From Escherichia phage vB_EcoM_JNE01, in the sequence record OR670491: a stretch of 64,000 nucleotides of DNA; one strand, 5' to 3'. Of the stretch, positions 1 through 64,000 are shown piece after piece. The notes beneath the pieces were generated by a model, which made no database searches, had not been told where the DNA came from, and saw nothing but the letters and a program-made list of their open reading frames with translations. Made by a program: the position numbers and the translations under genes. How positions within the stretch are numbered: position 1 is the first letter of the stretch; every line of letters starts with the position of its first letter.

Positions 1-62
1 TAATTAAAAAGGATACACTACTCTTAAGGGACATTGATTCAAAAAACCGCATTCGTGCTAAT

Positions 63-365
63 ATGTTTATTGCCCAGAATACTGAAGAAGAATTATCAGT
101 AAGTGATAACACCGAAAAGACAGAGACAGGTGCATATACTATTGACACCTTCAGTGAAGAATGGTATTTTCAAAACAGCCTTCTTCATCATTTACGCCCG
201 TATCAGGATACAAAATCGTTATGGGATATCTATCAAGTACTGAAATGTTGGGACGGGGGTTCTATTGATATGTTATCAGAGATGACTTCAAACTATTCCA
301 ACAGCACTATTGACACAGATGTAGTACTGAAAAAACTATGGAGCATGGTTGCTACTATAGATTAA
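63..365 (+). CDS. hypothetical protein (100 aa)
   Basis: Complete ORF in co-directional gene train; terminator hairpin directly downstream. Confidence 0.5.
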   Translation: MFIAQNTEEELSVSDNTEKTETGAYTIDTFSEEWYFQNSLLHHLRPYQDTKSLWDIYQVLKCWDGGSIDMLSEMTSNYSNSTIDTDVVLKKLWSMVATID

Positions 366-375
366 AAAAAAACGA

Positions 376-402
376 GCCGGAGTGTTGACTTCGGCTTTTT
401 TG
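376..402 (+). terminator. rho-independent terminator
   Basis: Stem GCCGGAGT/ACTTCGGC with GTTG loop followed by T-run. Confidence 0.55.
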
Positions 403-433
403 TTTGGTACTATATCTAAAAATAGGAGGATTT

Positions 434-988
434 ATGAGTTCAAGTTGTGACACCTTGTTTGAGCTATGCACCGATTCGCAGTTTGAAGGATGGGTGGATA
501 AAGTTAATGAATTAAGCGAACGTTATGCACGTTTCGTACAACTCGGTGAGTCTCTAAGTAACTTGCCGTTTACTGAGACTGGGGAAAGAGGAAGTTTAAG
601 TTATAAATGTGATGCATTGCGTTTAATTTTATCATATGATGGTTACCCATTTCTAAGATTATATCCACGTTCAAGAAATTCCAATAACTTGAATAATATA
701 ATTACACCACTATTTTTAACTTATAATACTCACAGTACTACACGAATTAAAATCAATAATGATATGCTACCGGACGATATATTAACAGTGTATGACCTCA
801 TGTACAGTCCTGATGAGCATTTTCAGTGCAGTACTCTATATAGTGTTCCTACCTATGAGAACGCTATTAAAACATTGGAGTTGATGCACAGTATTCAAGT
901 CCAAAGTGAACTATCATTAACGATGGAGTATTGTTTCTTCAATCATGATATTCTTAATAATCTAGATACAATTTTATACGGGTACTAA
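434..988 (+). CDS. hypothetical protein (~184 aa)
   Basis: ORF; ATG at 434 preceded by AGGAGG; alternative upstream start 404. Confidence 0.5.
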   Translation: MSSSCDTLFELCTDSQFEGWVDKVNELSERYARFVQLGESLSNLPFTETGERGSLSYKCDALRLILSYDGYPFLRLYPRSRNSNNLNNIITPLFLTYNTHSTTRIKINNDMLPDDILTVYDLMYSPDEHFQCSTLYSVPTYENAIKTLELMHSIQVQSELSLTMEYCFFNHDILNNLDTILYGY

Positions 989-989
989 T

Positions 990-1604
990 ATGCGTAAAGA
1001 ATATGTTCAATCTTTTGCTATGTTGCAGCATTTAGAAGAAATACTACCACAGTGTATCAATTTTCAAAAAAGTATATACAAGAAGTACAGTATTTGTTCT
1101 CATATGACACTCCAACATAAGAAGTCAAATTTCTATACAGTGTATGATGATTATAATATCTTCTTAAAAAAGAACGGGTGTGACCTTCTTCATATTGAAA
1201 AGTGCAGTCCTAACAAAAATGACTACAGTGATGAATATGTGTTTATGCCTGAATATGATGAAGTGTATATTAATCCATGTTCGGATTTCACATTTGTTTT
1301 GCACAGCGATGACGATGACTCTGTTTACGATGTTTATGGCGTGTATAATGCAAAGTCTAAGATCATGTCATATGATGGCATTGACTTTAAAATTAAATCT
1401 AAAGATGATTGCGAAGCAGCACTTGCACAAATATTGACATTAGCTAATGTAACTATCAGTACAGACGAAGTGTGGAGTATGATTTCAGTACTTACTTCTT
1501 TGTACAGAAATAAAGATATACGTAATTTTAATATATCTTTTACTGAAACGTTTGATATTAAAAATAAATTGGTAACTGGAAATGAACTATTCGAATCTAA
1601 TTGA
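990..1604 (+). CDS. hypothetical protein (204 aa)
   Basis: Long ORF, + strand, tightly packed. Confidence 0.5.
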   Translation: MRKEYVQSFAMLQHLEEILPQCINFQKSIYKKYSICSHMTLQHKKSNFYTVYDDYNIFLKKNGCDLLHIEKCSPNKNDYSDEYVFMPEYDEVYINPCSDFTFVLHSDDDDSVYDVYGVYNAKSKIMSYDGIDFKIKSKDDCEAALAQILTLANVTISTDEVWSMISVLTSLYRNKDIRNFNISFTETFDIKNKLVTGNELFESN

Positions 1605-2178
1605 AAATGCAAGAAACCTGAAAGGAATCAAAAACCTTTGGAGTACCTATGAATTTAATTTTCCCAAAAGTTCAGGTCTAGAAAGTTTAAATGTAGATAT
1701 CAAATTCCGTTATAATAATGGCATGACTGGAAAGATTAGGCTACATAAACTGGGTGTTACGTTCTATGATGACTGCGACCACAGTGTAGGTTTGGTAGAG
1801 TTCATTGACAACATGCAACAGGGTGAAAATTATATATGCAGTAGGATTGGTTCTGATGATTCTGAATTTATCATCGGTAATGGTTTACAATTCCATCTCA
1901 CTGAAGACTGGGATGAAGATTATTATGTGTATGATTATGAAAGTAAAAACATTTTTGATGAGAGTGATTCTCTTGTCACAGACCTCAACGAGCGTATCTT
2001 CCAGAAGAGTACTATCCAAGATAATGTGAGAACTCCAGAAGAAATTGTTGACATGTGCAATGCGTATGATACACTTATGGATATTATGAAAACTGATGGT
2101 ATCCAGTACATTTATCTTTGCGATGATGTATACGTGAACCAAATTCTGAAACGACTTGAGACATTTACTAAGAGGTAG
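1582..2178 (+). CDS. hypothetical protein (198 aa)
   Basis: Long ORF overlapping upstream gene end by a few codons. Confidence 0.5.
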   Translation: MNYSNLIENARNLKGIKNLWSTYEFNFPKSSGLESLNVDIKFRYNNGMTGKIRLHKLGVTFYDDCDHSVGLVEFIDNMQQGENYICSRIGSDDSEFIIGNGLQFHLTEDWDEDYYVYDYESKNIFDESDSLVTDLNERIFQKSTIQDNVRTPEEIVDMCNAYDTLMDIMKTDGIQYIYLCDDVYVNQILKRLETFTKR

Positions 2179-2180
2179 TT

Positions 2181-2597
2181 ATGTTACTGTATCATGCCAG
2201 CCCAGTTAAAATTGAAAACTTTTACATTCCATTCGGTGGTTTGCATCTGGGCGGCAAGAACAGTGCACTGGAAGCAGCCCTACGCAAGCTGAGAAGCCCT
2301 CTGAACGTCGTAGACGCTAATACGGTACATCTGCATACCTGTGAGGTTAACGTCGCTAACGTGTATTTCAGTGATGATTTGGGTAGTGATGATTCATGGC
2401 GTGAGCTTATTGAGTACTGCCAAGCTAATGGCTATGATGCAGTACAGTACAAGAATGAGTTCGAGCCTGATGCTGTTCCTAGCTACATGATTTGGGATGT
2501 ATCTAACATTCGCATCGTTGAAGTTGATCCTATGCATATGGATGATGCAGAAATGATTTTGGAGGATTTCTATGCAGAGTATGAAGGACAATCTTGA
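2181..2597 (+). CDS. hypothetical protein (138 aa), compositionally atypical (GC-rich)
   Basis: ORF; visibly higher GC than neighbours (e.g. 2221-2340). Confidence 0.5.
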   Translation: MLLYHASPVKIENFYIPFGGLHLGGKNSALEAALRKLRSPLNVVDANTVHLHTCEVNVANVYFSDDLGSDDSWRELIEYCQANGYDAVQYKNEFEPDAVPSYMIWDVSNIRIVEVDPMHMDDAEMILEDFYAEYEGQS

Positions 2598-3105
2598 GTG
2601 CACTAAGGTAATCTTGAAGATTGCTGAAATTTTCAGTACTTTATTGAGCGATGGAAAGATTACAGATGATCTGGTTCTTCCATACCCGTGGAAATTTTCT
2701 AAATTTTCTATATTTTATAAATTAGAATACAAAGAACATGCAGTACTGGAGTTTAATCCTAAAGCTGATTTCATTGAGAATAGTACACTGTTCGGAAAGA
2801 GTGGGTGCTATACATCGGACTTCAAAAAGATTACTACGCATATTCGTCCTTCTCCAGAAGAAAACGAGTTCCATTCATTTCTGTATCCTGAATTTAAGTT
2901 AACTGAAGAACTACTATTTCAGTACTCATTATTGTTCGAAGATGTACAAGATTTAGAGTTCTATAAAGAGTTAGTAGAAACTTTTAAGAATGTGAACCTT
3001 AAAAAAGATATTCTTATATTCTGGTTCATGGAGTATATTTCGAAGGATTTGCTAGATGAGTTTCTTCTAAATATGACAGCAATTAAGGAGAAGTTATATG
3101 CTTGA
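2572..3105 (+). CDS. hypothetical protein (177 aa)
   Basis: Long ORF. Confidence 0.5.
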   Translation: MQSMKDNLECTKVILKIAEIFSTLLSDGKITDDLVLPYPWKFSKFSIFYKLEYKEHAVLEFNPKADFIENSTLFGKSGCYTSDFKKITTHIRPSPEENEFHSFLYPEFKLTEELLFQYSLLFEDVQDLEFYKELVETFKNVNLKKDILIFWFMEYISKDLLDEFLLNMTAIKEKLYA

Positions 3106-3571
3106 CATTTTAGGTAATATTGATACAGTAAACTATTTCGTACAAGATGCATTGGTTGGGATTACGTCTAAGCCATTGCAGGTTCGCAACAATTTCCATC
3201 AGGGTGATGGATACATTGTGGACATTACTGAACCGAAAAAGAATGTATTCAATGTTAACATTGCAACAACAGGTCGTAACAATATCGCACGAATTATCAT
3301 TGACAAGAATGAAATTGTTCTTCGTTACAATGCTAAGTTCATGATGTTCTTCAAGAGTAAGACTGACATGTTCAGTACTAATCTCTTTGATGAACCATTT
3401 AAATTAGAAGATATCGAAGCAGTATTCTTTACTCAGAGTACGTGCTTTAAGTTCAGAGATGTAGAATTCAGTCCAGATGTAATGACTGAAACTTTACAAA
3501 TGCTAAGGATTATCTATTATGGGTTTAATGAGTTTGCACAAGAACGAAACCAGGTTAACAACTGTAGATGA
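3098..3571 (+). CDS. hypothetical protein (157 aa)
   Basis: Long ORF, start overlaps previous stop. Confidence 0.5.
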   Translation: MLDILGNIDTVNYFVQDALVGITSKPLQVRNNFHQGDGYIVDITEPKKNVFNVNIATTGRNNIARIIIDKNEIVLRYNAKFMMFFKSKTDMFSTNLFDEPFKLEDIEAVFFTQSTCFKFRDVEFSPDVMTETLQMLRIIYYGFNEFAQERNQVNNCR

Positions 3572-3977
3572 AACAATCGAGGCAGTACTGGCGAATCTTA
3601 GCTCCAAAAGGGATTACTGGTACAAAGGTATCCGTCTGTATCGTTTAACTGATCGTCACAATCAGGTTACGAATCAGTACGGTACACAGCAAGTCAAGTT
3701 CACTGCCTCAAAACGTAACACAGGGTTTGAAATTTCATGTGTAGTGTTAAATCTAAGTAAAAAACTTCTTGAATGCAATGAAGATTGTGCTATAATGTAT
3801 GCATCTGGTAACGAAGAGATCAAGATCGATTACAGTACACTAGATGAAATTGACTTCTTTCAGTACGAATGCATTGGCATTCAGACTCTAGGAGTTTCTC
3901 ATGATAAACTGAAGAAACTAATTCATACATTAAAAGGTATAATTGAACATGCAAGTAACTCCGCGTCTAAAGCTTAA
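3519..3977 (+). CDS. hypothetical protein (152 aa)
   Basis: Long ORF. Confidence 0.45.
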   Translation: MGLMSLHKNETRLTTVDETIEAVLANLSSKRDYWYKGIRLYRLTDRHNQVTNQYGTQQVKFTASKRNTGFEISCVVLNLSKKLLECNEDCAIMYASGNEEIKIDYSTLDEIDFFQYECIGIQTLGVSHDKLKKLIHTLKGIIEHASNSASKA

Positions 3978-4452
3978 TTTAGAAAAAATTGCTGATTATC
4001 TTCGTACTAACAATATGGAACATAGTCTTTCGATTACAAGTGACCATATCCAATGTAGTACTAATGATTATACTGTACTGTTCGGGTTTCATAGCCTACG
4101 TTTGTCAGTAGTAAATAATCATGATGATACAGCAATTGTCATTACACCTTGTGATGTACTGAACAATGATGGTGAAGTACTTCACAAGAAACAAACCGTA
4201 TTCCATATCTTCAGGGGTGATGAGCCACAAGCATTGGAATACGATACACTGAACGTTGATAGTGGTGAATTGTTCCAGTTGGGTTTAGTACATGATTGTA
4301 CTTTCATGGATAACCGAGTAATTCTTCCTTTGTTGTTGAATATTCTGGTTAACCTTACAACATCTTCAATCCGACACTTCAACGATTCTATTTTAGTACA
4401 GGCGATGATAAACGTTTCAGAGGCAATCGAGGAATACAAAGTCGCCAGTTAA
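3943..4452 (+). CDS. hypothetical protein (169 aa)
   Basis: Long ORF. Confidence 0.5.
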   Translation: MNMQVTPRLKLNLEKIADYLRTNNMEHSLSITSDHIQCSTNDYTVLFGFHSLRLSVVNNHDDTAIVITPCDVLNNDGEVLHKKQTVFHIFRGDEPQALEYDTLNVDSGELFQLGLVHDCTFMDNRVILPLLLNILVNLTTSSIRHFNDSILVQAMINVSEAIEEYKVAS

Positions 4453-4492
4453 CCAATGCACAGGGAGTGCGATAAAGGATCAAGGATAGATC

Positions 4493-4966
4493 ATGGAGAC
4501 GAAAACTGTTGAGAACGGAAAGATAGATGACATTTTAGAATTGGACGCATTTAAAGTTCATGATATAATGTTCAATGTTAAAGACATTATTCAGTGTCTT
4601 TTCTTATGTAGCAAAACTATGCATGACTACTTTCACAACCCAAATACTAACATCTTTATACTTACTATTAGTACTGAAAACTCTTTCATCATGGGTATGC
4701 CTATGAGTACTAATGAAAAGTACATTGATAGTGTAATCCGTAATAATGAGAACATAACCCCACAATCTGAAGTGCATAAGAAGAAAAATACTTATACCAT
4801 TAAAGATGATAAAATTATGTTATGTTGTACTAAGGGATTTATTTTGGATAATTTTAAAGTGAAAGATAGTTATCATGATTTCAAAATATCTGAAAAGCAA
4901 ACTAATGTAGTTTTATATGCCACCGATATTGAAAGCCTAACAGTTAAAGATCCTGATTTGGAGTAA
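4493..4966 (+). CDS. hypothetical protein (157 aa)
   Basis: Long ORF. Confidence 0.5.
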   Translation: METKTVENGKIDDILELDAFKVHDIMFNVKDIIQCLFLCSKTMHDYFHNPNTNIFILTISTENSFIMGMPMSTNEKYIDSVIRNNENITPQSEVHKKKNTYTIKDDKIMLCCTKGFILDNFKVKDSYHDFKISEKQTNVVLYATDIESLTVKDPDLE

Positions 4967-4968
4967 TT

Positions 4969-5100
4969 ATGGCTAAAAATGTAAACAACTTCGTTCAGAA
5001 ACACATGAATGAGTTTAACAAACCTCAAACCCATGTGGATCGCAAAAAAGCGATGAAGAATGGAAAAACAAAACACAAGTCGAGATATATTCTCGACTAA
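4969..5100 (+). CDS. small basic protein (43 aa)
   Basis: ATG 3 nt after upstream stop; lysine-rich MAKNVNNFVQKH...; not in ORF track (<60 aa). Confidence 0.35.
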   Translation: MAKNVNNFVQKHMNEFNKPQTHVDRKKAMKNGKTKHKSRYILD

Positions 5101-5119
5101 TTTTTTGCCTGGAGAAAGT

Positions 5120-5953
5120 ATGAAAGAATTTGATTACAAAAGTAAGTCAGTACTGGAATACATTGAATTACTAAATTCTAAAAATATTCCATTCGATGAT
5201 ACCAAGCTCCTTGGAAATGGAGATGAAAATTCATATAGTACTGAAAACTATGTAATCATTATTTCAAATGCAGCACCAGATATTGACATTACAGTACATA
5301 AGAAAAATAATGCCGCAGTGTTTATGTATACTCAAGATAGTAAATCAGAGTACTTACATTTCAGGGATATGAATTACTACAAAGAGAATGGTGAATTTAT
5401 ATTAAAATACAATATACTAAAGAATATCGAATTAAAAAAAGCACGATACTTTGATGGTGCTTATGACGTTAAAAGTTCAGATAAGCTTTGTATATTCACC
5501 ATGCATAAAAATATAGAAAAAGACAATGGATGGACTGAATTTGAAACTAAGTTCGATGAACAGAAAGTTTCTAATTTGTCAATACAAGAACGTTATGAAG
5601 GTTCAGATGTAGTGTGCAGTGCTGCTTACTTTCGTGCATTTGATAACACAACGAAACGTATGCAAATGCAAAACATTGACATTACGTTCAATGAAGGGTA
5701 TAGTACTGTTACTATTTCTTCAGGATATCGAAACAAGTTTACATTTGAGGTAGCAGTTCCAGACGGGTCAATTCTACACATATTTGACCCTGAATATATG
5801 TTCCAAGTTGAATTAACACTTGACACAGAGCAGTATGATAAATTACAATTTATTAGAAATTCAATCCAAGAAAAATTGGAATTATACCACTTACTAGGTG
5901 GAAAGAATCACAAAGCAACAATAGCATTACAAAATATCAAAAGTAAAAGGTAG
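5120..5953 (+). CDS. hypothetical protein (~277 aa)
   Basis: ORF; ATG 5120 preceded by GGAGAAAG; track start 5060 overlaps small upstream ORF. Confidence 0.5.
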   Translation: MKEFDYKSKSVLEYIELLNSKNIPFDDTKLLGNGDENSYSTENYVIIISNAAPDIDITVHKKNNAAVFMYTQDSKSEYLHFRDMNYYKENGEFILKYNILKNIELKKARYFDGAYDVKSSDKLCIFTMHKNIEKDNGWTEFETKFDEQKVSNLSIQERYEGSDVVCSAAYFRAFDNTTKRMQMQNIDITFNEGYSTVTISSGYRNKFTFEVAVPDGSILHIFDPEYMFQVELTLDTEQYDKLQFIRNSIQEKLELYHLLGGKNHKATIALQNIKSKR

Positions 5954-5972
5954 TTCAAGGAGAGGATTTAGT

Positions 5973-6266
5973 ATGGATACTAAATTTACAATAAAGTTTC
6001 TAGATGAGCCATGTATTCCATATATTGGTGACAGGTTCAAGCCTTATGGTGCGAAGGAAGTTACGCATCCTGATGGCAAAACAATATATTTGGCCCCAGC
6101 GTCTTATGAGCGAGCAGTTGAAATGCTTATCATGAATTCTAAGTATTGCAAAGACAAATATATTAGTTACTTATACAATGAACATGTGTTAGACTTCAAT
6201 GACGAAAACATGTTTGTACTGGTAGTTTCAGATTTTAGTACTTGGCACGAACATCTGTTGTACTAA
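5973..6266 (+). CDS. hypothetical protein (97 aa)
   Basis: ORF with GGAGAGG upstream. Confidence 0.5.
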   Translation: MDTKFTIKFLDEPCIPYIGDRFKPYGAKEVTHPDGKTIYLAPASYERAVEMLIMNSKYCKDKYISYLYNEHVLDFNDENMFVLVVSDFSTWHEHLLY

Positions 6267-6335
6267 AATAAATTGTGGACATTTAAATTCCTTATGATAT
6301 AATGTTCGCATCTTTTTTGATAAACGGAGATATAC

Positions 6336-6722
6336 ATGAATACAAGTTCAGTTCTAAAAGCGATTGGCGGTGTCCTTCTAATTGAAGTTCTAGGTGAGTC
6401 AAAACTCTGCTGCGTAGAAGACATGAAGAGTACTAAATTCTTCAGTACTGGTCAAATCTTCAATGCGATTCGCGTACTGAATGATAAGACTGTTGAAGAC
6501 TACGGCAAGGTTTGGCCTCAATACCGAAACCAAGATGGTGAAATCAGTACTGATTGGAAAACCTTAGAAGCAGTTCGTGAAAGCTGTAATAGCGATTGGG
6601 AATTCGTTATTGAAGTATGTGACCAACTACAAGAAGACGTTCCTGATGTTATCGAACGTAAAGAAGTACAAGCACAACTTGAAAAGTTCCGTCATGGTAC
6701 ACTACCATACGATCTTATCTAA
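6336..6722 (+). CDS. hypothetical protein (128 aa)
   Basis: ORF preceded by AAACGGAGA. Confidence 0.5.
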   Translation: MNTSSVLKAIGGVLLIEVLGESKLCCVEDMKSTKFFSTGQIFNAIRVLNDKTVEDYGKVWPQYRNQDGEISTDWKTLEAVRESCNSDWEFVIEVCDQLQEDVPDVIERKEVQAQLEKFRHGTLPYDLI

Positions 6723-6774
6723 TCTGCGATTTATCAAAAACATCTAATTAACATTATATAAAAAGGAATTTAAA

Positions 6775-7077
6775 ATGGAAGACAACGGAATGAAATTTGA
6801 CATGTTTGAAGGTGTACCAGAGTACGATTTCACTCGAATTGAAGAAGGTGAACAATCTGAAGTAGTTAGTGTTACACTAAAAGCTGATTCCAAAAAGAAA
6901 CCAGCAGAGCGTCGTGCTCGTTCTCAAGAAGAATATGAAACCTTCATCGAGAGCGTACACTATGAAACGTTCTATACTAAAGATGGTGCACCATATGAAG
7001 TTCGCGTTACAGTACTGAAGCCTGAAGTGAATCCACTTGAGAACCTTAAACCAGTTTACTGTTGGGCTAGTCATTAA
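6775..7077 (+). CDS. hypothetical protein (100 aa)
   Basis: ORF preceded by AAAGGAA; terminator downstream. Confidence 0.5.
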   Translation: MEDNGMKFDMFEGVPEYDFTRIEEGEQSEVVSVTLKADSKKKPAERRARSQEEYETFIESVHYETFYTKDGAPYEVRVTVLKPEVNPLENLKPVYCWASH

Positions 7078-7086
7078 TAGTCAAGA

Positions 7087-7114
7087 GGCTGGGAGATAAT
7101 CCTGGCCTTTTTTA
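7087..7114 (+). terminator. rho-independent terminator (wobble-containing stem)
   Basis: GGCTGGGA...TCCTGGCC hairpin then TTTTTTATT. Confidence 0.45.
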
Positions 7115-7128
7115 TTCAGAGGATTTAA

Positions 7129-8082
7129 ATGAAATTATACCTAATTCCATGTTATGATATTGAAGATTACAATTACGCGGAAGATAGCGAAGGTGGTAAT
7201 CACGCTTCCGATATGAATGTATTCAGCGTAAGTACTCATAAGCATGAACGTTATACTAACTTTAGTACATTTCTTCAATATAATACTTTTGAAAATTTGA
7301 CATTTCGCCAGCGTTACAATGCTTACGAATACCAACTAATTGATATTTCAGATGATCTAACTTTTCAATTCATGCTATTAGGTCTAAAGGATTTCGATTT
7401 CATTGCGTATAATCATAAAACTAAGAAGATCTATGTAGGTAATAATTCATATCGTATTGCAGGATTAGCATCTGATCCTAGTGAAGAAGAACCAGATCAA
7501 GCTAATGCTTCAAGTTCGACTTCATTAGCGGGTCGTCGTCGTGCACAATCAAAACATAATTCTTCGTATGGTGGTCGTAGTAATAGACCATCACAGCGTA
7601 TGTTTACGTTCAATTCACCACAAGAAGAACCAGTACCATACGATGAAGAAGATCAAGAAGAAGTTCAGATTCGTATTGACAGTACTAATGGATACGATGA
7701 AATTAAAAAAGAATTAATGGTTTACATGGAAGATATCTACTACAAGATGTTCACTAAAACTGCCATCCATTTACGTAGTTCAGGTAGACATATCATCGGT
7801 GAACAGTCTAATAGTCTGTTTAGTGATGATGGATATTCGTCTGTGTATGACCCAAATGCAGTGCGTAACGCAAATCCAGTAGGTTACAAACGTACTAATT
7901 CCTCTTATGATGAAGCACTACAATTGACCACTGAAGAGTTTGGTTTTTTGTTTGAATCATACTTGAACGATGATGAATTGTGGATTAATACACAAAAGAA
8001 AATCCATCATAGACACAAAGAATGCATTCGTGCTTATACTTGTGATGCATGGAAAAAGTTCACAGAATGTGAGACAAAATAA
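7129..8082 (+). CDS. hypothetical protein (317 aa), acidic/Ser-rich central region
   Basis: Long ORF. Confidence 0.55.
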   Translation: MKLYLIPCYDIEDYNYAEDSEGGNHASDMNVFSVSTHKHERYTNFSTFLQYNTFENLTFRQRYNAYEYQLIDISDDLTFQFMLLGLKDFDFIAYNHKTKKIYVGNNSYRIAGLASDPSEEEPDQANASSSTSLAGRRRAQSKHNSSYGGRSNRPSQRMFTFNSPQEEPVPYDEEDQEEVQIRIDSTNGYDEIKKELMVYMEDIYYKMFTKTAIHLRSSGRHIIGEQSNSLFSDDGYSSVYDPNAVRNANPVGYKRTNSSYDEALQLTTEEFGFLFESYLNDDELWINTQKKIHHRHKECIRAYTCDAWKKFTECETK

Positions 8083-8102
8083 AAATTAGTGATATAATTT
8101 AA

Positions 8103-8134
8103 GGTGATAGCAGAGTTGTTATCACCTTTTTTTT
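8103..8134 (+). terminator. rho-independent terminator
   Basis: GGTGATA...TATCACC stem followed by 8 T. Confidence 0.7.
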
Positions 8135-8757
8135 AATCCTGAAAGGTTCCATAAGGAAATGATTAAGACCTAATCCACTCGAAAAGTAGAGGGTAGTTGA
8201 GTAGTCCTTTCAGTACGAACAGCAGAAGAAACCCGTTAGATGTTGGCATAGTTTGAACCACTCACGGCAATGCGGCTGTATAAAGAACTCCGATAAGCAC
8301 ACAGAGAGTTCCTAGATAGACATATAAGGATCGCACCTTACGAGATTTGCTAAGGGAGATTTCACTTTGAAACGCGGTCGTAATTTATACAATATAGTTG
8401 CGTCCAAAATTTGTGAAATCAAATACAAGTACTGTTCATATGGTATTTGTATTATGTGTCGGGATGTTTAAGACCGACGACCGTTGCTACAAGAACCGCA
8501 ATAGAGAGAAACAGAGCAACCCGCTTTCGCCCCAGTACTGGGAATTTGTGATATGAATATGTGAAGACCATCAGCGTCAAACTTTTTGTTCTTTCCCCTG
8601 CGGGGGGATGAAATATGTTCAAACAAATCCCGTCAATATTAATTAAACTACTAATAAAGCTGAATTAGACATGCGAAGCGTGTATAATTCTACCGATTTT
8701 TATTGAGTGCTAACGAAATAAAAGTCGTGTACATTCATTGATGTTTCCATAGGAATA
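8135..8757. other. ORF-free, GC-elevated region; candidate structured ncRNA or origin/regulatory region
   Basis: No ORF >=60 aa on either strand across ~620 bp in an otherwise gap-free genome; several local hairpins incl. palindrome CCCAGTACTGGG (8531-8542). Confidence 0.35.
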
Positions 8758-9300
8758 ATGATGTCTTCAAGAAAATCAAGTGTAAGTATTGTGTATAAGT
8801 CAAGTAATTTTTTGGATTGTAATGAACCTCAAGACTTTGAGAGTTTTAGTGGTTTTCAAATTATCAGAGAACGAGGTAAGCTCTCTTATATCAGAGAACT
8901 ACAAGACGGAATTGAGATTACATCTATTAAATTCAGACCTACACAAATACCCACAATCCTCAAAGCACAATATGGTAATTACTTCGAAGAGAGATACAAC
9001 GGGAACACTATTAGTTCTAAGTGTCACTTAATCAACGGAGATTTAGAAGGAGAGTACAGAAAGTATAGCCCCGATGGAACGTGCATTGGCGTTAAATATT
9101 TCTGTTCAGGAGTCGATGTAACCCAGGAGATCATTGACTTTTTGAAATTAAATTGCACAGTACTGACAATACATGAGTATAAGTTCACGGAAGAAGAAGA
9201 GTTTGTACTTATGGTCAGATACGGTTCACATTTTAAGTTTTACTATGAATATAACATTGACAGTAGTACTTTTGATAATATAGTACTTAACTGTCTATAA
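8758..9300 (+). CDS. hypothetical protein (180 aa)
   Basis: Long ORF after non-coding region. Confidence 0.55.
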   Translation: MMSSRKSSVSIVYKSSNFLDCNEPQDFESFSGFQIIRERGKLSYIRELQDGIEITSIKFRPTQIPTILKAQYGNYFEERYNGNTISSKCHLINGDLEGEYRKYSPDGTCIGVKYFCSGVDVTQEIIDFLKLNCTVLTIHEYKFTEEEEFVLMVRYGSHFKFYYEYNIDSSTFDNIVLNCL

Positions 9301-9316
9301 TCAAAGGATTGATAAA

Positions 9317-9844
9317 ATGAGTGAAAAGGATTCTACTCAAACAAATAAACATTCAGTACACTTCAGTACTGGAAAGGATAACTGGACTACACCGAAGGAA
9401 TTATTTGAAGATTTGGATGAAATCTGGGGATTTACATTAGATGCTGCTTGTGTTAAAGAAACAGCACTATGTGAGAAGTACTTCACACCAGAAGATGATG
9501 CACTTTCACAGGATTGGGGTAAGAATATTTGCTGGCTCAACCCACCCTATAGTGATTTGAAAACTTGGTTATCTAAGGCGGTGGATGCATACAATAATGG
9601 TGCAACAGTAATGATACTAGTACCTTCAAGAACTGATACTATTGCATTTCAACAGTACGCAGCTAAGGTATGTGATTGTGTATGTTTCATTAAAGGTAGA
9701 TTGCGTTTTGGTATTCCTGAAGAACCTGAAAAGAAAACTGATTCAGCCCCCTTCCCTAGTTGCTTGATAGTACTGGATAAGTACTTGACTCCCGCTAAAC
9801 TAAATTATCTTAAATCTCTTGGATTGGTGATGAAGAACGTATGA
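9317..9844 (+). CDS. dam: DNA N6-adenine methyltransferase (phage Dam-like)
   Basis: Motifs FTLDAAC...WLNPPYS (NPPY catalytic motif) typical of phage Dam-family MTases. Confidence 0.7.
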   Translation: MSEKDSTQTNKHSVHFSTGKDNWTTPKELFEDLDEIWGFTLDAACVKETALCEKYFTPEDDALSQDWGKNICWLNPPYSDLKTWLSKAVDAYNNGATVMILVPSRTDTIAFQQYAAKVCDCVCFIKGRLRFGIPEEPEKKTDSAPFPSCLIVLDKYLTPAKLNYLKSLGLVMKNV

Positions 9845-10380
9845 AAGAAGCTTGTGTAGTAACATTCGGGAGAGTTAACCCGATACATAAAGGACATGGA
9901 TTAGTGTTTGAAAAGGCACAATCCCTACAAGAACAGTACGATGCGGACTTAAAGATCTTCCTAAGTACCAGTACTGATAATGTTAAAAACCCCTTACCAC
10001 CTGAATTGAAAATGTATTACACAGAGGGATTCTATCCTAATGTGCAAGAAAACATTTGCATTGAGGACAATTTATTTGATATAATGAGAGAGTTAGATGG
10101 GAAGTACATGGATGTGTTGTTCATCTGTGGCTCTGACAGGATTAACTCTTTCCAAAAAACTCTTGACAGCTACAATGGTAAGCTGTATAATTTCTGTAAT
10201 ATTAAGGCAATCCAAGCAGGTATTGACCGTAATGTTAGTAAGTACAGTTCAACACAAATGCGTTCCTTTGCTAAGAATGATGACTTCGAAAGCTTCAGTT
10301 CATTTTTACCAGGGAATGATATCGACTTAAAACAAAAACTCTTTGAAGATGTAGTAAAATACATGAGGAAAGAATTATGA
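9841..10380 (+). CDS. nucleotidyltransferase, NMN/NaMN adenylyltransferase-like
   Basis: GRVNPIHKGH (HxGH-type) and C-terminal SSTQMR (SxTxxR-like) motifs. Confidence 0.5.
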   Translation: MKEACVVTFGRVNPIHKGHGLVFEKAQSLQEQYDADLKIFLSTSTDNVKNPLPPELKMYYTEGFYPNVQENICIEDNLFDIMRELDGKYMDVLFICGSDRINSFQKTLDSYNGKLYNFCNIKAIQAGIDRNVSKYSSTQMRSFAKNDDFESFSSFLPGNDIDLKQKLFEDVVKYMRKEL

Positions 10381-10667
10381 CAGTACTGTTCAAAACAAGC
10401 CCATTACTATGGGAACAAAATGAAGCAGCAGGATATCGTAAAGTTCATGTAGAGTACGAGGGTAACACTATCCTTGCTTTCGTTGCGAATCGTACTTTCG
10501 GTAAATGGACTTCACTGCTTATCCCAATGGGGTACACTTACAATCGTTCTGAAGTAACTGCTATCTCTAAGCTGTACAATAATGCTCCGGTAATTATGGA
10601 TCTACTTAGTAAAGACGATTTGACACATGAAGATGTGATTAAATTTCTGGCAACCCTGAATGCATGA
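10377..10667 (+). CDS. hypothetical protein (96 aa)
   Basis: ORF, ATGA overlap with upstream gene. Confidence 0.5.
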   Translation: MTVLFKTSPLLWEQNEAAGYRKVHVEYEGNTILAFVANRTFGKWTSLLIPMGYTYNRSEVTAISKLYNNAPVIMDLLSKDDLTHEDVIKFLATLNA

Positions 10668-10689
10668 GATTGAACTAACAGGATACTTT

Positions 10690-10938
10690 ATGCAAGAATC
10701 CATGATAGAAACTTTCCACAATTTCGAGGCACTTGAGAGTACTCAAATGTGGCAGGTAAAATCAATTTTTGGCGTTTTCAGTACAGAACACCAAGAACTA
10801 TTGAATAAGTTATCGAGTACTGGTATACTGTGTACAATAAAGATTGGTGTTCATGTCCACAAAGGGTATGTCATTTATTTTGACAAATCCAGATATTTTT
10901 ATATTGTAAAGGAGCAATACATTGACAAATACAAATAG
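10690..10938 (+). CDS. hypothetical protein (~82 aa)
   Basis: ORF; internal ATG 10690 chosen (track start 10660). Confidence 0.45.
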   Translation: MQESMIETFHNFEALESTQMWQVKSIFGVFSTEHQELLNKLSSTGILCTIKIGVHVHKGYVIYFDKSRYFYIVKEQYIDKYK

Positions 10939-11539
10939 TAATACTTATTTCCGCTACCTACGTCTCGGCCTGTCTCTACGTCCAATTCGTGGTAAATGTG
11001 ATTCTTTAGCGGACTTAGATTACGCTTATGCATTGCATTGTGATGGTGTACAATATGTCCTGGGTGACTTCGGTACGTTTGAAGAAACCAATGACAGTAC
11101 TGAACTAAAGACTGGTATTGATAATCTCAATCTCATTACCAACAGTTCACGTCATGATATTGTTCTTGAAATTCAAAACTTCATTGAACAAAATACTGGT
11201 AAGCGTACTTGGTCATATGTCGGTACTGATACCCAACTCTCTGTAGCGTTCGGTAATGACGAGGGTTATGTAGCCCAACTTATTATGGACTTTGAGAACG
11301 AAGAGAAGTTCCTTGAGTTCAAGGATAAGATTATGCAATCCTTGATTCATATGGGTATTCAAGAAGAGAATATGCCAGAGATTAAAGATATTGAAGAGTT
11401 TGTTTTAATCCCATCTGATGAGAAGTATGATGCGATGTTTACCAATCTCAAAGTTCCAGGAGTTATCGTGGAGTTCTTTGATGATGGTGATGACAGCATT
11501 TACATCGACCTAGATGACGATGGTGACGATGACGAATAA
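10922..11539 (+). CDS. hypothetical protein (205 aa), acidic C-terminus
   Basis: Long ORF ending DLDDDGDDDE; terminator downstream. Confidence 0.55.
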   Translation: MTNTNSNTYFRYLRLGLSLRPIRGKCDSLADLDYAYALHCDGVQYVLGDFGTFEETNDSTELKTGIDNLNLITNSSRHDIVLEIQNFIEQNTGKRTWSYVGTDTQLSVAFGNDEGYVAQLIMDFENEEKFLEFKDKIMQSLIHMGIQEENMPEIKDIEEFVLIPSDEKYDAMFTNLKVPGVIVEFFDDGDDSIYIDLDDDGDDDE

Positions 11540-11547
11540 TTTTTATT

Positions 11548-11572
11548 GCCCGATGTATGTCGGGCTTTTTTG
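11548..11572 (+). terminator. rho-independent terminator
   Basis: GCCCGA...TCGGGC stem then TTTTTT. Confidence 0.65.
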
Positions 11573-11585
11573 TAAGGAATGATAT

Positions 11586-11870
11586 ATGAAATCAGAAGAT
11601 ATAGAATTTACATATAGAGTTCTTTATAAAATGTATGCAAATCCAGTTGAAAATGATTTCACTTACTATGAAACACTTAGAACAATATGGATAATTTACT
11701 TACAAAATATTAAAGATTATTTCATAGGAAAACATATAACAATTAATAACATAAAATATAAATGTACTGATGTTACTAGTTATAGTGGGAAACTATCTAT
11801 TGAATTTTATCATCAAAATTCTTTTTATAGAAGATATCTTTCGGAGGTTAATTTGAATGATATTCAGTGA
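11586..11870 (+). CDS. hypothetical protein, tandem paralog family A (1/4)
   Basis: ~90 aa ORF; shares motifs (EFTYRVLY..., Y-x-G-[KR]-[IL]) with 11857, 12110, 13012. Confidence 0.5.
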   Translation: MKSEDIEFTYRVLYKMYANPVENDFTYYETLRTIWIIYLQNIKDYFIGKHITINNIKYKCTDVTSYSGKLSIEFYHQNSFYRRYLSEVNLNDIQ

Positions 11871-12129
11871 TTTACAATTCACGTATAAATGTATATTCGA
11901 TATTAAAGAGTCAGATAAATTACTTGACAATTTGTGGAGAATGTATCTAGAAGAAATACGTGAATATTTTTCGAAAGATGGTGGCTACACTATTCTTTAC
12001 AATAACGTAAAGATGGAGTACCAATACCTCCATAGTTACAATGGTAGAATTGAGGTTAGATTCTTTTCTAGTCAAATTGGTGGAAGGGACTTTATTTTGG
12101 AAGAATTAGATGAATACGAAACAGTATAA
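11857..12129 (+). CDS. hypothetical protein, tandem paralog family A (2/4)
   Basis: Overlapping start with previous gene; similar sequence pattern. Confidence 0.5.
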   Translation: MIFSDLQFTYKCIFDIKESDKLLDNLWRMYLEEIREYFSKDGGYTILYNNVKMEYQYLHSYNGRIEVRFFSSQIGGRDFILEELDEYETV

Positions 12130-12415
12130 AGACTGGCAATTCATATACAGATATTTGTACCGCCAGCACATCGATAGTATAGTTGAGAATGACGCATTTC
12201 GAATATTATGGCGTAGGGAGTTAGAAAAGCTTCGTTCACATTTCGTGGATTCTATATTCACACAAGATGGTCACATTTTCAAATGCGTTAGTGAGTACAA
12301 CATTCACTCATATGATGGTAACGTTGCTATAAGTTTTCATAAAATAACTGACGTTGATGATGGAAGAACATATACATACGAGATGACAAAATTACCGGAG
12401 AATCTTAAAACATGA
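12110..12415 (+). CDS. hypothetical protein, tandem paralog family A (3/4)
   Basis: Overlapping start; similar sequence pattern. Confidence 0.5.
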   Translation: MNTKQYKDWQFIYRYLYRQHIDSIVENDAFRILWRRELEKLRSHFVDSIFTQDGHIFKCVSEYNIHSYDGNVAISFHKITDVDDGRTYTYEMTKLPENLKT

Positions 12416-12612
12416 TACACTGTCCACATTGTAACAGTACTCAAATCGCTCGCTTCCGTCTTGATTCAGACTGGGCTAGTGGTGCTGGTGATTTCTTTCC
12501 CGTCAATGATGATGCGGAATATACTGAAGAACAACATAAAGATTTTGATAAATCATGGCGACCTGATATTGAATGCTTTTACTGCCTAGCGTGTGGTCGT
12601 ATCCATGACTAG
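12412..12612 (+). CDS. zinc-ribbon protein (66 aa)
   Basis: CPHC ... CLAC cysteine pairs. Confidence 0.45.
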   Translation: MIHCPHCNSTQIARFRLDSDWASGAGDFFPVNDDAEYTEEQHKDFDKSWRPDIECFYCLACGRIHD

Positions 12613-12838
12613 AGGTGAATTAGCCAGACGTACATTATCTATGCTTAAAGACTTCAACCACCAAAAAACAACTGAATATTACATTTCAACTTTACTTGAT
12701 TATTACTACCAGAGAAAAGTAATCCTGGGTCGTCATGAATTCACAGTGCTACACATGTACAGCAATGGTTTAGTATCTGTTAAAAATGAAACTTATGGTA
12801 CACAAATTTTAGCATTAAACATTCTTGGAGATATATAA
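12593..12838 (+). CDS. hypothetical protein (81 aa)
   Basis: ORF. Confidence 0.45.
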   Translation: MVVSMTRGELARRTLSMLKDFNHQKTTEYYISTLLDYYYQRKVILGRHEFTVLHMYSNGLVSVKNETYGTQILALNILGDI

Positions 12839-13015
12839 ATGAGTAATAAACTATTCTTTTTCCTATGGAGTCTGTTCTCTCTTACAGTACTGTCAATTGC
12901 AGGTGCTTATTTGTTTTTAAGCATGGATACATGGTATATCAATTTACTATGTCCATTTGTTGCAGTTGGATTTGGATTTACTTTACATAGTGTAATTAAA
13001 GACTTTAAAGAATGA
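12839..13015 (+). CDS. small membrane protein (58 aa, two hydrophobic segments)
   Basis: ATG right after upstream TAA; hydrophobic LFFFLWSLFSLTVLSIAGAYLFL; not in ORF track. Confidence 0.35.
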   Translation: MSNKLFFFLWSLFSLTVLSIAGAYLFLSMDTWYINLLCPFVAVGFGFTLHSVIKDFKE

Positions 13016-13302
13016 ATACAGAATCCAGTACTAAACTGCTACTAAAAGACATAGAATTCACTACAAAGGTTTTATATGAGTACTGGTCAGACAAAATTTT
13101 AGTTCAGTGTAATTCTGCTATGACAGATTTATATTTCAATACAGTTGATATTTTTAGAAATGAATTAATGCACAAACCTGTATTGTACAGGAATGAAGAG
13201 TACCAAATAGCTGCTGTTTCAACCAGTGCAGGAATGCTATTCTTGGATATTGAAAATTATAATTCATTTAGACCTGATGTACATTGGAAAACTTTAAGAT
13301 GA
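13012..13302 (+). CDS. hypothetical protein, paralog family A (4/4)
   Basis: DIEFTTKVLYEY motif as in 11586. Confidence 0.5.
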   Translation: MNTESSTKLLLKDIEFTTKVLYEYWSDKILVQCNSAMTDLYFNTVDIFRNELMHKPVLYRNEEYQIAAVSTSAGMLFLDIENYNSFRPDVHWKTLR

Positions 13303-13553
13303 ATCACAAACTAATTAATAATACAGCTACTATGCTTGCAGATAGTACGTATGAAATGGGGTTTGTCTCTAGGGCAATAGTAAAGCGTGAATTTCGAGAG
13401 AATATTCAGACATTGTATCAAGAAAAATATCCAAATGTTATTGACATATTGTTCACCTTTGATATACGTGTTTGCTTTACTAATTGCAGAAATCACCGTG
13501 AGCACTGCCCTTTGGATAAATTTGATATCTATTTCTCTACACCAGAGGTTTAA
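13299..13553 (+). CDS. hypothetical protein (~84 aa)
   Basis: ORF, ATGA overlap with upstream stop. Confidence 0.45.
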   Translation: MNHKLINNTATMLADSTYEMGFVSRAIVKREFRENIQTLYQEKYPNVIDILFTFDIRVCFTNCRNHREHCPLDKFDIYFSTPEV

Positions 13554-13832
13554 ATGACTCAACTTATTAACTGCAATCTTACCCAGCATACTATGAGTAT
13601 GCTTCATAAAAGCCTCCATGAAGAAAATATGAACATACAGAATGATTTGAGAATGAAGATAAAAAATGATCTCAATCGAATAATCAATATGTATTACAAG
13701 ACTAAACACAGTTCTATAATTAGTACATATTATGATTATGACCGCATTCGTGTTTCATACATCAACCGTAGCGGTAGTTTATGTGAGTCATACCTTGATA
13801 CTGTTATTGTTGAAAATATCCGTACAATTTAG
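13554..13832 (+). CDS. hypothetical protein (92 aa)
   Basis: ORF. Confidence 0.45.
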   Translation: MTQLINCNLTQHTMSMLHKSLHEENMNIQNDLRMKIKNDLNRIINMYYKTKHSSIISTYYDYDRIRVSYINRSGSLCESYLDTVIVENIRTI

Positions 13833-13893
13833 TCTGAACAAAATCTCAAGAAGTGATATAATAGTTGGTATGGAATAATAACTAACACAAGGA

Positions 13894-14631
13894 GTGTGTA
13901 AAGTGCTTGACCGTATCCGTTTTGCGACAGAGATCGCTAATCAAATGAATATTGCAAATTTTCAAATGCTCACATCTGTTATGGCTGAACATGCAACAGC
14001 GTATTCAGTAAGTGGTGTTCAGTGTGGACAAGAAAACCTTTTGGCTGATGTTTACAGTGAAGTCCAAAGTAAACAGTACAGCGTTAAAACATTCAGAGAT
14101 AAGTTTGTTAGTCTCTATATGAATGAAGATATTAAAGAAGACCGTAAATTCACGGACTTTATTATCGAACGAAGAGTGTCGGGAGTATCAAATCCTAATG
14201 CAGATAGTGATTCTGTATTTGCTGAAGTACTGAAAGATATATACGAAAATGAAGCTAAAAGTCTTAATCATTACAATGTACGTGAAACTAACACAGTGCT
14301 CTTGGGATATGATGAAGATGACCAGTACTACTATTTTCGTATGACCGAAGTACCATTTGAGTACCCTACACCACAAAGCACTTCAATTAAAGAGTTCACC
14401 GAGAAAAGTAAAAACTTCAAAATGCACGAAGGAAATCGTTGCAGTGTAGAAGGTTATGATGAAAACGGCACACATGTCTATAGCTGGGTCCACCCTAACT
14501 GTCAGACATATACTCGTTGCTTAAAGAAACGTTATAATCTTGAAGAACATGAATCTTTTTACTTTAAAGTTAAAAAACAAGAATACAATCGCCCTGCTGA
14601 CTCTGAGCTAATGGGAATGATTTACTTCTAA
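13894..14631 (+). CDS. hypothetical protein (~245 aa)
   Basis: ORF; GTG starts at 13894/13903 after AAGGAG; start uncertain. Confidence 0.5.
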   Translation: MCKVLDRIRFATEIANQMNIANFQMLTSVMAEHATAYSVSGVQCGQENLLADVYSEVQSKQYSVKTFRDKFVSLYMNEDIKEDRKFTDFIIERRVSGVSNPNADSDSVFAEVLKDIYENEAKSLNHYNVRETNTVLLGYDEDDQYYYFRMTEVPFEYPTPQSTSIKEFTEKSKNFKMHEGNRCSVEGYDENGTHVYSWVHPNCQTYTRCLKKRYNLEEHESFYFKVKKQEYNRPADSELMGMIYF

Positions 14632-14641
14632 GGACTATAGT

Positions 14642-14914
14642 ATGATAAATGATGAATTGAAGCGTGATTTATGGACGTATGATTATCTGGTTGATTTGGA
14701 TTGTGGTTGGAAATATAACTATGTAACACATGCTATACTATCTGATCACAGTATTAAGATATATAACACGTACCATAAGAAGCCAATTCATCACTATGGA
14801 ATGAATAAGTCTGGAATAATTGATGACATTGAATTTGACGTATTTGGTGTATACATACACGTTTCCTTCCTTGATGGTACACAGGGTTTATACACTATAG
14901 ATGAAATGAATTAA
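14642..14914 (+). CDS. hypothetical protein (90 aa)
   Basis: ORF; strong terminator downstream. Confidence 0.5.
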   Translation: MINDELKRDLWTYDYLVDLDCGWKYNYVTHAILSDHSIKIYNTYHKKPIHHYGMNKSGIIDDIEFDVFGVYIHVSFLDGTQGLYTIDEMN

Positions 14915-14915
14915 T

Positions 14916-14940
14916 GACCAGCACTGTGCTGGTCTTTTTT
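14916..14940 (+). terminator. rho-independent terminator
   Basis: GACCAGCA...TGCTGGTC stem then TTTTTT. Confidence 0.7.
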
Positions 14941-14953
14941 GTAGGAATACATA

Positions 14954-15643
14954 ATGATTAAAGATATAGATAAAGTACTGTTTGTACTAAAAGGTATAGT
15001 CACTTTGTATCGTGATATTACAAATATGCAATCCACCTTTGGATTAAAAGACATGGAAACTGAATATACACATTTGGAATACCTTAAATCGTCCCTATGT
15101 ACCGAGGATTCGGAGTACTCAATTCATCCAGTACTGGTAGAGCCATTTCAGGGTACTGGGTTCGGTATTTTCGATAAGAACATGGAACTAATTTCGATGT
15201 TCAGAGTTATGGACGGTCTTATCAACAGAACAGTACTATACAGTACGTGGGCTAACATAAATCCAAAATATCCAACGATTAAAGCCTTTGATGGTTCCCA
15301 AAAAGAAATAACCGTCGATGTTGATGAGAACATGACAGAGGAAGAACACTTCCAGACTTTAATGTTCAGGCAAATGCCAGAGTATAAACATATGATTGAT
15401 GCAATCAATTATACTAAAGAGATACTTCCTGCACTTGAAGTAAACAAATTCATGCACCCTGTTGATTACAATCACTTGAACTTAGATTTATCTAATACAC
15501 ACTTCTCTGAAAAGGTATTACAGTGTATTCAAAATGATACTAAGTTTGATTTCCTAAAAATACTAAAAGAAAATCCAAGAACAGATTTCTTTAAAGAATA
15601 TAATAATTCGTTCAGTACTGGCGATACTTCATGGTGGAAATAA
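14954..15643 (+). CDS. hypothetical protein (229 aa)
   Basis: Long ORF. Confidence 0.55.
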   Translation: MIKDIDKVLFVLKGIVTLYRDITNMQSTFGLKDMETEYTHLEYLKSSLCTEDSEYSIHPVLVEPFQGTGFGIFDKNMELISMFRVMDGLINRTVLYSTWANINPKYPTIKAFDGSQKEITVDVDENMTEEEHFQTLMFRQMPEYKHMIDAINYTKEILPALEVNKFMHPVDYNHLNLDLSNTHFSEKVLQCIQNDTKFDFLKILKENPRTDFFKEYNNSFSTGDTSWWK

Positions 15644-15906
15644 TGGACATACAATCTCAATTACAATTGTTAACAGTACTTGAAGATGCGGCGTTTCAGG
15701 TTGTATCAGATATAAACAAATTACTCCCACCTGGAACTAAAGTACGTGTTAGAGAGAAGAGTTATAATACTTTCGAAATAGTTGAACAGGAATTAACTGT
15801 AAAAAAAGTAACTTATTATGACTCAACATTATGTATTCAGTGCGAAGATAAAGACGAGATGTTATTGTATTATAATCAACACACAGATATAGAGGTAATA
15901 TCATGA
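15643..15906 (+). CDS. hypothetical protein, dispersed small paralog family B
   Basis: ~85 aa; shares [LV]xD...G[KT]KVR core with 19148, 19398, 22117, 23118; start 15631 or 15643. Confidence 0.45.
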   Translation: MDIQSQLQLLTVLEDAAFQVVSDINKLLPPGTKVRVREKSYNTFEIVEQELTVKKVTYYDSTLCIQCEDKDEMLLYYNQHTDIEVIS

Positions 15907-17045
15907 CACATTTACAAATATACGAAGACCTAATGCACTTGTGCAAAACAAATGAAGCATTTTTTTATGTTGATCATAAAAGTCCGGCTGGTGGTACATA
16001 CCGTGTATTCACCTATCGTCTGGCTTCTTACACAGATTTCAGTCTTCCTAATGCACTGGAAACACGTGGTTCTATGTGGGAGATTGATGAAGATGGTGAA
16101 ATGATTCGTTGTGCTTCGCGTGCAATGAAAAAGTTCTTCAATGCTTACGAGAACCCATTTACAATGTTCAGTCCAGATACAACATGCGATGATATTGCTA
16201 TCGTGATGCCTAAACTGGATGGTTCAATCATCAGTACATTTCGTGATAATGATGGTGAAATCCGTTGTAAATCACATACTTCCTTGTCATCTGACCACGC
16301 AATTAACAGTACTCGACTATTGAACGAGAACCGTAATTTGTATGATTATGTAGACGAAGCTGAACGTTTAGGTTATACTGTGAATCTGGAGTATACAAGT
16401 CCAGAGTACCGAATAGTATTACCATATCAAGTAGAACAGTTATTTGTACTTAATGTTCGTCATCGATTGAGTGGTGAGTTGTTATGCGGTGCTGCATTAC
16501 GTTCGAAGTTCCCTTGTTTAGCACAATACAGTACTAACATGACAGGTAATAACATCTGTTCATCGTTTCCGGTGCGTTCTACCTTCAAAGAAAGTGTAGA
16601 TGAAGTACGTAAAATGGTTGACATTGAAGGATTTGTGTGTATCCTAAATAATGGTACAATGTGCAAATTGAAAACTGATTGGTATTGTTCATTGCATCTT
16701 ACAAAAGACAGTATTCTTATACCGTCACATTTGTACGAAACTGTACTCAATGATGCCAGTGATGACCTGAAACAATTGTTCAGTACTGATGAATATGCAA
16801 TGCAGTTGATATTAAAAATGGAACAGCGTGTCTTTTCATGCTATAATGCTTTACAAGATGAAGTAGAGAGCTTCGTCCAACAATACAAGCACTTGGAGCG
16901 AAAGGAATTCGCAATGAAGGTTCAGGAATGTCTTAAGAATGAACTGAACCGTCAGGGCTTGGCCTTTGCGTTGTACAACGGTAAAGTGGTGAATTATAAA
17001 GAAACTTTATTGAAGTACTACAAAGATGTACTAAAGGATTTTTAG
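15903..17045 (+). CDS. rnlA: RNA ligase 1 (T4 Rnl1-like)
   Basis: N-terminal FFY...SPAGGTYRVFTYRLASYTDF...ALETRG and ligase motif I KLDGS align with T4 Rnl1 as recalled. Confidence 0.85.
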   Translation: MTHLQIYEDLMHLCKTNEAFFYVDHKSPAGGTYRVFTYRLASYTDFSLPNALETRGSMWEIDEDGEMIRCASRAMKKFFNAYENPFTMFSPDTTCDDIAIVMPKLDGSIISTFRDNDGEIRCKSHTSLSSDHAINSTRLLNENRNLYDYVDEAERLGYTVNLEYTSPEYRIVLPYQVEQLFVLNVRHRLSGELLCGAALRSKFPCLAQYSTNMTGNNICSSFPVRSTFKESVDEVRKMVDIEGFVCILNNGTMCKLKTDWYCSLHLTKDSILIPSHLYETVLNDASDDLKQLFSTDEYAMQLILKMEQRVFSCYNALQDEVESFVQQYKHLERKEFAMKVQECLKNELNRQGLAFALYNGKVVNYKETLLKYYKDVLKDF

Positions 17046-17074
17046 TACTAACTAGCCTAGCACAAGGAGAAGTG

Positions 17075-17329
17075 ATGGCTAAACCTAAGTATAAAAATGA
17101 CGGTTCCCTTTCTCCGACCGAGTTCAGGAAAATACAACAAGATATCGATGAATTACAGCACAAACGCTCAAAGAAAGGTGTGAAGATTAGTAAGAAAAGA
17201 ATCGAGAATACTTTTGGGTGTAGTAGTACTGAATACAAGAAGAAGAGGAAACCAAAAGACGTGAAACCGAGAATACATGATGTGTCTCGACATACGTCTA
17301 AACGTGAAAACAAATTCGATCCACTATAA
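17075..17329 (+). CDS. small lysine-rich basic protein
   Basis: ORF after AAGGAG; K/R-rich. Confidence 0.45.
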   Translation: MAKPKYKNDGSLSPTEFRKIQQDIDELQHKRSKKGVKISKKRIENTFGCSSTEYKKKRKPKDVKPRIHDVSRHTSKRENKFDPL

Positions 17330-17338
17330 GGAGTTCAT

Positions 17339-17569
17339 ATGAAAGTTGAAGTTCAGCATAGTATTGTACAAGATATGTCCGTTGTGAAATTTCTATCATT
17401 GAAAGATTATTTCAGATGCATCAAGTTCCTAGAAGAATCGAAACTACAGTGGACACCGTTGAAGTACAGTTCATCCAATGATACAGCCAGTATTCGTTGT
17501 GATGAATCTGTGCTTGTGAAAATCTCTAAGAGATTTGGGGTAGGTAAAGTTAATGAGCACAGTAAGTGA
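17339..17569 (+). CDS. hypothetical protein (76 aa)
   Basis: ORF after AAGGAG. Confidence 0.45.
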   Translation: MKVEVQHSIVQDMSVVKFLSLKDYFRCIKFLEESKLQWTPLKYSSSNDTASIRCDESVLVKISKRFGVGKVNEHSK

Positions 17570-17807
17570 TCTAAAATACTACAACAAAACTGCGGATACG
17601 TTTATTACTCATTTATATGAAGAATTTAGTCGTATCCGCACGGAATATACAGGTAAATGTATTTTTTATTGTTCTTATCATAGTGGCGAAATTGAACGTG
17701 CTTACATTACTAAAGTGAAGTTCAGTGATGACTATCAATTACTCTTTGAATTAGATAATTGTTTCGTTATTGAAGCTAGTTTGATAATGGATGTACTGGA
17801 TAATTGA
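17553..17807 (+). CDS. hypothetical protein (84 aa)
   Basis: ORF. Confidence 0.45.
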   Translation: MSTVSDLKYYNKTADTFITHLYEEFSRIRTEYTGKCIFYCSYHSGEIERAYITKVKFSDDYQLLFELDNCFVIEASLIMDVLDN

Positions 17808-17813
17808 GGACAT

Positions 17814-18128
17814 ATGAATAAAGAACTTGCACATGAAGGTATCGAAAAGTTAAAGTACATTGAAAGGGAACTAATAGAATCCGTCGAATCTTTGATAGAA
17901 GATTACGTTTTCGATTTTAAGAAAACATTGATTGGATGTAAAGTAAAATGCTGGGATCATACAATCAGAGAATGGTTCAGTACTATTATTCTTGATGTTA
18001 AAGTATCTCGTACTGCTATTGGTAACTTAGTAAATGGTGAATGCTTTGTATACACTGAATACAATAACGGAACACGTCACCTTTCAAGAGGATGGCACAG
18101 ACTCGAAGATGTAAAATTTATCGAGTAA
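17814..18128 (+). CDS. hypothetical protein (104 aa)
   Basis: ORF. Confidence 0.45.
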   Translation: MNKELAHEGIEKLKYIERELIESVESLIEDYVFDFKKTLIGCKVKCWDHTIREWFSTIILDVKVSRTAIGNLVNGECFVYTEYNNGTRHLSRGWHRLEDVKFIE

Positions 18129-18140
18129 TAAGGAGTAATA

Positions 18141-19085
18141 ATGCCGACTATTACATTAACAGTTGGTTTGCCAGGATGTGGTAAAACTACATGGGCTGTT
18201 GAAGCAATTCGAAAAGCAAAGTCAAAGACTGTCAATATCAACCGTGATGACATTCGTGAGTCAATGGCTGGTTCACATGATGCATACAAATTCAACGACG
18301 CTAATGAGCAGTACGTAACTACATTACAGTTCAGTGCAGCCGATTTAGCAGCTAAGAATTCGTGGAACATCATCGTTTCTGACACGAACCTTAAACAAGG
18401 TTTTCGTGATAAATGGAAAATGTGGGCTTCAGACAATGGGTACGACTACAAAGAAAAAGACTTCTATCAGGATTTTGAACCTAAAGAAGACCGTGGTGCT
18501 GATGTACATGAATTCTTTAAGATTAAAGAATATGTAAAACTTTGTAAGACTCGTAACCTAAAACGCGAACGTTCAGTACAGGACAGTATCATTGATACTA
18601 TGGCACATACGTACTATTACAGTAAAATGCGTATGTTCAATGCGTATGAGCTTCAGAATTATGACTCATTACCGCATTGTATTATTGTTGATATCGATGG
18701 TACACTAGCTCATAAAGGGGGTCGTAATCCATTCGATGAAAGTACTGTCCTACAGGATACTCCAGACGAGGAAGTAATTCTTTCAGTAATTGCAGAAGCA
18801 CAGTTCTTTAAACGCAAGATTATCGTTATGTCCGGCAGGACTGAAGGGTGCAGAGAAGATACTGAGAAGTGGTTACTGACTTGGGGTGTGCCTTATGATG
18901 AACTATATATGCGAGCAATTGATGATAAACGTCCTGATGATGTAGTTAAGTACGAGTTACTATCTAAACACGTTGCTGGGAAGTACACGGTCAAGAAGGT
19001 TTATGATGACCGTGAGGCAGTAACATTTATGTGGCGTAACCTAGTAGGATTGAAAGTATTCCAAGTCGAACCTGGATTATTTTGA
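18141..19085 (+). CDS. pseT: polynucleotide 5'-kinase/3'-phosphatase (T4 Pnk-like)
   Basis: Walker A GLPGCGKTT, NINRDD, HAD motif IVDIDGTLA; overall pattern like T4 PseT. Confidence 0.85.
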   Translation: MPTITLTVGLPGCGKTTWAVEAIRKAKSKTVNINRDDIRESMAGSHDAYKFNDANEQYVTTLQFSAADLAAKNSWNIIVSDTNLKQGFRDKWKMWASDNGYDYKEKDFYQDFEPKEDRGADVHEFFKIKEYVKLCKTRNLKRERSVQDSIIDTMAHTYYYSKMRMFNAYELQNYDSLPHCIIVDIDGTLAHKGGRNPFDESTVLQDTPDEEVILSVIAEAQFFKRKIIVMSGRTEGCREDTEKWLLTWGVPYDELYMRAIDDKRPDDVVKYELLSKHVAGKYTVKKVYDDREAVTFMWRNLVGLKVFQVEPGLF

Positions 19086-19098
19086 TACAATAAAATAT

Positions 19099-19130
19099 AT
19101 GAGCGGATCATTTGATTCCGCTCATTTTTA
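19099..19130 (+). terminator. rho-independent terminator
   Basis: ATGAGCGGA...TCCGCTCAT stem then TTTT. Confidence 0.65.
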
Positions 19131-19147
19131 TCTAAGGATAAAGTACT

Positions 19148-19405
19148 ATGGATATGTTACAAGTGCAATTAAAACAAAGTACTGACTTGATACTTTCTAT
19201 TATTGAAGATCTAAATCAACAGTACTTAGGAAAACGTGTCATAACTCATACAAAGATTAAAGGGTTTGTTTCGTTAATTTATTTTAATTCATATGAAAAT
19301 AAACTATGCGTTCGAATTAGAACCATAGATGAAGAAACTGGGTATGAGGATGGTGGATTAGCATCTATACCTTTTCAAAATTTAAGGTTATTAGAAGATG
19401 ATTAA
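19148..19405 (+). CDS. hypothetical protein, paralog family B
   Basis: ...EDLNQQYLGKRV...; related to 19398. Confidence 0.5.
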   Translation: MDMLQVQLKQSTDLILSIIEDLNQQYLGKRVITHTKIKGFVSLIYFNSYENKLCVRIRTIDEETGYEDGGLASIPFQNLRLLEDD

Positions 19406-19649
19406 AACAGAATTAGCATTAGTAAAACTGCATGTAGACTACGCAACAGTACTCGTAGAAGATCTATCAAAAAAGTACGTTGGTAAACGTGTGCGTTGCT
19501 ATTATAGTGAATATGATTATAAACATGATTTCCGTGTACAAGAGATTTTTCTGTTCGACGGGGTTATTAATATTCGTGTAATCAATGAACATAACCATAC
19601 CTATACATATGGCCTAAATGCAACTATAGAGGAATTGCCAGATGAATAG
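19398..19649 (+). CDS. hypothetical protein, paralog family B
   Basis: ...EDLSKKYVGKRVR... Confidence 0.5.
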   Translation: MIKTELALVKLHVDYATVLVEDLSKKYVGKRVRCYYSEYDYKHDFRVQEIFLFDGVINIRVINEHNHTYTYGLNATIEELPDE

Positions 19650-19938
19650 TGTTTTGTCAAAATTAAAAGAATTGAATTTCTATACTTACCTGTGGCTTGA
19701 TGAACAGGAACAGGTTGTAAGCAGATCTTATTCCCATATAATGATTGAGTTATCAAAGGATATACTAAAAACAGAAGTAAAAGTATTTTGTCCAGAAGCT
19801 AATATGGGTGGGAAGATTGTTGATTTTACTTTCGCTGGATTTATCAACTATAATTACGAACGTTCACTTGGTATTAAGGTTGAAATTGGGGAAGACGATT
19901 ATTGTACCTTTCAGTTGCCCGATTTGGTGATACAATGA
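19642..19938 (+). CDS. hypothetical protein (98 aa)
   Basis: ORF. Confidence 0.45.
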   Translation: MNSVLSKLKELNFYTYLWLDEQEQVVSRSYSHIMIELSKDILKTEVKVFCPEANMGGKIVDFTFAGFINYNYERSLGIKVEIGEDDYCTFQLPDLVIQ

Positions 19939-20234
19939 ATGAGGAAGATTTAAGAATATTAACCTACTATAGTAATCATTCGATAATTTTATATGAGATG
20001 GTTTATGAATACAAATACAGCGAGTATCCTTTATTTGATTTAGTACTGAATTTTTATAACGAAGTACGTGACAAATATTACGGTAAACCCATTGTAATAT
20101 TAGATGATACATTTTATATAGCAGCAGTGCATGGTTCATTAAATGGTATATTCTTTGATTTGAAATCGGATCTTAAATCAAAACATGTTGATGATAGTTT
20201 GTATATTTCGGAGATACCAAAATGTCAAATTTAA
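19935..20234 (+). CDS. hypothetical protein (~99 aa)
   Basis: ATGA overlap start chosen (track start 19902). Confidence 0.45.
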   Translation: MNEEDLRILTYYSNHSIILYEMVYEYKYSEYPLFDLVLNFYNEVRDKYYGKPIVILDDTFYIAAVHGSLNGIFFDLKSDLKSKHVDDSLYISEIPKCQI

Positions 20235-20548
20235 CAGAAGAAGATTTAAAGTATCTTCTGTACGTAGAAAAATCTACCATATTAATTTCGTCGGTTTGTG
20301 AAGAGTTTGACGATACCAGATGGAAAGGATGTGTGCCAACATACATCTTCGACACTATGGAAATATTGGAAAATAAGTTCTATAATAAATTAGTATATGA
20401 AAAGGAATATCCTAAAGTCAAACTTTATATTAAAGAATGCTTTTTCGCTGGACGCAGTGGTTTTATGTTTGATACAGGACGAAACGAAAAAGAAAAGTAC
20501 ACTTTTACTAGTGTTTATCTTGATGAGATTTTGTTAGCAAAAGATTGA
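20222..20548 (+). CDS. hypothetical protein (108 aa)
   Basis: ORF. Confidence 0.45.
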   Translation: MSNLTEEDLKYLLYVEKSTILISSVCEEFDDTRWKGCVPTYIFDTMEILENKFYNKLVYEKEYPKVKLYIKECFFAGRSGFMFDTGRNEKEKYTFTSVYLDEILLAKD

Positions 20549-20571
20549 CATTGAACTGGAATTGAACTATA

Positions 20572-20886
20572 ATGGACGAACTATTAAAAGAAATACTACA
20601 ATGGGAAAAGGATTTTGTTTTCATCAGTGAACAAAGAAACAATGCACCAAAGAGTGTTCGATCTGCCATTGAGTACTACATTGATGAAATGTGTGAATAC
20701 CTGACTAAAAAGTACTGTCCATTTAGTTCAGGATATTCCACCAACAGTTTTGTAACCAAACGAGATGTAGGTGAAATTCATATTGTAAAACGCATCACAC
20801 CTGGATTTGGTAACTGGTTTGTATTCAATACTGAACAATCTGAATACCTATACATCGAAGATTTAAGAAATATTATCAAAAAATAA
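20572..20886 (+). CDS. hypothetical protein (104 aa)
   Basis: ORF. Confidence 0.45.
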   Translation: MDELLKEILQWEKDFVFISEQRNNAPKSVRSAIEYYIDEMCEYLTKKYCPFSSGYSTNSFVTKRDVGEIHIVKRITPGFGNWFVFNTEQSEYLYIEDLRNIIKK

Positions 20887-20897
20887 GGAGAGTACAT

Positions 20898-21518
20898 ATG
20901 TTAACAACACTAGCAATTATTTGGGTTCTTGGTGTAATCATCACTGCTATGCTTGCATACAATCACAATCGCAATATCATTGGGTATTCTGTACTCGGTG
21001 TAGTACTGTCACCTGTGATTTCAATCGGTGTTCTCCTAATGCTAGGTGAACGCAACCCCAATCTATTCATCAATGACAACCGTGATAAGGTTACACCAGT
21101 ACCAGAAACTGTTATTCCTGAAGAACTAGCACCTGCACCGGAAGTTGTTGAAGTAATAGAAGAAGTCGTGGAACCTGTCAAACCAGTACCGCCAGTATTC
21201 CCTGAAGTGCAGGTTGTTCCTGAAGTTAAAAAGCATAAGTCCAATAAGTCCTCAAAGAAAGCACGATATACTAAAGGCAAGAACAAAGGTAAGAAACCAG
21301 ATACCCAAAGCACTTCCACTTCCACCACAACCACCACCAATACCCCTGATAACGCAGCAGGCATCGCTACAGCAGCCGTAATGACTGCCCTGTACGTTGG
21401 TGACGATTACAGTGATTACACCACTACAACGACGTATAGCTCGTCCTCTGACACTTCTTCATATGACAGTTCCAGTTCATGTGATAGCAGCAGTTCTTCT
21501 TCTGGTAGTTGTGATTAA
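20898..21518 (+). CDS. membrane protein with Pro/Val/Glu-rich linker and Ser/Thr-rich tail
   Basis: Two N-terminal hydrophobic segments; low-complexity PEVVEVIEEVVEPVKPVPP and T/S runs. Confidence 0.5.
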   Translation: MLTTLAIIWVLGVIITAMLAYNHNRNIIGYSVLGVVLSPVISIGVLLMLGERNPNLFINDNRDKVTPVPETVIPEELAPAPEVVEVIEEVVEPVKPVPPVFPEVQVVPEVKKHKSNKSSKKARYTKGKNKGKKPDTQSTSTSTTTTTNTPDNAAGIATAAVMTALYVGDDYSDYTTTTTYSSSSDTSSYDSSSSCDSSSSSSGSCD

Positions 21519-21519
21519 T

Positions 21520-21885
21520 ATGAAAGACCTGAAATACGTTTCAATGTATTACGAGGTACTCACTAATCAAATCCTAGAATACATCGATTCGGTCAGAAAG
21601 GATCTTACGGGTAAAACCGTAAGATTCACCGACGAATACATTGAACAACAGAACAGGGTTGAATCTTATACCTTCATTGATGACGATGGTACAATTTTTG
21701 AAGATGCAGAGGATATCACACATATCAGTACTGATATTAAGATGGAAGTCATTACTATTGTTAGTAAGAACACAACCAGACTATACGCAGTAGTTGAATG
21801 TCTATCATGTCCAGATGACACTGTGTATGATTTTGACCAATACATAGATCTTAAAAATTTAGTACTTATGGGAGTGGAGGAATAA
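21520..21885 (+). CDS. hypothetical protein (~121 aa)
   Basis: ATG just after upstream TAA; track start 21397 is an overlap-frame extension. Confidence 0.5.
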   Translation: MKDLKYVSMYYEVLTNQILEYIDSVRKDLTGKTVRFTDEYIEQQNRVESYTFIDDDGTIFEDAEDITHISTDIKMEVITIVSKNTTRLYAVVECLSCPDDTVYDFDQYIDLKNLVLMGVEE

Positions 21886-21887
21886 TT

Positions 21888-22124
21888 ATGATGACATTTT
21901 TTGGAATTTATGGTTTCGTTGCTATATGTTCATTTGTATGCAACTTTATAGTACTAAATTGGGGTTGTTTCAAAGATGAACTAATCACCATAATTAGTCT
22001 ACAATCCGCAGCACTTATGGCTATTATATGGCCTGTAACATTGGTATATCTTCTTATCTCATTGGTGCGAGATGTAAAAGATAAGTACGTTAAGAACTCT
22101 AAAAAAGGTGAGAAACATGACTAA
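21888..22124 (+). CDS. small membrane protein (78 aa, 2 TM)
   Basis: Hydrophobic segments; GGAGTGGAGG upstream. Confidence 0.5.
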   Translation: MMTFFGIYGFVAICSFVCNFIVLNWGCFKDELITIISLQSAALMAIIWPVTLVYLLISLVRDVKDKYVKNSKKGEKHD

Positions 22125-22374
22125 TGTAGATAAATCTCATATTCGTTATTTGTTTTCTTTAGTTGATGATTTCTTACAAGATATCAAGCCCAAGTACATT
22201 GGGAAAGAAGTCCGTTTGACACATACCAGAGGTTACTATAAACATATCATTGAAGATGTTATTCTTCGTAAGGGTGAGTTGTGCTTTAAAGTTTGCAATT
22301 ACCTTGAAGATGGTACGTATGCTGGTTCTCAAATGGTACATGATGATAAGATTATTTGGATGAATATTGAATGA
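22117..22374 (+). CDS. hypothetical protein, paralog family B
   Basis: ...DDFLQDIKPKYIGKEVR...; ATG 22117 after AAGGTGAG. Confidence 0.5.
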   Translation: MTNVDKSHIRYLFSLVDDFLQDIKPKYIGKEVRLTHTRGYYKHIIEDVILRKGELCFKVCNYLEDGTYAGSQMVHDDKIIWMNIE

Positions 22375-23114
22375 AACATTTTTTAGAAGTAACTGTTCCA
22401 GATGATAAAGAACTATATATTGTAGGCGACATTCATGGTAATGCTAAACTATGGGATATAACTAAAACAGAATTTGGCATTACTTCTGATGATTATGTTT
22501 TTAGCTTAGGTGATCTAATAGACCGAGGAACTCAAAGTGCTAAGTTACTTTTTGAGTTCCTTTTTTCTGATAACCGTTTTATGATTCTCGGCAATCATGA
22601 ACAGCTATGTGTTGATTCAGAAAAGTACAGAGACTGGCATCACTGTTGGTTATCGAATGGTGGAGATAAGTTCATCGAGGAAATCGGTGATACTGGTATT
22701 CAGTTCTTTAGACAGTACTTAAATCAGTTGCCTACAATCATCCAAATCAATCACAGAGGTCTGAAGATTGGACTCGTTCATGCTGGTGTTGATCTGAAGT
22801 ATCAAAACTGGGATCAGTTTATTTCTGGAACAAAGTCGCTTAGTACTGATATAATTGAGTCATTGCTATGGGAACGTAAGACATTTGATTTCTGCAAAGG
22901 AAACAATGTATACAATGCACCACGCATTCAGGGTGTTGACTACGTTCTTAGTGGTCATACTGGTGTGGTTGACCCATTGATTTATGGCAATCGCGTATGG
23001 ATAGACAGTCAATTCATGAGTGGTGATTTAACCGTTGCCACCCCACAAAGTGGCAAGATGCGTTACTTGCGTCGAGAAAAGGACGATTATTCTTTTAATC
23101 GTTTTAAAAGGTAA
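22371..23114 (+). CDS. Ser/Thr protein phosphatase (PPP family, lambda-PPase/ApaH-like)
   Basis: Motifs GDIHG, GDLIDRG, GNHE. Confidence 0.75.
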   Translation: MKHFLEVTVPDDKELYIVGDIHGNAKLWDITKTEFGITSDDYVFSLGDLIDRGTQSAKLLFEFLFSDNRFMILGNHEQLCVDSEKYRDWHHCWLSNGGDKFIEEIGDTGIQFFRQYLNQLPTIIQINHRGLKIGLVHAGVDLKYQNWDQFISGTKSLSTDIIESLLWERKTFDFCKGNNVYNAPRIQGVDYVLSGHTGVVDPLIYGNRVWIDSQFMSGDLTVATPQSGKMRYLRREKDDYSFNRFKR

Positions 23115-23117
23115 ATT

Positions 23118-23381
23118 ATGCACGAAGAGATACAACAAATCATCAAAACTCGCATCAATTTTGAAAGTACAGTTTCGTCGATGGTCCATGATTATCGAAA
23201 CGATGTTCAAGCGTATCTATCTGACAAAGTTGTTGGGAAACGTGTGTGGTTTGAAGACATGTACCCAGAAGGTATTATCACGCGTATTGTAACAATGGGT
23301 ACAAACACTATATACGTAGAAATACAGTACAGTGGAAATAGATTATATCAAACGGATATTAAGTACGTTACGTTTTTATAA
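23118..23381 (+). CDS. hypothetical protein, paralog family B
   Basis: ...YLSDKVVGKRVW... Confidence 0.5.
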   Translation: MHEEIQQIIKTRINFESTVSSMVHDYRNDVQAYLSDKVVGKRVWFEDMYPEGIITRIVTMGTNTIYVEIQYSGNRLYQTDIKYVTFL

Positions 23382-23391
23382 GGAAATAAAA

Positions 23392-23619
23392 ATGAAAGAA
23401 ATTCTGGTCCAAGTAAAGAAATATCAAACTGAAGATGGTAAGATTTTTGATTCAGCCCGTGAAGCAGAACACCATGAACGTATCATTTGTGGGGTAAGAA
23501 AGACATGTCCACATTGTAATGGTACACAGCAAGTTCCTGATGAAGAATTTCGTCGTTTCTATGCGTGTCCAACATGTGATGGTCGCGGATGGGTAGAAAA
23601 ACAAGAGGTATGGAAATGA
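23392..23619 (+). CDS. small zinc-finger protein (DnaJ-type CxxCxGxG repeats)
   Basis: CPHCNGTQ ... CPTCDGRGW. Confidence 0.45.
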   Translation: MKEILVQVKKYQTEDGKIFDSAREAEHHERIICGVRKTCPHCNGTQQVPDEEFRRFYACPTCDGRGWVEKQEVWK

Positions 23620-24029
23620 AATTATATTGCTTAACAAATATGTACTGTCAGGGAACGCAAGCTGGGATTCAGGCATTTCATGCTGGTGTAAGACTAATCA
23701 AAGAGTATGAAGGTTCACACTTCAGTACTATGATTGATGAGTGGTACTATGACCATGAAACGGTTGTAGTACTGAATGCTGGCTCTCACACTGCACTTGA
23801 AAAATACATGCAAGACTTAAAACAGCAAGGGAAGGTTCCATATGCTGAGTTCAAAGAGATCGGCTTAAATGATGCACTAACTAGTATTGCAGTACTATGC
23901 ACATCTGAAATGGTTGAAGACATGGCAGTACTGCGTATGAATCTACCTGCGGGTGAACAGCTAATGGAAGTTAAATATGGCAAGCTATATCCAGTACTGA
24001 AAGCTATTAGTACCATGAGGACATTGTAA
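23616..24029 (+). CDS. hypothetical protein (~137 aa)
   Basis: ATGA overlap start chosen (track start 23589). Confidence 0.45.
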   Translation: MKLYCLTNMYCQGTQAGIQAFHAGVRLIKEYEGSHFSTMIDEWYYDHETVVVLNAGSHTALEKYMQDLKQQGKVPYAEFKEIGLNDALTSIAVLCTSEMVEDMAVLRMNLPAGEQLMEVKYGKLYPVLKAISTMRTL

Positions 24030-25237
24030 TGAAGTTTCCTGAACAACTCTATGTAGCAAGAAAATATGTATCATCCGAGCGTGTAGAAGCAATGGTAACT
24101 GATGCTACAAAAACACACACAAAAGCATTCGAAACTAAAAAAGAACGACTGGATAGTTGGGCTAGTAAAGCAGGTAGCAAAGAACTACCATCTATTTTCA
24201 TCGAAAACAAACCAACTATCGGTTTTAGTATTGTAAAAATGGTTTATTCCTACAACCGCGACACTTTCTTCACAGTTCGACACCCTGAAGGTTTTGAGTT
24301 CTATATTCCTGCAAGCAATATGAATGATCTTATTGCCAACAATGATATCATTAAAGGTGTTTTCCAAGCCCCATTGTACTTCAATGACAAAATGGAACTA
24401 ATCAATGAAAGTACTTCATTATTTGAAAAAATGAAAAAAGAGGAAGAGAAACAAAGTGAACGTAAAGATTTTGTGCAAACTCTTAAAGTAGGTGATGGTT
24501 TTACTTACAAAGATAATGACTATTATTATTGTGGTCGTGTTCACGCAATTTGTATGATGAAGTCAAAAGAATATAGTATTCCAGAAAAGAGTTCTCTGTA
24601 TCATTTAGTTTATAATATTAGTAAGCAGCATTATGTACTGAACACTAAACTGGATAAGTACACCTTAGCTCCTAAAGCATTGCTTAATGCCAAAACTACA
24701 ATTGATAAAGAAATTTCCAAAGCAAATGCCGAAATATATGAATCAAAAGATAAATTGAGTGATCATTTGAGTGATAGTCTCAAGCCTATCATTATGGCAG
24801 AGAAACCATTCAAAAAGACTAGTTTAAAAATCCGTTATGAGAAAATTGATGTAAAAGATATTTTCAACAAGACTAAACGCTTCAATAGTGATTTGATTTA
24901 CAAAGTACACAAAGATGGTCAAGACTATCGTGTGTTTGTTGGGTTAAAGGCTACTGCGTATGATCGCTATTCATATAACAGAAATGATTACAGTTTGATT
25001 TATTACGGGGAATTTGATGTATTTGCTGGTACTGAAGTTGATATTGATGAAAATGGTATCATGACATTAGATGTTGACCTAGATAAACATACATCATTCG
25101 GTTCATGGAATGGTTATCAATCTCCGTTCTATCCCCCTACTAAAAAATATTCATCATCTAACAGTTATGCTGACAGAAAACAAATGGTTCAACTATCAAC
25201 TGACCTTGAATTGTTTGTAAGCCATTACTACCTGTAA
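24029..25237 (+). CDS. hypothetical protein (402 aa)
   Basis: Long ORF. Confidence 0.55.
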   Translation: MKFPEQLYVARKYVSSERVEAMVTDATKTHTKAFETKKERLDSWASKAGSKELPSIFIENKPTIGFSIVKMVYSYNRDTFFTVRHPEGFEFYIPASNMNDLIANNDIIKGVFQAPLYFNDKMELINESTSLFEKMKKEEEKQSERKDFVQTLKVGDGFTYKDNDYYYCGRVHAICMMKSKEYSIPEKSSLYHLVYNISKQHYVLNTKLDKYTLAPKALLNAKTTIDKEISKANAEIYESKDKLSDHLSDSLKPIIMAEKPFKKTSLKIRYEKIDVKDIFNKTKRFNSDLIYKVHKDGQDYRVFVGLKATAYDRYSYNRNDYSLIYYGEFDVFAGTEVDIDENGIMTLDVDLDKHTSFGSWNGYQSPFYPPTKKYSSSNSYADRKQMVQLSTDLELFVSHYYL

Positions 25238-25265
25238 ACGGAATTTATATAAAAAGGATTTTACA

Positions 25266-26684
25266 ATGAGCATTCTATCTATTATCGAAAACATTAAAAG
25301 TGTTAGCAGTACCCTTGGCAAGAAAGCTATCCTGGAAGAGAACAAAGATAATGAAACTCTCAAGAAAGTACTGAAATATACACTAGACCCTAGTATTGTA
25401 AGTGGCTATAAGAAGCTACCAGAAGCCCATGACGCATCTCAACATATGTCATTGGATGAAGCTATAGATAAGCTGGAATGCATCTATAAGCGTGATGTGA
25501 CGGGCCATGCAGGGCGTGATTTCATTGCTTCAGTACTGGGTAGTGTAAGTCCAGATGATGCTGAAGTTATTCGTAAGATGCTTACCAAGAACCTAGATTG
25601 TGGTATTCAAGAGAAGAACTGTAACGATGTATTCGGTAAAGGTTTCATCAAAGATGAACCATATATGCGTTGTTCTTTGCTTGATAAAAAGACTGTTAAG
25701 AACATCAACTTCAAAGGTCATGGTTATGCTGTCTCCGAGGTCAAAATGGATGGCACTTACCTGAACCACGTAGTTATCAATGGTTCTCTTACTTCTTCCT
25801 CCCGTAATGGTAAACTATATGACTTCTTAGGTTGTCGTGATGGTGAGATGGCAGGTCTTGCACATCAAATCCAAATGAATGATGATCGTTTTAGTAGTGG
25901 CGTAGTCTTTATGGGCGAAGGTCTAGTACTTGATAATGACGGTGAAACTATTCTCCCACGCACAACTGGTAATGGTATCATCCAGAAAGCTGGGAAAGAC
26001 AGTATCAACCAAAATGAAGCAATGCGTACTGTATTTGTCCTGTGGGATGTTGTTCCTTATGATGCATTCTGCGACGGTACATGGAACGTAAAACGTAAAG
26101 AACGTCGTGAACTGCTTGAAAATGCAATCAATGCATTGGGTAGTGAATTTGTCCGTATGGTGAAATACCGTAAGGTTAAAAACATCAAAGAAGCATTTGA
26201 GTACAATAACGAACTCATGGAACAGGGTGAAGAAGGTTCAGTACTGAAATGTGAAGATGGTGTCTGGAAATCACATACGTCTCCTAAGCAGTTGAAAGTA
26301 AAACTAAAAATGCAATTGGATTTGCGTATTGTTGGCTTCAACGAAGGTGAAGGTAAACGTAAAGGTTCACTTGGTTCTTTACAACTCGAAAGTGCATGTG
26401 GTACACTAAAAGTAAATGTAGGAACAGGTATCAAAGAGAAAGATGCAGAGTGGACATTCAAAACCATTTGGGAACGAATGCAAGAACTAATTGGTAAAGT
26501 CGTTACCGTTGAGTGTAATGAAATAGTTATTGACAGTAAAACTGGTGAACCATCACTATTTTTACCAGTGTTTATTGAATTTAGATTTGACAAAAACACG
26601 TGTGACGATTATACTCGTATCTTAGAAATTCGTGATAGTGCTGTTGAGGTGTTCTCTAACAGTATCATTGAATCAATAGCTTAA
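25266..26684 (+). CDS. ATP-dependent DNA ligase (T4 gp30-like)
   Basis: N-terminus ...KKAILEENKDNETLKKV... resembles T4 ligase; motif I KMDGTY. Confidence 0.8.
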   Translation: MSILSIIENIKSVSSTLGKKAILEENKDNETLKKVLKYTLDPSIVSGYKKLPEAHDASQHMSLDEAIDKLECIYKRDVTGHAGRDFIASVLGSVSPDDAEVIRKMLTKNLDCGIQEKNCNDVFGKGFIKDEPYMRCSLLDKKTVKNINFKGHGYAVSEVKMDGTYLNHVVINGSLTSSSRNGKLYDFLGCRDGEMAGLAHQIQMNDDRFSSGVVFMGEGLVLDNDGETILPRTTGNGIIQKAGKDSINQNEAMRTVFVLWDVVPYDAFCDGTWNVKRKERRELLENAINALGSEFVRMVKYRKVKNIKEAFEYNNELMEQGEEGSVLKCEDGVWKSHTSPKQLKVKLKMQLDLRIVGFNEGEGKRKGSLGSLQLESACGTLKVNVGTGIKEKDAEWTFKTIWERMQELIGKVVTVECNEIVIDSKTGEPSLFLPVFIEFRFDKNTCDDYTRILEIRDSAVEVFSNSIIESIA

Positions 26685-26702
26685 CCTTATCTGGAGGTAA
26701 TT

Positions 26703-27494
26703 ATGAAATTTGTTGTAACATCTGACGTACACGGTGGAACTAATTACCTCCATAGCGGTGATTACAGTGACGTAGTACTGATCATTGCTGGTGACTTTGA
26801 CGAAGTAAAGCGTAGTCGTTATCGTACCGGAATCGAAGAACTGTGTAAGCAGTTCTATAAGGTAGTACTGGTTCCTGGGAATCACGAATACTACGGTTCC
26901 AATATCCAAAAGACGCATCAAGTACTGTCCACTATGCAGGATGAGATTCCTAATTTCATCTTCCTACAAAACAAGTTCCAGTTCATTGGTGATGTACTGC
27001 TCGTTGGTAGTACTCTGTGGACTGACTTTGATAAAGGTAATTCACTGGTTAAGTTTGATGCTAAGATGAAGATGAATGATTACAAACACATTCGTCATGG
27101 CACTACGTCTGAACCTTGGCGTAAGAAGCTGACCCCTGAAGATACTGAGTTCATGCACCATCAGGATAAACAATTCATCAAGAATGCGATTTGTAGTGCT
27201 CGTTTGATGAGTGGTGATGATATTAAAGTACTGGTAGTTACTCACCACGCACCGAGTTACCAAAGTGTATCTCCACGATATAAGAATGATTCACTGAATG
27301 GCTGTTACTGTTCTGATATGGATCAGTTCATCGAAGATGTAGGAGCAGATGTATGGGTACATGGTCACGTACATAGCAGCTTTGACTACAATATCGGAAA
27401 GACACGTATTATTTGTAACCCAAAAGGTTATGAGTCATTTAGTGGTGCATCTGAGAACTTCGACTACAATCCACAATTTGTATTTGAAATCTAG
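26703..27494 (+). CDS. calcineurin-like metallophosphoesterase
   Basis: Motifs SDVHGG, GDFDE, GNHEY, THHAP, GHVHS. Confidence 0.7.
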   Translation: MKFVVTSDVHGGTNYLHSGDYSDVVLIIAGDFDEVKRSRYRTGIEELCKQFYKVVLVPGNHEYYGSNIQKTHQVLSTMQDEIPNFIFLQNKFQFIGDVLLVGSTLWTDFDKGNSLVKFDAKMKMNDYKHIRHGTTSEPWRKKLTPEDTEFMHHQDKQFIKNAICSARLMSGDDIKVLVVTHHAPSYQSVSPRYKNDSLNGCYCSDMDQFIEDVGADVWVHGHVHSSFDYNIGKTRIICNPKGYESFSGASENFDYNPQFVFEI

Positions 27495-27502
27495 GAGTCA
27501 AA

Positions 27503-27901
27503 ATGTCCATAACTTGCTTTACTTTTTCACCTGATGTCAGCGAGATTGTTCGTGTGTATCAGGTTAATTACCAGGTTAATTACCAGGGACGACCCACTAC
27601 TGATTCGTTTTTGGTAATGTCGGCTAACAAGGTAACTACTTTTTATCGTCATCAAGACCCATTTGTTATAAAAGACCGATATGGTATACGTGGAAATAAA
27701 GAACCGCCTATCAGTACTCATACTGGTATTGTACTGGTATGTGTACCGACTAGAGACTATATGTTCAGTACTGAAACTATTCAACAGCAAACATTAAACA
27801 TGGCAGCTTCACGTTCACGTGGAATGTATATTCGTGTAAATTTAGATGACATTGACCCTGGTTTGCGTTATGATTATATTAATGCGTTAGGGAGATTGTG
27901 A
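27503..27901 (+). CDS. hypothetical protein (132 aa) containing 12-bp tandem repeat
   Basis: ORF; QVNYQVNYQ encoded by duplicated CAGGTTAATTAC. Confidence 0.45.
   Translation: MSITCFTFSPDVSEIVRVYQVNYQVNYQGRPTTDSFLVMSANKVTTFYRHQDPFVIKDRYGIRGNKEPPISTHTGIVLVCVPTRDYMFSTETIQQQTLNMAASRSRGMYIRVNLDDIDPGLRYDYINALGRL
27560..27587 (+). repeat. direct tandem repeat (2 x 12 bp CAGGTTAATTAC + partial)
   Basis: Seen directly in sequence. Confidence 0.8.
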
Positions 27902-28308
27902 TAGTGATTAAATTAGATATGGATATCACACAACTAACACTACGCAAGGATAAGAAGATTTCATATGTTATGATGTTTGATGAAGTCTTTGCTAACAAGT
28001 TGACTGGGTGTGCAATAGAAATTCAAACTTTCTTCATTAATGATGACAGCGTTTATGTTAGTCAAGGTGGTCAGCGTGGATGGTTTGATGAGGTATTCAT
28101 GCAACCATATGATATTCAACCAAGTTATGACTACTACTTTTTAGTACCTGGTGATTATGGAACTGTTATGATTGATGATATCACTGACAGTTGTTATACA
28201 GATTCATTAAAACGCTTGACATTTATGAAGTTTGATCCTACAATGTTTAACAAGTTCACAGTTTACTATCTAGCCGAAGTATTTGATGAAATGATGAAAA
28301 AAGGCTAG
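27898..28308 (+). CDS. hypothetical protein (136 aa)
   Basis: ORF with GTG start after GGGAG. Confidence 0.45.
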   Translation: MIVIKLDMDITQLTLRKDKKISYVMMFDEVFANKLTGCAIEIQTFFINDDSVYVSQGGQRGWFDEVFMQPYDIQPSYDYYFLVPGDYGTVMIDDITDSCYTDSLKRLTFMKFDPTMFNKFTVYYLAEVFDEMMKKG

Positions 28309-28364
28309 ACAAACCAAATCAACGTGATATAATACTCACACATTAACAGCAGAGGAAATTAACA

Positions 28365-29060
28365 ATGGTTGAACAATTTATGTTTGGTGGTTATGCAAAT
28401 GGTGAAGTACGTAACATTTCTATTCCTTATGTTGTAGAAAAAGTTAACGGTTCAGAACGCACATATGACTTGGCATCTCGTATGATGCAAGACCGTATCC
28501 TATTCTTGGATACCGATTTCAACGACCAGATGGCACACATTATCAAACAACAATTGGTATGGCTTGATTCACAAGGTGATTCTCCAATCACTATGTATAT
28601 CTCGTCCCCAGGCGGTTCAGTTCACGCTGGTTTGGGTATTGCTGATGTTGCAAAATCCTGTATCTCTCCAATTCGTACTGTTGTTATGGGTTATGCTGCT
28701 TCTATGGGTTGCTATACTCAATCAGTACTGGGTACTAAGGGTTATCGTCTAGGTGGTAAGCGTTCATTCTTCATGTGTCACCAAGTAAGTTCTGGTACAC
28801 AGGGTTTGATTACTGACCAGAAGATTTCTTTGAGGCATTCTGACTCTCTGAACACGCTTCTAACGAAAGAAATCGCTGAAGCAGTAGGTGTGTCTCATGA
28901 ACAACTTCTGAAAGACGCAGACCGTGATTTGTGGCTAAATGCAGAAGAAGCACTTGAGTACGGCGAACATGGTTTCATTGATGGTATCATCCTTGGGCCA
29001 CGTGATGAAGCTGGTAAGTACCTTGTTAAGCGTCGTGGCGGCGTGGAAGAGTGGGTGTAA
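28365..29060 (+). CDS. clpP: ATP-dependent Clp protease proteolytic subunit (ClpP-like)
   Basis: SPGGSV, catalytic-Ser motif GYAASMG, His motif MCHQVSSG, Asp region RDLWLNAEEALEYG. Confidence 0.8.
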   Translation: MVEQFMFGGYANGEVRNISIPYVVEKVNGSERTYDLASRMMQDRILFLDTDFNDQMAHIIKQQLVWLDSQGDSPITMYISSPGGSVHAGLGIADVAKSCISPIRTVVMGYAASMGCYTQSVLGTKGYRLGGKRSFFMCHQVSSGTQGLITDQKISLRHSDSLNTLLTKEIAEAVGVSHEQLLKDADRDLWLNAEEALEYGEHGFIDGIILGPRDEAGKYLVKRRGGVEEWV

Positions 29061-29073
29061 TTGGTTGAGTATT

Positions 29074-29092
29074 GTGCCTCGAATTGAGGCAC
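29074..29092 (+). terminator. hairpin, possible terminator (weak T-tract)
   Basis: GTGCCTC-GAATT-GAGGCAC. Confidence 0.35.
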
Positions 29093-29122
29093 ATTATTGA
29101 TATTTTATTGAGGTAATTTCAA

Positions 29123-29407
29123 ATGACAAAAGTACTCGTTCGTAATAACAGTACTGAAGAAGTTCAAGTACTCGATGATTCAGAATTCATTGATGTAGCA
29201 CTAACTCAAATGTCCGAAGCTGCATTGTCAGTTAAAGGATGTACACAGTCTGAAGAACTGCTTGATGGTTTAGCTGTAGTTCTTGAACTAATGCAAGAAG
29301 TACTTGCAAAAAATAACATCAATCCAATTAACGTTGTGACACATGCAACCAATCTACGTAATGAGTTTGGTTCATTCAGTGACAAAAAAGCATCCACTAA
29401 AGAATAA
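29123..29407 (+). CDS. hypothetical protein (94 aa)
   Basis: ORF. Confidence 0.5.
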   Translation: MTKVLVRNNSTEEVQVLDDSEFIDVALTQMSEAALSVKGCTQSEELLDGLAVVLELMQEVLAKNNINPINVVTHATNLRNEFGSFSDKKASTKE

Positions 29408-29421
29408 GGAATAATAAGACA

Positions 29422-29865
29422 ATGGCTAATGATCAATACAAAGATGGACTAGAAGCATTCAAAGCAAAAGTAGTTCTAACTAATGAACAACTAAAAATGC
29501 AGCATCCACGATTCCGTCAGGGTTATCGTTCTGCACAAGAAGCAGCGATGAAGAAAAACAATCCAACGTTCCCTACAGCATTGTTTGATATTCCTAAACG
29601 TCCTGAAGTGTTTAAGGTCGAATGGACAGACATTATGGCTGCGACCAAACGACCTCGTTTTGCAAAACTTCATACCGATGAAGGTCGCTGGATGCTCATG
29701 GAAATCATGAAAGCAGTAGAAAAACAAGCCGACAAAATCGTTCGTTATAAAGATGTAGTGAATATGGTAGACAAAGCGTTTAACATTATCCTACAGTACG
29801 GTTACGATGAAGGTGTACTGACCGTAACTGATTGCGAACAGTACGATTTCGTACCAGTACAATAA
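29422..29865 (+). CDS. hypothetical protein (147 aa)
   Basis: ORF. Confidence 0.5.
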   Translation: MANDQYKDGLEAFKAKVVLTNEQLKMQHPRFRQGYRSAQEAAMKKNNPTFPTALFDIPKRPEVFKVEWTDIMAATKRPRFAKLHTDEGRWMLMEIMKAVEKQADKIVRYKDVVNMVDKAFNIILQYGYDEGVLTVTDCEQYDFVPVQ

Positions 29866-30013
29866 TCTTTTAAGGGAGTCTTTATGGCTCCCTATTCTCA
29901 TATGAGGAATATATGGAACTTTTAGTGCGGATATACATAAATCATTGTACAAAAATTGTCACTTTTGGGGTAAATACCGAAGGGTAACAGTTTTATAACA
30001 AGGTAGGTGGCAT

Positions 30014-30529
30014 ATGCAACACAAACTAAGTGAAGATCAAAGTGATGTTTTCTTACACCATATGTTTATAATTGATAAGTTTTTTGAGGGATTAAATGCG
30101 GAAGCAACTGCAATAATTAAGAAGTGGTATAAAGCTTATAAAAGAAATAAGAAATGGTATTGGTTGAATCGTGATATGGATTCTTTTATCCGAAAAATCA
30201 CATACAAAGACACCATAGAATTGAAACGTAGTTCTATGGGTTATAGCTATCTTTCTAAAACTCACGAAGAATCATGGAATATTGGGGTTAAAGTATCCGT
30301 TGTAGTTGATATGACCGGATTACCACAATCTGTTATCCAGGAAGAAACTGAGAAGTTATGGAAGATAGTAGAGTTCATGCACGATAACATTTCATTCGTT
30401 TATAAGAATTTCGATGCTTTTACTGACATAAAAGCGTACAATAGAAGCCCATATGTTCTTAGTGATAAACTTTATCATCACATGGAACTATGTAAGGCTT
30501 ATGTGAAGGAATGGAATCTAGAGGAATAA
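30014..30529 (+). CDS. hypothetical protein (171 aa)
   Basis: ORF after ~150 bp intergenic gap. Confidence 0.5.
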   Translation: MQHKLSEDQSDVFLHHMFIIDKFFEGLNAEATAIIKKWYKAYKRNKKWYWLNRDMDSFIRKITYKDTIELKRSSMGYSYLSKTHEESWNIGVKVSVVVDMTGLPQSVIQEETEKLWKIVEFMHDNISFVYKNFDAFTDIKAYNRSPYVLSDKLYHHMELCKAYVKEWNLEE

Positions 30530-30530
30530 A

Positions 30531-31055
30531 ATGAAATATACAGTACTGTCAGCACAAGACACAGAGATATGGCTTGGTAACGTATTAAAAACACTGATGG
30601 TTATAAAGAAGTTGATTTCATCTATCGGTGCTATTGAGACTAATCTCAAGCAAGATATCTTAAATGACTTCCACCGAAACGCGTACATGAAGTTCTACTC
30701 CAATATGTTCTATGGACTTTATGATTCTGATGATATCTGCATTTTTCCAAGTGGGAAAGCATGGTCATTAAACAGTGCATGTTTCAGTGATCTAAGGTAC
30801 AGTTTAACCCAAGAACAAGTGGATGCAAGAAAATACTTGGAACAAATCATGGATGATGGTACAATTACTTTCGTATCGGAAATCAGTCATTGCTGGAATG
30901 TCTATGCAGACAAACCATTCAATATTTCAGAAGAAGATATCATCAATTACACCCGCATCATGAGAATTCATGAATGTGTTAAAATGGCATTAAAAGATAT
31001 AGGACTATACGATGAAGCATGTAACTTGGATGAAGATAGCAGAAGTAGTAGCTGA
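30531..31055 (+). CDS. hypothetical protein (174 aa)
   Basis: ORF. Confidence 0.5.
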   Translation: MKYTVLSAQDTEIWLGNVLKTLMVIKKLISSIGAIETNLKQDILNDFHRNAYMKFYSNMFYGLYDSDDICIFPSGKAWSLNSACFSDLRYSLTQEQVDARKYLEQIMDDGTITFVSEISHCWNVYADKPFNISEEDIINYTRIMRIHECVKMALKDIGLYDEACNLDEDSRSSS

Positions 31056-31488
31056 GGAAAGTAAGTGTCTTTCCCAGCACGTAGGTTGTGTAATCGTCAA
31101 GAATGACCGAGTGTTAAGTACTGGATACAATGGTACTCCATCTAAGCAGGTAAACTGTTGTGATGCGAATGCAAATTTGGTTCACGATGGTAAGTTTCAA
31201 GATTGGGTATCTGAGGATGCAAAACATGAACACCATGAGTGGAGTAATCTCCATGAGATTCATGCTGAGATGAATGCAATTCTTTACAGTTCTCCTACAG
31301 AACGTCAAGGTGCAACACTTTACAGTACTCTCCAACCGTGTTATACTTGTTCTAAGTTAATCGCTGGAAGTGGTATTAAGCGTGTTATCTATATGAAAAG
31401 CTACCCAAGAACTCCAGCAGAAGCCATCAAAGTACTGGAAGATGCTGGGATTGAAGTTAACTGTATTTTTGACATGGGATTAAAATAA
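31012..31488 (+). CDS. cd: dCMP deaminase
   Basis: ESKC..VGCVIV..TGYNG..VNCCD..HAEMNAIL..PCYTCSKLIAGSGIKRV; zinc-binding HAE/PCxxC deaminase motifs as in T4 Cd. Confidence 0.8.
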   Translation: MKHVTWMKIAEVVAEESKCLSQHVGCVIVKNDRVLSTGYNGTPSKQVNCCDANANLVHDGKFQDWVSEDAKHEHHEWSNLHEIHAEMNAILYSSPTERQGATLYSTLQPCYTCSKLIAGSGIKRVIYMKSYPRTPAEAIKVLEDAGIEVNCIFDMGLK

Positions 31489-31787
31489 TGATTCAAGCTT
31501 TTGTTTTTCTTGGTCTGGGGTCGTTCTTACTAATCGTGTGGGTTATTGTTTGTTCTATCATATCAGTAACTGACAGTCCACATAAGATTAAAAAATATGA
31601 GGTTCGTTATGAACCAAAAAACAATAAGTACTATATCGTTCGAACATTCTGCTACTTAGATAAAGAAGAACGCATTCGTGGACGTTTGAGACTAACGATT
31701 TATTATAAAGATATCTCGAAAGCATCATATGTGTGTGAATTACTGAATAAAGATTACAGTGCGATTTCTGGTAATACTGAACTATAA
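31488..31787 (+). CDS. membrane protein (99 aa, N-terminal TM)
   Basis: Hydrophobic FVFLGLGSFLLIVWVIVCSIISV. Confidence 0.5.
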   Translation: MIQAFVFLGLGSFLLIVWVIVCSIISVTDSPHKIKKYEVRYEPKNNKYYIVRTFCYLDKEERIRGRLRLTIYYKDISKASYVCELLNKDYSAISGNTEL

Positions 31788-31795
31788 AAGAAAAA

Positions 31796-31817
31796 GGAGC
31801 CATAAGGCTCCTTTTTT
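31796..31817 (+). terminator. rho-independent terminator
   Basis: GGAGCC-ATAA-GGCTCC then TTTTTT. Confidence 0.75.
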
Positions 31818-31939
31818 GTTATTTAAAAACTATGAATGTAAATGTTAATAGAATGGTCTATTTGTGAAAAATTGGTACATTAGAAGTACTGTAATGTAGT
31901 TATATCTCACCCTGTTCGTTAAGAGATAATAAATTTAGT

Positions 31940-31968
31940 TTGACTTAAGGGAAACTTCCATGTATCAT
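31940..31968 (+). promoter_or_regulatory. sigma70-like promoter (TTGACT-17-TATCAT)
   Basis: Hexamers with 17-nt spacer seen in sequence. Confidence 0.45.
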
Positions 31969-32022
31969 TACTTCATCGTCTTAGAAACACATGGCGATTG
32001 ATGCACAAGTGAACTATAAGTG

Positions 32023-32051
32023 TTGACTTATGGCAAATCTAGTGATACAAT
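32023..32051 (+). promoter_or_regulatory. sigma70-like promoter (TTGACT-17-TACAAT)
   Basis: Hexamers with 17-nt spacer; ~45 nt upstream of ATG 32093. Confidence 0.5.
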
Positions 32052-32092
32052 GCAAGAAACAACATAAAGAGGGCAAAAAAGTGTATCGATTC

Positions 32093-32692
32093 ATGAAGGA
32101 AGTGTTTCAAGCAGTTATCGTTATGATGCTTATCAATTTCCCATGCAGTGCAGGTGTGGAACGAACAAGTGTCATGCGATATTATGAGGAACCTAATGCT
32201 CTGGTGGTTATATCAGAGTTAACGGATGGTTCTGCTGACCGTATAATCAATTTTTACGATAAGACCCCATTCAAAACATTAATCATTACATCTCCAGGTG
32301 GGAGTGTAGATGCAGGTCTGAAATTGGGTTCTTTAGTGAAAGAAAATGGAATTCAAGTGATTGTTGTAAAGTACTGCAACTCTGCATGTTCCCTCGTGTA
32401 CTTCAGTTCACCGAAGGATAAGAGACTAATGGAAGATGATTCAGTACTTGGACTACATAACGTTTCAATTGAAAGCAAAGGGGGTGATGGTGATAACACT
32501 TATGTGACTATTCGACAGTTGAAGCAGTTCACAGAGGAATTGTCATCTAAAGTAGGTTTTATGTTTACGTTGTACGCCAGTAATGGTATTCCTACAAACG
32601 TACTAATGCGTATCGCAACTGCACGTGGTGATGATGTAATTGTTGTCACTAAAAAAGAATTAGAAGTTTGGGAAGCATCAATCCCTGACTGA
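32093..32692 (+). CDS. secreted ClpP/S49-like serine peptidase (putative)
   Basis: Signal-like N-terminus MKEVFQAVIVMMLINFPCSAG; TSPGGSV; CNSACS and GLHNVS motifs resembling ClpP Ser/His regions. Confidence 0.5.
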   Translation: MKEVFQAVIVMMLINFPCSAGVERTSVMRYYEEPNALVVISELTDGSADRIINFYDKTPFKTLIITSPGGSVDAGLKLGSLVKENGIQVIVVKYCNSACSLVYFSSPKDKRLMEDDSVLGLHNVSIESKGGDGDNTYVTIRQLKQFTEELSSKVGFMFTLYASNGIPTNVLMRIATARGDDVIVVTKKELEVWEASIPD

Positions 32693-32765
32693 TTATAATT
32701 ACAAGAGGATGATATGTGTTGTACTCCCCTTGTAAAAAACATATAAAATACACTGGGATATTAAT

Positions 32766-33026
32766 ATGAGCACATTGCTTGATTGGATTTCAATCCTTTA
32801 TTATTCAATTTTAGTTTTATACAGTTTCACTATTCTACTTTCCGTTGGAATGTATAAAGAATTTCGTAATGGTTTTTTGAATGAAAAAACTAATAAGTTT
32901 GCTTCTAAATTCGAAGCAGTACTTTATTATTGTTTAGCTTCTGGATACATTACCTGTTTAGTACTAATGGGTATTCTTATGTATTTTATGGGAACCATTT
33001 TACAAGTTCTTCCATCTCTAAGTTAA
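32766..33026 (+). CDS. membrane protein (86 aa)
   Basis: Two to three hydrophobic segments. Confidence 0.5.
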   Translation: MSTLLDWISILYYSILVLYSFTILLSVGMYKEFRNGFLNEKTNKFASKFEAVLYYCLASGYITCLVLMGILMYFMGTILQVLPSLS

Positions 33027-33032
33027 GTGAAT

Positions 33033-33058
33033 AAAAAAGGGAGCATAAGCTCCCTTTT
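33033..33058. terminator. bidirectional terminator
   Basis: AAAAAA-GGGAGC-ATAA-GCTCCC-TTTT between convergent genes. Confidence 0.7.
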
Positions 33059-33063
33059 CTAAT

Positions 33064-33972
33064 TTAAGCTGCACTTACAACATAAGTACATTCAGCAGTA
33101 TGTGAACCATCAACTGTAGTTACGATAACACTAGCATTACCTTCACCAACTAATGTCACTAAACCTGCATTTGATACAGTAAGAACTTCATCGTTAGTAC
33201 TTGACCATACAACATCTTTGTTAGCTGCATTTACTGGGAGTACAGTTGCAATTAGTGTTTCGGTTCCACCAATTGGGCCATTACTTGATGTTTTACTTAA
33301 AGTAACACCAGTAACTGGGGTATTGACAACATATGCACAAGATGCTACTTTAGAACCATCAACTGTTGTTGCGTTGACTGTTGCTGAACCGTTACCAACT
33401 AGAGTTACTAATCCAGAATTAGACACGGTGAGTACTGCGTCATTAGTACTTGACCATACAACTGATTTATTTGTTGCATTTTCAGGTAATACAGTTGCAA
33501 CTAGTGTTTCAGAACCACCAATCTGACCATTACTAGAATTTTTATTCAATGAAATACTTTCGACTGGAACAACAACTGCGACATACTTAGTCGCGTACTT
33601 ACCAGTTTGTACTTCATTGCCATTAGTAAGAATTACTTTATGGGTGAAAAATTTATATGCAAAACCGAGTGCTTCCATAGTTGTTGCATCATAAACTTTA
33701 ACAGCGAATTCATCACGACCAAGTGCACTTGCAATTTCTTGGGCAGTGGCTGATAAATCAAGTAGGTTACGATTTTTATCTCGACCAACCATTGATACTC
33801 TTTGATAAACAGTAGTTGAATCACTATCAACTAAGTCAAACATGCGAGTACTACACTCGTTGATAATGTATAGTTCTTTATCAATTTCTTGAGCACTGTG
33901 ATCAGTTGCTGCAAAAACACAGATACCACCAACGTTGAATGGCAATTCACCAAATTTAGCTATAGGCTTCAT
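33064..33972 (-). CDS. Ig-like (Big_2 repeat) domain protein, Hoc/decoration- or tail-like
   Basis: Only reverse-strand gene; two ~85-aa repeats ...GGSETL.ATVLP.NA.NK.VVWSSTND.VLTVSN.GLVTLVG.G.A.V..TTVDGS...; AGGAG RBS. Confidence 0.6.
   Translation of the reverse strand: MKPIAKFGELPFNVGGICVFAATDHSAQEIDKELYIINECSTRMFDLVDSDSTTVYQRVSMVGRDKNRNLLDLSATAQEIASALGRDEFAVKVYDATTMEALGFAYKFFTHKVILTNGNEVQTGKYATKYVAVVVPVESISLNKNSSNGQIGGSETLVATVLPENATNKSVVWSSTNDAVLTVSNSGLVTLVGNGSATVNATTVDGSKVASCAYVVNTPVTGVTLSKTSSNGPIGGTETLIATVLPVNAANKDVVWSSTNDEVLTVSNAGLVTLVGEGNASVIVTTVDGSHTAECTYVVSAA
33100..33620 (-). repeat. tandem duplication (~255 bp period) encoding two Ig-like domains
   Basis: Repeated peptide blocks in both the - frame and the + shadow frame. 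Confidence 0.5.
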
Positions 33973-34003
33973 TTGCTTCTCCTATCAATAGAATTATTTT
34001 AAT

Positions 34004-34011
34004 TATTTATA
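34004..34011 (-). promoter_or_regulatory. T4-type late promoter motif TATAAATA (reverse strand)
   Basis: Exact TATAAATA ~32 nt upstream of the reverse-strand ATG at 33972. Confidence 0.5.
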
Positions 34012-34020
34012 AAATTCAGG

Positions 34021-34049
34021 TTGACAAACATCAACAATCCTAATACAAT
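34021..34049 (+). promoter_or_regulatory. sigma70-like promoter (TTGACA-17-TACAAT)
   Basis: Consensus -35 and near-consensus -10 with 17-nt spacer, ~30 nt upstream of ATG 34081. Confidence 0.6.
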
Positions 34050-34080
34050 AGTACTAAATCCAACCGAATAGGAATAAGAC

Positions 34081-34683
34081 ATGACTTGCATCATCGCTCA
34101 CGCAACACGTACTTCATCGTTTATTGCTGCTGACAAGTTAGGTAGCAATAACTTTACAAAAGCAATCCAATCTGAGCCAAAGATCTTTGAGAAAGAGTTC
34201 GATTCTCGTGTATTGGAAGAAGGGTTTATCCCAACAATTCACAAAGATACCATGACAATCGGATACACTACATCGTTCCGTATGGGACAGTTGTTGGAAC
34301 ATTGTCTTGTTCTACCAGAGAAGCAACCAACCCAATCGTTCAAGGAATATCTAGTACAATCAGTAGTTCCAGCTATCCGCACTTTATTCCGTGAAGAATG
34401 GGGTTCTCGTGCCGATAATCAAGATGTAGGTGGTGGTCAGTTCATCATCCTTCATAAGCACAAGATCTATGAAATTCATGAAGACTTCTGTGTACTTGAA
34501 CCAAAAAACAACATCAGTGCAGTTGGTAGTGGTGCATATCATGCAATTGCAGCAATGGCAGCTTATCTAACAGTTGAAACTGAAACTGAAGTTCCATTGG
34601 TTGACCGTATTGGTTCGATCTTTGATATCGTCAGCGATCATGTTGTTAGCGTGAGTTTTGAGCATGACATTCTAAAATACTAA
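34081..34683 (+). CDS. HslV/proteasome-beta-like Ntn hydrolase (putative)
   Basis: Thr at position 2 (MTCIIA...) and ...ISAVGSGAYHAIAAMAAYL resembling HslV GSGG.YA.AAA.AL region. Confidence 0.45.
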   Translation: MTCIIAHATRTSSFIAADKLGSNNFTKAIQSEPKIFEKEFDSRVLEEGFIPTIHKDTMTIGYTTSFRMGQLLEHCLVLPEKQPTQSFKEYLVQSVVPAIRTLFREEWGSRADNQDVGGGQFIILHKHKIYEIHEDFCVLEPKNNISAVGSGAYHAIAAMAAYLTVETETEVPLVDRIGSIFDIVSDHVVSVSFEHDILKY

Positions 34684-34711
34684 TAGGTGCACTAATATAA
34701 TAAGAGAGTAC

Positions 34712-34906
34712 ATGATGACATGGGATATTCTTGACATTGTTTTGCAGTTCTTGATGATTTTGATTGCAGTTGTTTGGTACAATCACATTGTTCTGTTATA
34801 TAATGAAGTTCGTAGTACTAAAGCAGATAAACATTTGACGTACCACATTTCAATCATCGTAAGTGCTTCAATTGTTCTTCTAACGAACTATTTGTTTGCA
34901 CGTTGA
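34712..34906 (+). CDS. small membrane protein (64 aa)
   Basis: Two hydrophobic segments. Confidence 0.45.
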   Translation: MMTWDILDIVLQFLMILIAVVWYNHIVLLYNEVRSTKADKHLTYHISIIVSASIVLLTNYLFAR

Positions 34907-34917
34907 AAGGTCAACAT

Positions 34918-35670
34918 ATGTCTACACAATCCTTTTTAGAAAAAGCAGGGGAAAAACGTTTACTGATAATCAGCGGGGCTGGGTTATCGGTTGAAAGTGG
35001 GATGGAGCCATTTCGTTTTGATGATGGCTTATGGGATAACTTTCAAATCAATGACGTGTGTAATATTGCACGTCTTAGTTCCAAATATCATATAGTACAT
35101 GCATTCTATAATACTCTAAGAGTAAAATTAGGTTCGTGTGAACCAAATGCAATGCACTATTACATCAAATCATTAGAGGATCAGTACAAAGATAATTTCT
35201 TACACATGACCTCCAATATGGATGATTTGTACACTCGAATCGGTGGAACCGAGTTGAAGCTTCATGGTAATCTACGAGAAGTTATTAAAAACTACTCAAT
35301 CAATAGTGATGACTATGAAGTAATTGACTGTGGTTATGAACCGTTCATTCCAGAGACTGATGTGTTCTCTAAACCAAATGTTGTTATGATTGGTGAATAT
35401 CATCGTTATGTGGATGGGAACCGTCTTCCTATCTACGAAGAACGAAATGAAGTGTTGCGTAGTCTTACTGAAAATGATACAGTAATTGTTATTGGGAGCA
35501 GTGATACAGTACTGGTATGGTCCAGACTAGCTGGGGCGTTACCTTGTTATAGTGTTACTGTTAACGTCAGAAAGAATGACAATGACTTCCTATTCAATGA
35601 ACGTATCATTAAGCCAGCAACTAAAGCAATTCCAGTACTGGAGCCAATCATTAAGGAAAGAATGAAATGA
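34918..35670 (+). CDS. Sir2-family protein (NAD+-dependent deacylase/ADP-ribosyltransferase/NADase-like), no Zn-ribbon module
   Basis: GAGLSVESGMEPFRFDDGLW, TSNMDDLYTRIGG, KLHGNL, VIVIGSSDTVL match sirtuin motifs; ATG 34918 after GAAAGG. Confidence 0.65.
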   Translation: MSTQSFLEKAGEKRLLIISGAGLSVESGMEPFRFDDGLWDNFQINDVCNIARLSSKYHIVHAFYNTLRVKLGSCEPNAMHYYIKSLEDQYKDNFLHMTSNMDDLYTRIGGTELKLHGNLREVIKNYSINSDDYEVIDCGYEPFIPETDVFSKPNVVMIGEYHRYVDGNRLPIYEERNEVLRSLTENDTVIVIGSSDTVLVWSRLAGALPCYSVTVNVRKNDNDFLFNERIIKPATKAIPVLEPIIKERMK

Positions 35671-36224
35671 GTTTGAGAGAAGTACCACTCGGAGAATTTG
35701 GCAAACAAGCAAACTTTGTATTCTGTTACTTCTTTGCACGAAATTGTAATCCATATGAGAATTACGAGTTGAATGATATTCCAGTAGTTAATCTGGTACT
35801 CCTTCAACTCCGTTGGGATGGGTTGATGGGTGGATGTGGAGGAACAGTTGAAGATTCTGATACTTCACTTGAAGCTGCGTTGAAGCGTGAAATCCAAGAA
35901 GAAATGGATTATAATATTTCCATTGAACAGTTGAAACCTCTAAAGACGTTTGAATTGTTCCCTGGTGCTAACACTCATAGCTTCAGTTATGAAGTCACAT
36001 ATGATGAGTTGAAAGCGATTCGTGACGGGTACAGTACTGCTAAACATGCCAGTGCTGAAGTAGCGGGTGTAAATTTATGTCACATTTCTCGATATTCTAA
36101 GGGAAAAAATCGAGAAGCAGGATATAATAATCTCATGACACAAAACTTCATTGGAACAGCTAAGGAAGAATTGCAGTACTTAGTTGAAAATGAAAACTTA
36201 CTTATCAGTTACTTACAAGGGTAG
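35667..36224 (+). CDS. Nudix-like hydrolase (putative, divergent Nudix box)
   Basis: GGCGGTVEDSDTSLEAALKREIQEEMDY resembles GX5EX7REUXEEXGU with altered spacing. Confidence 0.4.
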   Translation: MSLREVPLGEFGKQANFVFCYFFARNCNPYENYELNDIPVVNLVLLQLRWDGLMGGCGGTVEDSDTSLEAALKREIQEEMDYNISIEQLKPLKTFELFPGANTHSFSYEVTYDELKAIRDGYSTAKHASAEVAGVNLCHISRYSKGKNREAGYNNLMTQNFIGTAKEELQYLVENENLLISYLQG

Positions 36225-36230
36225 AACAAA

Positions 36231-36551
36231 ATGTCATATGAAATGTTCCTCGATGATATTCGTAACCCAGGATACTATTATCCAGGTCGTTCGATGGTTG
36301 TATGTCGTGATTTTAAAAGTGCATGTAAACAAGTTGAAAAATTTGGTATTCCATCATTTATTTCATTCGATCACGATTTGGGCGACATGAATTATGATGA
36401 AAAAACTGGGTATTCCTTCGCTAAATGGATTATTGATTATATGTTTGAGCACGAAATCAAAACACCTTTTGCATTTCATGTTCACAGTAGTAATCCAGTT
36501 GGTAAAGTGAATATCGAACATTACCTTAACAATGCATTCGAAAATTTATGA
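36231..36551 (+). CDS. hypothetical protein (106 aa), conserved acidic motifs
   Basis: FLDDIR and SFDHDLG motifs; no family assigned. Confidence 0.45.
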   Translation: MSYEMFLDDIRNPGYYYPGRSMVVCRDFKSACKQVEKFGIPSFISFDHDLGDMNYDEKTGYSFAKWIIDYMFEHEIKTPFAFHVHSSNPVGKVNIEHYLNNAFENL

Positions 36552-36838
36552 AACAGTTAATTATAAGTGCATTAATAACAATAGCGTTATGTACGGTGTG
36601 TATTCTAATTTTGAATTATATTGACCAAAATTCAAAACAGAATGAACACTTTCAGTCCGCTGTAGTAATTTCATTAGGTCAGTGCAGTAAAAGTGCATGT
36701 TCTTTCACTTACAAAACCGAAGATGGTTATGTAATGTCTGGACTGTCAGAAAAACCAGTATCGATTGGTCAGATTGTTTACCAAAAGTGCTGGGAAACTA
36801 AAGTGCGAGGTCATGCTTGTAGTGATTTCGTGCAATAA
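36548..36838 (+). CDS. secreted/membrane Cys-containing protein (96 aa)
   Basis: N-terminal hydrophobic segment. Confidence 0.45.
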   Translation: MKQLIISALITIALCTVCILILNYIDQNSKQNEHFQSAVVISLGQCSKSACSFTYKTEDGYVMSGLSEKPVSIGQIVYQKCWETKVRGHACSDFVQ

Positions 36839-36888
36839 GTAATCTACCAATCGAGTACAAGGATGTACTCATAACTCAAGGATGTTTT

Positions 36889-38328
36889 ATGAAAAAATAT
36901 ACAATTGACACAAACGTACTACTATCTGATCCAAATGCTACCATTGCTTTTGATGGAGCAGCTATCATTCTACCGTTCACAGTACTTGAAGAATTGGATT
37001 CAATCAAAAGTCGTAATGTGGATGTTTCCCGTGATGCTCGTGTTGCAATCCGTAATATTGAAGCAATCCTTTCTGATGCATCACATGAAGAAATTAGTAG
37101 TACTGGTGTTAATATTGCTGATGTTCATACTAATATGAGTCCTGAAAGCAAATTGTTTGTTATTACAAGCGAAGAAGCTGAAGCACTAATTCGCACTGCT
37201 GGTAACGAAGAGAAAGTTCAAACTCTTCTAAAAAGCACAGTACCAGATGATAAAATCATTTTAGTAGCATTAGCAACTGATTCAGTACTGGTTACCCGTG
37301 ATATCAATATGCGTATCAAGGCTCTAAGCTACGGGGTGGAAGTTCAAGATTACCGTCATGATATCGTGATTGGTGATAGTGATTTGATTCACATTGGTCA
37401 ACATCACCTTGACCTACATTTCTGGGATGTGTATAGTAATCTGACTGATGTATCTATTCAGTCTGAACAAGTTGGTCGTCGTTTGTACCACTACATTCCA
37501 AAAAGCTTGATTGAACATATCATGCCACAAAATATTTGCATCGGTGATTACCTATATGATAATGCTGATGTTCTATTTGTGTACGAAGGCCAATCTGCAA
37601 TTGAAGAAGATGATGGTACTTTAACACCAGAAGATATTCTTGTATTCCAAGATATTGGACAATCTGTTGCTCTACGTGCTAAAGTGTGGGATATTAAGGC
37701 TAAGAATATTCAACAAGCACTAGCAATCAACAGTATCCTAGATCCTGATGTTCATCTAACAGTACTGTTGGGTTCCGCAGGTACTGGTAAAACGCTAATT
37801 ACCATTGCGACTGCACTTGAATTGGTTCTTGAGAAGAAGAAATATGACCGTATTATGTTCTCAAAACCACAAGATTCACAATGGGCCGAAATCGGTTTCT
37901 TACCAGGCACTGAAATGGAAAAAATGCTACCACATTGTGGCCCTGCATTGGATGCTTTGGAATTCTTACATAAAGATGATGCATCACCACAAGGTAGTAT
38001 TGAGGAAATAATCAAGCGTAATGTTATTCAGTTCAAAGCATTGAACTTCATTCGCGGTCGTTCATTTACCAACACTATTCTGGTTGTGGATGAGTTTCAG
38101 AACATCACACCTGCTCAGGCTAAGACAATCCTTACCCGTGCTGGCATGAACTGCAAAGTGATTATTCTTGGGAACTTGGCACAGATTGATAGTAAATTCA
38201 TTAGCCCAGTTAACAGCGGCTTAACATATGTTGTTGAGAAATTTAAAAACTGGGATGGTTGTCGAGTAATCGAACTCGAAGGTGTTGTTCGTTCACCACT
38301 GGCAGAATTTGCTGAAGAAAATATGTAA
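36889..38328 (+). CDS. phoH: PhoH-like ATPase with N-terminal PIN domain
   Basis: PIN-like YTIDTNVLLSD...; Walker A LLGSAGTGKTLITIA; Walker B-like ILVVDEFQN. Confidence 0.8.
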   Translation: MKKYTIDTNVLLSDPNATIAFDGAAIILPFTVLEELDSIKSRNVDVSRDARVAIRNIEAILSDASHEEISSTGVNIADVHTNMSPESKLFVITSEEAEALIRTAGNEEKVQTLLKSTVPDDKIILVALATDSVLVTRDINMRIKALSYGVEVQDYRHDIVIGDSDLIHIGQHHLDLHFWDVYSNLTDVSIQSEQVGRRLYHYIPKSLIEHIMPQNICIGDYLYDNADVLFVYEGQSAIEEDDGTLTPEDILVFQDIGQSVALRAKVWDIKAKNIQQALAINSILDPDVHLTVLLGSAGTGKTLITIATALELVLEKKKYDRIMFSKPQDSQWAEIGFLPGTEMEKMLPHCGPALDALEFLHKDDASPQGSIEEIIKRNVIQFKALNFIRGRSFTNTILVVDEFQNITPAQAKTILTRAGMNCKVIILGNLAQIDSKFISPVNSGLTYVVEKFKNWDGCRVIELEGVVRSPLAEFAEENM

Positions 38329-38337
38329 TAATACGTC

Positions 38338-38363
38338 GGAGTGCTTTTTATAGCACTCCTTCT
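38338..38363 (+). terminator. hairpin, probable terminator
   Basis: GGAGTGC...GCACTCC with T-rich loop/tail. Confidence 0.45.
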
Positions 38364-38374
38364 AAGGAATTATA

Positions 38375-39655
38375 GTGATAATAAAACATCTGTATTATAT
38401 TGACTCAAATTTCAGAAAATACGATAAAGTTTCAAAACTTAATCCAAAATACATTACAGATGTTATTTTCCAAGAAAAATACAACATAGATCGAAACAGT
38501 ACTGAAATACTACAGGATGATATATCATCATATACACCAAACGTAACGGGTTTTTATTATATAAAATACCCAACTGGTGTTAGAAAAGTTTATGCTTTAA
38601 AATGTAATGAGTGCTCTAAAAACTCAGTATTACATGGCGAAGGAATATATCTGGTTCACTTGTCACACATCAAAAACGGAATCATTTCGTGTGGGTGTGC
38701 AAAACGCACAAACTGGACACCATATCAATATTACATAAAAATGATATCAGAATGTAAAAATCGTAATTGCATTTTTTTAGGTTACGATAAAAAACACTTA
38801 CGTTTATATTGTCTCGAACATGGTTACTGGAATACCACATCCAAAGCACACTTCTTTAATGGGAAAGGATGTAGTAAATGTGGGGACACCAATTCAAGAG
38901 TGTTGAGAACAAAAGACAGTTATTTTCATATATCTAAATTTAAAATCTTAAATGCGTATAATTATCGACGTTCCGACAAGATTGATAGTAGTGGTCGCTT
39001 GCGTTATTGGGAATATATGTGTAAGAAATGTTCACATGATGAGTATGTTAGGCTCGGTTTGTGTAATGGGATTTTTACATCATTTAATAGTGATTTAGTA
39101 AAGGGTAAGAAATCATGTCGTTGTTCAAGTAACTATAGATGGACAGAAAAACAGCGTGAATATCAAATCACCAAACTCCTAAAATCCAATTTTCCTCACA
39201 TTAGCTTTAAAGGTTGGGTAAATAGTTATAAAAATATCCATAGTAAGGCGATTTTAAATTGTAATATTCATAATAATTATACGCAAAAAGTAAACTACAT
39301 ACTTAATAATAATTGTGGTTGTCCACAATGTGCTGGGATGACACAGACAGAATGTTATATAAATGTAATATATGATGTGTTTCCAATTGCTATAAAATAT
39401 GGAATTTCAACACATACAAAAAACCGCGTTTGTAGTCAAAATAATAAATCACCATTTGACGTTATTAATCATGGAATTTGGGATTTTGAAAATCCATATT
39501 TATGCAAAATGGCAGAAAATGAATGCAAGCGAACGGTAAGTCGTGTTCTATCAGAACGCGAGCTACCTGACGGATTTACTGAAACCGCTGAAGTGAAATA
39601 TATTGATGATATAATTAAAATATATGAAAGCTGGGGTGGTATCAAACGAAAATAG
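38375..39655 (+). CDS. Cys-rich multi-CxxC protein (426 aa), very AT-rich gene
   Basis: Repeated CxxC/CxC motifs (CNEC, CGC, CSKCGD, CKKCSHDE, CRCSS, CGCPQC); lower GC than flanks. Confidence 0.5.
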   Translation: MIIKHLYYIDSNFRKYDKVSKLNPKYITDVIFQEKYNIDRNSTEILQDDISSYTPNVTGFYYIKYPTGVRKVYALKCNECSKNSVLHGEGIYLVHLSHIKNGIISCGCAKRTNWTPYQYYIKMISECKNRNCIFLGYDKKHLRLYCLEHGYWNTTSKAHFFNGKGCSKCGDTNSRVLRTKDSYFHISKFKILNAYNYRRSDKIDSSGRLRYWEYMCKKCSHDEYVRLGLCNGIFTSFNSDLVKGKKSCRCSSNYRWTEKQREYQITKLLKSNFPHISFKGWVNSYKNIHSKAILNCNIHNNYTQKVNYILNNNCGCPQCAGMTQTECYINVIYDVFPIAIKYGISTHTKNRVCSQNNKSPFDVINHGIWDFENPYLCKMAENECKRTVSRVLSERELPDGFTETAEVKYIDDIIKIYESWGGIKRK

Positions 39656-39726
39656 TAGTTTTTTGTAGACAAAACGAAAAATAGTGATATAATAATGTTA
39701 TTAACAACAAAGAAGGAGAATCAATC

Positions 39727-39924
39727 ATGGCTAAACAACCTAAGAAAAAAGAACCTGAAGTTAAAGTTAAGAAAGTTAAAGTTATTCAATCTAAAGAACA
39801 ACGTAATTACGAACTACGTAAAGCAGAAACCCTATCAGGTCTTCAAGCTCTACGTAAACAAGGTGTTCTAACTCGTGCTCAATACCGTGAGATAGTAGCA
39901 CAAAAAGGTTATTGGTCCATTTGA
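39727..39924 (+). CDS. small basic protein (65 aa)
   Basis: K-rich MAKQPKKKEPEVKVKKVKV; AAGGAGAA RBS. Confidence 0.5.
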   Translation: MAKQPKKKEPEVKVKKVKVIQSKEQRNYELRKAETLSGLQALRKQGVLTRAQYREIVAQKGYWSI

Positions 39925-40020
39925 AGCAATAAACTGGAGTTCTTCATAAATACTTTCATAAGAATAATAATACTTTTTATGAAAATTAAAAAGAACTCCA
40001 TGTGTTATTTCAGTTTTTCA

Positions 40021-40046
40021 TCCCTGTCTTTTGGCAGGGATTTTTT
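40021..40046 (+). terminator. rho-independent terminator
   Basis: TCCCTG...CAGGGA stem then TTTTTT. Confidence 0.7.
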
Positions 40047-40065
40047 CTATCCATAGGAAAGTGAG

Positions 40066-40800
40066 ATGAGCATAACTGATATATCCAATAAAGTTATTAA
40101 TGAATTGGTACAGAGAGGTTTTGCATCACCTATGATATATGGTTCGTGGTGCTACTATGAAAAGTACAAATTCGATGACAAGTATCCTAATGACATTGAT
40201 GTGATTAACATAGTACATGAAGAGTCGGAGGAAGGTGAATTTACTTTGGAGTTGAATTGTATTGACATTCCAGTTAATGTCGAATGCATGACTCTTCAGC
40301 ATTTTAGACAAGATTACAAGACTCCACAAATTAAGTACTTGGGTATAGGTCTTGCAGGTTCCAACAATTCATCAATCAATCACATCTTTTTATATCTAGG
40401 TGCAGTTCACAGTTACTATGCTGAACTTCCCAAAAATGTTGTTCGAACTATGTGCAGTTCATCATCGTCTAAGGCATTTAACAAAGGTGTTAAGAAACTG
40501 ACACTTGACGATGACTACGATAAAGATTTGGGTCTAAAAAACATCTGGCATAGCATTCATTTCATTTCTATAGTAGATTCATATTACAAGTCCTACGATG
40601 ATAGTCTTAATGTTGCAGAATATGCGTTGTATACTGAATATAACATGTTGCGTTGTATCCCGATGCGTGATATGATATATAAAATTTACGAGGAAACTGA
40701 AGGTTCTCTTCAGGATAAGGCTCAAGCAGTCATAGACTATGCAAAGCCTTTACGTAACAAATTAATGACAGAATTTCGTGCCTTATACCCAAAGGAGTGA
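40066..40800 (+). CDS. hypothetical protein (244 aa); possible minimal nucleotidyltransferase motif
   Basis: YGSWCYY...DIDV resembles GS...DxD; weak. Confidence 0.4.
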   Translation: MSITDISNKVINELVQRGFASPMIYGSWCYYEKYKFDDKYPNDIDVINIVHEESEEGEFTLELNCIDIPVNVECMTLQHFRQDYKTPQIKYLGIGLAGSNNSSINHIFLYLGAVHSYYAELPKNVVRTMCSSSSSKAFNKGVKKLTLDDDYDKDLGLKNIWHSIHFISIVDSYYKSYDDSLNVAEYALYTEYNMLRCIPMRDMIYKIYEETEGSLQDKAQAVIDYAKPLRNKLMTEFRALYPKE

Positions 40801-40867
40801 TATAATGAAAAAACATACAGGAAAACAGCCGTTCCATTAGGTTAATTTAACTTAAAGGAGACTATAT

Positions 40868-41392
40868 ATGTTTTTTGAACAATCTTTTATTCTGTACTAC
40901 GATTCTGGTAAAGTTGAATACACTGATAACCTTTTTGAAGTTATCAACCGAATGGGTGGAGTTGATAGTTTTCATGCTGCAATGAAATTCAATCTAGGTG
41001 AATTCAACAAACGTAACGGTAAACTGTATAATATCAGTACTGGATTTTTCTTGTGCAATGCTAAAGGCTTGATGATTTCCCCTGATCTGTTATACGATGA
41101 GTATCAGATTGCATGGGATGAATTTTGGAAGAATAAGCGTAAAGCTATTGATGACAAATTCAAACACAACAGGTCTTGGCGTTTTAAACACAGTCAAGTT
41201 CGTTACAAACACCCACATACTCAACAAGAACGTCGCATGGCATGTGCAGTTCAAAAAGATGAGGGTGAACCTAGTATTCGTGGTAAACGCAAAATGCGTT
41301 CTATCCCTTCTTTATGGGATGATAAAAAGACAAGACACAGTACTGGATGGAAAACTAGTACTAAGCGTAAACATCAATACAAAGGGAGCTAA
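40868..41392 (+). CDS. hypothetical protein (174 aa) with highly basic C-terminus
   Basis: ORF; K/R-rich tail. Confidence 0.5.
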   Translation: MFFEQSFILYYDSGKVEYTDNLFEVINRMGGVDSFHAAMKFNLGEFNKRNGKLYNISTGFFLCNAKGLMISPDLLYDEYQIAWDEFWKNKRKAIDDKFKHNRSWRFKHSQVRYKHPHTQQERRMACAVQKDEGEPSIRGKRKMRSIPSLWDDKKTRHSTGWKTSTKRKHQYKGS

Positions 41393-41406
41393 TGCTCCCT
41401 ATTTTT
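41384..41406 (+). terminator. rho-independent terminator overlapping stop codon
   Basis: GGGAGC-TAAT-GCTCCC then T-tract. Confidence 0.55.
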
Positions 41407-41420
41407 ATGGATACAATAAA

Positions 41421-41759
41421 ATGAATACCAATGACCGACACACAATTATAGTAGAACTAGGCTACATTGAAATTGAAAATTGTAGTATTGATAAAATGAT
41501 TGAAGTACTACAAAAGTATCGTTCGGAATATGACGGATACATGTCACTCGTCCCTGAAGGTGGGTATAGTGGTTTTGACGGTTATAAAATCCTTTTATCA
41601 CGAGATGAAACTGATGAAGAAATTATTGCTCGTCATGCAGCAGAAAAGAAACGTAAAGAGGATGCTGAACGTACTGAAATGAATCGTTTAATGCAAAAGA
41701 AATCATTGAATGCTTCTCAAAAAGAAACTCTTATTAAATATATCCAGGAATATATGTAA
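41421..41759 (+). CDS. hypothetical protein (~112 aa)
   Basis: Internal ATG 41421 after terminator; track start 41097 is an overlap-frame artefact. Confidence 0.5.
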   Translation: MNTNDRHTIIVELGYIEIENCSIDKMIEVLQKYRSEYDGYMSLVPEGGYSGFDGYKILLSRDETDEEIIARHAAEKKRKEDAERTEMNRLMQKKSLNASQKETLIKYIQEYM

Positions 41760-42415
41760 TGAAAAATATCACACAAGAGAAGATCCTGTACCTCGCAAAA
41801 TATAATGGTGGTTTTAATATCCAAAGCTGTGAGTACACTGGAAATATGGCTAAAATACTTGACTCTCTATTAAGTCTAGGATTGATTCGTTGGGATACTA
41901 ATGAACTTTGGTATGAATATGCTGGACAGCAATGGGAAAGTGATTATGACCATGCAATCCATTCATATACCATTACTAAAGCAGGTGAAGTTCGTTTAGC
42001 CATTATGCGTTGTGCCTATACCTATAAAAACTTCAAAGGTGAAGAGAAACATATCCGACGTAATCAAGAACTCATTCATCTCATGGGTGAAGCTGGTATC
42101 AAGATGGATGTTTTGTTGAATGAACCACGTTGGGTTAACAATCTCACCAAAGCAGAGTCGAAAGCACTACGATACATTACAGAACAAGAAGTTCAACCTT
42201 CTAAACCGGAAAAAGTACTACAAGGTGATGGTGAGTTAAGTCTTCAAAATGTGTTCGAAAGTACCAGTACTGAAAGTATTTCTGATATATCAGTCCAGAT
42301 GGCAATCAAAGCTATGGAGCTTTTTAAGACCCAATACGAAGGTACAAGTGCAGATGAAGTAGAACGTGAGTTCATTACTCGTGTACAAATTGCGTTACAT
42401 AAAAATAAAAAGTAG
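41759..42415 (+). CDS. hypothetical protein (218 aa)
   Basis: Long ORF. Confidence 0.5.
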   Translation: MKNITQEKILYLAKYNGGFNIQSCEYTGNMAKILDSLLSLGLIRWDTNELWYEYAGQQWESDYDHAIHSYTITKAGEVRLAIMRCAYTYKNFKGEEKHIRRNQELIHLMGEAGIKMDVLLNEPRWVNNLTKAESKALRYITEQEVQPSKPEKVLQGDGELSLQNVFESTSTESISDISVQMAIKAMELFKTQYEGTSADEVEREFITRVQIALHKNKK

Positions 42416-42421
42416 GTTCAT

Positions 42422-42601
42422 ATGAAAATTTTACTTGTACTAATAGCCGTAGTTATGGTATTATCTTGTTCAGTTAGTAATGGTAAGTACATTTACATGT
42501 CTGCGTTCGAGGAAGCACCGACAAACTGTGTACAAACTCATTCAGGTCTTATGCTAGTTAATGGCAGACCTTCAATTGAATACTTATGTATAGGTGATTA
42601 A
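42422..42601 (+). CDS. small putative lipoprotein (59 aa)
   Basis: MKILLVLIAVVMVLSC lipobox-like; not in ORF track. Confidence 0.35.
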   Translation: MKILLVLIAVVMVLSCSVSNGKYIYMSAFEEAPTNCVQTHSGLMLVNGRPSIEYLCIGD

Positions 42602-42604
42602 ATT

Positions 42605-42835
42605 ATGAAATTATTGTGTATTGCTATTGTTTCTTCTATTGTATTTCTAAGTGGGTGTGCACCTAAAGTTAATGAGATGGATGCTGAACTCATCCGTCTT
42701 GGATTGACTAAACTCAATCACGATGGTACACTGTATGCATGTCATGAAATGCGTCACGGTCAAGATCTGAACTTAATGTGCAGAAAGATTGTGAATCGTA
42801 AACGTATTAATACAATCCCAAGGGATGTACAATGA
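42605..42835 (+). CDS. putative lipoprotein (76 aa)
   Basis: MKLLCIAIVSSIVFLSGC lipobox. Confidence 0.5.
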   Translation: MKLLCIAIVSSIVFLSGCAPKVNEMDAELIRLGLTKLNHDGTLYACHEMRHGQDLNLMCRKIVNRKRINTIPRDVQ

Positions 42836-43053
42836 AAGCAAAAGAATTAGCAGAATTACTGTTACAACATCCTGACGCAGAAGTTATTGTTTGTGATGAA
42901 GAAATGTTTTTAGTTAATGCGTCTAAAGTAACGGTTTATGAAAAAGATGAGATGATAAAAGAAGGTGATGGTAGTACCAAATCGGAAGACCTTACTTCTC
43001 TTGGAATCTACGATTATCCAATTTGTAATACACAAGTTATTTTTATTTCATGA
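42832..43053 (+). CDS. hypothetical protein (73 aa)
   Basis: ORF. Confidence 0.45.
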   Translation: MKAKELAELLLQHPDAEVIVCDEEMFLVNASKVTVYEKDEMIKEGDGSTKSEDLTSLGIYDYPICNTQVIFIS

Positions 43054-43060
43054 GGAAACT

Positions 43061-43420
43061 ATGAGTGATTATGTTGGATTCCTATACCGCTTTGGTGTTG
43101 CACAAGAAAAACACATCATCCGTATGCCAGCATATGGTGAGAAAGGATGGTATAAGAGTATTATCAGTGTAGGTGCATTTCGTGACCGTGAAGCAGTATA
43201 CTTCCTTAAGAGTCTCAGTGATGAACCTATTCGCTTCTCACTTCAGCGTTTATCAGAATGGGAGGAAAGTAATAAAATCACAGCAGAATCAATGCAAGCC
43301 GTATGTGGTATTCAAAATTATGTCCATCCATATGACAATCTTCCTTGTACTGTGCATAATTCAGTGTTTGACTTTTATGCAGCAGTAGGGTATGATTATA
43401 AAAAGAAACGTTACATTTGA
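43061..43420 (+). CDS. hypothetical protein (~119 aa)
   Basis: ATG 43061 after GAGGAAA; track start 42965 overlaps upstream gene. Confidence 0.5.
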   Translation: MSDYVGFLYRFGVAQEKHIIRMPAYGEKGWYKSIISVGAFRDREAVYFLKSLSDEPIRFSLQRLSEWEESNKITAESMQAVCGIQNYVHPYDNLPCTVHNSVFDFYAAVGYDYKKKRYI

Positions 43421-43439
43421 ATTTCAATGGGGATTTAAA

Positions 43440-44057
43440 ATGACAGCAGCCGACAAGTACTGGTGGATTTACAACCACGCCTCATTCGTCAACAAAGATT
43501 TAGTATATCCAAAGATTGAGATTGAACCACATAACGTATGCCCTGATACCAATCGCATTGAAGACCATGAATATCTAAATACAAAGGTTCAGTACTGGGT
43601 AGAGTTGATGACCCCTGAATTCGATGAAGATTCACAAAACTGGATTCTTTCACACGATTATCAGTTAGATTGTGGTGGTGATACCTTTGAAGAAGCAATT
43701 GATGCAGTGTACAATAAGGTTTTGGAACGTTACGGTACATACAAACAAGAAGATGCAGATGCGTTATTTGATTCATTGTTTAAAAAATCATCACAACCAA
43801 ATCCAGCATACCAGCAATTTAGCAATCCACATGAACGATTATACAGTGCTACGTTTCTGTTGTTGAATTACGATGACAAGTTCTCGCTGATTGATAGCAT
43901 AGATACTCGTAAAAATACAATAAAGTCCTTGCAGAAGTACATTGCTTCTTGTACAATAGAGCAATCAGAGAAAGCAAAGATTGCATTAGAAGATGAAGAA
44001 TGTTTGCTTTGGTTGCAAGAACTATCACTTAAAACAGGCGTGGATTTATTACTATGA
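43440..44057 (+). CDS. hypothetical protein (~205 aa)
   Basis: ATG 43440 after GGGGA. Confidence 0.5.
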   Translation: MTAADKYWWIYNHASFVNKDLVYPKIEIEPHNVCPDTNRIEDHEYLNTKVQYWVELMTPEFDEDSQNWILSHDYQLDCGGDTFEEAIDAVYNKVLERYGTYKQEDADALFDSLFKKSSQPNPAYQQFSNPHERLYSATFLLLNYDDKFSLIDSIDTRKNTIKSLQKYIASCTIEQSEKAKIALEDEECLLWLQELSLKTGVDLLL

Positions 44058-44422
44058 ACAGTAAACTGGAAAAACTAATTGAAGAACTTCGACGGATGCC
44101 GCCAATTGAGCAAGTTGGCAATTACAAGCGTTATCGCGTTATAGCACGAGCACTGGATAAGAAAGGTCGAGTACTGGCAACTCGTACCAACTCTTATACA
44201 CAAACTCATCCTAAACAGAAAGGGTTTGCGATTCGTGCTGGACGTCCACAAGGTGAGTTTCTTCATGCTGAAATTTCATGTTTACTGGCTGCACGGGCTG
44301 AAGTTCATACTCTGTTGATTGCACGAGTCAGTAAAGATGGCATTCCAGTTCCAGCTAAACCATGCGAGATTTGCACTTTAGCTATCCAAGAATATGGAGT
44401 AAAAGAAATTATTCACACATGA
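44054..44422 (+). CDS. small CDA-fold zinc deaminase-like protein
   Basis: HAEISCLLAA ... PCEICTLAI (H[AC]E / PCxxC). Confidence 0.5.
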   Translation: MNSKLEKLIEELRRMPPIEQVGNYKRYRVIARALDKKGRVLATRTNSYTQTHPKQKGFAIRAGRPQGEFLHAEISCLLAARAEVHTLLIARVSKDGIPVPAKPCEICTLAIQEYGVKEIIHT

Positions 44423-44643
44423 AAACTGAATACTACGATAAACATACTGTATTCTATACTAAATCCACTATACTGTATTATTACATATTTGAACCTAATT
44501 ACTGTTTACAGATAACAACCTACGCAAATGGTAGATTTAAAGATGTAAACTTCCCATTAACCGATTTAGCAAAACATATCAGTACTGAACATTTCATTAA
44601 TTTAGTACAAGTATATTGTAAACCAAACCCTAACAACACTTAA
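44419..44643 (+). CDS. hypothetical protein (~74 aa)
   Basis: ATGA overlap start. Confidence 0.4.
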   Translation: MKTEYYDKHTVFYTKSTILYYYIFEPNYCLQITTYANGRFKDVNFPLTDLAKHISTEHFINLVQVYCKPNPNNT

Positions 44644-44658
44644 ACTAAGGAGTCAATA

Positions 44659-45021
44659 ATGGCTAAAACAATTTCAATGAAAGACGATACCGTTGGTATT
44701 CGCAAAGATGGTTTCTATGGTTTCTCATGGACTACCCTATTCTTCGGTCCAATCCCTGCACTATTCCGTGGTGATTTCCTAACATTCCTTGGTGTAGTAG
44801 CTGTGTACGTAGTTCTTAACGTATTCACTATGGGTATTCTCGGAACCCTAGCTATGGTAGTATGGGCGTTCATGTACAACAAATATTACACCCAAAGCCT
44901 ACTCAAGAAAGGTTTTAAATTCAATGGCAGTGATGAAGACAACAAAGAAGCAGCAATGTATTTGCATGTGGAATTGAACTCTCATAACACGGTTGATAAA
45001 AACAAAGGTCCAGAGGTCTAA
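44659..45021 (+). CDS. membrane protein (120 aa)
   Basis: Hydrophobic segments; AAGGAG RBS. Confidence 0.55.
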   Translation: MAKTISMKDDTVGIRKDGFYGFSWTTLFFGPIPALFRGDFLTFLGVVAVYVVLNVFTMGILGTLAMVVWAFMYNKYYTQSLLKKGFKFNGSDEDNKEAAMYLHVELNSHNTVDKNKGPEV

Positions 45022-45200
45022 TGGAAATCTTTAAAAAAGATTATGATGGGGAAAGTCTTTATGATATGCAGCGTGACGTACACGAAGCGTTTGATTCAAG
45101 ATTTAACCCATTAGCCGACCAGATTCCACAAGATGAATTTGGTTTTCAAGAAGGTACATTCACAGTAACTATTACCTGGACACCGGATGAGAATAATTAA
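45021..45200 (+). CDS. small acidic protein (59 aa)
   Basis: TAATG overlap start; not in ORF track. Confidence 0.35.
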   Translation: MEIFKKDYDGESLYDMQRDVHEAFDSRFNPLADQIPQDEFGFQEGTFTVTITWTPDENN

Positions 45201-45303
45201 ACTTTTGATTGGCTTATTAGCAATGATATTGTTTTTTATATGTTCCGCTCCAATTAATACTATGGTGTTGATTTGGGCAGTTGTAATTTTAGCAGTACTT
45301 TAA
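45187..45303 (+). CDS. small hydrophobic peptide (38 aa)
   Basis: MRIIKLLIGLLAMILFFICSAP...; terminator follows. Confidence 0.3.
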   Translation: MRIIKLLIGLLAMILFFICSAPINTMVLIWAVVILAVL

Positions 45304-45304
45304 A

Positions 45305-45327
45305 AGCACCCTAGTGGTGCTTTTTTC
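45305..45327 (+). terminator. rho-independent terminator
   Basis: AGCACC-CTAGT-GGTGCT then TTTTTT. Confidence 0.7.
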
Positions 45328-45464
45328 ATTTGTACAAATAAAAACCTATCTACCCTTTCATTGATTCAGGTCAAAAGAAACATAGCGTTCTGGAGCTATA
45401 ATGTTGTCTTGTGGAGTTAAATAACTTCACCCCAGATGAATTATAGAATACAAGGAAGAATTAA

Positions 45465-47267
45465 ATGCAACTAGATAAACTTTACACGGACGTGACTAAT
45501 TTCCTCAATCAGAACAATTCTGACCTAACCAACGAAAACGCGAATAAGGATGCTAAATGTGTCAATACCCATAGAGACTTGCTTGCAGGTATTCTTTCTA
45601 AACACTATTCACAAGATGTTATTGCACCCGACCTGATGCAATGGCATAATGATGGATATGGTCATATTCATGATTTGGACTACTATATTAGCCCGTTAAC
45701 TAACTGTTGCTTAGTAAATTACCCTGATATGCTCAAGAACGGTTTTACTATTGGCTGTGCCAAAATTGAAGAACCAAAGAGTTTCAGTGTAGCGTGTACA
45801 GTACTGACACAGATTGTTCAAGCTGTTGCTAGTTCCCAGTACGGTGGTCAATCACTGGCACATATTGATGTTGGTTTAGAACCATACGTCGAAAAGTCAT
45901 GGAATAAGCTATTAGCTAAACAAAAGAAATACAATCTAAGTACTGAATATATTGAAGAAGAATTACGTAAAGAAGTATATGATGGTTGTCAAACTCTCCT
46001 GTACCAGACTAACTCTATGATTAGTACCAATGGTCAGGCTGCATTCATTTCTTTAAGCTTAGGACTGAATACTTCCAAATTTGGCAAACTAATCACTGAA
46101 CAGTACTTAAAAGTACATGAAAATGGTTTAGGTGTTAATAAGATCACTCCGGTGTTCCCTAAAGTGATTTTCTTTTTACAAGATGGCATTAACATGAATC
46201 CAAAGGATATTAGCTACGATATGAAGCAATTGGCTATGCGTTGTGCTTCTAAGCGTATATACCCTGATTTCGTTAGTGTTCCACTAAATCACAAGGTTAC
46301 TGGGGCATCAAGTGCTGTTACTCCTATGGGATGCCGAAGCTTCTTAGGTAAATGGGAAGATGCTAATGGAAACGAACAGTACAATGGTCGCTTCAACTTA
46401 GGTGTAGTGTCTATCAACTTACCGCTAATTGCTCTTGAAAGCACTTCAGATGGTGATTTCTTTGATAAGATAGACGAGCACATGAATATTGCGTACAGAG
46501 CACAGATGAACCGTGTAGAGCGTTTAAAAGGTACTAAGGCTAAACAGAACCCTATCCTGTTCATGGAAGGTGCTCTTGCTCGTCTTGGTGCAGAAGAAAC
46601 TATTGACAAACTCTTCTACGATGGTTATGCTAGTATCAGTATTGGATATGTAGGATTAGTTGAATGTTCAGAGATTTTGACTGGTTCAATCAGTAAAGAG
46701 TTCTGCATGTCAGTACTGAATTATATGAAAGTGAAATGTGATGAATTCAAGAATGAGAGCAATATAGCCTTTAGTCTATATGGAACTCCTGCTGAATCAT
46801 TATGTTACAAGTTTGCTCGTTGTATCGAGGTAAAACACCCATCAGTACTTAAACGTGACTACATTACAAACTCATTCCATCAACCTGTATGGGTTGAGAG
46901 TACTCCATTCGAGAAGTGGGTTTATGAAGAAGGATTTGCATATTTGAGTGCAGGTGGTAACATTAGCTACGTCGAGTCACCAAATCTTTCAAACAACATA
47001 CAAGCACTAGAAACACTAATAAACTACGCATATACTAAGATTCCTTACTTTGGTATCAACCAACCAGTGGATCGTTGTTATGAGTGTAATTTTGAAGGTG
47101 AGTTCAGTGTTGATAAGCACGGGTTCCATTGTCCAGTTTGTGATAACAGAAATGAGAAAACCATCTCTGTAATTCGTCGTGTATCTGGATACTTAGGAAA
47201 TCCGTCTTCCCGTGGTTTTAACAAGGGTAAACAGCAAGAATGTTGTGAGAGAGTACAACACAAATAA
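45465..47267 (+). CDS. nrdD: anaerobic ribonucleoside-triphosphate reductase (class III RNR)
   Basis: C-terminal Zn site CYECNF...CPVCDN and glycyl-radical motif RRVSGYLG; ORF is continuous. Confidence 0.85.
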   Translation: MQLDKLYTDVTNFLNQNNSDLTNENANKDAKCVNTHRDLLAGILSKHYSQDVIAPDLMQWHNDGYGHIHDLDYYISPLTNCCLVNYPDMLKNGFTIGCAKIEEPKSFSVACTVLTQIVQAVASSQYGGQSLAHIDVGLEPYVEKSWNKLLAKQKKYNLSTEYIEEELRKEVYDGCQTLLYQTNSMISTNGQAAFISLSLGLNTSKFGKLITEQYLKVHENGLGVNKITPVFPKVIFFLQDGINMNPKDISYDMKQLAMRCASKRIYPDFVSVPLNHKVTGASSAVTPMGCRSFLGKWEDANGNEQYNGRFNLGVVSINLPLIALESTSDGDFFDKIDEHMNIAYRAQMNRVERLKGTKAKQNPILFMEGALARLGAEETIDKLFYDGYASISIGYVGLVECSEILTGSISKEFCMSVLNYMKVKCDEFKNESNIAFSLYGTPAESLCYKFARCIEVKHPSVLKRDYITNSFHQPVWVESTPFEKWVYEEGFAYLSAGGNISYVESPNLSNNIQALETLINYAYTKIPYFGINQPVDRCYECNFEGEFSVDKHGFHCPVCDNRNEKTISVIRRVSGYLGNPSSRGFNKGKQQECCERVQHK

Positions 47268-47274
47268 GGTACAT

Positions 47275-47604
47275 ATGTGCGATTTAAAACCAATAGTTGT
47301 TAACAAATACAAAGAACAGTATGATGTGTACATTGGTCGTGGGTCGAAATGGGGAAATCCATTCACCCACATTAAAGACAAGGAAACTAAAGCAGAATTC
47401 ATTGTTGCGACCCGCGAAGAGTCAATTGAGAAGTTCAGAGACTATATTCTGGAACGTATCGAAAAGGGTGAAGTTCAAATTGATGAACTCCTTGAACTCG
47501 CTGGGAAACGTCTTGGTTGCTTTTGTAAGCCCAAATCATGTCATGGTGATGTTCTTGTGGAAATAGTGAGTGCTATACTAGATGAACTATCAGACGATAA
47601 TTAA
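47275..47604 (+). CDS. DUF4326-like protein (YIGRGSKWGNPF motif)
   Basis: ATG 47275 after AAGG; motifs YIGRG..WGNPF and LGCFCKPKSCHGDVL; family assignment from memory. Confidence 0.45.
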   Translation: MCDLKPIVVNKYKEQYDVYIGRGSKWGNPFTHIKDKETKAEFIVATREESIEKFRDYILERIEKGEVQIDELLELAGKRLGCFCKPKSCHGDVLVEIVSAILDELSDDN

Positions 47605-48052
47605 AGACGATTTAGTTAACGGGGAGGGAGTACGATGCTCTCTCTTCGTGAGTGGTTGTAGCCACGGATGTGATGGGTGTTTCAATGAAGAAGCATGGGA
47701 TTACAGAAGTGGATCAAAATTCAGTACTGCTGAAGTTGAAGTTATTCTTAAAGAGTTAGATAAGCCATATGTTACCGGATTATCTTTACTTGGGGGAGAT
47801 CCTCTTATGCCAAAGAATATCAGTACTGTTATTGATTTATGTAAAACTGTAAAAGAATTACATCCTACCAAAACAATTTGGTGCTGGAGTGGCTATACTT
47901 TAGAAGAGATTAAACTAAATCATTCTAAGGATATTCTTCAGTACTTAGATGTTTTAGTAGATGGTAAGTTTATTGAATCCGAAAAGAATCTAAGATTACC
48001 TTTTAGGGGTTCTAATAACCAACGTATTCTTCACAAAGACAAAGATTTTTAA
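47582..48052 (+). CDS. nrdG: anaerobic RNR activating protein (radical SAM)
   Basis: GEGVRCSLFVSGCSHGCDGCFN (CxxxCxxC cluster). Confidence 0.8.
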   Translation: MNYQTIIKDDLVNGEGVRCSLFVSGCSHGCDGCFNEEAWDYRSGSKFSTAEVEVILKELDKPYVTGLSLLGGDPLMPKNISTVIDLCKTVKELHPTKTIWCWSGYTLEEIKLNHSKDILQYLDVLVDGKFIESEKNLRLPFRGSNNQRILHKDKDF

Positions 48053-48057
48053 AATGT

Positions 48058-48082
48058 GGCTTCCCTAGTGGAAGCCTTTTTG
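48058..48082 (+). terminator. rho-independent terminator
   Basis: GGCTTCC-CTAGT-GGAAGCC then TTTTT. Confidence 0.7.
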
Positions 48083-48156
48083 CGTTCAAAGGAACTGTAG
48101 GTACGCGAATATGTGCATAAATACATGAACAAATATCTATAATAAAAGGGATATAT

Positions 48157-50856
48157 ATGTCAAAGAAAATATATGGTGGCTTAGATGTCACACATAATGT
48201 TACAGTGAAAGGGAAACGTACTGTTCAAGGTATCAATGATCAAGTTTTTGATTCCAATGGTAACATGGAACTTGATACTTATACTAAAGAAGAAATTCTT
48301 GACGTAATTAGTATGATGCCTTTGTCACATTATGGTACACATAACTATCTACCTGCTGGTGTAAGTGGTGACTTCAACGGAGCATCAGAAAACACATCAC
48401 AGCGTAGAAACAAAATTCTATTAGAAGATGACGGAACATTAGTAATGTTGCGTGCTGGTACAAACGGTAGTGTGGAAGGTCTATTCTACTCTTACCTAGC
48501 GAACGCATTAACTATTGAAGATATGGGTCGTACCGTGAATACTGGTAAGCAGTATCAACCAGGGTTTTTGGGTTCCACAAAAGTTGCTTTCGGTTTATAT
48601 AACACTGATAGTAATATAATGATTGGTCAATATAAAGATACAACTAATAGCACTACTGGTTATTTTGTATCTATTACAAACAATACACTTGATGATACTC
48701 AGCACTCAGGATTTATCATTAATCAGTACACTGACCTTTCACCACAAGGTAACATTGAATATGCAATGATGGCAGAAGATGGTTCAATCTATGTGTTTAG
48801 TTTAGATGTTGCAGATAATAAAATGCACATGATTGTACAGCGTATTGTGTTTAATATTAGTGCTGGTACATACACTACATCACGTATATCTGGATGGACT
48901 ACAAAAACATTCTACAATACAACTATCAGTGCTAATACTAATATAGTATTAACCAACAGAACTTATTCAACTGATATTGTAGATAAACCATATGCTCTTG
49001 TACCAACTAACCTACGTGGTATTGGTATATACATGACTTCATATGATTTATATGTTGCACAACAGCCTGGTACTCAGAACTTCCGTTTCCGTTTAAATGG
49101 GGACTTATGGGCGACAATGGCAGACTATAATACACGTCCACAACATAGTTTTAGTTTCAATTTCAATATGAGTACTAAACAATGTACGTTAGATACTGGC
49201 AATGACATTGGTTCATTCCAAGCACCTATCGTTATTACAAATACTGGGACTCAATTAGTTGCTACTGGTAATGCTCTAAACAAAGATGATTTTTATAACC
49301 ACAGTGGTGCACGTAACATTTATAGTGGATATTACTATTCAGTAGAAGGTGTTGCTTTCTGTACAATATGTCCAAACCTAGCAGAACCATTACACATGGA
49401 AAAAGGTCATTACCCAGCACAATCTGTTTATAGCATGATAAATGTTAGAGCAGTGAGTTGTACAGATTTTCGTGATGGAAGAGTTGGTCCGACATTTGGT
49501 TCAGCAGTAGGGTCATATATCAACGGTGTTGAATTGTTACCTGATAACAGTACTAAACAGTTCTCTCGTGCTTCCGGTACAGGTTCTTACCAACCATCAT
49601 ATGCAGTGCATAAGAGTACTCCTAACTTTACGTTCAAATCACTTTCAATGGGGACTATTCAGGGTTATGAGCCAACAGCAGAACGTGCAAACGTAGCTGA
49701 TACGACCAACAACCGAGTATTCATTAGTTCAATTTCAGGAAGTACAGTTACAACTAATGGTGGTGTACTAATATGTGGTCAACGTTACTCACAGTCGTTA
49801 TCATATGATAAGTACATGAATGGTACTAACGTAATTAGTGTTACTCAATCAGTACTTGACAACTTCAGAACAGCAGAGTATGCTAAAGTTGCTAGTTCAT
49901 GGAACCTATCAAGTGCATCGGGTAAAGACATGTCGTTGTTTGTTCCACAGCAATCTGACATTCCAGCGTTTGTGTTTCTCAGTTCAGTGACGAACAATAA
50001 CCAGAACTATATTCGTGTTGCAGAAGTTAATGTTAATACAAGAGTAGGGAACATTACTAGTATTACATTTAAACGTTTAGTTTATGAAAACGTTCATGGT
50101 GATAACTTCGTTTCGAATACATCAGGTTCATTCTCTTCTTCATCTGTTGGTATGACAATTTATGATGGTGGTTCATTCTATTTCTTAGGTGGTTCTGATC
50201 CATTAACACATAATACTATCGGTAACACAAATACACATATGTTCCGTGCTTATGTTACTAAATCCACTGCAACTATTGATAGCTTCATTATTGCGGGTGG
50301 TCACGCCAGTTATGAACAAGGTGCTCAACCAGCAGCGTTGCCTGGATTGGGTTTTGGTATTTTTGCTGCAATTGACTATTCTAACAAAATGACATTCGTA
50401 CCTTTTGGAACAACTATTGCTGATTATAACGCATGGACACAGAAAGCGACTGCAATAAACTTAGTATCACAAGACGTTGCACAAGGTTTTATCGTGTACT
50501 TCACCGAAGAAACACCAGTAATACTATCAGGTAAATCATTTACTCTACCTATTTCGAATATTGATTTAACAACTGTAAAAGCTAATCCAGCCAATACGAC
50601 GTTTTATCTTTATATTAAAATGGAGCAAGGTAATGTTAAATACCACATAACTACTGAAGTTATTTCAGAAGCTGGTACTTCTGCATATAACGTATTTTGG
50701 ATTGGAACAATTAAAACTAACTCTCTTCAAATTGAAACAGTAAATGTTGAAAAACGTTCTCGTTTGGATATATTTGGTGCATCACTAGAAGCAGCAGGTT
50801 CTTCATTCCCAGTAAGTTATGGTTTACCATCACAAACAGGAACTATCAACTGGTAA
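48157..50856 (+). CDS. putative tail fibre/receptor-binding protein, paralog 1 (899 aa)
   Basis: Large Ser/Thr/Gly/Asn-rich protein; N- and C-terminal blocks shared with 50869 and 51473. Confidence 0.4.
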   Translation: MSKKIYGGLDVTHNVTVKGKRTVQGINDQVFDSNGNMELDTYTKEEILDVISMMPLSHYGTHNYLPAGVSGDFNGASENTSQRRNKILLEDDGTLVMLRAGTNGSVEGLFYSYLANALTIEDMGRTVNTGKQYQPGFLGSTKVAFGLYNTDSNIMIGQYKDTTNSTTGYFVSITNNTLDDTQHSGFIINQYTDLSPQGNIEYAMMAEDGSIYVFSLDVADNKMHMIVQRIVFNISAGTYTTSRISGWTTKTFYNTTISANTNIVLTNRTYSTDIVDKPYALVPTNLRGIGIYMTSYDLYVAQQPGTQNFRFRLNGDLWATMADYNTRPQHSFSFNFNMSTKQCTLDTGNDIGSFQAPIVITNTGTQLVATGNALNKDDFYNHSGARNIYSGYYYSVEGVAFCTICPNLAEPLHMEKGHYPAQSVYSMINVRAVSCTDFRDGRVGPTFGSAVGSYINGVELLPDNSTKQFSRASGTGSYQPSYAVHKSTPNFTFKSLSMGTIQGYEPTAERANVADTTNNRVFISSISGSTVTTNGGVLICGQRYSQSLSYDKYMNGTNVISVTQSVLDNFRTAEYAKVASSWNLSSASGKDMSLFVPQQSDIPAFVFLSSVTNNNQNYIRVAEVNVNTRVGNITSITFKRLVYENVHGDNFVSNTSGSFSSSSVGMTIYDGGSFYFLGGSDPLTHNTIGNTNTHMFRAYVTKSTATIDSFIIAGGHASYEQGAQPAALPGLGFGIFAAIDYSNKMTFVPFGTTIADYNAWTQKATAINLVSQDVAQGFIVYFTEETPVILSGKSFTLPISNIDLTTVKANPANTTFYLYIKMEQGNVKYHITTEVISEAGTSAYNVFWIGTIKTNSLQIETVNVEKRSRLDIFGASLEAAGSSFPVSYGLPSQTGTINW

Positions 50857-50868
50857 GGGATTACAATT

Positions 50869-51456
50869 ATGGCTTATATTATAAGATCAGATATTGAAGC
50901 AATGACAACAATTAAGTCCAGGGGATTAGACACTGGACTTTCATTAACAGACATTGATGACGTATCTTATTCAACTGATGTTAACGGGGAATGTACGTTC
51001 CCTGTATTAACCTCAGATGAAATCGACTACATTATGAATGGTTTACCACTGTCACAGTACGGTGAACTATATGATTCAACCAGTCTAGGTGTTACATTTT
51101 CTGGTTATGATTTGAAATTTGGACGAATTGTTCCGGCGTTTATTGGTGGACATTTATATGATTACCCAGTCAGTACTGTTAAAGCTAAAACAGTAACGTC
51201 AGGTACACACACACAATATGTGTATGCTACGTTAGTACTGGGTGTACCATTATATGAAATTTCAGCGACCGCCATTGCTGAAACACAAATTCAAATGTTC
51301 ATTGGTACAATAACAGTTGGTACAGCAGGAATAACAGCAGCAAACATAGAACGCGTTTCAAGGTTCAGTACATATAGACCTAGTACTACTCAGAAAGGTT
51401 CGTCCTTCCCAGTCAGTACAGGAAATCCGGCACAAACTGGTTCTATAGGCTGGTAA
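50869..51456 (+). CDS. short paralog of the tail-fibre-like family (195 aa)
   Basis: Contains only the shared N-terminal (LPLSQYGE) and C-terminal (RFSTYRPSTTQKGSSFPVSTGNPAQTGSIGW) blocks. Confidence 0.4.
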   Translation: MAYIIRSDIEAMTTIKSRGLDTGLSLTDIDDVSYSTDVNGECTFPVLTSDEIDYIMNGLPLSQYGELYDSTSLGVTFSGYDLKFGRIVPAFIGGHLYDYPVSTVKAKTVTSGTHTQYVYATLVLGVPLYEISATAIAETQIQMFIGTITVGTAGITAANIERVSRFSTYRPSTTQKGSSFPVSTGNPAQTGSIGW

Positions 51457-51472
51457 TTAAAGGGAAATTAAC

Positions 51473-54199
51473 ATGTCATCACAAAGAATTATTGGTAACG
51501 CCAGTATATTAGGCAACTTGGCAATTGCTGGAAAAAATGCAATGCGTACTTTTAATGGAGTCTCACCAGACTCCAATACTGGTATTGTCGATTACCCAAT
51601 ATACAAACGTTCAGAAGTACAGAAAATTCTTGATATGATGCCTATTTCGCGTATAGGGGAGATGGACTATCTCCCTTTGAACGTAAATGGTTCATATGAA
51701 GGTGCAACTTCAAACTCAGCTACATATCGTATTCAGCCAACTATCATTGAAGATGATGGTACTGGTGTAGTAATACGTGCAGGCACAAACGGAAGTAAAA
51801 ATGGTTACTATTACTCGTTTATACGAGATTTAAGAAACATTACTTCTTTTACTCAGGATATGGTTATATCAACTACAACTGAATATAAACCATCTATTCT
51901 AAGTACTGGTGAAAATATTATTCGTTTCATCGGCACAAATGGTTATGAACTTTTAGTTTCATATACCTCCGGCTCTAATTATGTTTTCACATTAACAAAC
52001 GGTACATTCAACGAAGTATCACATATTCATGCTAAGTTAGCTGAATCAAGATTCGGTACTGACAAACCATTATATGCTCATGTGGTTGGTTCGAATATTT
52101 TTGTTTGGTGCAAAGACACCACGGTAGCAAACGGTGGATTAGCATATACATTGTATACAGTTTCCAGAAGTAATATAGTTGATGGTACTATGACTTCTTT
52201 TGCTAAAGTGACTGGTTTTTCTGGTCAAACAGTAAGGAATACAAACTATAGTGCATCAAATAATATTAGAGTTTTTGACCGTTACTGGTCTACAACTACT
52301 GGTACTGATTCACTATATGATATTGTTAGTCCAGTGAACAGTGTTGAATATATTGATTATAATGATTATAATATCCAAGCAAATGCCAGTACTGACAACT
52401 CTAAAATACGAGTTACTTTATACATAACTCCACGTTTCAAGACTCCATTAGCAATTTCAACTGTTCAGCCAACTGGTATTAGTTTTGTTTATAATATTAG
52501 TTCAAAGGTTATGACATTAGATGGGTCAGCAAGAGCACCAGCAACAGCAGCATACACTAATAATAATTTTGTTGTTACCAACCCATTCTCAATTTCAATG
52601 AGTAACTTTACTGGTTCAACTAATAGTTCATCTTCATTAGGTGACTGCGGTTCAATCTGTCAAACATCAGATGGTCTTGTTTTTACATCAAAATCAAGAT
52701 GGATATCAGATGAAACCTATGGTTTACAACTATATAAAGTACAAGGTACTCCATACGATAGTTGGGTCGCTAGTACTCGTAAGTCCAGTGATTTAACTAA
52801 CGTAAATGTTAAACCAACATATGGTTCTGCTGTAGGGGAAAACTTACTTGGTGTTAGATTTATTGATAAAAGAAAAGTACTTCTTGCATGTTCCAGTACT
52901 AGCGATGGTGTTACTTATGGCTATGACAGTACTGTATCCTCTGATATAGGAGACTCTCCAGTATACACATATAATAGTGTTGTAACTGGGTCTACAATTG
53001 AAGGTTTTGCTCCTGAAGCTGGACGTGAATATCATGGAAATAGTTATGATTATACCGCTATGGTTTCTTTGATTGCGGCTGATGGAACAGTAAAAACATA
53101 TGGTTCTTCATTTATAGAAGGAATAGCCAAAGATGCAAATGGATTATTAGATCCAGATACAATGACATTCTCAGGAAAATACACAATGAGTAATACTGCT
53201 TTGATGAATCTCAAACAATCGATCATTGATAGTGCAGATATTACTGGGACCAGTACTTCTAGGATTTGTTTTTATTATGTACCTGATAATACATTCTCAA
53301 GATCTATGGCAGTTGTTTGTACATACAATCCAACTAACAACCAAGGTTATGCTATTTTTGCAGAAGTAAATGCTGTTCTAAGTGGTTCAGAAATTACAAG
53401 TGCATCAGTATATACAACCAGATATGAAGTACTTGGTAGTATATCAGGAATCCAAAGTAATGCTCTAATGAAGCGTTGTACTGGATTAACAGTTGCAAAA
53501 TACTCTGGATTCAATTATCTTGGTATTGATACTATCCATCAGTTCACAGTTCCTGGTGATGTTAGTCAGAAAATGATGATAGCTAAAGTTAAAAATGGTG
53601 ATATCAGTACTAACCGTTATTTTACAACCTATCATGTTAGCAACGGTTCAGCTTTCCAGAGTGGTGCTATCCCTGGTGGTGGATTCGGTTATTATAACTT
53701 CAGTAATTCCGACTTACAGACAAAAGCAGTTCTTTCAGTATTCGGGACAACAGAAGCCCAGATGGATGGTTTGATTGCTGGTACTGGTGCAGTACTGAAC
53801 AATTATGTTGTAGTTTCTCAAGATGTAGCTGCTGGTTTCAACGTGTACTTCACCCGTGAAGTTCCGGTGTTCCTTGCTGGTATGTTCGACCGTCTGGTAG
53901 TTCAGACACTTGACCTAACAACCATCAAGAGTAATCCAGCTAACAGTACTTTCTACATTTACATAGAAATGAACCGAAGTACTGGTAAGGCTTCTTATGT
54001 TGTGAGTACTATACTCCTTGATGAAACGTTGACACGAGCCTTCATAGGAACTATAATTACTGGTGCTACTAACATATCATCAATTGAAACAGAAAAAGTG
54101 ACAAGGTTCTTGACCTATCGCCCAAGTACAACAAAACGTGGTTCTGCAATCCCGTCTAGTACTGGCGTACCGTCAGGCACTGGTACACGTTGGAAATAA
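51473..54199 (+). CDS. putative tail fibre/receptor-binding protein, paralog 2 (908 aa)
   Basis: Shared termini with 48157; divergent centre. Confidence 0.4.
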   Translation: MSSQRIIGNASILGNLAIAGKNAMRTFNGVSPDSNTGIVDYPIYKRSEVQKILDMMPISRIGEMDYLPLNVNGSYEGATSNSATYRIQPTIIEDDGTGVVIRAGTNGSKNGYYYSFIRDLRNITSFTQDMVISTTTEYKPSILSTGENIIRFIGTNGYELLVSYTSGSNYVFTLTNGTFNEVSHIHAKLAESRFGTDKPLYAHVVGSNIFVWCKDTTVANGGLAYTLYTVSRSNIVDGTMTSFAKVTGFSGQTVRNTNYSASNNIRVFDRYWSTTTGTDSLYDIVSPVNSVEYIDYNDYNIQANASTDNSKIRVTLYITPRFKTPLAISTVQPTGISFVYNISSKVMTLDGSARAPATAAYTNNNFVVTNPFSISMSNFTGSTNSSSSLGDCGSICQTSDGLVFTSKSRWISDETYGLQLYKVQGTPYDSWVASTRKSSDLTNVNVKPTYGSAVGENLLGVRFIDKRKVLLACSSTSDGVTYGYDSTVSSDIGDSPVYTYNSVVTGSTIEGFAPEAGREYHGNSYDYTAMVSLIAADGTVKTYGSSFIEGIAKDANGLLDPDTMTFSGKYTMSNTALMNLKQSIIDSADITGTSTSRICFYYVPDNTFSRSMAVVCTYNPTNNQGYAIFAEVNAVLSGSEITSASVYTTRYEVLGSISGIQSNALMKRCTGLTVAKYSGFNYLGIDTIHQFTVPGDVSQKMMIAKVKNGDISTNRYFTTYHVSNGSAFQSGAIPGGGFGYYNFSNSDLQTKAVLSVFGTTEAQMDGLIAGTGAVLNNYVVVSQDVAAGFNVYFTREVPVFLAGMFDRLVVQTLDLTTIKSNPANSTFYIYIEMNRSTGKASYVVSTILLDETLTRAFIGTIITGATNISSIETEKVTRFLTYRPSTTKRGSAIPSSTGVPSGTGTRWK

Positions 54200-54205
54200 A
54201 TTTTA

Positions 54206-54234
54206 AGCTCGTCTATTGACGGGCTTTTCTTTTA
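54206..54234 (+). terminator. rho-independent terminator
   Basis: AGCTCGTC-TATT-GACGGGCT (one wobble) then T-tract. Confidence 0.55.
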
Positions 54235-54269
54235 TGTGTATACTGTATGAAAACTGGGAGGTATTTTGT

Positions 54270-54812
54270 ATGAAATTCTTTAAGAAGAAAGACGATTTAG
54301 ATTGGTGTGCGTATGTCCAAGAACGTAAGATTAATAAATGTATTTTTAAATTAATTACTAAAAGTATCTTACTCAAAGAAAGTATCAAAACGGATCAAGA
54401 CCGTAGAGATTTAATCAATTTAAAGTACAAAGTAAGTTCATTTTTCTTTTACAATCTAATGAAAGAAATTGCCACGAGTACAGATCCTGATCGTTGGGAT
54501 GTTGATGTTGACCGATATTACGGTGGGGACATTAGTTTCACTATTCGTGATAGAAAGAAGAATGTATCCATCAACGCGGATTATGATACTGCTGATAATG
54601 TTCAGTTTGATGATCCCAATTTACGAATTAAAGATGAAGAAGTCAGAGTGAGTATTCGCAAAGATTTTGTTAAAACACATTTAGAAAGTCCAGAGAAATT
54701 CATTATGATTTACTTTGTAATGGAGTACGTTAGTGTTACAGAAAATCTAAAGAATTTAAGAAGACTACAAAATGAGCACGAGCTAAAACTATCAGTCAGA
54801 GATTGGTACTAG
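54270..54812 (+). CDS. hypothetical protein, tandem paralog family C (1/3)
   Basis: MKFFKKKDDLDW...DQDRRDLINLKYKV; GGGAGG RBS. Confidence 0.5.
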   Translation: MKFFKKKDDLDWCAYVQERKINKCIFKLITKSILLKESIKTDQDRRDLINLKYKVSSFFFYNLMKEIATSTDPDRWDVDVDRYYGGDISFTIRDRKKNVSINADYDTADNVQFDDPNLRIKDEEVRVSIRKDFVKTHLESPEKFIMIYFVMEYVSVTENLKNLRRLQNEHELKLSVRDWY

Positions 54813-54820
54813 GAGAGAAC

Positions 54821-55339
54821 ATGTTTTTCAAAAAAGACAAAGTGGAAAAAGAAGAGAAGAATTTAAACTTTCTTAATGACATTATCCAAGTCCTTATGAA
54901 AAGTTATCAACTCAAAGATAAAGTACTGAATGATGACGACCGCCGATTGGTTATCGATATTAAGTACAAATTGAGTAAACATCCTTTACTAACTCTAATC
55001 ACAGAGATTGTTAAAGATCCACACGACAGCCGATGGAGATGGATTGAACAGTGTGCTTCCGTTTATTCCACTACTCGTTATGAATTACTTGACACAGTAA
55101 CTGACGTTCAAGTGGGTGTGCGATGCTTTGATATAAAAAACGCAACACGACACAAAAACATCCGAAGTTCTGTTGATTTTAATAGTGATGTATTAGTAGA
55201 AGACGAATCCATCTTTTTATTCTGTTTCTTGCACGGTTTGAATCAAATGTACACTACGATTTCAGTACTGAACCAGCAGCAGAAAAATCTACAAAAACGT
55301 AATGAAATTAAGGATTTATATCAATGTTCAAAATCTTAA
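54821..55339 (+). CDS. hypothetical protein, tandem paralog family C (2/3)
   Basis: MFFKKDKVEK...DDDRRLVIDIKYKL. Confidence 0.5.
   Translation: MFFKKDKVEKEEKNLNFLNDIIQVLMKSYQLKDKVLNDDDRRLVIDIKYKLSKHPLLTLITEIVKDPHDSRWRWIEQCASVYSTTRYELLDTVTDVQVGVRCFDIKNATRHKNIRSSVDFNSDVLVEDESIFLFCFLHGLNQMYTTISVLNQQQKNLQKRNEIKDLYQCSKS

Positions 55340-64000: not shown

What the first reader, a model, noticed from the sequence alone, without database searches (positions are those of the whole stretch)
34918..36551. Sir2-like / Nudix-like / unknown three-gene operon: candidate NAD+ and ADP-ribose handling module
A Sir2-family protein with sirtuin NAD-binding and catalytic motifs but no zinc-ribbon is translationally coupled to a divergent Nudix-box protein and a 106-aa protein with acidic FLDD / SFDHDLG motifs. 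Sir2 domains consume NAD+, and Nudix enzymes commonly hydrolyse ADP-ribose or related nucleotides. In bacterial immunity, Sir2-domain NADases are defence effectors and phages are known to carry NAD+-restoring or ADP-ribose-processing counter-measures. A phage-borne Sir2+Nudix pair could therefore be a counter-defence or host-takeover module (inference). An NMNAT-like adenylyltransferase elsewhere in the window (9841-10380) could feed the same metabolite pool.
Basis: partly seen in the sequence, partly recalled or inferred. Interest (0 to 1): 0.7.

Follow-up and report, generated by a model that had tools for sequence, protein, structure and literature searches.

The report
Phage sirtuin–Nudix–cREC NAD-dependent module
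A jumbo E. coli phage carries three tightly linked genes (a zinc-less sirtuin, a NUDT16-type Nudix hydrolase and a cREC phosphoesterase) that match a phage module already predicted from genome comparisons to use NAD+ for repairing cut RNA, though nobody has tested this in the laboratory.

Summary
That third protein is a cREC "cyclic-phosphate processing receiver" domain (6.4e-23).

The window is a 121Q/PBECO4-type jumbo coliphage, 99% identical to phage Turkey5. The block Sir2–Nudix–cREC–small membrane protein–PIN/PhoH is conserved across Rak2-like jumbo phages. Nudix and cREC are fused in Serratia phage BF.

Iyer et al. 2022 (PMC9503650) already described this neighbourhood. They predicted a sirtuin-centred, NAD+-using RNA-repair system that works like Tpt1/KptA. 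I found no experimental test of it.

I confirmed independent support: rV5-like phages have RNA ligase→cREC→Sir2, and T5-like phages have Sir2 next to an "RNA repair protein".

This window's version lacks the 2H/Acb1-like gene and the Nampt+NadM salvage pair that flank the module in relatives.

Small additions here:
- Zinc-ribbon loss is shared by all ten phage copies examined across five lineages.
- The Nudix box is NUDT16-type.
- Nudix and cREC are split by a single in-frame TAG.

Verdict: low novelty, function unproven. RNA-end/ADP-ribose-phosphate processing is the likeliest reading (about 0.4).

The parts
34021..34049 (+). Best sigma-70-like promoter match (TTGACA-17-TACAAT, 11 of 12) upstream of the co-directional gene run that contains the module
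   Evidence: The total number of promoter-like sites in the region is not above chance (21 against 19.0 +/- 3.7), so this is a candidate only. No convincing terminator was found before PhoH.
34081..34683 (+). HslV-like (Ntn-hydrolase) peptidase; a conserved upstream neighbour, probably in the same transcript, with no shown role in the module
   Evidence: phrog_1040, 2.6e-21; weak NCBIfam HslV hits. Homologues lie just upstream of Sir2 in 121Q, fEgEco12 and L018, and within the block in Munch.
34712..34906 (+). 64-aa hydrophobic small ORF immediately upstream of Sir2
   Evidence: hydropathy about 2.1. Annotated as a CDS in Turkey5. A 66-aa ORF occupies the same position in L018.
34918..35670 (+). 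Sir2-family sirtuin of the phage-specific, zinc-ribbon-less clade; predicted active NAD+-dependent transferase
   Evidence: - Pfam SIR2, 1.3e-19; phrog_2162, 4.6e-74.
- PDB sequence match to E. coli CobB, 1.7e-20.
- AlphaFold2 pLDDT 86.9.
- Foldseek top hits are CobB, Sir2Af and SIRT5, E about 1e-15, TM 0.75-0.83.
- Invariant G20, G22, N100, D102, D103, H116, G117, G193, S194, S195, N216.
- No CxxC motif.
35667..36224 (+). NUDT16/X29-type Nudix hydrolase with an intact REUXEE catalytic core
   Evidence: - Pfam Nudt16-like, 1.7e-19, and NUDIX, 1.8e-6; phrog_9999, 5.8e-83.
- PDB sequence hits to human NUDT16 and Xenopus X29, 6e-12.
- Invariant E62, R74, E75, E78, E79 in 15 homologues.
- Overlaps the Sir2 stop by ATGA.
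36231..36551 (+). cREC: a divergent, four-stranded receiver-like domain, predicted to be a metal-independent (cyclic) phosphoesterase
   Evidence: - Pfam cREC_REC, 6.4e-23.
- AlphaFold2 pLDDT 96.
- No solved relative by sequence.
- Invariant D8, D9, R11, D47, H48, D49, H85, S86, N88.
- In frame with Nudix and fused to it in Serratia phage BF.
36548..36838 (+). 96-aa single-pass, Cys-rich membrane protein, coupled to cREC by an ATGA overlap
   Evidence: phrog_14661, 1.6e-27. Homologues sit at the same position in 121Q, fEgEco12, RaK2, BF and Munch. It is absent from L019, and L018 has a Bax1-I membrane protein nearby instead.
36889..38328 (+). PIN_4 + PhoH (PhoH2-type) predicted RNase/ATPase; always the next large gene after the module
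   Evidence: Pfam PhoH, 2e-44, and PIN_4, 1.7e-20. The sequence shows the IDTN / LEELD / DDK / TRD acidic PIN residues and GSAGTGKT / VVDEFQ Walker motifs. It lies downstream of cREC in all nine Rak2-like-type loci examined, including the window.
15903..17045 (+). T4 Rnl1-type RNA ligase; distal, a possible functional partner
   Evidence: Pfam RNA_lig_T4_1, 4e-16, and T4_Rnl1_C, 9.4e-15. It is 18 kb from the module, so the linkage is inferred only.
18141..19085 (+). T4 Pnkp-type polynucleotide kinase / HAD phosphatase; distal, a possible functional partner
   Evidence: Pfam HAD_PNKP, 1.4e-42, and AAA_33, 8.8e-13.

Best explanation
The trio is the 121Q/PBECO4-lineage copy of a phage module that spends NAD+ to process phosphate-bearing RNA ends and then disposes of the resulting ADP-ribose-phosphate by-products.

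**Proposed steps (all inferred; none shown biochemically)**
1. Host metal-independent ribonucleases cut tRNA or mRNA, leaving 2',3'-cyclic phosphate ends.
2. cREC (helped by a 2H enzyme in relatives) opens the cyclic phosphate.
3. After 5' phosphorylation and sealing by the phage's own Pnkp and Rnl1, or directly at a terminal phosphate, the sirtuin acts. It transfers ADP-ribose from NAD+ onto the 2'-phosphate. Its conserved His then promotes attack by the ribose 2''-OH. [quoted passage not shown]
4. cREC linearises that cyclic phosphate.
5. The NUDT16-type Nudix cleaves the ADP-ribose pyrophosphate, either in the free product or in stalled RNA-phospho-ADP-ribose adducts, releasing AMP.
6. The adjacent PIN/PhoH RNase-ATPase acts on the same RNA pool.

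**What is shown**
- Domain identities, intact catalytic motifs and predicted folds.
- Gene order and its conservation.
- The Nudix-cREC fusion.
- The recurrent Sir2-cREC-RNA ligase linkage.
For: 1. **All three enzymes look catalytically competent.** Their active-site residues are invariant.
2. **Nudix and cREC are one polypeptide in Serratia phage BF.** That fusion aligns collinearly to the two window ORFs in a single tblastn HSP (48.6% identity over 292 aa). The window ORFs are split by a single in-frame TAG.
3. **The gene order is conserved.** Sir2 -> Nudix -> cREC -> PIN/PhoH holds in nine loci, including the window, down to 43% Sir2 identity.
4. **Independent lineages link the same Sir2 clade to RNA-end repair genes.**
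   - rV5-like Mangalyan and Mydo have RNA ligase -> cREC (2e-7, 1.3e-8) -> Sir2. A PNK-like kinase, a metallophosphatase and a tRNA array lie nearby.
   - T5-like ESCO30 has Sir2 one small ORF away from an 'RNA repair protein'.
5. **cREC recurs beside RNA-end enzymes in unrelated phage contigs.** Neighbours include CCA-adding enzymes, RtcB and 2H enzymes.
6. **The Nudix belongs to the NUDT16/X29 family**. NUDT16 cleaves ADP-ribose still attached to a macromolecule (PMC8883491).
7. **The window encodes Rnl1 and Pnkp**.
8. **The reading matches the published contextual prediction** (PMC9503650 section 3.7.3; PMC7824862). The Tpt1 two-step mechanism it parallels is established (PMC6573784).
Against: - I found no biochemical or genetic test of any component. 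The 2022 paper itself calls cREC uncharacterised.
- The Sir2 is closest in sequence and fold to bona fide protein deacylases, CobB and SIRT5. No sirtuin is known to act on RNA.
- All three proteins are acidic, pI 4.8-5.4, which is not what one expects of RNA-binding enzymes.
- Rak2-like genomes are broadly syntenic, so gene-order conservation within that group is weak evidence of function.
- In this window Rnl1 and Pnkp are 16-19 kb away. T4-type Pnkp can already heal 2',3'-cyclic ends, which would make the pathway redundant.
- PIN nucleases are metal-dependent and do not make cyclic phosphates.
- In relatives the nearest neighbours are NAD+ salvage genes and an Acb1-family (anti-CBASS) 2H gene. 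These fit a counter-defence island equally well.
Confidence: 0.4

Rival explanations
1. Protein deacylation with by-product clearance. The sirtuin is a CobB-like lysine deacylase that reprogrammes host or phage proteins early in infection. The Nudix and cREC then destroy the sirtuin-specific metabolite 2'/3'-O-acyl-ADP-ribose, by pyrophosphate cleavage and then ester or phosphate removal.
For: - The best sequence and structure matches are E. coli CobB, archaeal Sir2 and SIRT5.
- Every residue needed for deacylation is conserved.
- Y64 and R68, invariant in the clade, lie in the helix where CobB and SIRT5 carry the Y-x-x-R acyl-carboxylate site.
- GenBank and NCBIfam name the protein a deacylase.
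- Acidic enzymes suit protein or small-molecule substrates.
- From general knowledge, not tested here: Nudix hydrolases such as Ysa1 and NUDT5 hydrolyse O-acetyl-ADP-ribose.
Against: - NCBIfam scores are far below the CobB equivalog cut-offs (83-87 bits against 243-320).
- CobB R95 aligns with Leu in the phage protein, so the Arg is shifted by one residue.
- The zinc ribbon that helps form the peptide cleft has lost its ligands in all ten phage copies examined.
- This reading does not explain the recurrent Sir2-cREC-RNA ligase and Sir2-'RNA repair protein' linkages.
- It does not explain cREC's association with RtcB and CCA-adding enzymes.
Confidence: 0.2
2. Counter-defence. The block is part of an anti-immunity island. 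Nudix-cREC degrade NAD+-derived or cyclic-phosphate immune messengers, or toxic ADP-ribose derivatives, produced by TIR, Sir2 or CD-NTase defence systems. The sirtuin either consumes or converts such molecules, or modifies a defence protein.
For: - In every non-Asteriusvirus relative examined, the trio follows NadM-Nudix + Nampt. That pair is NARP2, shown experimentally to defeat NAD+-depleting defences (bioRxiv 10.1101/2024.02.11.579819).
- In BF and L019 the gene just upstream of Sir2 is an Acb1-family 2H phosphodiesterase (Pfam Acb1, 3.6e-15). Its homologue occupies the same position in Munch.
- cREC lies beside NAD salvage genes in L011.
- The 2021 paper also proposes that cREC and Nudix degrade cyclic ADP-ribose-type signals.
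- The proteins are acidic, which suits small-molecule substrates.
Against: - The window's lineage has lost Nampt, NadM-Nudix and the 2H gene yet keeps the trio, so the trio does not depend on them.
- A NAD+-consuming sirtuin would aggravate NAD+ depletion rather than counter it.
- None of the three proteins hit a PADLOC model, apart from one weak generic Nudix match.
- I found no report of cREC, a NUDT16-like Nudix or a phage sirtuin acting as an anti-defence protein.
- The RNA ligase linkage in rV5-like phages is left unexplained.
Confidence: 0.2
3. RNA 5'-end remodelling for host RNA turnover. The NUDT16-like Nudix decaps 5'-triphosphate, NAD-capped or ADP-ribose-capped RNAs to 5'-monophosphate. 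This licenses degradation by the PIN/PhoH RNase-helicase and by host RNase E. The sirtuin acts on NAD-capped RNA.
For: NUDT16 and X29 are RNA decapping enzymes by family name and solved structures. A PhoH2-type PIN/PhoH gene is invariably adjacent. Viral Nudix decapping enzymes that shut off host translation are known in eukaryotic viruses (cited in PMC9503650).
Against: There is no evidence that sirtuins use NAD-capped RNA. This reading gives no role to cREC, which is the protein fused to the Nudix. It does not explain the RNA ligase linkage.
Confidence: 0.08

Closest known systems
Sirtuin-centred predicted NAD+-utilising RNA-repair neighbourhood, type 1 (Serratia phage BF prototype; Iyer, Burroughs, Anantharaman, Aravind 2022, PMC9503650 section 3.7.3)
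   Same: Orthologous Sir2 (45% identity), Nudix and cREC (49% over the fusion), membrane protein and PIN/PhoH (67%), in the same order.
   Different: - The window lacks the 2H/Acb1-like gene and the upstream Nampt + NadM-Nudix pair.
- Nudix and cREC are separate ORFs, split by an in-frame TAG.
- An HslV-like peptidase and a small hydrophobic ORF precede Sir2.
Tpt1/KptA, then 2H cyclic phosphodiesterase (Cpd1), then ADP-ribose-phosphate processing; the fungal-type tRNA 2'-phosphate removal pathway
   Same: The proposed chemistry matches: a NAD+-dependent ADP-ribosyl transfer to a phosphate, a 1'',2''-cyclic phosphate product, a cyclic phosphodiesterase, and downstream ADP-ribose breakdown (PMC6573784; PMC9503650).
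   Different: All folds are unrelated: sirtuin instead of the ART-fold Tpt1, REC-like cREC instead of 2H, Nudix instead of a macro domain. This is functional analogy only, and it is untested.
Class III sirtuin deacylases (E. coli CobB, human SIRT5)
   Same: Best sequence match (1.7e-20) and best structural match (E about 1e-15, TM 0.75-0.83), about 27% identity. NAD-binding motifs and the catalytic His are shared.
   Different: - No Cys4 zinc ribbon.
- TQNID is replaced by TSN(M/I/V)D.
- CobB R95 aligns with Leu.
- A clade-specific INDVCNI motif is present.
- Scores fall far below the CobB equivalog cut-offs.
NUDT16 / X29 (U8 snoRNA-decapping, IDP-hydrolysing, de-ADP-ribosylating Nudix)
   Same: Pfam Nudt16-like hit above cut-off. 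PDB sequence hits at 6e-12 over residues 36-179. Identical unusual spacing upstream of REUXEE, plus the shared R-x-D-G motif.
   Different: About 30% identity or less. It is encoded by a phage, and in relatives it is fused to cREC. The substrate is unknown.
Two-component receiver (REC/CheY-like) domains
   Different: - Only four strands and four helices are predicted, and the alignment shows no strand-5 Lys.
- Two extra invariant histidines, H48 and H85.
- 7-18% identity to receiver domains.
- No histidine kinase context (literature statement).
NARP2 (Nampt + Nmnat) phage NAD+ reconstitution, and Acb1 anti-CBASS phosphodiesterase
   Same: Both are encoded immediately upstream of the orthologous trio in BF and the metagenomic locus L019. 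Nampt and/or NadM-Nudix also lie upstream in Munch, RaK2 and L018.
   Different: Neither is in this window. No 121Q/PBECO4-type phage appears among the Nampt orthologues listed. The trio itself contains no NAD+-synthesising enzyme.
Defence-associated Sir2 NADases (ThsA, DSR1/2, SIR2-HerA, short pAgo partners)
   Same: Same superfamily, and NAD+ is the substrate.
   Different: - No PADLOC hit.
- None appears among the 50 structural matches listed.
- No sensor or partner domain.
- Encoded by a lytic phage.

Membership tests
Sirtuin / Sir2 superfamily (Pfam PF02146) | Profile match above the curated threshold, and a Rossmann-type fold like solved sirtuins | tested here: met
   71.3 bits against a cut-off of 24. 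Foldseek to CobB: E 2.8e-15, TM 0.75-0.83.
Sirtuin / Sir2 superfamily (Pfam PF02146) | NAD-binding motifs (GAGxS, xxN-D, GSS, terminal N) and the catalytic His | tested here: met
   G20, G22, N100, D102, H116, G193, S194, S195 and N216 are invariant, and S24 is nearly invariant, in 18 homologues.
Sirtuin / Sir2 superfamily (Pfam PF02146) | Cys4 zinc-ribbon small domain | tested here: not met
   No CxxC motif, and 0-1 Cys in the HG-to-KPxVV segment, in all 10 phage members examined. Only the outlier P0019 keeps Cys4.
Class III deacylase CobB (NCBIfam equivalogs) | Score above the equivalog cut-off | tested here: not met
   83-87 bits against cut-offs of 243-320.
Defence Sir2 NADase systems (PADLOC models) | Match to a defence-system Sir2 model and the presence of partner genes | tested here: not met
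   No PADLOC family for the Sir2. No HerA, SLOG, TIR or pAgo partner was identified among the annotated or profiled neighbours.
Nudix hydrolases, NUDT16-like subfamily (PF00293 / PF22327) | Profile match above threshold, and the catalytic REUXEE glutamates | tested here: met
   70.8 bits against 27, and 28.4 against 21.1. R74, E75, E78 and E79 are invariant.
Nudix hydrolases, NUDT16-like subfamily (PF00293 / PF22327) | Canonical 23-residue box GX5EX7REUXEEXGU | tested here: not met
   Eleven residues separate E62 from R74, where the canonical box has seven. The final G of the box is D81 in the window protein, and this position varies among relatives. The spacing is the same as in human NUDT16.
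cREC (PF20274, cyclic-phosphate processing receiver domain) | Profile match above threshold, a receiver-like fold, and a conserved Asp pair plus Asp after strand 3 | tested here: met
cREC (PF20274, cyclic-phosphate processing receiver domain) | Cyclic phosphodiesterase activity | not testable with these tools
   This is a prediction only. The defining papers state that the family is experimentally uncharacterised.
Iyer et al. 2022 sirtuin-centred RNA-repair neighbourhood, type 1 | [quoted passage not shown] | tested here: met
   Sir2-Nudix-cREC-(TM)-PIN_4/PhoH at 34918-38328. Orthology to the BF genes was shown by tblastn.
Iyer et al. 2022 sirtuin-centred RNA-repair neighbourhood, type 1 | Linked 2H phosphoesterase | tested here: not met
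   No tblastn match of the BF or Munch 2H proteins anywhere in the 64-kb window.
NARP2 NAD+ reconstitution pathway | Nampt together with an Nmnat | tested here: not met
   - No Nampt in the window.
- No 121Q/PBECO4-type phage among the Nampt orthologues listed.
- ORF 9841-10380 is NadM-related (phrog_395, 1.1e-24) but is not an orthologue (pairwise E 7e-4 over 54 aa).
Tpt1/KptA RNA 2'-phosphotransferase | ART-fold Tpt1 domain | tested here: not met
   The protein is a sirtuin. Only a functional analogy is proposed. The activity itself cannot be tested with these tools.

The most novel reading that the evidence does not exclude
The phage sirtuin clade is the first sirtuin family whose physiological substrate is nucleic acid rather than protein. 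It would be a Tpt1-analogous RNA 2'-phosphotransferase, or an enzyme acting on NAD-capped RNA.

cREC would be a new, receiver-derived class of cyclic phosphodiesterase. It could double as a destroyer of NAD+-derived or cyclic-phosphate immune messengers. The module would then link RNA repair and immune evasion in roughly 2% of deposited phage genomes, including T5-like phages.
Probability: 0.15. Interest if true: 0.8.

Novelty: already known. Interest (0 to 1): 0.35.

Why it matters
Homologues of this sirtuin occur in 974 of 50,697 deposited phage records. They include T5-like, rV5-like and Rak2-like phages that are used as models and as therapy candidates. No function has been demonstrated for them.

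If the RNA-repair prediction is right, three things follow:
- Sirtuin chemistry would extend to RNA.
- A receiver-like fold would gain an enzymatic role.
- There would be a second, NAD+-dependent route by which phages undo host ribotoxin damage.

If the counter-defence reading is right, it would add a new enzyme class to the anti-immunity repertoire.

For this window specifically, the finding adds little. It is an orthologue of an already described, computationally predicted module.

Tried and rejected
1. **Defence-type Sir2 NADase.** Rejected. There is no PADLOC hit, and the listed structural neighbours are CobB, archaeal Sir2 and SIRT5.
2. **NAD+-restoring module (NARP1/2/3).** Rejected for this window. 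It has no Nampt. NARP3 is PnuC + NadR and is unrelated.
3. **Fusion partners of cREC.** The exhaustive HMMER search found 8,959 family representatives, mostly standalone. The ten longest of the top 150 had no Pfam partner domain. None of the 29 members of 170 aa or more resembled the module proteins beyond tandem cREC copies. This was uninformative.
4. **Word-indexed homology searches for Sir2 and Nudix.** They reached only 19 and 14 close relatives. IMG/VR gave only three loci.
5. **Structured RNA or terminator between cREC's operon and PhoH.** The hairpin at about 36853-36870 is not significant (z = -0.61). There were no Rfam hits in 30-42 kb and no tRNAs in the window.
6. **Promoter scan.** Only one strong candidate, and the overall count is at chance level.
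7. **Viral fold library.** It returned only other viral sirtuins.
8. **Literature searches.** Searches for experimental work on phage sirtuins, cREC, or phage Nudix enzymes acting on Thoeris signals found none.


Full report
**1. What is in the sequence**

The three ORFs are present as described: 34918-35670, 35667-36224 and 36231-36551, all on the + strand.
- The Sir2 ATG follows an AAAGG ribosome-binding-like sequence, directly after the stop of a 64-aa hydrophobic ORF.
- The Sir2 stop and the Nudix start overlap as ATGA.
- The Nudix TAG stop (36222-36224) is followed six bases later by the third gene's ATG, and the two ORFs share a reading frame.
- The third gene overlaps a 96-aa membrane-protein gene by ATGA. 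After a 50-nt spacer comes a 479-aa gene.

The window is AT-rich (GC about 0.36) and coded almost entirely on one strand. This stretch is 99% identical to Escherichia phage Turkey5 (351 kb). It is about 78% identical to other 121Q/PBECO4-type jumbo coliphages. Turkey5 annotates the genes as NAD-dependent protein deacylase, NUDIX hydrolase and hypothetical protein.

**2. Identities**

Pfam gives three hits, all above curated cut-offs:

| ORF | Pfam family | E-value |
|---|---|---|
| 34918-35670 | SIR2 | 1.3e-19 |
| 35667-36224 | Nudt16-like (plus NUDIX) | 1.7e-19 (1.8e-6) |
| 36231-36551 | cREC_REC, 'cyclic-phosphate processing receiver domain' | 6.4e-23 |

PHROGs agree. Its FLDD and SFDHDLG motifs are the family's invariant residues. 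The gene after the membrane protein combines PIN_4 and PhoH. Its acidic PIN residues and Walker motifs are readable in the sequence.

**3. The sirtuin**

- Eighteen homologues share invariant or near-invariant GAGxS, N100, D102, D103, H116-G117, KP-V, GSS and N216. The enzyme is probably active.
- The closest solved relatives by sequence are E. coli CobB (1.7e-20), archaeal Sir2 and SIRT5.
- A confident AlphaFold2 model (pLDDT 86.9) matches CobB best (E 2.8e-15, TM 0.75-0.83). No defence-type Sir2 is among the 50 hits listed.
- PADLOC gives no hit, and NCBIfam scores are far below the CobB equivalog cut-offs.
I find this holds for all ten phage copies examined across five lineages: Rak2-like, rV5-like, Mydo, T5-like and Vibrio nt-1. 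All lack CxxC pairs. They keep a 43-45-residue segment with a conserved (I/V)GY motif. Only one outlier homologue keeps Cys4.
- The 2022 survey does not contain the terms 'Zn-ribbon' or 'zinc ribbon'.

**4. The Nudix**

It matches human NUDT16 and Xenopus X29 at 6e-12 over residues 36-179.
- The catalytic R74-E75-x-x-E78-E79 and E62 are invariant in 15 homologues.
- The odd spacing before REUXEE is the same as in NUDT16. 'Divergent' here means NUDT16-type, not degenerate.
- NUDT16 cleaves the pyrophosphate of ADP-ribose still attached to a protein, leaving phosphoribose (PMC8883491).

**5. cREC**

- It has no solved relative by sequence.
- The prediction shows four strands and four helices.
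- The invariant residues D8/D9, D47-H48-D49 and H85-S86-x-N88 sit at the C-terminal ends of strands 1, 3 and 4. This is where receiver domains hold their acidic pocket. cREC has two additional invariant histidines, and the alignment shows no strand-5 Lys.
- The family is large: 8,959 cluster representatives at E <= 1e-3.

**6. Prior art**

Iyer et al. 2021 defined cREC in jumbo phages. They proposed that it processes cyclic ADP-ribose derivatives or 2',3'-cyclic phosphates, with Nudix finishing the breakdown (PMC7824862).

Iyer et al. [quoted passage not shown] They proposed that the sirtuin acts like KptA on RNA 2'-phosphates (PMC9503650). They state that cREC is experimentally uncharacterised.

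I found no later experimental study. NARP3 is an unrelated PnuC + NadR pair.

**7. Independent checks of the context**

*Rak2-like lineage*
- Serratia BF has NadM-Nudix, Nampt, a 148-aa 2H protein, Sir2, a 302-aa Nudix-cREC fusion, a membrane protein and PIN/PhoH.
- The fusion aligns to the window's two ORFs in one tblastn HSP.
- The BF 2H protein belongs to Pfam Acb1, 3.6e-15.
- Munch, RaK2 and two metagenomic contigs with only 43-47% Sir2 identity keep the same order. Nampt and/or NadM-Nudix lie upstream in each.

*Other lineages*
- A uniform local HMM scan shows that in rV5-like Mangalyan and in Mydo the small ORF after the RNA ligase is a cREC (2e-7, 1.3e-8). The order there is RNA ligase -> cREC -> Sir2. 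A PNK-like kinase, a metallophosphatase and a tRNA array lie nearby.
- In a T5-like phage, Sir2 sits one small ORF from an 'RNA repair protein', and PhoH is nearby.
- Elsewhere cREC neighbours CCA-adding enzymes, RtcB, 2H proteins and NAD-salvage genes.

*This window*
- It has Rnl1 (15903-17045) and Pnkp (18141-19085).
- It has no 2H, Nampt or NadM-Nudix.
- Nampt orthologues exist in every other Rak2-like genus listed, but no 121Q/PBECO4-type phage appears among them.

**8. Mechanism**

The best-supported reading is the published one. The sirtuin spends NAD+ to ADP-ribosylate and remove an RNA phosphate, which is Tpt1-like chemistry (PMC6573784). cREC opens cyclic phosphates on the RNA and/or on the ADP-ribose>p product. 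The NUDT16-type Nudix cleaves the ADP-ribose pyrophosphate. PIN/PhoH, Rnl1 and Pnkp act on the same RNA.
- Shown: identities, intact active sites, the fusion, and the recurrent linkages.
- Inferred: every chemical step.

Counter-evidence:
- The sirtuin is CobB-like.
- All three proteins are acidic.
- Synteny within one phage group is weak evidence of function.
- In relatives the nearest neighbours are counter-defence-type genes: NARP2 and an Acb1-family gene.

My probabilities are:

| Reading | Probability |
|---|---|
| RNA-end / ADP-ribose-phosphate processing | about 0.4 |
| Protein deacylation plus O-acyl-ADP-ribose clearance | 0.2 |
| Counter-defence metabolite or signal degradation | 0.2 |
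| RNA 5'-end decapping and turnover | 0.08 |

**9.

ORF 9841-10380 has no Pfam hit at E <= 0.001, only sub-threshold NCBIfam hits and no PDB match. It does match phrog_3041 (3.7e-55) and the N-terminal half of phrog_395 (1.1e-24). The NadM-Nudix proteins of relatives fall in phrog_395 at 1e-75.

It is therefore a NadM-related standalone nucleotidyltransferase. 'NMNAT-like' is reasonable at family level. Specificity is unproven, and no Nampt partner is present.

**10. Verdict**

The module is an orthologue of an already described, computationally predicted phage system, here in a reduced form. Novelty is low. The underlying biology, the function of a sirtuin clade found in about 2% of deposited phage records, remains an open and directly testable question.

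Noticed in passing
window 36216-36233: Nudix and cREC are in the same reading frame, separated only by TAG plus two codons (…LQG* NK MSYEMF…). The orthologues are a single fused ORF in Serratia phage BF. In Turkey5 the annotated Nudix CDS ends two codons earlier (552 nt against 558 nt). This looks like a recent fission of a fusion gene. Read-through was not examined.
   Followed up: partly
window 15903-17045 and 18141-19085: A T4 Rnl1-type RNA ligase and a T4 Pnkp-type kinase/HAD-phosphatase, a complete tRNA-healing and sealing pair. They lie 16-19 kb upstream of the module. A PTH2-like peptidyl-tRNA hydrolase, an ATP-dependent DNA ligase and two calcineurin-like phosphoesterases lie in between.
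   Followed up: partly
window 34081-34906: An HslV-like Ntn-peptidase (N-terminus MTCII…) and a 64-aa hydrophobic ORF lie directly upstream of Sir2. The same pairing (peptidase, about 66-aa ORF, Sir2) recurs in the distant metagenomic locus L018. The peptidase also lies inside the block in Salmonella phage Munch.
   Followed up: partly
L008:2940-3386; L019:6542-6991; L009:2839-3285: The 148-149-aa 2H gene immediately upstream of Sir2 in relatives belongs to Pfam Acb1, the anti-CBASS phosphodiesterase family. The Pfam hit was seen for the BF and L019 copies. The Munch copy was identified only by homology to the BF protein. In GenBank the BF copy is annotated 'RNA ligase'. This raises a counter-defence reading that post-dates the 2022 contextual analysis.
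   Followed up: partly
L016:5639-5989; L025:4010-4354; K64-1 (P0030); L021:6983-7369: cREC genes are mis-annotated in public records. They appear as 'RNA ligase 1 and tail attachment protein' (Mangalyan), 'hypothetical protein' (Mydo) and 'nudix hydrolase' (K64-1, Tunturi_5).
   Followed up: yes
L006:7998-8738 (Klebsiella phage RaK2); P0010, P0012: The RaK2-type Sir2 copies have GAG changed to GNG, and the PFR loop changed to PYH or LYD. These changes fall in the NAD-binding loop, so the copies may be catalytically altered or inactive, yet the downstream genes are retained.
   Followed up: no
window 36548-36838: A Cys-rich (6 Cys), single-pass membrane protein is translationally coupled to cREC. 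It is conserved at this position in 121Q, fEgEco12, RaK2, BF and Munch. In L018 a Bax1-I family membrane protein sits between Nudix and cREC instead. The role of a membrane protein in this module is unexplained.
   Followed up: partly
window 33064-33972 (minus strand): The only minus-strand gene in the neighbourhood. It is a 302-aa protein with two tandem Ig-like repeats that matches PHROG families of Ig-domain structural and tail proteins. It sits between the protease genes and the module. The corresponding position in fEgEco12 has no such gene.
   Followed up: no
window 9317-10380: The NadM-related nucleotidyltransferase (9841-10380) overlaps the end of an ORF (9317-9844) that matches phrog_111, 'DNA methyltransferase' (1.7e-57), and more weakly a family annotated 'phosphoadenosine phosphosulfate reductase'. 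The pairing suggests a nucleotide- or DNA-modification role rather than NAD+ synthesis.
   Followed up: partly
window 38741-39655: The gene after PIN/PhoH carries two CapR-homology domain stretches (Pfam 1.8e-17) and many CxxC pairs. In the closest annotated relative, Turkey5, this position holds only short hypothetical ORFs.
   Followed up: no
window 36853-36888: A 7-bp hairpin (GAGTACA-AGGA-TGTACTC) and a duplicated CAAGGATGT lie in the spacer before PIN/PhoH. The fold is not more stable than shuffled sequence (z = -0.61).
   Followed up: yes
L007:7944-8804: An IMG/VR contig ORF of 286 aa matches Nampt (4.5e-38) and weakly the Sir2 profile (3e-6). This is either a chance motif match or a Nampt-sirtuin chimera.
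   Followed up: no

What the first reader, a model, noticed from the sequence alone, without database searches (positions are those of the whole stretch)
38375..39655. Very AT-rich 426-aa multi-CxxC protein flanked by terminators
The gene is markedly more AT-rich than the adjacent PhoH gene and encodes many CxxC/CxC pairs consistent with several zinc ribbons. A hairpin lies upstream (38338-38363) and a strong terminator downstream (40021-40046), with a small basic-protein gene and a long inverted repeat (GGAGTTCTT ... AAGAACTCC, ~39935-39998) between. This looks like an inserted cassette; a homing-endonuclease-like or nucleic-acid-binding role is possible but unsupported.
Basis: partly seen in the sequence, partly recalled or inferred. 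Interest (0 to 1): 0.4.

Follow-up and report, generated by a model that had tools for sequence, protein, structure and literature searches.

The report
Homing-endonuclease-type gene inserted after phoH
The cysteine-rich gene is a selfish, mobile "homing endonuclease"-type gene (zinc-finger DNA-binding array plus a GIY-YIG/T5orf172-like nuclease domain) that was recently recombined, with the neighbouring phoH gene, into a jumbo E. coli phage; it is a clear example of an already described kind.

Summary
ORF 38375-39655 (426 aa, GTG start, SD AAGGA) has 31.3% GC against 35.9% for the window, and 22 Cys.

The window is an Asteriusvirus (121Q/PBECO4-type) jumbo phage. All 35 database relatives lack the gene; about 1.35 kb replaces 23 bp between phoH and a conserved 65-aa gene.

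The genome is about 98% identical to phage Turkey5, except for a 2.85-kb patch (phoH plus this gene, about 36850-39710). In that patch phoH is about 80% identical to Turkey5 and 97% to TH47. Two metagenomic contigs carry the same gene with a TH47-type right flank, so they look like the donor type.

Diverged orthologs sit after phoH in more distant jumbo phages. pN/pS is 0.15.

The small basic gene, the long inverted repeat and the downstream terminator are backbone, not cassette.

Verdict: a new member of a known kind. Cleavage and homing are inferred, not shown.

The parts
36850..38332 (+). phoH (PIN-PhoH; CDS 36889-38328) together with its RBS region. This is the flanking tract that was exchanged along with the endonuclease gene. 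It is TH47-like here, in an otherwise Turkey5-like genome.
   Evidence: There are 0 differences from Turkey5 over 36000-36849, then 6-20 differences per 50 bp. TH47 shows the opposite pattern. The left crossover lies inside a conserved stem-loop, GAGTAC-AAGGAT-GTACTC, at about 36848-36870. Pfam gives PIN_4 plus PhoH. The best nucleotide match among phages is TH47 at 96.8%; Turkey5 is only 81.6%.
38338..38359 (+). Stem-loop between the phoH stop codon and the endonuclease gene (GGAGTGCT-TTTTAT-AGCACTCC). It is a probable attenuator of read-through from phoH.
   Evidence: Folding gives -14.5 kcal/mol, z -3.9. There is no U-tract and the terminator scan does not call it. A hairpin of different sequence occupies the same place in the other HEG-carrying loci: L005, L006 and L009, where L009 has a T-run.
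38364..38368 (+). Shine-Dalgarno sequence AAGGA, 6 nt before the GTG start.
   Evidence: Read directly from the sequence. The gene call in Logan contigs L007 and L008 uses the same start.
38375..39655 (+). Free-standing homing-endonuclease-type gene, 426 aa.
   Evidence: PHROG 681 'endonuclease', E 1e-61. Pfam CapR, E 3.5e-24. Absent in 35 of 35 relatives. pN/pS is 0.15 against the L007/L008 allele.
38375..38542 (+). N-terminal helical region (residues 1-56), function unknown. It is shared only with the closest subfamily (motif I-T-x-x-I-x-x-E-K-Y).
   Evidence: The AF2 model shows helices 2-6, 11-20, 24-36 and 49-53. Alignment A3. No Pfam hit.
38543..38764 (+). Zinc module 1 (residues 57-130): C77xxC80-25-C106xC108, the CapR-type CxxC...CxC signature.
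   Evidence: C80 and C106 invariant; C77 and C108 at least 90% conserved. The signature definition is from PMC8096241.
38765..38914 (+). Zinc module 2 (residues 131-180): C146xxH149...C166xxC169.
38954..39190 (+). Zinc module 3 (residues 194-272): C216xxC219-28-C248xC250. This is the best-scoring CapR stretch (residues 204-251).
   Evidence: C216, C219, C248 and C250 are invariant in A3.
39200..39334 (+). Zinc module 4 (residues 276-320): C296xxH299...C316xxC319. It gives a weak DUF723 match.
   Evidence: PF05265, E 0.015, residues 268-320. C296, C316 and C319 are invariant.
39335..39652 (+). C-terminal GIY-YIG / T5orf172-like nuclease domain (residues 321-426). Conserved residues are Y328, K341, G343, R351, E381 and E403.
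39666..39693 (+). Sigma-70-type promoter of the conserved 65-aa gene (TAGACA-16-TGnTATAAT). Its -10 part is TH47-like and marks the right end of the exchanged patch; the crossover is at about 39700-39712.
   Evidence: 11 of 12 consensus positions match, with an extended -10. Junction alignments. L007 has the TH47-type RBS after this point, whereas the window has the Turkey5-type.

Best explanation
The ORF is a free-standing homing-endonuclease-type gene of the CapR/T5orf172 class.

How it is built. An array of four Cys/His zinc-finger modules ('beads on a string'), perhaps helped by a small N-terminal helical region, is predicted to recognise a long DNA site. The C-terminal GIY-YIG-fold (T5orf172-like) domain is predicted to cut DNA nearby.

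How it is proposed to move. During co-infection the enzyme would cut the gene-less allele of a related jumbo phage in or next to phoH. Repair from the gene-carrying genome would then copy the gene and adjacent markers into the recipient.

What is shown. The domain composition and fold. The gene's absence from all close relatives. A 2.85-kb patch (TH47-like phoH plus this gene) sitting in a Turkey5-like genome. A donor-type allele in metagenomes. Purifying selection on the ORF.

What is inferred. Zinc binding, DNA binding, cleavage, the position of the target site, and that the nuclease, rather than ordinary recombination, drove the exchange. The hairpin between phoH and the gene probably keeps expression low and dependent on read-through; this too is inferred.

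Confidence. About 0.9 that the gene belongs to this architectural class and was acquired by recombination. About 0.6 that it is an active homing enzyme that drove its own transfer. The single figure given is a compromise between the two.
For: Domains and fold:
- Pfam CapR homology domain, 85.2 bits against a cut-off of 24.2, four stretches.
- PHROG 681 'endonuclease', E 1e-61 over residues 64-424.
- The cysteine signature C77xxC80-25-C106xC108 matches the CxxC-(24-26)-CxC shown to be needed for CapR DNA binding (PMC8096241).
- BFVD matches include 'GIY-YIG domain-containing protein' (E 5e-7) and 'T5 Orf172' proteins (E 4e-5).
- G343, R351, E381 and E403 are invariant across an alignment that includes Pfam-positive T5orf172 proteins.

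Mobility:
- The gene is absent from 35 of 35 Asteriusvirus records. The insert of about 1.35 kb replaces 23 bp.
- The window is at a median 98.4% identity to Turkey5, but 74-89% across phoH. There it is 96-97% identical to TH47, which elsewhere is only 65-83% identical to the window.
- The right edge of the patch is within about 50 bp of the stop codon.
- Contigs L007 and L008 carry the same gene (98.6-99% nt) with a TH47-type right flank.
- Orthologs lie directly after phoH in three more distant jumbo phages. Paralogous family members lie after DNA ligase in others.
- The family occurs at 715 places in 395 phage records.
- There are 8 synonymous and 5 non-synonymous differences, pN/pS 0.15, binomial P 0.001.

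Literature: this class is described as putative HEGs that sit at boundaries of genetic exchange (PMC10448857).
Against: - Nothing here tests cleavage or super-Mendelian inheritance.
- Both crossovers lie in conserved intergenic regulatory elements.
- The window has other mosaic patches relative to Turkey5 with no such gene (21000-22250 and 58500-60000). Ordinary modular recombination could therefore have produced the patch.
- Ortholog divergence tracks phoH divergence: 58.6/72.6, 56.9/68.1 and 39.5/49.9 % aa. This fits long vertical residence with loss as well as it fits repeated homing.
Confidence: 0.65

Rival explanations
1. It is a domesticated relative of a homing endonuclease. The protein would no longer home, and the phage would use it either as a sequence-specific DNA-binding regulator (as the satellite protein CapR represses a promoter) or as a weapon against competitors, satellites or co-infecting phages (as ICP1 Odn is).
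For: CapR itself is a domesticated member of this family that binds a -35 region (PMC8096241). T5orf172 nucleases retargeted against satellites are described, and the authors state that homing cannot be inferred from sequence alone (PMC10448857). Purifying selection is expected for a useful gene. Orthologs are retained at the same site across distant jumbo phages.
Against: The nuclease-domain residues are all retained, so a pure repressor role is unlikely. Absence from all 35 close relatives argues against an important host-phage function. There is no match to defence or anti-defence models (PADLOC). The gene sits exactly at a recombination boundary.
Confidence: 0.15
2. The gene is a passive passenger. 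The [phoH + ORF] patch was exchanged by ordinary homologous or micro-homology recombination at conserved promoter and stem-loop elements (modular shuffling). The ORF's patchy distribution would then reflect ancestral presence and repeated deletion, not nuclease-driven spread.
For: The crossovers map to a conserved stem-loop upstream of phoH and to the conserved -10/RBS region upstream of orf65. Other mosaic patches exist without such a gene. A second, unrelated indel (the 244-aa ORF) lies 400 bp away. Ortholog identity tracks phoH identity.
Against: The only large indel in 48 kb of alignment with Turkey5 coincides with the strongest and longest divergent patch. The protein belongs to a nuclease family whose members are repeatedly found at such boundaries (PMC10448857). 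The ORF is under purifying selection, not decaying.
Confidence: 0.15
3. It is a non-catalytic multi-zinc-ribbon nucleic-acid-binding protein. On this reading the C-terminal domain is a DNA-binding or structural module and not a nuclease.
For: T5orf172 was long annotated as a 'DNA-binding domain' (BFVD names; PMC8096241). There is no Pfam nuclease hit for this protein.
Against: The fold is GIY-YIG. The Tyr, Arg and Glu positions that are catalytic in GIY-YIG enzymes are invariant across about 30 diverse members. T5orf172 nuclease activity dependent on the conserved Glu has been reported for one member (cited in PMC10448857).
Confidence: 0.05

Closest known systems
CapR-domain / T5orf172 putative homing endonucleases of Vibrio phage ICP1 and relatives (e.g. 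Gp174, Gp165, Gp121; Netter 2021 PMC8096241; Barth, Dunham & Seed 2023 PMC10448857)
   Same: Same architecture: an N-terminal array of CxxC...CxC zinc-finger modules (CapR/DUF723 type) and a C-terminal GIY-YIG-superfamily domain. An ICP1 protein (P0017) aligns at 34% identity over 59% of the query. Like these genes, it is free-standing, sporadically distributed and located at a boundary of genetic exchange.
   Different: The host phage is a roughly 350-kb Asteriusvirus jumbo coliphage. The C-terminal domain belongs to a diverged branch (motifs YIN..K[FY]GI..R..AE.ECK..PDG[YW]TET..IYE..GG; 494 clusters at 50% identity) that mostly falls below the Pfam T5orf172 threshold. It also has an extra N-terminal helical region.
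PLE CapR (satellite-encoded repressor of the ICP1 capsid operon)
   Same: It shares the zinc-finger DNA-binding module that gives the Pfam family its name. The four cysteines of that module are required for DNA binding.
   Different: CapR has lost the nuclease domain and acts as a repressor. The protein here keeps a complete C-terminal domain and has four modules.
Free-standing GIY-YIG homing endonucleases of T4 (Seg proteins) and I-TevI (own knowledge plus PMC10448857)
   Same: Each is a GIY-YIG-fold nuclease joined to separate DNA-binding modules. Each gene sits between conserved genes, is variably present among relatives, and shows co-conversion of flanking markers. I-TevI has a zinc finger in its linker.
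SLX1 / HIGLE structure-specific GIY-YIG nucleases
   Different: Sequence identity is 8-13%. They are eukaryotic repair enzymes with a RING/PHD partner domain and are not mobile elements.

Membership tests
CapR homology domain (Pfam PF21817) zinc-finger modules | Match to the family HMM above the curated cut-off | tested here: met
   85.2 bits against a cut-off of 24.2, E 3.5e-24, four stretches. The closest homologs carry the same precomputed domain.
CapR homology domain (Pfam PF21817) zinc-finger modules | Cysteine signature CxxC-(24-26 aa)-CxC (Netter 2021) | tested here: met
   Module 1 is C77xxC80-25-C106xC108. Module 3 is C216xxC219-28-C248xC250, a slightly longer spacer. These cysteines are invariant or at least 90% conserved in A3.
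CapR homology domain (Pfam PF21817) zinc-finger modules | Zinc-dependent sequence-specific DNA binding | not testable with these tools
   This needs metal analysis and EMSA, with Cys-to-Ser controls.
T5orf172 (PF10544) / MUG113 (PF13455), GIY-YIG clan | This protein matches the family HMM | tested here: not met
   There is no T5orf172, MUG113 or GIY-YIG hit for the 426-aa protein or its C-terminal 122 aa, even at E<=1 to 10.
T5orf172 (PF10544) / MUG113 (PF13455), GIY-YIG clan | Family-level sequence relationship to T5orf172 | tested here: inconclusive
   Of 30 members of the C-terminal family, 13 hit T5orf172 and 16 hit MUG113, but weakly (best E 8e-5 and 4e-4). hhalign against the T5orf172 C-termini of ICP1-like proteins gives E 1.1e-3 over 95 columns, probability 20%. 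Full-length homologs P0014, P0022 and P0023 carry PF10544.
T5orf172 (PF10544) / MUG113 (PF13455), GIY-YIG clan | GIY-YIG fold (three-stranded sheet flanked by helices) | tested here: met
T5orf172 (PF10544) / MUG113 (PF13455), GIY-YIG clan | Conserved Tyr (strand 1), K-x-G (strand 2), Arg (helix 1) and Glu residues | tested here: met
   Y328, K341, G343, R351, E381 and E403 are invariant or nearly so in A3 and A4. G343, R351, E381 and E403 are also invariant across the Pfam-positive T5orf172 members in A3. Their equivalence to the catalytic residues of GIY-YIG enzymes is inferred from motif order and spacing.
T5orf172 (PF10544) / MUG113 (PF13455), GIY-YIG clan | Metal-dependent DNA cleavage | not testable with these tools
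   Requires biochemistry.
Free-standing homing endonuclease gene (behavioural definition) | Presence/absence polymorphism at a fixed intergenic site among close relatives | tested here: met
   Absent in 35 of 35 Asteriusvirus records. Present at the same site in L007 and L008 and, as diverged orthologs, in L005, L006 and L009.
Free-standing homing endonuclease gene (behavioural definition) | Flanking-marker co-conversion or a recombination boundary at the gene | tested here: met
   A patch at about 36850-39710 has TH47-like phoH in a Turkey5-like genome. The finding is consistent with ordinary recombination as well as with homing.
Free-standing homing endonuclease gene (behavioural definition) | Site-specific cleavage of the gene-less allele and biased inheritance in crosses | not testable with these tools
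   Requires in vitro cleavage mapping and phage crosses.

The most novel reading that the evidence does not exclude
The C-terminal domain may define a distinct, currently unmodelled branch of the GIY-YIG/T5orf172 superfamily: about 500 clusters at 50% identity, hallmark PDG[YW]TET...IYE..GG, always C-terminal to zinc-ribbon arrays. This particular lineage may be a site-specific homing system dedicated to the phoH 3' flank across Rak2-like jumbo phages (Asteriusvirus, Alcyoneusvirus and unclassified relatives), converting the whole phoH gene as it moves. With donor-like (L007), recipient-like (Turkey5) and product (this window) genomes all identified, it would be a ready natural system for demonstrating homing by a CapR/T5orf172 enzyme. 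In the two papers read here, such homing is inferred only bioinformatically.
Probability: 0.2. Interest if true: 0.45.

Novelty: new member of a known kind. Interest (0 to 1): 0.3.

Why it matters
The gene explains a local oddity (AT-rich, cysteine-rich, absent from relatives) as a mobile nuclease gene of a described class, and it shows this class operating in about 350-kb jumbo coliphages.

The practical value is the unusually clean natural record of one exchange event. The backbone is 98-100% identical to Turkey5. The patch is 2.85 kb. The crossovers are resolved to about 10-20 bp. A donor-type allele has been recovered from metagenomes. Together these give concrete substrates and crosses for testing whether CapR/T5orf172 enzymes really home, and where they cut.

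It also matters for annotation. Pfam T5orf172 misses this branch, so such genes are usually labelled 'hypothetical' or only 'CapR homology domain'.

Tried and rejected
- Foldseek of the full-length model against PDB gave nothing significant (best E 0.25). The beads-on-a-string model dilutes domain matches, so I re-modelled the C-terminal domain alone.
- A profile of the C-terminal family against PDB sequences gave no real hit.
- NCBIfam and PADLOC gave no hit for the protein.
- Scans of IMG/VR and JGI metagenomes with peptide patterns from the protein found no relatives.
- tblastn of the protein against the window found no paralog in the 64 kb.
- Target-site duplication. A 17-nt direct repeat (38364-38380 / 39673-39689, 82% identical) brackets the ORF, and its GTG start lies in a copy of the next promoter's TGATATAAT. 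I rejected it as a TSD for four reasons. Homing does not make TSDs. The first codons are conserved as protein in L005 and L006. RCIP0023 lacks the resemblance. Eighteen similar chance repeats occur in the same 1.9 kb.
- Whether the small basic gene, the inverted repeat and the terminator belong to the cassette. Rejected: they align at 86-99.8% with relatives that lack the ORF.
- Whether the upstream hairpin is a canonical terminator. It lacks a U-tract.

Full report
**1. The observation**

An AAGGA Shine-Dalgarno lies 6 nt upstream, and an in-frame stop sits just before that.

- GC is 31.3%, against 38.5% for the adjacent PIN-PhoH gene and 35.9% for the whole window. This is the 1.35th percentile of all 1281-bp windows (mean 35.9%, sd 2.0%). 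The gene is therefore AT-richer, but not extreme: regions near 4.3-6 kb and 19-21 kb are as low.
- It has 22 cysteines (5.2%), the highest fraction among 55 long + strand open frames (median 1.8%).
- The cysteines form four pairs of metal-ligand motifs: C77xxC80...C106xC108, C146xxH149...C166xxC169, C216xxC219...C248xC250 and C296xxH299...C316xxC319.
- The upstream hairpin is real (38338-38359, -14.5 kcal/mol, z -3.9).
- The inverted repeat is real (39935-40000, -21.3 kcal/mol, z -5.1).
- The downstream terminator is real (40020-40041 plus a T-run).
- The hairpin has no U-tract and is not called as a terminator.

**2. What the protein is**

Pfam gives the CapR homology domain (PF21817): 85.2 bits against a cut-off of 24.2, in four stretches, plus a weak DUF723 match. 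PHROGs gives family 681 'endonuclease' at E 1e-61 over residues 64-424.

The CapR domain is a zinc finger with the signature CxxC-(24-26)-CxC, and its four cysteines are required for DNA binding by the satellite repressor CapR (PMC8096241). Arrays of CapR, DUF723 or DUF4397 fingers fused to a T5orf172 domain form the commonest class of putative homing endonucleases in ICP1-like phages (PMC10448857). T5orf172 is a sub-family of the GIY-YIG nucleases.

The last 106 residues give no Pfam hit on their own. An exhaustive HMMER search with them found 494 clusters at E<=1e-3 in 1.84 billion representatives, and the domain is C-terminal in the hits listed.

Four lines of evidence tie this domain to T5orf172/GIY-YIG:
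- Of 30 diverse members, 13 hit T5orf172 and 16 hit MUG113, weakly (best E 8e-5).
- A profile-profile comparison with the T5orf172 C-termini of ICP1-like homologs gives E 1.1e-3 over 95 columns, with the motifs in register.
- In the full-length alignment, G343, R351, E381 and E403 are invariant, including in homologs that carry Pfam T5orf172. Y328 and K341 are nearly invariant in that alignment and invariant in the C-terminal family alignment.
- The fold supports the same assignment, as follows.

Against viral models, the domain matches CapR-domain proteins of RaK2 and of Escherichia phages (E 3e-15 to 5e-10). It also matches a 'homing endonuclease' of the Asteriusvirus phage UB, a 'GIY-YIG domain-containing protein' (E 5e-7) and 'T5 Orf172' proteins (E 4e-5).

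I therefore file the protein in the CapR/T5orf172 architectural class. It belongs to a diverged branch of the nuclease domain that the Pfam model mostly misses.

**3. Is it an insertion?**

The window is an Asteriusvirus (121Q/PBECO4-type) jumbo coliphage. All 35 related records align on both sides of the ORF but lack it.

Against TH47, window positions about 38333-39684 (1.35 kb) replace 23 bp between the phoH stop codon and the -10 element of the next gene's promoter.

The following features all align with relatives that lack the ORF, so they are backbone and not cassette:
- the 65-aa basic gene (100% aa identity in Turkey5);
- the long inverted repeat;
- the terminator at 40020-40041.

The strong promoter at 39666-39693 (TAGACA-16-TGnTATAAT, 11 of 12) serves that small gene.

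**4. A resolved exchange event**

Over 48 kb the window is a median 98.4% identical to phage Turkey5.

- From 36000 to 36849 there is not one difference from Turkey5. From about 36850 there are 6-20 differences per 50 bp through the end of phoH.
- TH47 is only 65-83% identical to the window elsewhere, but has 0-2 differences per 50 bp across phoH. Overall phoH identity is 96.8% to TH47 and 81.6% to Turkey5.
- Immediately right of the ORF (from 39700), identity to Turkey5 returns to 99.8%.
- The left crossover lies in a conserved stem-loop just upstream of the phoH RBS.
- The right crossover lies between the -10 element and the RBS of the 65-aa gene.

The right crossover can be placed because of two Logan contigs (L007 and L008, from ERR11042093 and ERR11042165). 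They carry the same gene at the same site (98.6-99% nt) but continue into a TH47-type RBS, whereas the window continues into the Turkey5-type.

So a TH47-like, gene-carrying phage is the plausible donor, a Turkey5-like phage the recipient, and this window the product. The exchanged patch is 2.85 kb: phoH, the gene and the promoter -10.

Between the window allele and the L007/L008 allele there are 8 synonymous and 5 non-synonymous differences. pN/pS is 0.15 and the binomial P is 0.001. The ORF is therefore under purifying selection and is not decaying.

**5. Wider distribution**

Diverged orthologs sit directly after PIN-PhoH in three more distant jumbo phages:
- two metagenomic contigs (59% and 57% aa identity);
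- Klebsiella phage RCIP0023 (40%).

Their divergence tracks that of phoH. In each case a hairpin of different sequence separates phoH from the gene; in RCIP0023 it is a canonical terminator.

Other family members sit after DNA ligase in KP13-7 and UE-S1. In all, the family occurs at 715 places in 395 phage records. No paralog lies in this window.

**6. Mechanism and rivals**

The best-supported reading is an active or recently active free-standing homing endonuclease. The zinc-finger array would recognise a site in or beside phoH of gene-less relatives. The GIY-YIG-type domain would cut. Recombinational repair during co-infection would then copy the gene together with phoH. The hairpin would limit expression to read-through from phoH.

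Shown here: the domain architecture, the fold, the insertion, the recombination patch, the donor-type allele and the purifying selection.

Inferred: zinc and DNA binding, cleavage, the target, and the causal role of the nuclease.

Three observations weaken the causal step:
- Both crossovers lie in conserved regulatory elements.
- Other mosaic patches exist without such a gene.
- Ortholog divergence tracks phoH.

Passive carriage by ordinary modular recombination, or domestication (as a regulator or an anti-competitor nuclease), therefore remain possible.

**7. Novelty**

This is a new member of a known kind. The class, its repeat architecture and its association with exchange boundaries are already published (PMC8096241, PMC10448857). 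Two things are specific here: the occurrence in Asteriusvirus jumbo phages at the phoH flank, and the unusually clean reconstruction of one exchange. Interest is modest.

Noticed in passing
window 40066-40800 (+): A 244-aa ORF is a second, independent presence/absence polymorphism only about 400 bp from the first. It is present in Turkey5 (99.8% nt) and A4 (about 70%), and absent from TH47, 121Q and most other Asteriusvirus records. It gives no Pfam or PADLOC hit and only a marginal PHROG match.
   Followed up: partly
window 39935-40000: A long AT-rich inverted repeat (15-nt outer arms plus an inner stem) lies between the 65-aa gene and its terminator. It folds at -21.3 kcal/mol (z -5.1). The region is conserved at 86-92% in relatives lacking the endonuclease gene. 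Its function is unknown.
   Followed up: partly
window 36848-36870; L001 about 3050-3080; L002 about 2990-3010: The intergenic regions of these phages combine sigma-70-type promoters with overlapping stem-loops: in Turkey5 and A4 the hairpin spans the -10, and in TH47 and 121Q it sits at the -35. Both crossovers of the exchanged patch fall in such elements. This recalls the promoter-stem-loop cassettes proposed to mediate modular shuffling in T4-type phages (own knowledge).
   Followed up: partly
window 38364-38380 and 39673-39689: The GTG start of the endonuclease gene lies in a near-copy (ATAGTGATA..ATAA) of the extended -10 of the next promoter, so the insert is bracketed by a 17-nt, 82% direct repeat. 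L005 shows a similar resemblance (TATGATAT); RCIP0023 does not. This is probably chance or a relic of the original junction.
   Followed up: partly
window 34903-38328; L005 2080-5954: A conserved gene run of Sir2, Nudix (Nudt16-like), cREC_REC receiver domain, a small membrane protein and PIN-PhoH is preceded by Acb1 in contig L005. This is a cluster with an NAD/cyclic-nucleotide counter-defence flavour.
   Followed up: no
window 21000-22250 and 58500-60000: These are other mosaic patches of reduced identity to Turkey5 (76-92% against a 98.4% median). Turkey5 has an extra roughly 190 bp near window 22115. No endonuclease gene was looked for there.
   Followed up: no
window about 4250-6000 and about 19000-21000: Two other regions are as AT-rich as the endonuclease gene (about 31% GC). 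The ORFs at 4493-4966 and 5060-5953 gave only sub-threshold Pfam matches.
   Followed up: partly
L010 3899-5269 (KP13-7); L011 2935-4005 (UE-S1): Paralogous CapR/GIY-YIG-type genes sit immediately after DNA ligase in an Alcyoneusvirus and in one Asteriusvirus. Turkey5 has no gene at that position. This is a second polymorphic insertion site for the family.
   Followed up: partly

Follow-up and report, generated by a model that had tools for sequence, protein, structure and literature searches.

Tetrameric cytidine deaminases (CDAs) are recognised by their CAE and PCGxCRQ motifs and by an N-x-E motif that binds the ribose. TadA carries the motifs 'DPTAHAE' and 'TLEPCxMC', and its C-terminal helix, placed after beta4/beta5, binds the tRNA anticodon stem-loop. 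For the dCMP deaminases (DCTDs), the catalytic role of the HxE element and the allosteric motif G(Y/W)N(A/G) have both been described (PMC12088426). A further and much smaller type of deaminase is already present in the records of several jumbo phages: the GenBank entries of Turkey5, 121Q, GAP32 and CBB label the corresponding gene as (d)CMP or cytidine deaminase ("cytidine/deoxycytidylate deaminase" in Turkey5), the paper on CBB mentions 'two CMP/dCMP deaminases' (PMC5259590), and an early-infection dRNA-seq map assigns a separate primary transcription start site to PHIKZ260, the orthologue in phiKZ (PMC8244752). Thus, the gene analysed here is not a new discovery, as related phage records already annotate a deaminase. 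An earlier reading of the locus, made from the sequence only, had left the substrate open, and this agrees with the literature, in which our search found no experimental paper on the family and no functional study of phiKZ gp260/PHIKZ260 or its relatives.

The phage carries a minimal CDA-fold deaminase gene in addition to a canonical dCMP deaminase

The window, by which we mean the whole 64,000-nucleotide stretch of Escherichia phage vB_EcoM_JNE01 (record OR670491) that was analysed, represents an Asteriusvirus-like jumbo coliphage and is 99% identical to phage Turkey5. On its plus strand, positions 44054-44422 hold a reading frame with an ATG start and a TGA stop, the gene of a minimal CDA-fold zinc deaminase of the phiKZ ORF260-like family, whose product has 122 aa and about 14 kDa. 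The HAE...PCxxC motifs for which the sequence-only reading had singled out this protein (HAEISCLLAA and PCEICTLAI) are both present. The codons of H71-A72-E73, comprising the zinc-ligand His and the catalytic proton-shuttle Glu, lie at 44264-44272 (+), and those of P103-C104-E-I-C107, with the two Cys zinc ligands, at 44360-44374 (+). In a set of 100 diverged homologues, every sequence has H71, A72, E73, P103, C104 and C107, and a second alignment shows the HAE residues kept in 154-155 of the 155 family representatives. The protein passes Pfam PF00383 (30.2 bits, gathering cut-off 25, E 4.2e-7), which is matched by 100/100 family members, it matches PHROG 174 'dCMP deaminase' at E 5.7e-13, and its predicted structure models confidently as a cytidine-deaminase fold. 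Comparison of folds gave no discrimination among TadA, guanine deaminase, blasticidin-S deaminase, CDA and dCMP deaminase. Phage UB conserves the first 15 residues of the protein as well, though its record annotates a shorter CDS.

The canonical enzyme named in the same reading was confirmed as well. A T4-type dCMP deaminase (Cd) is encoded at 31012-31488 (+); with T4 Cd (1vq2) it gives E 1.8e-34 and with PF00383 79.8 bits, and it carries STGYNG, IHAE, PCYTC and a Y-x-x-x-Y tail (I-Y-M-K-S-Y). The claim of a second, small zinc deaminase besides a true Cd is therefore upheld: the catalytic residues are intact, PF00383 is above threshold with the zinc ligands aligned and invariant, and the nearest profiles are those of dCMP deaminases.

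Strong purifying selection acts on the small gene. Its pN/pS against PBECO4-group orthologues is about 0.05, and the protein identity is 94-96%, compared with about 78% for the flanking DNA and about 49% for the protein encoded immediately upstream (Turkey5-like versus PBECO4-like phages). Further afield, identity is 55-71% to RaK2, GAP32 and CBB, and 32% to the phiKZ group (E 1e-14).

Departures of the small protein from canonical dCMP deaminases

Judged by profile similarity, the small protein is closest to dCMP deaminases. The nearest solved profiles are those of cyanophage S-TIM5 (4p9c, E 4.8e-10) and S. mutans (2hvv, 9e-8), followed by T4 Cd (1vq2, 2e-6) and human DCTD (2w4l, 2e-6), whereas TadA chains score between 1e-4 and 0.6 and CDA 3e-3 or worse. 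Alignment of the small protein with the window's own Cd by hhalign gave a probability of 96% and E 1e-9; identity between the two proteins is 28%, over 54 residues only.

The features that define the canonical enzymes are, however, missing. The allosteric motif G(Y/W)N(A/G), which the window Cd keeps as GYNG, is absent from the small protein; it has R44-T45-N46-S47 at this place, and the family consensus is G-x-N-S-Y. The chain stops at T122, one residue past the position aligned to T4 Y149, while solved DCTDs extend 23-44 residues further. Since it ends right after beta4, helix 4, strand beta5 and the pocket-wall aromatic (T4 Y153, PBCV-1 W121) are all absent. No NCBIfam equivalog hit was obtained for the small protein. 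On these sequence features it is not a canonical dCMP deaminase and the label 'dCMP deaminase' is unjustified; with the allosteric motif, alpha4/beta5 and the aromatic wall lacking, substrate recognition cannot simply be copied from DCTD.

A large family with its own signature

The phiKZ ORF260 family comprises at least 869 clusters at 50% identity, all single-domain proteins of 96-166 aa. We define this unnamed family by a single domain of 100-140 aa, the sequence NSYxKTHPxQ after beta2, a loop with an invariant Arg before PCxxC, and a C-terminus at (Y/H)-(T/S) of beta4 or in a short hairpin beyond. The window protein shows all of these, its sole departure being Q for K at position 50, which is a feature of Asteriusvirus proteins. 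The signature N46-S-Y-T-Q-T-H52-P53-K-Q55 is encoded after strand beta2 at 44189-44218 (+); among 155 representatives, N46 is found in 153, K50 in 132 (Q here), H52 in 136, P53 in 140 and Q55 in 135. This consensus, N-S-Y-x-K-T-H-P-x-Q, stands in place of the dCMP deaminase allosteric motif. The second family-specific element, the loop R91...G96...A101-K102 leading from beta3 to the PCxxC helix (44324-44359, +), is an insertion of roughly 10 residues which canonical dCMP deaminases lack, as seen by hhalign against the window's own Cd. Its residues are kept in 152/155 (R91), 132/155 (G96), 124/155 (A101) and 111/155 (K/R102) representatives.

Over the family as a whole, most members are short forms ending in (H/Y)-T, and longer members, e.g., the long-form relative P0050, carry an extra beta4-beta5 hairpin. 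We considered whether the missing beta5 might be supplied in trans or by frameshift from a downstream 74-aa ORF (44419-44643, overlapping by ATGA). This was rejected, as the ORF is conserved in Asteriusvirus only and absent from RaK2, GAP32 and XaC1; the predominance of short (H/Y)-T endings also opposes it. The N-terminus of this ORF, 'KTEYYDKH', is vaguely like the long-form hairpin 'DDGYAFEK'.

Domain fusions, sought as a Rosetta-stone clue, were not found among the 150 + 120 relatives listed, and a nucleic-acid-binding domain is neither present in the small deaminase nor fused in the relatives listed. The family is apparently phage-restricted: one narrow-pattern scan of 185,579 species genomes yielded cellular homologues on two short MAG contigs only, which is weak evidence because of the limits of the pattern.

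Gene neighbourhood of the small deaminase

Immediately upstream, at 43440-44057 (+), lies a gene for a protein of 205-221 aa (PHROG 16370) with no known domain. Its stop codon and the deaminase start share the sequence ATGA, so the two genes are probably co-translated. The homologue of this gene also overlaps the deaminase start in RaK2 and GAP32, and members of its cluster lie immediately 5' of the deaminase in RaK2-like IMG/VR loci; at the deaminase loci of XaC1 or other lineages this neighbour is absent. We discarded the 205-aa protein as a functional clue, since searches against Pfam, PDB and PADLOC gave nothing and its distribution is limited to RaK2-like phages. On the other side, a terminator-like hairpin followed by a T-run at 45302-45324 (+) is a candidate end of the deaminase transcription unit by consensus match only, terminator-like sites being no more numerous in the window than in shuffled sequence. 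A promoter scan likewise gave no more sites than shuffled sequence.

The nearest downstream gene of known function is nrdD, encoding anaerobic ribonucleotide reductase (45465-47267, +; Turkey5, UB, RaK2 and GAP32 annotations), followed by a gene for an nrdG-like radical-SAM activase (47648-48052, +; PF13353 at E 6e-44, PF04055). The small deaminase thus lies 1 kb upstream of nrdD-nrdG. A thymidylate kinase gene is located between the deaminase and nrdD in GAP32, and another contig with a family member has a dNMP kinase and RNR within 6 kb.

Three phage lineages have both a family member and a canonical dCMP deaminase, and this co-occurrence speaks for a role that is related to that of Cd without duplicating it. 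Their genes are 13 kb apart in this phage and 3 kb apart in one viral locus (L090); in two others (L065/L067) the family gene adjoins and overlaps that of a canonical, GYNG-type dCMP deaminase, and this proximity links it to the pathway and speaks against simple redundancy.

Most family members lie among small hypothetical early genes and have no metabolic neighbour, and a neighbourhood enrichment over 75 IMG/VR loci revealed no dominant partner. The best recurring one in these loci is an amidoligase/GATase module, found in at least five deaminase lineages on the same strand, 0.3-4 kb downstream of the deaminase. It consists of a class-I GATase (Peptidase_C26), a phiEco32-type COOH-NH2 ligase (PF14395), Amidoligase_2 (PF12224) and sometimes a class-II GATase. 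The module is absent from the 64-kb window. No thymidylate synthase (TS) was found near the deaminase in any locus examined, and the window contains no tRNA genes, so a link to tRNA is unsupported.

Base composition does not point to a nucleic-acid-directed deaminase

The sequence-only reading had speculatively connected oddities in the base composition with a possible activity on nucleic acids. Our results do not bear out this connection. GC content is flat across the window (0.34-0.375), GCGC has no copy where about 28 per strand would be expected, GATC reaches 0.39 of its expected count and ten 6-bp palindromes are absent from the window. These oddities are palindrome and restriction-site avoidance, for which no deaminase is needed, and avoidance of this strength suggests that the cytosines are of the ordinary, unmodified kind. 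The coding strand has more A than T and more G than C, whereas C-to-T deamination of that strand should leave more T than A. The proposed nucleic-acid-directed activity is further disfavoured by the lack of any nucleic-acid-binding domain or fusion and of a TadA C-terminal helix, and by nearest relatives that are nucleotide deaminases.

Proposed function and alternatives

The sequence features suggest that the gene product is an active zinc-dependent hydrolytic deaminase, in which His71, Cys104 and Cys107 are placed to hold the zinc and Glu73 is the proton shuttle. As to its substrate, the reading that we tentatively favour, at a little less than an even chance, is that of an unregulated deaminase of free cytosine (deoxy)nucleotides. 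It would turn the 4-amino group of cytosine into a keto group (C to U) while the base is part of a free (deoxy)cytidine nucleotide, and the product would feed the phage dUMP/dTTP supply for an AT-rich genome. The protein is a stripped-down relative of dCMP deaminase without the allosteric dCTP/dTTP site, helix 4 and strand 5, and hence it would be constitutively active rather than feedback-regulated. Away from the zinc site, the basic or polar residues K50 (Q in the window protein), H52, R91 and K/R102 are conserved in the family; they are putative phosphate binders and would fit a phosphorylated substrate. As the small enzyme is kept alongside Cd, it probably serves for a substrate or a condition outside the reach of Cd: it might act on another phosphorylation state (dCTP/dCDP or CMP/CTP), or stay active while Cd is shut off by dTTP.

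For a nucleotide role we counted the intact and invariant catalytic apparatus, the dCMP-type profiles, the nucleotide-metabolism surroundings (nrdD-nrdG) and the strong constraint, together with the small, single-domain relatives that have no fused nucleic-acid module, and the early PHIKZ260 start site. Counted against it were the absent dCMP deaminase features, the presence of Cd, the mostly non-metabolic neighbours, the lack of TS near any locus examined and the amidoligase/GATase neighbours in at least five lineages.

It is unlikely that the protein deaminates nucleosides instead, i.e., that it converts cytidine/deoxycytidine to uridine/deoxyuridine in the manner of CDA or blasticidin-S deaminase and so salvages nucleosides from host RNA/DNA breakdown. 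The E-value for CDA is worse than that for dCMP deaminases by a factor of about 10^7 (3e-3 vs 4.8e-10), and the NCBIfam tetrameric CDA model (TIGR01354) reaches only 14.4 bits against a cut-off of 113.65. The Glu found in CDA two residues past the conserved Asn is Y48 here, the motifs are HAE and PCxIC, and the extra conserved basic residues suggest a phosphate.

An activity on polynucleotides (ssDNA, mRNA or tRNA) is similarly improbable, whether it be TadA-like A34 editing of phage tRNAs, C-to-U editing or deamination selective for 5mC. The chain ends after beta4, without the TadA C-terminal helix; TadA profiles score 1e-4 or worse, and the absent tRNA genes and nucleic-acid-binding domains or fusions speak against it as well, as do the k-mer skews explained by restriction avoidance and the coding-strand A>T that opposes a C-to-T footprint. 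The NEB enzymes, moreover, have the full-length DCTD fold of 154 aa and are linked to TS homologues, and neither holds for the small protein.

A broader proposal is that the phiKZ-ORF260-like proteins form a functionally distinct clade, the smallest known of the CDA fold (about 100-125 aa, four-stranded, with an open active site), which would be retained beside a normal dCMP deaminase because their substrate is another one, e.g., DNA or RNA in single-stranded form, a cytosine nucleotide with a modification, or a nucleotide of host defence or signalling. We regard this as quite unlikely; if true, it would mean a new phage counter-defence or host-takeover activity and an attractive, ultra-compact base-editing scaffold.

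It is also doubtful, and we think rather improbable, that some other small molecule is deaminated, be it a modified base or nucleotide, an intermediate of the amidoligase/GATase module or a defence-related nucleotide signal. The module near the deaminase in at least five IMG/VR lineages, the family's own conserved pocket residues, which are unlike those of any characterised clade, and the co-occurrence with a normal Cd would all fit. However, the module is absent from the window and from most family contexts, its association may reflect shared early-gene regions, it is itself without known function (PMC10580990), and no PADLOC hit was obtained. Finally, the protein might be mainly a partner or regulator of Cd and no enzyme in its own right, the two forming a hetero-oligomer like that of ADAT2 with ADAT3 or like the paired domains of CDADC1. 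This would agree with the three lineages that also have a canonical DCTD, in one case with the two genes adjoining and overlapping, and with DCTD-type ring oligomers whose neighbouring domains build regulatory sites (PMC12088426). We hold it to be very unlikely; the catalytic residues are invariant across the family, and 13 kb separate the two genes in this phage.

On present evidence the result is a modest one: close relatives are already labelled deaminase, and the likeliest role lies in the ordinary conversion of pyrimidine nucleotides. Of more interest is that the protein departs from dCMP deaminases in three defining features and belongs to a large family of truncated deaminases, which repeatedly co-occurs with a bona fide Cd. 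Should the substrate differ from dCMP, thousands of annotations would be corrected, and the finding might bring to light a new reaction step in the nucleotide economy of phages or a deaminase small enough to be of use in biotechnology.

Comparison with known deaminases

With the dCMP deaminases the small protein shares the predicted fold, HAE and PCxxC and the Asn after beta2, its N-terminal helix and 'G-I-K-x-V-x-Y' beta4 are similar to theirs, and both occur in a phage nucleotide-metabolism setting. It has about 14 kDa compared with about 20 kDa for DCTD, it is devoid of the insertion that DCTDs have between beta2 and HAE, and it possesses the 10-residue loop with the invariant Arg before PCxxC that DCTDs do not have.

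Tetrameric CDA and blasticidin-S deaminase (3dmo, 1jtk, 3oj6) resemble it in size and in the long loop from beta3 to PCxxC, and they give the longest structural alignments. A beta4-beta5 hairpin takes the place of helix 4 in long-form relatives; the window protein lacks beta5 altogether. It also has HAE where CDA has CAE, and neither PCGxCRQ nor the N-x-E ribose motif. TadA and ADAT2 have a C-terminal helix after beta4, whereas the small protein has neither this helix nor TadA-type motifs, and the NCBIfam TadA model gave no hit at E <= 1. Among PADLOC defence families there was no match to the small deaminase at E <= 0.01; the canonical Cd matches the deaminase domain of the PADLOC dCTPase model.

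The enzymes mSCD-B5 and the XP-12 5m-dCTP deaminase are phage PF00383 proteins whose real substrates differ from the label 'dCMP deaminase'. They are full-length 154-aa DCTD folds, linked to TS homologues, from phages with modified cytosine, unlike the small deaminase, which is truncated and has no TS neighbour. The closest counterparts are phiKZ ORF260, GAP32_134 and the second deaminase of CBB, which bear database labels only: these are true orthologues or family members, alike in length and in the abrupt C-terminus, and nothing of substance separates the window protein from them.

A second deaminase gene accompanies the dCMP deaminase gene

The small deaminase gene (44054-44422, plus strand) has an unbroken reading frame of 122 codons, from ATG to TGA, and its product carries the HAE and PCxxC peptides exactly where the sequence-only reading had placed them, namely HAEISCLLAA (H71, A72 and E73; nt 44264-44272, +) and PCEICTLAI (P103, C104 and C107; nt 44360-44374, +). 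Profile searches for a deaminase family came out in favour of that reading, with PF00383 matched at 30.2 bits (curated Pfam cut-off, 25) and PHROG 174, 'dCMP deaminase', at E 5.7e-13. AlphaFold2, given 26 homologues, models the protein at a mean pLDDT of 91.6, the 6 catalytic and zinc residues are unchanged in 100 homologues that are each 27-53% identical to the query, and pN/pS against the PBECO4-group orthologues is about 0.05, uncorrected (pS 0.60, pN 0.03). Given the Pfam and PHROG matches, the model, the residue invariance and the pN/pS value, the deaminase motifs are not there by mere chance; as far as sequence goes, the window protein is shown to be a conserved, selected CDA-fold zinc deaminase with complete catalytic residues. 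In the phage UB record, the deaminase start is annotated 15 codons too far downstream.

The canonical dCMP deaminase named in the same reading is real as well. This T4-type enzyme (Cd), encoded at 31012-31488 (+), aligns with T4 Cd (1vq2) with an E-value of 1.8e-34 and has the STGYNG, IHAE and PCYTC motifs, an I-Y-M-K-S-Y tail and the full C-terminal region. Both genes are thus confirmed in one genome. A family member and a canonical GYNG-type dCMP deaminase occur together in three independent lineages: this phage (13 kb apart), locus L090 (2307-2804 and 6001-6309, 3 kb apart) and loci L065 (5992-6772) and L067 (3679-4459), where they lie side by side and overlap. These cases show that the family accompanies canonical Cd repeatedly. 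The L090 and L065/L067 loci belong to unrelated metagenomic phages, in which the two-deaminase arrangement of the window recurs.

With Escherichia phage Turkey5 (PQ471516, 351 kb) the region shares 99% identity, and with the Asteriusvirus group (PBECO4, 121Q, UB, phAPEC6, G17 and Sharanji) about 78%. A second deaminase in Asteriusvirus-like phages is already on record: the gene is labelled 'cytidine/deoxycytidylate deaminase' in Turkey5, 'dCMP deaminase' in 121Q, E9.1, GAP32, CBB and Serratia phage BF, and 'TadA' in some JGI metagenome annotations, and it is hypothetical in many other records. Novelty is limited, since relatives already annotate the gene and a CDA-superfamily deaminase is a known kind.

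The small deaminase belongs to a large, truncated phage family

In the GAP32 and RaK2 records, the genes are described as similar to phiKZ ORF260, and tblastn found relatives of the small deaminase in 195 phage records. All RaK2-like jumbo phages have one (55-96% identity), the phiKZ-like Pseudomonas phages have one at 32% identity (E 1e-14), and others are present in Aeromonas phages, Ralstonia phage RP13 and T4-like cyanophages. Exhaustive profile searching, over 1.84 billion cluster representatives, gave 3,948 proteins with E <= 1e-3, of which 869 reached E <= 1e-10; the best 150 of these matches are all small (96-166 aa) and single-domain, and no fused domain was found in a further 120 relatives listed by a second, indexed search. 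Because 185,579 cellular genomes, scanned with a narrow pattern, gave matches in only two short MAG contigs, the family looks essentially phage-borne.

Counted over 155 representatives, the family signature comprises N46 (153/155), S-Y-x-K50-T/S-H52-P53-x-Q55 (K50 132/155, H52 136/155, P53 140/155, Q55 135/155), L-H-A-E, R91 (152/155), G96 (132/155), A101-K/R102-P-C-x-I-C and G-I-K-x-V-x-(Y/H)-(T/S). About 100 of 190 proteins, the window protein included, end 15-17 residues past PCxxC, and about 75 form a long class with 8-15 extra residues, e.g., 'YTTDDGFLYEY'. The family is shown to be distinct and truncated.

Genomic neighbourhood of the small deaminase gene

The start codon of the small deaminase and the stop codon of the gene before it overlap in an ATGA. 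The 205-aa product of this upstream gene (43440-44057) is about 49% identical between Turkey5-like and PBECO4-like phages, against 94-96% for the deaminase, so that the overlapping neighbours evolve at unequal pace, the upstream gene diverging far faster. Its N-terminal ~100 residues also stand alone as 117-170-aa proteins. Directly downstream lies a 74-aa ORF (44419-44643) with a conserved, unannotated homologue in phage UB (L002 7387-7608), followed by a 120-aa predicted membrane protein (44659-45021; PHROG 4915), named 'HqrC' in the UB record, and two tiny ORFs. Next come a terminator-like hairpin (45302-45324) and nrdD (starting at 45465); a DUF4326 protein (47275-47604, E 5e-25) lies between nrdD and an nrdG-like activase (starting at 47648). 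In GAP32, a thymidylate kinase gene is found between the small deaminase and nrdD.

Further upstream, a SIR2-family protein (34903-35670) and a Nudt16-like NUDIX hydrolase (35667-36224), whose start overlaps the SIR2 stop, may form an NAD+/ADP-ribose-related pair; PIN-PhoH (36889-38328), a CapR-homology-domain protein (38375-39655) and several unknowns follow. In mid-window, the only sizeable minus-strand ORF with a domain match (33064-33972) codes for two Big_2 Ig-like domains and is surrounded by otherwise uniformly plus-strand genes. A T4 Rnl1-type RNA ligase (15903-17045; PF09511 and T4_Rnl1_C) and a polynucleotide kinase-phosphatase (18141-19085; AAA_33 and HAD_PNKP) make up a tRNA-repair pair resembling that of T4, and L090 has a comparable pair close to its small deaminase. 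In other genomes, family members are mostly found amid small hypothetical early-type genes, and early-infection dRNA-seq assigns PHIKZ260 of phiKZ a primary transcription start site of its own.

Base composition reflects restriction-site avoidance

The sequence-only reading had also, as a speculation, linked the second deaminase to nucleic acids through oddities of base composition. GC content is 0.34-0.375 throughout the window. GCGC, for which about 28 copies per strand would be expected, has none in 64 kb, GATC is depleted to 0.39 of expectation and GTAC is over-represented (1.38); odds ratios are 0.77 for CpG and 1.23 for TpG/CpA. Ten 6-bp palindromes are at zero copies (CTGCAG, CCATGG, GGTACC, TCCGGA, GCATGC, CAGCTG, CCTAGG, ACCGGT, GGATCC and CGTACG), among them the PstI, NcoI, KpnI, SphI, PvuII and BamHI sites. 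GCGC was likewise missing from all RaK2-like loci sampled, which come from phages of E. coli, Klebsiella, Cronobacter and Xanthomonas, and present in phiKZ (window positions 1-64000; loci L001, L002, L010-L014, L016 and L018). These k-mer anomalies are classical, lineage-wide restriction-site avoidance; the loss of GCGC could result from host restriction pressure or from a phage-encoded GCGC-specific nuclease. The pattern suggests that the phage depends on avoidance, not on wholesale cytosine modification. Since avoidance explains the anomalies, a DNA-directed deaminase need not be invoked; of the earlier reading, the second deaminase stands, and its link to composition and nucleic acids is not supported.

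Architecture and candidate activity

In its model, the window protein has helices at 3-14, 53-61, 72-80 (HAE helix) and 105-114 (PCxxC helix) and four strands (28-34, 40-45, 86-92 and 118-121), the chain ending after the last; in an alignment to the family profile, dCMP deaminases of solved structure run 23-44 residues past the family's end point. For P0050, a long-form relative, the model (pLDDT 89.7) has strands 125-130 and 133-138 two residues apart, forming a beta4-beta5 hairpin with no helix between them. Such a C-terminal hairpin reportedly marks the CDA/blasticidin-S-deaminase division, and helix 4 with a parallel beta5 is said to occur in dCMP deaminases, TadA, RibD and APOBECs. Searched against all PDB sequences, the family profile matched S-TIM5 cyanophage dCMP deaminase most closely (E 4.8e-10), then S. 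mutans dCMP deaminase (E 9e-8), M. capricolum tRNA-type deaminase (E 1e-7), T4 Cd and human DCTD (each E 2e-6), TadA (E 1e-4) and CDA (E 3e-3), which shows dCMP deaminases to be its nearest relatives in sequence terms. Under the division of C-termini given above, the family thus joins a sequence like that of dCMP deaminases to a C-terminus that is either CDA-like, being a hairpin, or missing.

We tentatively favour a deaminase that would act on a free cytosine (deoxy)nucleotide, would be unregulated and would not be redundant with Cd. The substrate is suggested by the sequence neighbourhood, the nucleotide-metabolism context and the adjacency to Cd, along with the conservation of basic residues and the lack of a nucleic-acid-binding module; lack of regulation, by the absent allosteric motif; and non-redundancy, by the coexistence of both enzymes and by the 94-96% identity of the small protein vs 49% for the upstream gene. 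In the literature searched, no experimental test of function turned up, in line with the reserve of the earlier reading on the substrate. A CDA-like nucleoside deaminase is unlikely; the tetrameric CDA model of NCBIfam gave the window protein 14 bits vs a cut-off of 114. Just as unlikely is a polynucleotide deaminase; neither composition nor the make-up of the protein lends support to nucleic-acid-directed activity. Slightly less probable again is a deaminase of another metabolite, possibly tied to an amidoligase module that lies 0.3-4 kb downstream of family members, on the same strand, in at least five lineages (L019-L022, L024-L026, L029-L031, L036 and L059); the module, composed of Peptidase_C26/GATase-I, a phiEco32-type COOH-NH2 ligase (PF14395), Amidoligase_2 (PF12224) and sometimes GATase-II, is absent from the 64-kb window. 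A mere partner subunit of Cd, as their repeated co-occurrence might suggest, is very improbable for a protein with a full catalytic set.

Comparison with canonical dCMP deaminases

In an hhalign comparison, the family aligned with residues 14-130 of the 158 residues of the window's own Cd at 96% probability; the small protein lacks Cd's 20-residue insert ahead of HAE and the final 28 Cd residues, and has a 10-residue insert (R91...A101) ahead of PCxxC. No NCBIfam equivalog and no PADLOC model was found for it. DCTD, of the same enzyme class as Cd, is a hexamer of ~20-kDa protomers that carry HxE, PCxxC and the allosteric motif G(Y/W)N(A/G) and have a pocket walled by an aromatic residue, e.g., T4 Y153 (CDADC1 paper, PMC12088426). 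The window protein, in contrast, reads R-T-N-S at the allosteric position and terminates ahead of the T4 Y153 equivalent, and therefore, though related to DCTDs, it fails their defining features. What is new is that the small protein is not a canonical dCMP deaminase and belongs instead to a large, minimal phage family whose C-terminus is missing or a hairpin.
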